Below are positions 1-24,720 of a stretch of DNA of 24,720 nt, in pieces. The DNA lies in assembly GCA_054600435.1 (NCBI GenBank), contig BAAIJX010000029.1, positions 248,001 through 272,720 of the forward strand, written 5' to 3'. Numbering within the stretch: position 1 is the stretch's first letter; each line of letters begins with the position of its first letter. The stretch comes from Neophaeotheca triangularis. Lineage: Eukaryota. A program made the position numbers and the translations under genes. The notes under the pieces are model-generated. The model ran no database searches and was not told the DNA's origin. It was given only the letters and a program-made list of their open reading frames with translations.

Positions 1-1
1 C

Positions 2-268
2 GAAACTCCTAGCCATTACGGAGGGAATCGCGGTTACGATGGTCATTATAATTGCTACAACTTCGGATCTATGGACGTCGATTCTCCCCCGCGGTCTCAT
101 GAGGGCGTGGGAGCTGCAAGGGTTTGGCATGAAGGCTTTACTTGCTATGGGGGGTTCTCCGGGCTAGGGGTTTCGAGGCCCAGTATTGGGGTTCTGAGAG
201 AGGGTCTTGGTAGATGGAAGGGGTTCTGGTTTGATAGGGATGGAGATTTGATCATGACTGGCGTGTGA
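2..268 (+). CDS. Possible 3' end of a gene entering from the left edge (hypothetical protein)
   Basis: Frame is open from position 2 to TGA at 266-268 (89 codons) and ends ...FDRDGDLIMTGV. No recognisable domain. Confidence 0.25.
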   Translation, partial: ETPSHYGGNRGYDGHYNCYNFGSMDVDSPPRSHEGVGAARVWHEGFTCYGGFSGLGVSRPSIGVLREGLGRWKGFWFDRDGDLIMTGV

Positions 269-683
269 ATGCGGATTTCCGTGTAGCTCAGGGGGGGCTG
301 CTGAATTAAGGGTCAGGCTGGGTAGGCTTCGCGATTGGGGTGGGGATCGGGGTTGGCGGTTAGCGGGTTCTTGGGAGCGAACGCTGGGGGTTCTGTGAGG
401 TTCCGGGAGCGTAAGAGAGCGGGATCTAGGGTTTTGGGTCGAGGACTGGAGTTTGTGGGAGGGCGTTGCCAGGCGTTGTGATTCCCCACAGCGAACCATG
501 GCCGCCAATCAACTACCTTTTCGCCACGCCTCCGATTCCCACAATGTGCGGTCTTGTATCTTCGAAGACGTTTCCGTCATCAGGGCGGTTCGTCCGCGTC
601 CGCGCGCTAGCGGGGCTCAGGGGGTAACAGATTTGCTTGCTGGAGACTGGAGCACGCTGGACGGGTGGGGCGGATGAGTGGGG

Positions 684-711
684 GTGAGTGAGTGAGTGAG
701 TGAGTGAGTGA
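684..711. repeat. (GTGA)7 microsatellite
   Basis: Seven perfect GTGA units read directly. Confidence 0.9.
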
Positions 712-1212
712 ATGAAATACTGAAAAGGGCAATTTCCCGGGCGCTGTAGAGCTTACTCGAGCGAGCAACGAAGAAGACGAGTCGAGCGGATCTCGATACC
801 AACACCCCAGCAAGAAAAGCTGGAAGTGCAAGGAAAAGCTAGAGAAGGAAAAAAGTTACAAAATTGGCTGTACACGCAACCCGTCAACTCATTCCTTCCT
901 TGCAAGCTATACTTTAACAGGAAAACCTCTATACCCATCCATTCATCACACCCTCCCCCCCACCCCCGGTCCACTGTATTTTACATACACAAGCCCTCGT
1001 CCGTTCCTTGCCGCGGTAGCAAGTAGAGTGGAAAAAATAAGGAGAAAAGCCCCGCTCCTCCATCCGTCGTGATCTCTGCGCGAGCAGGTCTCTGATTCGC
1101 TGCTCCGCGTCTAGAACCGTTTTCCTTCCTTGCCACCTTGCTTGATAGAATCTGCTGTGGGAGTAGGTCCCGTGGTCTAGGGGGTGCGCCGTGAACGCCT
1201 GGTGTACAATTG

Positions 1213-1229
1213 TTTTTTTTTTTTTTTTT
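1213..1229. repeat. T17 homopolymer (A17 on the hapC sense strand, downstream of its stop)
   Basis: Direct reading. Confidence 0.9.
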
Positions 1230-1694
1230 GATTTCTTTGGTCTTTTCTTTCTCGGCCTTTGACTGTCATCAATGCCTTTCGTCTCCGGGTATTCGTATTG
1301 GATAGTCATGTTGGGACAGAGGGATGGGTCGTGCAGTGTAGGTGTGGGGTATGTCGTGTCGCTGATGTTGATGGTAACGTTGCCAGGCGTGGTGATGCTC
1401 TGAGCTGGAAACATAGAATGGTAACATGTGTGCTGAGGTTATTTGGGCATCGATTAGCGTAGTCGAGTAATAGCTGCGTCGGGAATCACCAGCGCGGAAA
1501 GAGGGGTGATAAGTATGGTCCATTGGCGGTCTCGGACACTCGGACAGCGGTGAAGACGTGGCTGGGTTGTCTAGTTGACGTCGGACATGGAGAGGGAAAG
1601 GGCGTTCAATGGATTCGACAACGGTCTGGTTTGCTTCGGCCTGATCATCGTAGAGACGTCTAGTGCTCGTTCTGGGGTTGTTGGCGGATTCTTC

Positions 1695-3039
1695 CTAAAA
1701 CTCCCCCCCACCTCCTGGACCAACGGGGTAGCCGAATTCCGTGGTAGGTTCGCCTGACGGGTCCATGGGGTTGCCAAGCATGGGTTGACCGGCGGCATCG
1801 TAGCCTGGACTTACTTCTGCGCCGCTGCTGCCGGAAACGGTTTTTTGATTCTCGCCTCTAGCGACGAGGTTCTGCTCGGCCGTCTTGTCAGGTTGGCTCG
1901 TCCACGAGAGGGACGACATTCTTACCTCGCGGTATCTCGCTAGATAAATCTTCAAAGCCTCGCCGTAGTTCTCGAAACCAAGCGAAGTCATGGCAAAGAG
2001 AATGTCTTCACCATTGACAGTCTTGCGCTTCTCTTGCTGGCACTTCTCCGACGCTGTCGCACAAGTCAGTCGGGTTGCTCGACCAATCACCAGAACCGCG
2101 GGACTGGAAGTGGAACGTACCTTCACTCGTGATGAAGGAGATGAACTCGCTCACACATTCTTGCATGCATTCTTTGGCTTCCTTTGCAATCTTTGCATTC
2201 TCCGGGAGAGCCGTCTTCATGATTCGGGCGACTGGAGCGAAATTATGTATGTTAGCGTCTGAATCCAATCGAGCTTTTGCGCCTTTGGAGCGCGACGTCG
2301 AAGGCGTTTGCGAAGGGGACGAGGACGTTTGCGGGGAAGTGGAAGAGTTCATCGCCATTCGCCAGATTTCTCCCACGGTGGCGAGAAAGCTTGCAGATGG
2401 CTGGTGCTGGGGGGGTCAAAGTGGGAGAGGCAAGCTCTGATTCGACGGCTGCGACGTCGTTTGTGGTCGAGAGCGTTGTATGCGCGATGCAAAGCGTTAT
2501 ATGTCGGCGAGTAATAGAGTGCGCTGGTCTCACGACAGCCGTCGACGTGCAGCTGTCAAAAAACGATGCGCAAGCACGGCAGGACGGCAGGGGTTCGAAT
2601 GGTGGGAAGCAGTGGTTAAGAGGGCGAATCGATGCAAGGTCGCGCCCTGGCTGAGCAGACCCAATTGGGACAGATGGGGTGGTACAAGTAACGTTGGACT
2701 GGAACGGGGGAGGGCAGGTAGGGTGGTTTTTTGATGAAATCTCGACTTACCATTAGCTATGGGTAACCATCGATCTTGTTCCTTGACTTCGAAATCGTAG
2801 CCGATGCTGTGCTCGAGGGGATCGTCACGAAGGCGATTGACATTCATATCGGGGTCGGTTTGCTGGTCGGTGGTCGCTTGCCCATCGTTATCCAGCGGCG
2901 GCGGCGGCGGCGGCGAGTCGTCCTGATCCGCTGAAGCTGAAGCTGAAGCGTTGGTGGGCGGAAGAGGAGGAGGAGAGTTGCTGTTGCTGTTGTTGTCGAC
3001 AGGCTCGACCTGGTCGGTGCCTCGGGGGCTTTGTGACAT
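1695..3039 (-). CDS. hapC: CCAAT-binding complex subunit HapC/Hap3 (NF-YB), ~234 aa, 4 exons: 3039-2751, 2231-2121, 2053-1926, 1871-1695
   Basis: Spliced product has the NF-YB histone fold: [95 protein letters not shown] introns of 519, 67 and 54 nt have CTAAC/CTGAC branch sites. Exon lengths sum to 705 nt. Confidence 0.97.
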
Positions 3040-3605
3040 ATTGTATGCGGCGGCCTGCAGATGCGGTGAAGGGGTTAGGTAAGGGTCGGGTATGCGATAC
3101 GATACGATGCCGTCAGAGCTTTGCGCTGGCAGCCCTGCCCAAGACGATTATTGGATTCGCGGGCGCAGACACGTCACTGGACAGCGAGCGCGGGCGACGG
3201 GTGACGGGCGCGCGCAGAGAGCAGAGACAGGGGGGACGGGGGTGGAGAAGGGTCTGGGCGGCGGTGAAGAACACCAAAAAGGTCCAAAAACAAAGAAAAA
3301 GGGGGGCCGAGAGCGAGTAAGAATGGGTTGTGCCTTGCTGGCGCTTTAGTTAGTACTGCTGTCGAATGCAGGTGTTGGGGTTGGGCAGGCAGACTAAAGT
3401 GTCGACGGATGTGTAAGGGTAAGGTAAGGTGGGTGGGTGGTAAGGTGCAGGTGGTGTTGTGTAACGGACGCGGCGGGGCGGGCGACGTGACGGGATGGCC
3501 GGGCTGGTCAACACGCTAGTCCGTAAATGGTATCGTCAATATCAGTCGGATTATTATTATTGATCGAGCGACTTTCTTTGGGCAGCGGTGTAATGATAAA
3601 ATTCG

Positions 3606-3635
3606 ACAACAACAACAACAACAACACCACCACCA
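3606..3635. repeat. (ACA)n/(CAC)n trinucleotide microsatellite upstream of hapC
   Basis: acaacaacaacaacaacaacaccaccacca read directly. Confidence 0.8.
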
Positions 3636-5841
3636 ACCCTCGCCTAGGTTTACTACTAGTAGCTTCCACTATTGCTGTCTCGTTTACTATAAGTGACGGT
3701 GACCATCATTTCACTACCGGTTGTCAGCGCGGATATGGAACTCCCCAAGGTTAAGTTACTGTACCAATCCTCTCACATAAATACTACTAGTAATATATTC
3801 ACGGTTAGAGTCGAACTACCTTCTTCTTCAACATGAAGTCTACCTCTCTCTACACCTCTCTCTATCTCTCTCCCCATGTTGCTACTCCCACCGCTCCGCA
3901 TCGCCACCAAAAGATACAGCGGTGAGCGTGACCCAGCCACTATCGTCAAGCTAAACCCGGCACCACCACCACTACTACTACTACCACTGCTTCAGTGCTT
4001 CCTTTGTGTTGACCGTCGGCGGCGGCCCTGCCAAGAGAAATGGGAAGTACTGTACCTGGCTGGCTACCTAGCTGCGAACACCACTAGCACTAATAGCCGC
4101 GATGCGACATCGTCAAGCAACACGCATTAAGGCCCAATGACGACCCGGCGAACAGCTGCAGCGCGGCACACTTCCTCCAACTATTCCCAACGCATCTCCA
4201 ATTCCGCATGACGGCGTGATCGTCTCGTTCGGCGTAGAATGACGTCCTGGCTTGGGCAGCAAAAGCGCGCAAGGATAGCAAGCAAAGAATGTCTCGATTC
4301 ATAGGTTGGTGCGAGAAAAGAAAGAAAGAAAGGGCTCGGTCTTGAGTGGACAGAGTTGCTGCAATTGTTCAAATCTAGGCCAACTGCTTTACAGTTCCTG
4401 CGTCCTCTTCCCCTCGGTCACACTATTATTGCAGCTATGCAGCGACCTCCCATGGTTCACGCCTCGGTTGGCCAATCAGCTGCGCTAGACGACCGTCCCT
4501 TGCTTTCTTCTGGCGCTGCAACTCGTTGAGATGACTTCTGACGAACATGCCTTTGAACACTGGCAATCAAGGACTGTTGTTGATCAGAACGACCGACTCG
4601 TCTCCGGTCGCGTGTTTTCCAGGCAGCAAGCTCACACCCTCTTCGTCTACGGAGGCATTTCCCACGTCAGTCAGCAAGCGCGCCAACGCGCAGCCTGATC
4701 GCGAAGCGCCACCACAACCCGCACCCTGCGCATCTTCCTCAACCCAACTGCGGACCTGCGCATCTCCACCAGTTCTCATACCACCACTATTTCCCGGGCA
4801 AGCCTCCCATCAGCTTTCCCCTTCGCATGCATCTCTTGATCCCCTCGGTACCCAACCATACCCCACCCCTCTCGCCTTGCTTCGGCCCTACAACTCGGGC
4901 TGTTGTGTACATGTAGTTGGACGTCGGTACCGGTACTGTGGCTGCGGCTGGCCGACTTGCATCTATCAGCCGGGAGAGGGGCTCAATCGGATGAGTCGCT
5001 TTCCTCTGGTTCTCGCGGTACTACGATGGAATGGGGGATGGAACGGGAAATGGAGCGAAGACGGAGATCGAAGCAGGGAACAGAGTGAAGTAGGCCCAGG
5101 TACTGTTCGTGGTGATGAGGCTGGCCAGCGAGTCCTCCGTTGCATTACGAAAGTCTTATTGTCGCAGAGTACAGCCGGTCCTTGGTGGCTTTCATGAGGC
5201 TGGAGATGGGTAAGAAAGAGTTACAGAAGCGCAATGTCATGTCATGCAATGCAATGCTCGCGCTGTTGGTGCCGCAAATACAAGCAGCACGAGCATAAAG
5301 TTCACGTGTGCACCGATTCAGCGACATATGCAGGTCGGCCTCACATAAAAGGCGTGTCAGGTGACAAAACCCTCGCTCGCTTACTTACCTATAAGCTGCA
5401 GTGGCATTTTGGGCAAGCGCTTGCTTACTTTGTATGCAGTGACATTCGCTCGAGTGAGCTGGTGTACATTATAGCTGCTACGGTGGTGGGTAAGGCAGTG
5501 GTAAGTGAGCTCTTGATCATGGGCTCGCCGTTCTCTCGTTGGCAGTCTAGCTAGGGATACGGTACTAGTCGCAAACTGCACGCATCACCCTGTCTAGAAG
5601 TCGAACCCGCTGTGTGCTCTGGAAGTTGGCTCGCTTGTGCCGCAAACGTTGTTCCGCCGTTCAATAGGTTCAACGTGCTAGACTCCCCGCCCACTGGGAA
5701 TTTTGGGTCCGGCCAGCACCTGAATGCCTGGTGACGACCTCGTGAGTCTCCAGCTCGGGTCTCTTTTGTCACGAGACTCTGTTGACGCTCGTCCACCTTG
5801 ACGCTGACCCCAACCGCTCCGCTCCTGCTTCTAGAGGGTTC

Positions 5842-6709
5842 CTACTGCTGCACTACTTGGATCTTGTTCTTTTTCTGTAGTAGCCGAGACGTCAGTAGTC
5901 GTTCATGCCAGGTGTTCCCCAGCGGAGGGAGTTGCAAACACCTCCCCTTCCATCTCCTTTCACGTCTTCCGCCCACCTTGCTTGCCTGCGGAGAACTACC
6001 ACCACCACCACTAAGCCCCACCACAGGGCGCATTTGAATTAAAGAATGGAGAGAACAAAATAGAGAACATACCTTCCACCCCTCCATCTCCGCCTGCTTC
6101 CCCCGATACTGCTTCACCAAGTCCTCAAGCACCTTTTTCAAACCCTCGGCGTTCGTTTGCAGAGCTGGCAGGACGTCGCCGACGGTTCGCTCCACTAGCA
6201 CGCCGTTGATCATGCGGAAGCATTTGCGGTCGCTTGGGAGGGGGGTTAGGGTTTCTAGAACGAGTCTTGCAGGGGTGTTAGTTTTTGTGGGTTCGAAGAA
6301 TGGGATACGTGTTGGGGTGTGATGTTCATGAGGGAAGGTTGGAGAGTGCGTTTCTTTGAGATCAGAGCGGGGGAGGGTGTTGGCATTGAGTCCATGGGGT
6401 CTGGGTGGTGGCGTTGAAGGGTGCAAGGAAGCCGGTAAAGGGGTTGGTTGGTTCCTTCCAGGAGCATCACTCCAGCCGGGATGGACTGTGGTAATTCGGA
6501 TCGTTTTCGGAAAAGAGTCGTGGTACTCACTTGTGTTCTTCGCTTTCTTGCTCGACATCGCCAATCTTTTGCGCTACAGCTTGAAGAGTTTCCTTGTAGT
6601 TGGAGTATTGGACTTGCAACTCTGTTACGAACAATTAGCGTGGCTCGAGTTACAGGGATGATTCGTGCTTACCCTGCTGCTTCTTTGCGGATATTTGTTG
6701 TTGTGACAT
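5842..6709 (-). CDS. GIM4: Prefoldin subunit 2 (Gim4/PFD2), ~117 aa, 4 exons: 6709-6673, 6621-6531, 6265-6073, 5874-5842
   Basis: Spliced product MSQQQISAKKQQ|ELQVQYSNYKETLQAVAQKIGDVEQESEEHK|LVLETLTPLPSDRKCFRMINGVLVERTVGDVLPALQTNAEGLKKVLEDLVKQYRGKQAEMEGWK|KKNKIQVVQQ. RKCFRMINGVLVERTV is the prefoldin beta subunit 2 hallmark. Introns are 51, 265 and 198 nt; exons sum to 354 nt. Confidence 0.95.
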
Positions 6710-7938
6710 GATCTTGTTGTCTTTAAGATATCGTGCCTGATTGCAAGCGATACCTTGGGCCAGAGCGCACGGATAGAGGAAGCTGGGCTTGCCCGGAGCG
6801 AGCACCGGACAGCGTCACTTCGGTTTAGTCAGCAGGCCCGCGCACGGTCCCAGTGAAAATTGCCTATATCAATTTCGCTCCCCTCGCAACTCTCCTTCCT
6901 CCTCATTATGTCGACTTGTGAGTTCCACCAGGACCCCCCAAAAAAACCCATTGTGTCAACCATTGTCTAACACCCTTCACAGTACTTCATAGAATCATTT
7001 CTATAGTAAACGTCCACGACTGTGTTTCTCACAGAAGCCACAGTACTCCAACCTGGCTGATGAGGAGGACACCCGAGACCCTAGAGTGATGCCGTGGTGC
7101 TGGACTCCTTTTTGGGGCTCCAGTGGCAATGATCTCGTCCCTGTCGAGCGTCTGGCTTCGGCCGGCTTGGTTGGGTGGGCCTTGTGGTGATTCTGACAGG
7201 TTTCCGATCTTTTTGCTTTCATACTTGAAGAGCTTGGCTTTGTTGTCGAGTGCTTTGGTGAGAAGGCTTGGAGAGGTCAAGAGGGCCTCTAAGAGATGAT
7301 GGACTGTCGTAAGCGCACCAGAGACACCCTCACTGGTGTGAGACTTTTGGTGCTGGTACTGGTCCTGGCCCTGATGTCCCGACCCGATTTGCGGAAATTT
7401 CCAGTACGACCTCGCTTGCCGCGCTCGCTTGCCTACGCCGAACGAACTTCATCCTCGTACCCCGGTCTCAAGCGAAAGCGAGCACCTATTATTCCCGCCT
7501 CCATCAGGGTTTCGGAGATCTCTACGACCTACAGATTCCCCTCGCCTGCGCATCATCTAATACAGCTGACCAACAGCCGCCCTTTCGCCAGCCACTTCTT
7601 TCCTCCATCTAGCTACATCATTGCCATCGACCGGCCTAGCATGTCATCACGACATCGTTGCTGCGCGACGCCCACTGCTGAACGGTGCAAGCCGGTGTTC
7701 CGCAGCGAGCTATATGAAAGGGAGACGATACCTAGGTAGCACGTACTTTGGGACAAGAGTAAAAGGCCAGCATGGACGTGAACATGGCACGAAGAAAACT
7801 TCGGGCCTGCTTCGGCCGAGAGCAAAAGAAGATGGATACATGCGTGTGATCATGTTTTCGAAATACGTCAATACCCGATAGCCCGGCAGGCAGCACGCTG
7901 CGCACACGACAACGCCAATAGAGTCCCAAATTCATTGC

Positions 7939-8143
7939 CCCCATCCTGAACCTCTTGAAATCCATCTTTACCTCTCTCTCTACTCCTAGAAGTTTTTCCT
8001 CCTTTTAACTTTACTGCCCCCTTTACTTCTTTGTTCACTATTTTCTTTATACCTTTACTACCCCCTTTACTATTCCTCCTTTTAACTTTACTGCCTCTTT
8101 CACTTCCTTATCCACTGTTTCATTTACTTTATTCCTTTACTAA
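7939..8143. repeat. Pyrimidine-rich dispersed repeat, copy A, with an internal 77-bp-period tandem duplication
   Basis: Aligns by eye to 19519-19651. The identical 23-mer TTCCTCCTTTTAACTTTACTGCC occurs at 7996-8018 and 8073-8095. Confidence 0.85.
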
Positions 8144-9511
8144 TACGATGAACGGGTGAGGTTTCGACGCTTTACCGCGGCGGACGTCACTCTGTGAGAC
8201 GGGGCGCGAGGGCCGGTGAAGATGAAAGCGTAGTAGACGGTCTTAATCACGACCACAGCGACGATAGCTTAGAGCCCACCGATACCTATGCAGCTCTCAG
8301 TAAAACCGTTGAGACGCGGCGCGATGTTAGAATTGCAAGGCAACGATTGAACGAATGCATACCTGCGCGCTCTCCCAAACCTCGAGCCAAGGAACTACAT
8401 TCTGCAATGTCATCCTGCGCATGTCATAGACCCGCCAGGTAGAGGTCTTGCCAAGGTCTACACAGTGCTAGAGATGGCCTCTGGCCTCGAGTCTTCTTTC
8501 CTTCCGCGTCACTTCCACAAGTCGACACATGCGTACCGCACGGCTTTCCGGAAATGCTACCTAATGTTCTACGTATCGGCGGGGCGTCATCGTTACGGCC
8601 AAGAAGGTGAACTTGGCAGCCTACCGGTTGCTGTCCTTGCGTTAGTAGAATGCCTCATGTGTCTGTGGATTTGACACAAGAATCAGTCTTCTTCACGGTG
8701 CCCCGGCCGCCTCGTTGTAGCAGCCAAAATGCCTATTTTCAGATGCCAACTATTGCGCCCAAACTCGAAGTCCTCGGCGCTCAGCAGTATTGCACTCACT
8801 CTAGACGATACCAAATCGTCGCGGACAATCTTCATCAGTTTCATCCTAGTCGTTTTAACATCGCGAAATCTTGCCGTGCCAAAACTTGCTATATTACGCC
8901 AAGGCCAATGGTCTTGGAGAAGACCGGAACCACGTGGAGCAACGTTCAGCCCTAACCGTATAACGTTCAACTCCACCCGAGGTTGCTCGAGGACATGCCT
9001 ATTACCTCCTAGCCTGGCGGGTCTGGCCAGACGGGACTGCAGTGGTGTCGCAATAATTATACGGGCTTGGAAGTACTACGAGACCGATGATGGCCAATGA
9101 AACATCCGCCGGGAGCGTTGTATAGACGTTGCGTCTGCAGTTGTTATTCTCCGACAACACATAGCCGTCCAGTGCCATGCCCGTGGACTTCAACGGCTAT
9201 CTTCGAAGATTGAATAATCTGTACTATTTGGTCATACCGCTATATTACGTACCGCAGCTACCGGTATGTGCCCCTCTCGAGCCGCTCCACCTCAAGGTCG
9301 CCCTGGGTGATTAACGTGAGGCTACGGCAGCTCGACGGATCCTTGTGCTTGGCCTGGACACATTTCACCCTCCAACACCGGCCGCGAACATCTGCATCTC
9401 GTTGAACGCACCACGACGGAGCTGAGGGTCGATAGTCGATCCCGGTGAAGACGACGCTATAGCGATCATTGCAGATAGCGTCTCGCCCCCTGTACTTGGA
9501 GAACTTTCATC

Positions 9512-9517
9512 TATAAG
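9512..9517 (+). promoter_or_regulatory. Candidate TATA element of the carbonic anhydrase gene
   Basis: TATAAG 100 nt upstream of ATG 9612. Confidence 0.4.
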
Positions 9518-9611
9518 AGGAGTGGCTGTCGCCATCGCCGTCCCCGGGCGACTGTACTAATACATTCTTTACATCCCATTGAAACAAGACTCTGGCAAAA
9601 TCCCCATCACA

Positions 9612-10537
9612 ATGTACATTGAGACCTTGCTTATCGGTGGAGCGCTGCTCTCGCAGTACGCTTCAGCTTGCCCTCAACATAACAACCACAGAGTCTCAGG
9701 GATCTTGAACAAGCGCCAGCAGATTGGCGAGACATACTACCAGCAACCAACTGGGCAAAAGTGGCAATACGACGCCATTTGCGATTGGGCCAGCCTCGAC
9801 CCTGGTAGGCACATTACAGCTCGAAAGCCTCGACGCCTGTTCAACAACTAACAATCCAACCATCAGATTATGAGATGTGCCAAATGGGAACCCACCAGTC
9901 ACCAATTCCTTTGACAAATGAGCAAGGCCTCGCTCACAGCCATCTCCCAACTTTCAATTACCACAACAACGTCACGGGGAATTTTGATAACTGGGGCTAT
10001 GGTCCTCGCTTCACCCTCGAGCACCCGGATGGAGAGTACACTGGTCTCCCATCTTTCACCTTCACCGAAGGCATCAACGACACCGGCGACAACGAGACTG
10101 TCTACCTCGTCGGTTGGCACATTCACAGTCCCTCCGAACACACAATTAACGGCGAGCACGCTCGGAGTGAAATGCACTTGGTTCACGTCGACAAGCAGGG
10201 CCACGAACGTGCCGTCGTCGCCATCATAATCGACGCTTCCAACGACCCGTCACCTTTCCTAGAAGCACTGCCACCAATGTTCGGCTCCAACGAAACTGGC
10301 CACCAAATGCCGACGGCTATGAATATGAAGTTGCCAATTCAAGAGGTGAACAACCTGGCTGAGTTCTGGACCTACAAGGGCAGTCTGACTACCCCTCCCT
10401 GCCACGAGGGGTTGAGGTGGTTCGTCGGCAGGCAGAGGCTTTATATGAGCACGGAACAGATGCAAGACCTCCTTCACATTAGCAGATACTCTGCGAGACC
10501 TACTTCGCGCGTCTGGCAGCATGAAGTCAACGCTTGA
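9612..10537 (+). CDS. Secreted alpha-class carbonic anhydrase, ~287 aa, exons 9612-9804 and 9867-10537
   Basis: Signal-peptide-like N-terminus (MYIETLLIGGALLSQYASA). Alpha-CA motifs QSPI, WHIHSPSEH, EMHLVH (three Zn-binding His) and YKGSLTTPPCHEG. A 62-nt GT-AG intron with ACTAAC branch restores the frame. Confidence 0.93.
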
Positions 10538-10678
10538 TTTATCTGCGTTTTCTGGCGACAGTCTACATATACAACACCCGCCTGCCCACGGAATGCTTAT
10601 ACTAGCGGCGGACTACCATTATGTTACGAATTGTACATGGATTTTTTATAGCTATCCCATCTTGGGAACTGCCTCCAC

Positions 10679-13600
10679 CTAGCCGTCATACTCCAGCGTC
10701 AAACTCGTAGGGATTGGACTTTCCTTCGCATCCTGATCGAGATAATGCCTCATCTTAATCCCAGCCAGATCGTGCTCAACCGTCGTGAACTTCCCCCGGG
10801 GCCCAGGGGCTCTCCGCACATTCTTCAACTTGAACACTTCCCGCAGCGTAGCGGCCAAAGAACACCCGACCAGTCTCGCGCCAAAGCAAAAATGCAGCCC
10901 ATGCCCTAGTAAAATGTAACCTTGCATCGGCCTGTTGGGATCAATCTTCTCCGGATTGGGGAAAGCAACCGGGTCCATGGCAGCTCGCGACGTCGCGATC
11001 AAGACCGTCTGCTGCGCTCTAATTTTCACCGGCCCTCGCGCCCCGTCTTGCAGGGTGACGTCCGACGCGGCGACTCGTGGCAGCCCCGGGACCACACCCG
11101 CATGCCGCATCCCCTCGTACACAAAACCCTGCAGTTCGCGCTCGGCGGCTTCGTCATTGCGATGAGCCAGTTCCACGATGCGCGCCTTGTAGCTCTCATA
11201 CTCCGGGCTGAGATACAAATCCACGAGCAGCGAAGCCTGCTGGGTCAAGTTGCCGGCCACGGGCGCCGCCATGCCGATGCAATCTCCCACCATGTCGCCA
11301 ATCTCCAGTCCGGTGTCCAGCAGGCCCTTGTAGATGCGGTCGGCGTCGGGTTTAACTTGGTAAGCGCTGCCTTTAGCTAGCCAGTCGACAATGGCTTCTT
11401 GGAAACCTTGCTGGGTTTTGAGGTGGGCTTCGTGGATGGAGCGCAGCAAGGGAGCGACTTTCTCCGCGCCCTCGCGCAGTTTCCATTCGTTACTCGGCAT
11501 GATGTTGAAGGATTGGTACATGAAGAGGACGAGGTAGAGTTTGAAGAGTTGTGGGATGGACACTAGACCGCGCGGGTTTTCCATTGTTTTAAGCGGTATG
11601 GCGAACCGCTCGGCGAGCCAGAGGATCGGGACTACGTTCGTGACGTCTCTCACTATGTCGATGGATTTGCGCGGGCTGTTGGGGTAGCTGAGGGATTTCT
11701 GCTTGATCAGGTCGGCTATGTTGAGGGTGAAGAATTTCGAGACGTTCCCCTCGAAGCCTTCCTCGAAGAAGATCTTGTGCAGGGTGCTGGAGCGAGGATC
11801 ATGGCGTTTGGCGTCGTCCCAGCCTATCATGAAGTCGTGACCGTCGGTGCAGTTGCGGATGGCGTGCTGGTACATGGTCCGGAAGGTCTCGCGGTCTTCG
11901 AAGACTGCTTTGCACCCTTCCTGCGTGTGGATGCCGATGATATCCTGGTCGCTGCGAGGACGCTCGAGGTCATATTTCTCGATGGCTTTGTTGCCTTTGA
12001 CAATCTCCTTGGCTGCTTGTGGGGTGTAAAATGGCAAGAGTGCGTAGATTGAAGTGCCGGAGAAGCCACCGGGCATGGCGTTGAAGATGAGTTCCGGCAG
12101 CTTTCCTCCGTAGGCGCCGGGGACGGATTCGCCTATCTTCGAGACTCCCCAGTTGGTGAGCGTAGAACTGTTGAAATCATGGCTCAGGAAACGGTCGCCG
12201 CGGACGAGAGAAACTGCGTCGTCTAAGATACCCCTTCCGGTGGTTTGGCCGGGACATACACCGCTTCCTGGCATTGGAGGTTTAGTGACTTCGGCCATCA
12301 GGCCGGGGTAGAGCTCTAGGTTGTCGATGTGTCCATACAAGAGTTCAGCCGCTCGTGCAGTCTCTTCATCAGGGTTCCATTCCTCGAAGCTTTTGTACGT
12401 TTGGAGATTGAGGTATCGGCGGAATCTAAAATCGAGTCAGCGTTTCGTCGCTAAATTTTGAAGCGTGGAAAGCTCACTCGTTCATCGTGCAGACATTGAA
12501 ATGATTCCGGGCCTGCAGCTGGCCCATAAGATCTACGATTTTCAAACTGGCAGGTGTCCCATGCGCCCCAAAAGCGTGCGCGGGCTCTTCGATGCAGTCT
12601 TTGATCACTTCGGCGAGATCATAATCACTGAATCTGCCGTCCGGCCCCCTCTTCAGATTACCAAAAGTCCACTCTTTGGCTGGGGTGGCGTCGAGTTTGG
12701 CCTTCTGCTTTCCAACAACTTGCATAAAATCTTGCACCGTCACGTCGTCGATGGACCCGAGGTCTGGCCTACTGTCGCGGATGATGCTTTCCATCCAATG
12801 ATCGTCTGCGGCGGACAAGGCAGCATGCCAGTGGTACAAGACGGCGAACTCAACGGAGACCACGTTGCCTGTGCCGCGCTCGATGCGCTTGCCCGAGTCT
12901 TTGATTTCCGCGCCGAGGTCCAGCCACCATTCCGAATCTGCTCGGGGGGTGTTGAGGATGGCTGCTACGTAGTCCTTTAGCACTACGGTGGCGAAGAAGC
13001 CAACGTTGATGTTGCGGGTAATTTGGAAGATGTCTTCGTCTTGTCTGCTCACAATGTCAGCTTCGACTACCCAGAGAATTCAGGCTTGCTGACTTACTTT
13101 GCCTTCTTTTCCTCATTGAGCGCATCCCAGTCCCCATATTTCCCCTCCTCATTCACCGCAAGCAACGACTCGGCAATGTGGTTGTGATTCCTCGAGAACA
13201 GCAACAAGCAGGCGACAACTCCGGGTGGCATCATGATTATCCTGTCCGAAGCAATCGAGTCTGGCCAGATCCTGCCATTCTCGTACTTCCTCACCCGCTT
13301 CTGTTCCTCCGCATTGTTGCCATACAGCGTGCTAAGGTCGACATAACTCGAGGTCTCATTGATCCAGTGTTTCGAGCGATTAGTTTGGAAGCACTCATGA
13401 ATGACAACTGTTGCAAAGGAAAAGAACAACCGATTTAGACCAGAAGGATGTGGTCGGAAAGGGCCCTTGCGTTTGAGAAGATGCTCAAAAACAAGCTCTG
13501 GATCTGGAAGGTTTGGTCCTTTGGCCTTTTTGGGTGCTACATTGCGGGCATATGGCGTGCCTGCTTTGCCCATTTCTGGGTTCCAGAGGTTGTTATTGCT

Positions 13601-13957
13601 GCCATCGGCCGTCCTATACCTGGTTTCGGGGCCAGCGAGCGTGGCGGGTGGATGAGGTAAGTCGTGCCAGAGCATGCCGATGAATTTCCCCGATACCGTC
13701 GACTCGAGGCCGCTATTGGATGGCAAGCCTTGTAGCATTGAGACGGCATTCTCAAGGAGCAGCTCTTTGTCGTCCAGTGGATCGCCCGAAGCCAGAGTTG
13801 TAATGGCATCCTTGACCGTTCCTAGGTCCTCGAAGTCTAGGTTGGCGAGATCATGAATGGCGGAAGTCTCTTCGTCTAGAGGATTGGGGGTCGCCTGTCT
13901 TCCGTTCTTGGTGGGCTTTCGAGTAATGGCGGAGATAAGATCTTTGAGCTGACCCAT
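10679..13957 (-). CDS. ppo: Fatty-acid dioxygenase-cytochrome P450 fusion (Ppo/linoleate diol synthase family), ~1057 aa, exons 13957-13098, 13044-12478, 12425-10679
   Basis: Heme-peroxidase-type DOX motifs YRTADGSNNN, VIHECFQT, SSYVDLSTLYG, EFAVLYHWH, LYGHIDNLELYPG and LVRGDRF. C-terminal P450 has EGMR (ExxR) and GHGLHFCFG. Introns of 53 and 52 nt with GCTGAC branches; exons sum to 3174 nt. Confidence 0.95.
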
Positions 13958-15354
13958 TTTGAAATACCAGCGTGATTATTGGTGTTTCTCCGTTCGTCAG
14001 TCGTCAGCTTTTCGAAGGCTCAAGGAACCTTGGACCTGACAGAGTGTCGCGAGCTTGGAAGAAAAGAGGCAAAAGAAGCAGAAAATTCGTAGACTGACTT
14101 ACTTGATTTATCTTTCTAGGAGATGTCAACGCTCACAGGAACCAGTCAATTCGTCGATCATTGTTATCGCTGGGACTGCTCATGCCCACACTTGAACCTC
14201 ACTCGGCCCTCAGCAAGTTTGATGATTCTTTGATTGGGTCGCTTGCGTTACCAGGACACAGGAGTTCCAACGCATGGATCTGCAGCTATGCCCGCGTCGC
14301 ACACGTCTACTCGCGCCCGAGAGAGACATTGCTGCTGTGCTTTACCGAAACGAGGCACTGCAGGGTTACTCAATGTGGTTCCTCGTGACCACCTCATTCC
14401 CCGTTTAGGACAATCGGAGATTTCATTCTTTCTTATTCGAACGTGCTCGAAAAGCTTGTCGTCATAAGATCTCGAGTTTGGTATTTTTGGAGCCAAGAAG
14501 ATGAAGGCTCAAGCCAATCACTTGTGCAGCCGCAGCTTTCTATGAACTGCAAATGCAGTAGCTCCCTCAACCTCGCAACGTCTGTCGTGGGCCCATCTCG
14601 TGCTGACGGAATTCGCCGCAAGAAGAGGGGTTTGCGTGTCAACGTTGCAAGATTTCGTCTTTAGCTCCTGTCGTGCTCTGGGTAGTGAAACTGATTTAAC
14701 GTATTCAGGTTCGACCTGATATGGGTTAGACTTGGAGAAGTCTTTAAAGTGTCATGGGATGTTGTTCGATTGCCTTGTTGTCGGGGCATTGTTGAGAAAG
14801 TGAGGAGAGAACAAAGTTTCTTGTTAGCACGCGCCGATCCTCTACCGTGCCGCCGTAACGTTACCGCGATTGATCGACGACTGGGATTGACTCGGCCCCG
14901 GTTCGGTTTCGATTGACAAACAGCCTTGGGACCCTAACCAAGTCGTCCAGCGAGAAGACGACACCGAAGCTATGGCATCGGACCCGATTCCACAGACTAT
15001 TGACCGTTGAGCGACGGTCGACTTGAAGGAATAATAATAACTATATCATGACCTGAGAACACGCGCGTGGGGAATACTTCCCGCAAACAGCCAATGCATG
15101 ATGTTTTGCCTGACAGAAGACCAAAGGGTTCCTGGCTGTGTTACTCCCAGAGACTAATTTCAGCTATCTACTGCAGACTGGAAGATAGCTAGAGAAGGAA
15201 CAAAACTCTCGATCAACATTGGAACTCTAGCCATTCCAGCTGCACCTCCTCCCGTTCCTCGTTCGCCTCGGCCTTTTGCCTCCGTAAGACGCACCCTGCC
15301 ACGGTATCGCCTTGTTTCGCAGCCGCAAATTCATCTCGTGCGCAAGATCCAACG

Positions 15355-16908
15355 ATGGATACGGCCACGACTACTGCTTTGCCATGGACGCCGCACCGCT
15401 ATCCTACTCAGCGTGGTCCTTGGAGTGAAAAGATAAACTTGAGCGAGGGAGCCGGTCTTGAAACGATGCAGTCCCCCGACAAGCCAATCCCAGCTGTTAT
15501 TCATGCTGTAAATAACTCTACTCAGTTCAGTCGTCCTGGTCGTTCCCTTGTCATCTGCTTGGACGGTACCGGTGATAAATTCGACATGGACAACAGCAAT
15601 ATCGTCAAGTTGGTCTCCTGTCTGAAGAAAGACGATCCCTCTCAGGTAACCTACTACCAGACGGGAATAGGGACCTACGACGGCTCTGGATTGAAGACTG
15701 GGTTCTCCGCCGCCATCGACATGGCCGTGGGAAGTGGCCTTGGTACTCACATTAGAGACGCCTACCAATTTCTGATGCAAAACTACAAACAGGGTGATCG
15801 CATCTGCTTGTTCGGTTTCAGCAGAGGCTCCTACACTGCTCGTTGCCTGGCCGGGATGCTGCACAAAGTTGGTCTGCTCCCCGCTCACAACGTTGCTCAG
15901 ATCCCTTTTGCCTACGAATTTTACAAAGATTCGAGCGAGCATGGATGGGACATGAGCAGGAAATTCAAGAAGACCTTTTGCATTGATGTAAGCGTGTATT
16001 TTGTCGGGGTCTGGGACTGCGTCGCTAGTGTTGGTTTCATTCCACGGAAACTGCCTTTCGGCTCGACGAGGCATAACAAGATCCGGCACTTCAGACATGC
16101 GATGGCGTTGGATGAACACAGAGCCAAGTTCAAGGTGTGCCATTGGGTGAAGCCCTCGTATCTTGCCGAAAAGTCAAAGGGTGGCGAAGCCGGGGTCATG
16201 AAGCCTACGAAGCCTGATGAAGAAGAAAGAGTTGAAGAGACGGATATCAAGGAGGTCTGGTTTGCGGGAGCGCATGCTGATTGCGGAGGAGGCGCTGTCC
16301 ACAACGACGAGAGGCACATGCTGTCTCGAATACCATTGCGGTGGATGCTGCGCCAGTGTTTCGAGTGTGATACGGGCATTCTCTTCCAGACTGCTCGTCT
16401 TGCGGAATTTGGCCTAGACGTACCTACTCTCTTTCCAAATTACCAGCGTCTACCGAAGCCCAACGTGGGTCCGTCACCCGCCATGCTTGAATCAAAGGAC
16501 CTTGGCACTCTGCCACCCCTATCGACTCGATCAGAAAGCTTCAACATCGTACCTGTTGGCCAGCATGGCGAATTCGCACCTCAAGCACACAACAAGCGCT
16601 CACCACAGCGACCGAATCCTGTACCAGAGCAAGTAGAGGACTTCTTCGACGCCCAGGCACCGATAAACGACCAACTTGTTCTTGCAAAAGCCTGGTGGAT
16701 ATTGGAATTTTGGCCCGTCAAAGTCCCATTCCAGCACGCGGAAACCGAAGAGTGGCAGAAGAACCTCCGCATGAACCTGGGATTGCATCGAGCTGTCAGA
16801 GATGTTGAGCCGATGATGCACTGGACTGTGCAAAAGGGTGTCGAGGAGAAGCGGTATCAGGTGCAAGCAAGAGTAGGGAAGAATGCCTTTTGGAGGAGTA
16901 CTACCTGA
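15355..16908 (+). CDS. DUF2235 / Tle1-like alpha/beta-hydrolase (putative phospholipase), 517 aa, intronless
   Basis: Family motifs LVICLDGT, SNIVKL, YYQTGIGT, LFGFSRGSYTAR (GxSxG nucleophile), GVWDCVASVG, HAMALDEHR and EVWFAGAHADCGGG. The true start could be a downstream Met. Confidence 0.93.
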   Translation: MDTATTTALPWTPHRYPTQRGPWSEKINLSEGAGLETMQSPDKPIPAVIHAVNNSTQFSRPGRSLVICLDGTGDKFDMDNSNIVKLVSCLKKDDPSQVTYYQTGIGTYDGSGLKTGFSAAIDMAVGSGLGTHIRDAYQFLMQNYKQGDRICLFGFSRGSYTARCLAGMLHKVGLLPAHNVAQIPFAYEFYKDSSEHGWDMSRKFKKTFCIDVSVYFVGVWDCVASVGFIPRKLPFGSTRHNKIRHFRHAMALDEHRAKFKVCHWVKPSYLAEKSKGGEAGVMKPTKPDEEERVEETDIKEVWFAGAHADCGGGAVHNDERHMLSRIPLRWMLRQCFECDTGILFQTARLAEFGLDVPTLFPNYQRLPKPNVGPSPAMLESKDLGTLPPLSTRSESFNIVPVGQHGEFAPQAHNKRSPQRPNPVPEQVEDFFDAQAPINDQLVLAKAWWILEFWPVKVPFQHAETEEWQKNLRMNLGLHRAVRDVEPMMHWTVQKGVEEKRYQVQARVGKNAFWRSTT

Positions 16909-17187
16909 TTGTGATGCTTGTTGGACGAATATACCCACTGATAGGTAATTTTCCAGAGCTATAGCATCACCGCGCTTTGACATGACGTGCACTTTGTCCA
17001 TAATTTGAGGTGTTTGAATATTAGGTTCTTTGTTGCAGGCGGATCGATGGGTCAAGATCTGCGACCCAATAATTCGTCATGTTGGCTTTCCCGCCTCCAC
17101 CCCATGATGGATCAACATTACATTACTATTATTGTGCTCCATACCATTACCTCCTCCTATTCGGTCCAGTAAAGCAGGAAGATACCG

Positions 17188-17215
17188 CATGCAGTATTTA
17201 TCATGCAGTATTTAT
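17188..17215. repeat. 14-bp tandem duplication (CATGCAGTATTTAT)x2 upstream of the GMC gene
   Basis: Two perfect adjacent copies at 17188-17201 and 17202-17215. Confidence 0.85.
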
Positions 17216-17418
17216 GTAGTCACATCCACTACGGGGACCAGCCGTCGTGGATCAATCTTTCTTTTTCTTTTTCTTCTCCTTTGCGAGACCTCATAAAACC
17301 CGCCTCTACTTGTCTGGATGAGCACGCCACTGTTGTTCATCTCTCCTATTCGTAGACTGTACAATTATAGTGACAGCTGAGCAGGAGTCGAATTATTTAT
17401 TCCCTCAAAATTGCCGCC

Positions 17419-19364
17419 ATGTACCTTTTATCCATGATACTGGGCCTCTGCGGCGCCGCAATTGGATCCCCAGTCTCTGACAATGTATACGACTTTGCAA
17501 GTACCTCGACAAAAACCATCAGGCTCGACATGGATTGCTGACTTCCCGCGTAGATTGTAGTGGGAGGAGGCACAGCGGGCCTTACCGTGGCCACCCGCTT
17601 GAGCCAAAATCTACCAGACTTCTCAGTGCTCGTAATCGAGGCTGGTCCAGATGGTCGAGATGAGCCAGACATTTACATACCAGGGCGCAGGTCGTCTACT
17701 TTCAACTCGAGGTACGACTGGAACTTCACGTCAACACTACAGCCCTACGCCAACGATCGCGAGTGGGCGCAGAATCGCGGGCATGTTTTGGGAGGGAGTT
17801 CGGCAATCAACCTGCTTGGATACGACAGGGCTGCAAAAGCAGACTTCGACGCCTTCCAAGAGATGGGCAACCCTGGATGGAATTGGTCGACGATGCATTC
17901 TGCAATGGAAGCCGTCGAACACTTCCAGCAAACACCTGCAGAGGGTTCCGCCGGCCTACGAGGCGTAGGCGAAGACGGACCTATCAACTTCTTGGTCAAT
18001 CGCCATTTGCCGCCGCAAAACGAAGCCTACTTTCCTGCCATGGAGAACCTTGGCTTGAATCAATCGTTGGGCTTCCTCGATGGAGATATGTTGGGTTATA
18101 CCCACCACACGAGCAACATCCTCAGAAGCAATTACACTAGGTCCTACAGTACTGCGTTCCTGGCGACTGCACCGCAGAATCTTCACTGGATGGTTGACAC
18201 CATGGTAGCCAAGGTCAACATGGATCAGTTCGGTTGTGCTACTGGTGTAACACTTAAAGACGGCACTGTCCTCAGTGCCGCAAAGGAGGTCATCCTTTCC
18301 GCTGGCACGCTTCAATCACCCCAGCTACTAGAGCTGTCAGGGATAGGCAATGCAACCCTCCTAACTGCTGCCGGCATCGATACGATCATAGATATGCCAT
18401 CCGTGGGCGAGCATCTTGTAAGTCATTACTTGCTAGCGCTTGTTGAGACAGTCAAGCCTTTGGGTCCTGGTGATCATCTTCTTGATAAGAACTGTAGCTG
18501 ACCCCAATGCAGCAAGATCACGTACAAATCTCAACAAACTATCAACTGAAATCAAGCTACATCGGCTACGACGAACTGATGACCAACAGCACTCTCGCAG
18601 CTCAACAACGGGCTCTCTACAACGCCAGCGAGCCCAGTCTGTACGACGCAACCAGCGTCGCCGTCTCCTTCCTGACTTGGGAAATGGCCCTAGGCAACGC
18701 CTCAACCGACCTCATAGCCCTAGCCGAGCTCCAGACAGCCTCGACTCAGAACCTTATTGACCAGGAAAAGCTGCGCAAACTCCACGACCCCACGGCACGA
18801 GTGCCACAACTCGAAGTCCTCCTCTCCAACGGCTACAGCGGATCCAAGGGCTACCCCGACGCCAACTCCCCCCTCTACGGCGAGTCCTTCATCCAGCTGC
18901 TCGCGAGCATCAACCACCCCTTCGCCCGTGGAAGCTCGCACATCAACGTCTCAGACCCGCAAGGCCATCCCGTCTTCGACCCTAGGTATCTCAGCAACGA
19001 CTACGACCTCAACGCCACAGCCGAAGCGGCCAAGTATCTGCGCAAAGTGGCCCAAACGCCGCCGTTCAACCATGTCTGGGTGGACGAGTACGAGCCAGGT
19101 TTCGACGCCGTCTCGACGGATGACGAGTGGGTCGAGTATGTCAAAGCGAGTGCTGGGTCTGTGTGGCATCCGGTGGGAACTTGTGCTATGCTGCCCAAAG
19201 AAGAGGGCGGTGTCGTTAGTCCGGAGTTGAAGGTTTATGGGACGAAGAATTTGAGGGTGGTGGATGCAAGTATCATGCCGATCATGATTTCTGGCCATAT
19301 TCAAACGGCAGTTTACGGTGTCGCTGAGATGGCTGCAAGGATCATCACGGAGAAGTGGTGTTAA
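17419..19364 (+). CDS. Secreted GMC oxidoreductase (CAZy AA3_2-like), ~597 aa, exons 17419-17496, 17554-18417, 18513-19364
   Basis: Signal peptide MYLLSMILGLCGAAIG; FAD motif YDF|IVVGGGTAG; RGHVLGGSSAIN; EVILSAGTLQSPQLLELSGIG; VGEHL|QDH; catalytic His pair WHPVGT and SGHIQT; LRVVDASIMP. Introns are 57 nt (GC-AG) and 95 nt (GT-AG). Confidence 0.94.
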
Positions 19365-19518
19365 TCTAGGAATAGGGTTTCTTGCGGCTCACGTTATCAA
19401 AGCCTCGCTTTTAAATCTCATTCTTCCCCTTCTTTAACCTTGTCGTCATCTTCATGGTCGATGCTATCACTAACCCGGTCCAGGTGTCTGATGACTCTCT
19501 TTCCGCTCTCCTCGCTCT

Positions 19519-19651
19519 CCCCATCCTTACTCTGTTGAAACCCATCTTTACTTCCCTCTTTACTTCCCTCTTGACTCCTGGAGGTTTTTCCTCCTTTGCT
19601 TCCTCCTTTACTTCCTTATCCAATATCTTCTTCACTATATTCCTTTACTAA
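19519..19651. repeat. Pyrimidine-rich dispersed repeat, copy B, with a 12-nt unit TACTTCCCTCTT x2
   Basis: Same orientation as copy A. The last 50 nt match copy A at 41/50 positions by manual alignment, and the 5' part also aligns. Confidence 0.85.
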
Positions 19652-20705
19652 CGCACCTGTCTATTGGTTGAAGTCACCCATTCGCTCAACTAGTAAAGAA
19701 GAGGTCAAGTCTGGTCACGGAGCCAAAGGTTTGCTAGAGGAAATTGTGGGGGCCTTAGCTTCACGCCTCAGGCACACAAAGATTTCACCAAAACGGTCGC
19801 AAGTACCAGTAGACTAGTAGGTCCTTCATGACAACCATTCACTTCTACCTCTAGGTACTCTTCGACCAGTTCATCCTGTGTCTCCATTACCGTATCCGGA
19901 CAATCTTCGATAACCACAGTAGCCCGAGATGAATTGTACTCCGACCACCTATTGCCGTCAGGTACTAGCCGTCGCATCTCGCGGGTTGCGCAAGATGCCC
20001 AAGTGACCCGGATACCCAAAGATACCACCATCTCGTTTCTTACTCGTACTTTCAGAACACTCGCAGTGGATACCATGCAATCGGATGCATTCCGTAGTCG
20101 AATCGCGCGGCTCTCCATAATTGTTGTCCACGGAACCTAGGCCTTTCCGCGTCGAATGGAACAAGACCTGCAAAGATGACCGCCACCATCGCCTCGCCTC
20201 GTATCGCCTCAAAAGTCTGGATTGTCCGGAATCGCGTAGGATTTGGAGAAAAGGGCTAGACGGCTGCGATATAGATTGCAGTGCATCGGCCCAAGTCCCG
20301 ACTATAGAAGGTGGGTGTGCAAGTGTGCCAGTGGTCGGTCCTCGGGGCTTATCACCTTCCCTCTTCGCTCGCTTGCCCAGCATGAGGGGACCATTACACA
20401 TTGCTGTCTGCACACCACCATTGATAGAGCTTCGCCTACCACACCGCCAGGCCGACTCGTCATCTGACCGGGCTTGCTCATTCGTCCTCTTCATCGCATA
20501 TCGCATGTCCAGGCGGGCCGGTTATTAACGGTATCGTTGCGTTCCTGCAGCTTCTCGGCTCAATGCATTTCGAGTGCAAAGGCGCAAACAATCTGGCCAT
20601 GTGGTCGTGTGCGACTGCTCTGGGGTATATTAGATGGTCGTTTGGCCGTCCGACGATCAGCTGCTCCTCCAAGCAGTATCCCCATTTTCGAAGAAATTCA
20701 ACACC

Positions 20706-22390
20706 ATGAAGTATCTTGCCACCACCCTCGCCGCCTCTGGCCTTGTCGTTGCCCAAGACCCTTACGCCATCTACCAGCAATGCGGCGGTACCAACTTTGA
20801 GAACCCCGGCCCATGCGAGGCGGGACTCAAGTGCGTCGTGCAGAACCCATTCTACCATCAGTGCCGACCGAAGGAGTACGATGAGGGCTCCAAAGATGTT
20901 GTGACCTCCGAGGCTCTTCAAGCAGACATCACCCTCGATAGCCTCCTCGCCTCCGCCGCACGCTTGCAGGAGATCGCTGACGCCAACGGTGGCAACCGCG
21001 TATTCGGTAGCGGCGGGTCCAACGCCACCATCGACTGGCTCGAGGCAGAGTTGAACGCCCTCGGTACTTACGACGTCTACCGCCAGCCATTCGTCGAGCT
21101 CTTCTCTGGTGGCTTTGCGACCTTTTCCGCCGGCGGCTCCGAGTACGACGTTGCTCTCATGACTTACGCACCCAACGGCGAGGCCAGCGCTGCCTTGATT
21201 CCCGTCGACAATCTCGGTTGTGAGCTGTCCGACTACCCATCCGAGGTTGCCGATTCCATTGCCCTCATCTCTCGTGGCGAGTGTTCTTTCGCCATCAAGG
21301 CCGAAAACGCCCTGAGTGCCGGTGCTGCCGGTGCCATTATCTACAACAACGTCCCCGGTGCGCTTAGCGGAACTCTCGGTGGCGCTGGCGATTACGCCCC
21401 GGTTGTTGGCACTTCCCAAGAGGTTGGCAACGCACTCCTTGCGGCGGTTGAAGAAGCTGGCACACTCGAGGGCGACCTCGTTGTCAACACCATTCTCGAG
21501 AACCGTACCACGTTCAACGTCATTGCTGAGACGAGGGGTGGTGACAAGAGCAACGTGCTGGTTTTGGGTGGACACTCCGACTCGGTCGAAGCTGGGCCAG
21601 GTATCAACGACGATGGCAGCGGTATTGTCGGCTGTCTGGAAGTTGCCAAGGCTCTCTCCCAATACGATGTGAACAATGCTGTGAGGTTCGGATTCTGGTC
21701 GGCTGAGGAGTTTGGCCTTCTTGGGTCCTACGCCTATCTCCGCTCCATTAATGATAGCGTCGCAGAGGTCAACAAGCTCCGCGCCTACCTCAACTTTGAC
21801 ATGATGTTTGTTTTCCCCTTCCTCTGCCTTCGAAAATTCCCCAGCTAATTCTTAACTCCCCCAGCGCTTCCCCCAACTACATCCTCGGCGTCTACGACGG
21901 TGACGGCAGTGCTTTCGGTCTCACGGGTCCTCCTGGCTCTGGCGAGATCGAAGCAACCTTCCAAGATTTCTTTACCTCCCAAGGCGAAGCATTCCGCGAA
22001 ACCGAGTTCTCCGGCCGCTCCGACTACGCCGCCTTCCTTGAGAACGGCGTTCCTTCTGGCGGTCTCTTCACCGGCGCTGAGCAGCTCAAGACGGAAGCCG
22101 AGGTAGCCCTCTTCGGCGGTGAAGCGGGCGTCGCATACGACGTAAACTACCACCGAGTCGGCGACACCTACGACAACCTCAACCACGACGCTTTCCTCAT
22201 CAACTCCAAAGCCATCGCCGATGCCGTCGCCAAGTATGCTCAAAGCTTCGAGTCCCTGCCCGCCATGTCCTCCGTCCTACGTAGGGATTTGGCTGCGCGT
22301 GAGCGTTTGAGGGCCAAGTACCCCAGGGATGAGCACTCGCACGCTCATGGGATCCATGCCCCATGTGGCCAGGCTTCTTTGACGGAGTAG
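20706..22390 (+). CDS. Secreted M28 aminopeptidase (aminopeptidase Y/Lap2-like) with N-terminal CBM1 and a PA domain, ~541 aa, exons 20706-21805 and 21865-22390
   Basis: Signal peptide [19 protein letters not shown]1 pattern [20 protein letters not shown] domain [32 protein letters not shown]28 ligand motifs [39 protein letters not shown]. The 59-nt intron has a GCTAAT branch. Exon 2 is absent from the ORF track. Confidence 0.94.
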
Positions 22391-22661
22391 GGGAGGAGAG
22401 AATTGTCACTGACCGTTGTTTGGGAGCGCGTTTTGCGGTAGTGTGTTATGAGCGATGTGTATATGAAGAATGATCGTAATTACTTTCGTGAAACTTCTTG
22501 ATCTTGTCCATCCTGTCCTATTCCTTTGATATGAGAGGAGTCTCGCTAGGCGATCAATTCCACGTCTCCCGAGCAAATCATGCCTCAGCTAGGTAAAGCA
22601 GTCCAATTTAAAAGGCCCAATCTTTACGAGCACGGAAGACTTGTACTTCTTATTCCTCTAA

Positions 22662-22691
22662 CCATCAAGGTTGCCCTAGCCATCAAGGTTG
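22662..22691. repeat. 12-bp direct repeat CCATCAAGGTTG x2 with a 6-bp spacer
   Basis: Copies at 22662-22673 and 22680-22691. Confidence 0.75.
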
Positions 22692-23438
22692 AAGAACCTT
22701 CCCATGCTACGTGCAAAGGGCTAGAAGCGAGGTATTGGGGGGCGAGGGGGAGCTGTTGAAATTGGCTTGGGTTAAAAGCAAACCATGCCGGTCCTACTCG
22801 TTAGCTGGAAGACTGCATACGACGACATAACAGGGTACACGGCATCCCGGGGGCGTGCGAGTATCGGAGGAGTGTGTTGAAAGTGATGGGCGGAGTGCAT
22901 TGCTGAGGTTTTTGGTCCGTGATCCATGCTCCTTGGTAAAGAGTCGTCCGTTCATAATTGCACATCATTCATACCGCCTTGTGTGGTAGAATCCATAGTC
23001 CGCTTTCTGCAAAAATCTCCAGATTGGCATACGGTCATTATACCATCGTAGCGCAGACACGTTCGTTGCCACTGGATTCTCGTCTAGGCACTGCACGCGG
23101 CTCGTGATGGGACTGAGTTGAGGAATTTCTTTAGTGGGATTTCGAGGTAAAATACCTTTGTATCTTCATCGCTTCTTTTGCAACAATCTGGGGACGAGAG
23201 GATTGTAGTCTCCGGCCTCTTATAATGCTGCAGCTGACACTTCAAGAAGAGTGTAACGCTACCCAGCAGAGCACACCTTTGCAAATGCTGGTACGGTGCC
23301 TGCCAGATCATTGTCCTGGTCCAAAATCTTGGTATCCCGCAAAGGTAGGAGTCAGGGAGATCGGAAGAATTACTTAAACATTGATTGCTTATTTGCGTAC
23401 TCTCCCTTAACTAACCCCCAACCATCCTCGATTCGTGC

Positions 23439-23975
23439 TCACTTCGTCAACGGCGTGGCATAGAAGAGAGACGCAGCTTGGAGCGCAGCATCGATCTTCC
23501 CCGTCGCCACGAGAGCCTGCGGCGCCTGATCGAGACTCAATTTTGCGCCGACTGCAGCACTAAACGTCTCGTGGTCATACTTGAGCAAGTTGATGCTCGA
23601 AAATACCAGACTGGACAGCTCGGCCTCGTCGAAGAGATCCTTCTTCCCCTTCAACACCTCCAAGCCAGCTGGGATGGAAACACCGACGGTATCTTGAACA
23701 TTCTGCACGATGCGCTTGGATTCTTCGCTGGTGAAGCGCTTGGAGGCTTTTGCGTCGGCGAAACCCTGTCGGTTGATGTCGTGGATGTCGATGGCGGCGG
23801 TGAAGACGGGCTTTGATTGTAGGATGCCGCCGTTGTAGGCTTCGGTCTGGGCTGTGAGTGCTCGGACGGCAGTGTCGATGCCGGTGATGTCGTTGAAGAC
23901 TTGCTCTGCAGTGCGCTTTGTGATTGCTGCACAAAGCGCAAGAGGAGTGATGGCGAGGATAGCGAAGGCTTTCAT
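23439..23975 (-). CDS. hsbA: HsbA / cell-wall mannoprotein Mp1-like secreted protein, 178 aa
   Basis: Signal peptide plus a KR site (MKAFAILAITPLALCAAITKR), then an amphipathic helical HsbA-like pattern (VFNDITGIDTAVRALTAQTEAYNGG...KKDLF...KIDAALQAASLFY). Size is typical of the family. Recognised from memory, not by search. Confidence 0.8.
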   Translation of the reverse strand: MKAFAILAITPLALCAAITKRTAEQVFNDITGIDTAVRALTAQTEAYNGGILQSKPVFTAAIDIHDINRQGFADAKASKRFTSEESKRIVQNVQDTVGVSIPAGLEVLKGKKDLFDEAELSSLVFSSINLLKYDHETFSAAVGAKLSLDQAPQALVATGKIDAALQAASLFYATPLTK

Positions 23976-24076
23976 TCTGGCGGTGTGGGTTGGTCTTCTT
24001 TTTTCGTTTACTCTCAATGGGACGTTGTTACCGTTGCGTTGTCACGAATCTTAGAGGGTTGACAAGGGCGGCTACC

Positions 24077-24082
24077 TTTATA
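24077..24082 (-). promoter_or_regulatory. TATA box of the hsbA-like gene
   Basis: TATAAA on the minus strand ~102 nt upstream of ATG 23975. Confidence 0.6.
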
Positions 24083-24117
24083 GTATGTTCTCCCCGTTCA
24101 TCATCACATGCACGCGA

Positions 24118-24289
24118 CCTCGGTACCTCGTTCATGACGATGAGGTGATGAGGTGAGGTCCATGGTACTCCACGGATCGTCGCATACAGCGCAAACTTAG
24201 ACTCCAGAAAAGGCGTAAATAGGCAATCAAACTTCAAAGCTTGATGTCGATCTCCTTTGTTCACAAAAAGCTACGCTAAAACACCGAGG
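24118..24289. promoter_or_regulatory. Two FarA/CTF1-type CCTCGG motifs upstream of the hsbA-like gene
   Basis: CCTCGG at 24118-24123 and CCGAGG at 24284-24289. Confidence 0.4.
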
Positions 24290-24720
24290 CTGGATTCTTT
24301 AGGAACAGGACCAAAGCTAGCTGATCATCGGAACTTAATAGCTTATGTCTCGGGGTTTGTTGTGTGCCGGCTGCCCACCTACGATGGAAAGACCCGACCA
24401 ACACGCAGGCCATCGACTTCATTATCGTTCTCGTGCAAGCAGCAAACCGCGGCGCCGTCCATGTCGGCGTACTGATCAAGCTTTTGTTCATCACGGATTC
24501 AGTCTGTTCTTCCGTGACTAGAATACTCGCGATGTAAACGAACCCTACTGTTTGGCAATCTTCGTCCGTCTTTAGCTAAAGCCCTACCCACCCTAGGGCC
24601 TAGGCTAGTGGTGGTAGAAGGGAATTCCTGCTCGTTGCATACTGTTGTAATCCATCTCAAGTCGTTCGAGTTGCTGAATCCGCCCATTAGACCAGCCGAT
24701 GAGACCTTACATGCCCCCCC

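What the first reader, a model, noticed from the sequence alone, without database searches (positions are those of the whole stretch)
10679..16908. Head-to-head dioxygenase-P450 fusion and Tle1-like DUF2235 lipase: candidate lipid-release/oxylipin module
Seen: the ppo-like gene (-) and the DUF2235 gene (+) diverge from a shared 1397-bp region (13958-15354). Neither has an obvious signal peptide, and the lipase keeps an intact Ser (GFSRG), Asp (WDCV) and His (GAHAD) triad. Known: Ppo/LDS enzymes oxygenate free C18 fatty acids, and bacterial Tle1/DUF2235 proteins are phospholipases. To my knowledge the fungal DUF2235 proteins, and the lipases that feed Ppo enzymes, are largely uncharacterised. 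Inference: this is a co-regulated two-gene unit analogous to PLA2 + cyclooxygenase, releasing fatty acid from membranes and converting it to an oxylipin signal or defence compound.
Basis: partly seen in the sequence, partly recalled or inferred. Interest (0 to 1): 0.8.

Follow-up and report, generated by a model that had tools for sequence, protein, structure and literature searches.

The report
Conserved fungal lipase–oxygenase gene pair
A gene for a fatty-acid-oxygenating enzyme sits back-to-back with a lipase-like gene in many distantly related fungi, and in some lineages a different lipase-like relative holds that seat, which points to an unstudied two-step route for making fungal lipid signals.

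Summary
Observation confirmed: a three-exon dioxygenase-P450 (DOX-CYP) gene and a single-exon DUF2235/Tle1-like hydrolase diverge across 1397 bp, and both keep their catalytic motifs. The pairing is conserved. In 18 of 18 named assemblies holding both orthologues, the genes are consecutive (17) or two apart (1): Leotiomycetes, Dothideomycetes and a yeast. Of 33 metagenome loci with enough upstream DNA, 22 carry a DUF2235 (one broken), always head-to-head. Five of the window's six other neighbours tested recur in 0 of 80 loci; GMC has one distant match. In Pleosporineae and Pseudovirgaria the same DOX clade faces a different DUF2235 paralogue (about 35% identical), so the partnership follows the enzyme family, not one inherited block. 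The DOX matches neither the 8R-LDS nor the 9-DOX-AOS motif set, so its product is unknown. Best reading: the hydrolase releases fatty acid for the oxygenase (0.55). The main rival is hydrolysis after oxygenation (0.25). No activity or co-expression was shown, and about a third of loci lack the partner. The scan earlier noted similar pairs on other DNA (a PpoD-type fungal DOX and a Nostoc 10S-DOX); I could not verify these.

The parts
13098..13957 (-). DOX-CYP exon 1 (start codon at 13957; N-terminal region, distal His187)
13045..13097 (-). intron 1 (GTAAGT...CAG, 53 bp; an alternative AG three bases earlier gives 50 bp)
   Evidence: the junction of the 53-bp form aligns with homologues
12478..13044 (-). 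DOX-CYP exon 2 (central Tyr312, catalytic Tyr357, proximal His360)
12426..12477 (-). intron 2 (GTGAGC...TAG, 52 bp)
10679..12425 (-). DOX-CYP exon 3 (end of dioxygenase domain with Lys524 and Arg540; P450 domain with Asn868, ExxR 913-916, Cys989; stop)
13958..15354 (.). shared 1397-bp divergent intergenic region (candidate bidirectional promoter)
   Evidence: linked loci elsewhere have 1.2-3.0 kb between the two genes' hits
14153..14159 (-). GATCG[AG]C site, candidate cis-element
   Evidence: motif picked post hoc
14833..14839 (-). GATCG[AG]C site, candidate cis-element
14872..14878 (+). GATCG[AG]C site, candidate cis-element
15355..16908 (+). DUF2235 / Tle1-like alpha/beta-hydrolase gene, type A, single exon, 517 aa; DG motif (D70), S156, D221, H307

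Best explanation
The two genes form a selected, head-to-head oxylipin module. The intracellular DUF2235 serine hydrolase cleaves esterified unsaturated C18 fatty acids from membrane or storage lipid. The neighbouring DOX-CYP then oxygenates the freed acid through its tyrosyl-radical haem domain and rearranges the hydroperoxide in its P450 domain; the Asn at SRS4 suggests a diol or epoxy-alcohol product. The shared upstream region lets both genes be induced together. Shown: gene structures, intact motifs, Tle1-like fold, conserved divergent adjacency, and two paralogous partners. Inferred: lipase activity, substrate, reaction order, product, co-induction and biological role.
For: Named assemblies: consecutive tags or accessions in 17 of 18 assemblies that hold both a type-A hit and a DOX hit, two apart in the 18th. 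DNA: 22 of 33 metagenome loci with at least 3.5 kb upstream carry DUF2235, and all 24 DUF-bearing loci of the 80 have it upstream on the opposite strand. After dereplication, 18 of 28 clusters at 95% identity and 15 of 22 at 80%. Controls: carbonic anhydrase, M28 peptidase, HsbA, prefoldin and HAP3 occur in 0 of 80 loci, GMC in 1 of 80 at about 27% identity. Flanks are shared almost only between close relatives; the two other matches are weak, about 40%. Partner swap: type-B DUF2235 (33-39% identical to type A) is consecutive with the same DOX clade in Coniothyrium, Plenodomus lindquistii, Pleosporales CAS-2024a, Boeremia, Cucurbitaria, Alternaria triticimaculans and Pseudovirgaria. Patellaria holds both types, with A linked and B on another contig. 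'All linked DUF2235 form one clade' is rejected once outgroups are included (p-AU 4.9e-5). S156, D221 and H307 are invariant in 74 of 74 type-A rows. The fold is closest to Tle1 (6sjl, Z 15.4, rmsd 4.0, 249 aligned) and phospholipase TleB (Z 14.5). GATCG[AG]C occurs in 18 of 18 intergenic regions, 1.23/kb against 0.20/kb in flanks. That these DOX enzymes act on free fatty acids follows from PMC13049297 (passages read), which also reports 9-DOX acting on amino-acid conjugates.
Against: 11 of 33 informative loci have no DUF2235 upstream, and in L070 it is a broken relic, so adjacency is dispensable; whether an unlinked copy exists in those genomes is unknown. No activity or expression evidence was obtained. 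The fold match gives a family, not a substrate; thioesterases and esterases follow in the same lists. Arg540, invariant in 120 of 120 homologues, resembles the 9-DOX Arg linked to carboxylate-out binding, a mode that tolerates conjugated acyl chains, so a prior lipase step may not be needed. The motif was chosen from the same data, the flank control includes coding DNA, and unlinked DOX promoters also carry it (6 of 10; 0.56/kb), so it may serve the DOX gene alone. The number of independent recruitments is unresolved (p-AU 0.27; 0.64 without outgroups).
Confidence: 0.55

Rival explanations
1. Same functional module, opposite order. The DOX-CYP oxygenates acyl chains that are still esterified or conjugated, and the DUF2235 enzyme releases, transfers or detoxifies the oxidised acyl group afterwards.
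For: All linkage evidence fits equally well. [quoted passage not shown] Thioesterase and esterase folds also match the model.
Against: The top structural matches are Tle1 and TleB phospholipases, well above the other hydrolases (Z 13.8-15.4 against 11.2 or less). The DOX central motif and YxW are of the 8R type, which PMC13049297 assigns to carboxylate-in binding.
Confidence: 0.25
2. Co-regulation without a shared metabolite. The genes are kept head-to-head because they answer the same cue (light, wounding, sporulation) through one promoter, but act on separate lipid pools.
For: A shared candidate element, GATCG[AG]C, resembles the White Collar Complex motif GATCGA (PMC7493669, passages). Other partners face the DOX in some loci: a haem-thiolate peroxidase in L051 and a second DOX-CYP in L078.
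Against: Co-regulation alone does not explain why a second paralogue of the same hydrolase family, rather than any co-regulated gene, took the seat.
Confidence: 0.12
3. Neutral inheritance. The adjacency is an old accident carried along by descent and horizontal transfer. The two partner types come from an ancestral three-gene block (A, B, DOX) with reciprocal losses.
For: A third of informative loci lack the partner. The DOX tree departs from the species tree, which suggests transfers that could spread a block.
Against: Other neighbours are not kept. Orientation never varies (24 of 24 loci). No locus among 80 holds both A and B. B is on a different contig from the DOX in 11 named Dothideomycete assemblies. 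A chance head-to-head landing next to a DUF2235 gene has odds of roughly 2e-4 per move, assuming 3-5 copies in about 10,000 genes.
Confidence: 0.08

Closest known systems
Fungal DOX-CYP fusions: 8R-DOX-LDS (PpoA, 7,8-LDS), 10R-DOX-EAS
   Same: Two-domain layout; distal His, central Tyr, YxW with proximal His, conserved Lys, 8R-type central motif (VLxxYVxxIL), Asn at SRS4, ExxR and Cys ligand (against Tables 2-3 of PMC13049297).
   Different: Only 32% identical to this genome's canonical Ppo on contig C21. Terminal motif GSGVCPGQTTGRGIL has Arg where 8R-DOX has Ser; SRS4 is NLTQ, not NQxQ. No dedicated lipase partner was found in the papers searched.
9R/9S-DOX-AOS (PpoD type)
   Same: Arg in the terminal substrate-recognition motif (R540, 120 of 120 homologues). 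An unchecked scan note (e1-7700884) reports a PpoD-type gene also head-to-head with a DUF2235.
   Different: YxW rather than YxF; Asn rather than Thr or Val at SRS4; no RxxxF/V at SRS2. Neither protein found a look-alike among the scan's stored windows.
Bacterial Tle1/TleB phospholipase effectors (DUF2235, PF09994; PDB 6sjl, 4o5p, 9j3f)
   Same: Pfam domain, alpha/beta-hydrolase fold, and DG / GxSxG / D / GxHxD motifs.
   Different: Fungal gene, 18-24% identity in the structural alignments, no secretion signal seen, no VgrG or immunity context; paired with an oxygenase instead.
Animal cPLA2 + cyclooxygenase cascade; plant lipase + LOX/AOS
   Same: Proposed logic of release then oxygenate; the DOX domain is homologous to COX (E 6.5e-30).
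   Different: The hydrolase is of an unrelated family (recalled: cPLA2 is patatin-like). Here the two genes are physically clustered and the second-step P450 is fused.
Nostoc 10S-DOX + catalase-related hydroperoxide lyase
   Same: COX-family fatty-acid dioxygenase. An unchecked scan note (e1-2696292) reports a conserved DUF2235 gene upstream.
   Different: Bacterial same-strand block, with a separate catalase-like second enzyme. Not verified here; 0 of 3 plasmid-borne COX-like loci examined had an annotated DUF2235 within 6 kb.

Membership tests
Fungal DOX-CYP fusion (Ppo/LDS family) | N-terminal animal haem peroxidase domain fused to a C-terminal P450 | tested here: met
   PF03098 and PF00067 over cut-off; COX-1/2 are the best PDB matches
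Fungal DOX-CYP fusion (Ppo/LDS family) | Distal His, central Tyr, catalytic Tyr and proximal His | tested here: met
   H187, Y312, Y357, H360, each in 120 of 120 homologues
Fungal DOX-CYP fusion (Ppo/LDS family) | P450 ExxR and haem-thiolate Cys | tested here: met
   E913/R916 in 120 of 120; C989 in 111 of 120
Fungal DOX-CYP fusion (Ppo/LDS family) | Fatty-acid dioxygenase and hydroperoxide isomerase activity | not testable with these tools
   needs an enzyme assay
8R-DOX-LDS (PpoA type) | Central motif VLxxYVxxIL and YxW | tested here: met
   V308-L317 and Y357-H-W359 (Table 2 of PMC13049297)
8R-DOX-LDS (PpoA type) | Terminal motif with Ser (CPxxxxSxxI) and SRS4 NQxQ | tested here: not met
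   CPGQTTGRGIL and NLTQ (Tables 2-3)
9-DOX-AOS (PpoD type) | Arg in the terminal motif | tested here: met
   R540, 120 of 120
9-DOX-AOS (PpoD type) | YxF at the catalytic Tyr; Thr/Val at SRS4; RxxxF/V at SRS2 | tested here: not met
   YHW; N868; YLVLF
Ustilago maydis Ssp1 group | Orthology to Ssp1 | not tested
   Ssp1 sequence not fetched; basidiomycete members of the clade exist (P0160, P0223)
DUF2235 / Tle1-like hydrolase | PF09994 domain with DG, GxSxG, Asp and GxHxD motifs | tested here: met
   E 2e-86; invariant in 74 of 74; DG and GxHxD listed in PMC3482391; the Ser-Asp-His triad assignment is recalled from Tle1 work
DUF2235 / Tle1-like hydrolase | Tle1-like alpha/beta-hydrolase fold | tested here: met
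   model pLDDT 75, pTM 0.82; 6sjl Z 15.4, 9j3f 14.5, 4o5p 13.8; Foldseek E 7e-7
DUF2235 / Tle1-like hydrolase | Phospholipase A1/A2 activity | not testable with these tools
   needs an assay
T6SS Tle1 effector | VgrG/immunity context and delivery by a secretion system | tested here: not met
   none among the neighbours annotated in the fungal window
Co-regulated divergent gene pair | Conserved head-to-head arrangement over a short shared region | tested here: met
   24 of 24 DUF-bearing loci divergent; 1.2-3.0 kb apart
Co-regulated divergent gene pair | Correlated expression | not testable with these tools
   no expression data could be laid on the locus

The most novel reading that the evidence does not exclude
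DUF2235 hydrolases are the dedicated, repeatedly recruited lipid-release partners of COX-family fatty-acid dioxygenases. Two fungal paralogues were recruited to this uncharacterised DOX-CYP clade. If the scan's unchecked notes hold, others were recruited to PpoD-type enzymes and to the cyanobacterial 10S-DOX. The fungal pair moves between lineages as a unit (a yeast carries both genes adjacent), makes an undescribed oxylipin, and may be light-induced through GATCG[AG]C sites. That would identify the missing phospholipase step of fungal oxylipin signalling and suggest that the Tle1 toxin family has a housekeeping signalling branch.
Probability: 0.3. Interest if true: 0.88.

Novelty: new variant of a known kind. 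Interest (0 to 1): 0.76.

Why it matters
Fungal oxylipins are implicated in differentiation, quorum sensing and host interaction (PMC13049297, introduction). My searches found no paper naming the enzyme that supplies or releases their fatty acids for DOX-CYP enzymes, and none assigning a function to a fungal DUF2235. This pair gives a specific, cheap-to-test candidate for both questions. It also flags a widespread, highly conserved DOX-CYP clade (58-75% identity across ascomycete moulds, yeasts, smuts and a chytrid) whose motif mix fits neither of the two closest characterised subfamilies and whose product is unknown. Retention in powdery mildews and in an industrial yeast makes it relevant and tractable.

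Tried and rejected
No RNA holder was listed for the locus, so expression was not examined. In a Blumeria conidiation study (PMC5492466; passages and 9 supplementary files searched) neither accession of the pair appears in the DEG tables, while a different, canonical PpoA does; this is uninformative on co-expression. A sequence search of the DUF2235 against PDB found nothing at E<=0.1; the fold search did. Type B was not found in this genome with two queries. Exact k-mer search of 18 intergenic regions gave only marginal single words (GATCGAC 15 of 18 against shuffle maxima of 11-13); the degenerate form was defined afterwards. Two independent recruitments of type B could not be shown: DOX tree p-AU 0.27; linked B formed a weak clade (support 70) in one tree but not in two others. 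The test without outgroups did not reject a single linked clade (p-AU 0.64). Which gene moved in Pleosporineae could not be decided from flanks. The cyanobacterial lead could not be tested on chromosomes; three plasmid COX-like loci had no annotated DUF2235, and the Nostoc enzyme paper was not held. The PpoD lead could not be tested; a search for its locus tag and neighbours found 0 papers. The single GTDB hit is a fungal-type contig in a bacterial MAG, not a bacterial member. A third conserved gene in the module was sought and not found. No complex prediction was run, because no binding is claimed. Absence from print rests on these searches of an open-access library: DUF2235+fungal+phospholipase, Tle1-like+fungal+dioxygenase, 0 hits, DUF2235+fungi, psi-producing oxygenase+adjacent+lipase+gene cluster, 0 hits, oxylipin+phospholipase+ppoA, YEL023C. 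Subscription papers and most supplements were not visible and could hold a prior report.
Full report
1. Observation. The minus strand carries a three-exon gene (13957-13098, 13044-12478, 12425-10679) with two GT-AG introns, giving 1057 aa. Its exons hit Pfam An_peroxidase and p450 over cut-off. The plus strand carries a single-exon 517-aa ORF (15355-16908) with PF09994 at E 2e-86 and the motifs LDGTG, GFSRG (S156), WDCV (D221) and GAHAD (H307). The start codons are separated by 1397 bp. A hydropathy scan shows no signal-like N-terminus in either protein, which is a weak test. The genome (G000, 25.4 Mb) holds three DUF2235 genes and three An_peroxidase genes as lower bounds. The other two of each lie on different contigs.

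2. Conservation in named assemblies. I searched homologues of each protein (best 120 shown of 2272 and 223) and compared locus tags and accessions. Eighteen assemblies could be matched between the two lists. Consecutive by locus tag: Scytalidium (g1610/g1611), Dothideomycetes NU459, Trypethelium, Oleoguttula, Drepanopeziza, Golovinomyces and the yeast Blastobotrys (ARAD1D50578/50600; that this numbering step means consecutive genes is recalled). Consecutive by accession: Xylogone, Phlyctema, Patellaria, Delphinella, Podosphaera, Leptodontidium, Rhexocercosporidium, Acephala, Phialocephala and Blumeria. Lachnellula suecica is two apart on a 25-kb contig. Species represented by different isolates in the two lists (Elasticomyces, Aureobasidium, Hortaea, Pseudogymnoascus, Diplocarpon) could not be scored and were left out. 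Cluster members added four more consecutive pairs.

3. Conservation in DNA. A scan of metagenome contigs with an alignment of 33 DOX homologues kept the best 80 of 102 confirmed loci. Thirty-three have at least 3.5 kb upstream of the DOX; 22 of them carry a DUF2235, and two shorter loci do too. All 24 are upstream and on the opposite strand, 1.2-3.0 kb away in the loci measured. One of the 22 (L070) is a broken relic. Dereplicated on DOX DNA, 18 of 28 clusters (95%) and 15 of 22 (80%) are positive. In the 11 negatives (10 scanned, L058 being a near-copy of L061) the upstream genes are MnmE, a transporter with a glycosyltransferase, HET, an MFS transporter, a haem-thiolate peroxidase, a distant patatin-TPR gene, or nothing recognised. 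As controls, five of the window's other neighbours occur in 0 of 80 loci and GMC in 1 of 80 as a distant match. Flank-against-flank comparison finds shared genes almost only between close relatives; two weak cross-lineage matches near 40% remain. The pair is therefore kept while the synteny around it has decayed.

4. Two different partners. Loci whose DOX is 87-98% like Alternaria, Parastagonospora, Plenodomus or Boeremia carry an intron-rich DUF2235 of another subfamily, here called type B. Type B is widespread (885 hits), includes proteins annotated as similar to yeast YEL023C, and is 33-39% identical to type A. It is consecutive with the DOX in Coniothyrium, Plenodomus lindquistii, Pleosporales CAS-2024a, Boeremia, Cucurbitaria, Alternaria triticimaculans and Pseudovirgaria, and three tags away in Plenodomus biglobosus. 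It is on a different contig from the DOX in 11 other Dothideomycete assemblies (tags or contig lengths). Patellaria has both types: A beside the DOX and B elsewhere. Trees separate A from B with strong support, and forcing all linked hydrolases into one clade is rejected with outgroups present (p-AU 4.9e-5), though not without them (0.64). On the DOX side, B-linked Pleosporineae enzymes sit among Pleosporales enzymes that include an A-linked locus, L039. Pseudovirgaria falls apart from them, but a single B-linked group is not rejected (0.27). The conclusion is that the seat has been held by two paralogues, which implies at least one partner exchange or reciprocal loss from a three-gene block; no locus among 80 holds both. 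The FastTree DOX tree also places yeasts, Metarhizium/Beauveria and Orbiliomycetes inside foreign groups, with smut and chytrid members at the base. This suggests horizontal transfer but was not tested formally. Blastobotrys shows the pair together in such a lineage.

5. The enzymes. The hydrolase model (pLDDT 75, pTM 0.82) matches Tle1 and TleB phospholipases best (Z 15.4, 14.5, 13.8, with the uncharacterised Legionella lpg2422 also at 14.5; the next fold is at 11.2). The Ser, Asp and His are invariant in 74 of 74 type-A rows, and the same motifs are kept in type B. The DOX keeps H187, Y312, Y357, H360, K524, E913 and R916 in 120 of 120 homologues and C989 in 111. It is 58-75% identical to the named clade members but 32% to the genome's canonical Ppo. 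Against Tables 2 and 3 of PMC13049297 (parts 1-3 and further passages read) it is a mosaic: 8R-type central motif and YxW, the 9-DOX Arg in the terminal motif (R540, 120 of 120), and Asn at SRS4 as in LDS and EAS (108 of 120) but NLTQ rather than NQxQ. Database names such as 'linoleate diol synthase' are therefore transferred labels, and the product cannot be predicted.

6. Shared region. GATCG[AG]C occurs in 18 of 18 intergenic regions (1.23/kb), against 0.20/kb in flanks and 0.56/kb upstream of unlinked DOX genes (6 of 10). The window has three sites where the genome rate predicts 0.36 (P about 0.006). The word resembles the White Collar Complex motif GATCGA (PMC7493669, passages). It was picked post hoc, some loci are related, and the flank control includes coding DNA, so this is a lead only.

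7. Mechanism. Best reading (0.55): the hydrolase frees unsaturated fatty acid and the DOX-CYP converts it to a hydroperoxide and then a diol or epoxy alcohol, both genes induced from the shared region. Rival 1 (0.25): oxygenation of esterified or conjugated acyl chains first, hydrolysis or transfer second; the invariant Arg540 keeps this open. Rival 2 (0.12): co-regulation only. Rival 3 (0.08): neutral inheritance. A functional link of some kind thus has about 0.9, and a shared metabolite about 0.8. Nothing biochemical or transcriptional was shown here.

8. Comparison and novelty. It most likely works like PLA2 plus cyclooxygenase, but is not a member of that system. The hydrolase is a DUF2235 member but not a T6SS effector. 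The oxygenase is a DOX-CYP member but fails the motif tests for both 8R-LDS and 9-DOX-AOS. I found no paper describing the pairing (searches; listings seen, with passages read from PMC7824268, PMC3482391, PMC10282164, PMC10433429 and PMC5492466). Subscription journals and most supplements were out of view. Two unchecked notes of this scan report DUF2235 beside a PpoD-type fungal DOX and beside the Nostoc 10S-DOX. They concern other sequences (no look-alikes) and I could not verify them; they shape the novel case but not the score. Verdict: a real, widely conserved and apparently unreported two-gene oxylipin module with a partner exchange; new variant of a known kind; interest 0.76.

Noticed in passing
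L070:7912-8487 (-): Type-A DUF2235 upstream of the DOX survives only as a broken 5' fragment, suggesting loss in progress.
   Followed up: partly
L078:506-1822 (-): A second DOX-CYP copy of the same clade lies head-to-head with the first, in the seat usually held by DUF2235.
   Followed up: partly
L051:5020-5751 (-): A haem-thiolate peroxidase (Peroxidase_2) is the divergent neighbour of the DOX instead of DUF2235.
   Followed up: no
L021:78-3380 and 3979-5763 (+): A deep-branching, intron-free, 61% GC member of the DOX clade is followed on the same strand by a P450-like ORF on one contig.
   Followed up: no
L092: A fungal-type contig with the DOX and a divergent type-A DUF2235 sits inside a MAG titled Deltaproteobacteria; probably contamination.
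   Followed up: partly
P0134, P0157, P0160, P0223, P0239, P0161, P0222, P0232, P0236: The DOX clade has members in yeasts, smuts, a chytrid, Hypocreales and Orbiliomycetes at positions that suggest horizontal transfer.
   Followed up: partly
L093:5839-13356: A Calothrix plasmid COX-like peroxidase has a GMC oxidoreductase and a patatin-like phospholipase within about 5 kb downstream, a different lipase family near a dioxygenase-like gene.
   Followed up: no
window about 9600-10537 (+): An alpha-carbonic anhydrase gene ends 141 bp from the DOX stop codon, convergently; not conserved beside the DOX elsewhere.
   Followed up: yes
window about 17420-19364 (+), 20706-22390 (+), 23439-24041 (-), 1695-3147 (-), 5842-6573 (-): Other neighbours: GMC oxidoreductase; a peptidase with CBM1, PA and M28 domains; HsbA; an NF-YB/HAP3-like gene; a prefoldin subunit.
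   Followed up: partly
G000 C26 (L005, L007) and C21 (L006): The genome also encodes a P450-less alpha-dioxygenase-like peroxidase and a canonical Ppo.
   Followed up: partly
P0047; P0305, P0352: A Tulasnella protein appears to hold two DUF2235 domains in tandem. Type-B models fused to an SDR or a PP2C domain appear and may be annotation merges.
   Followed up: no
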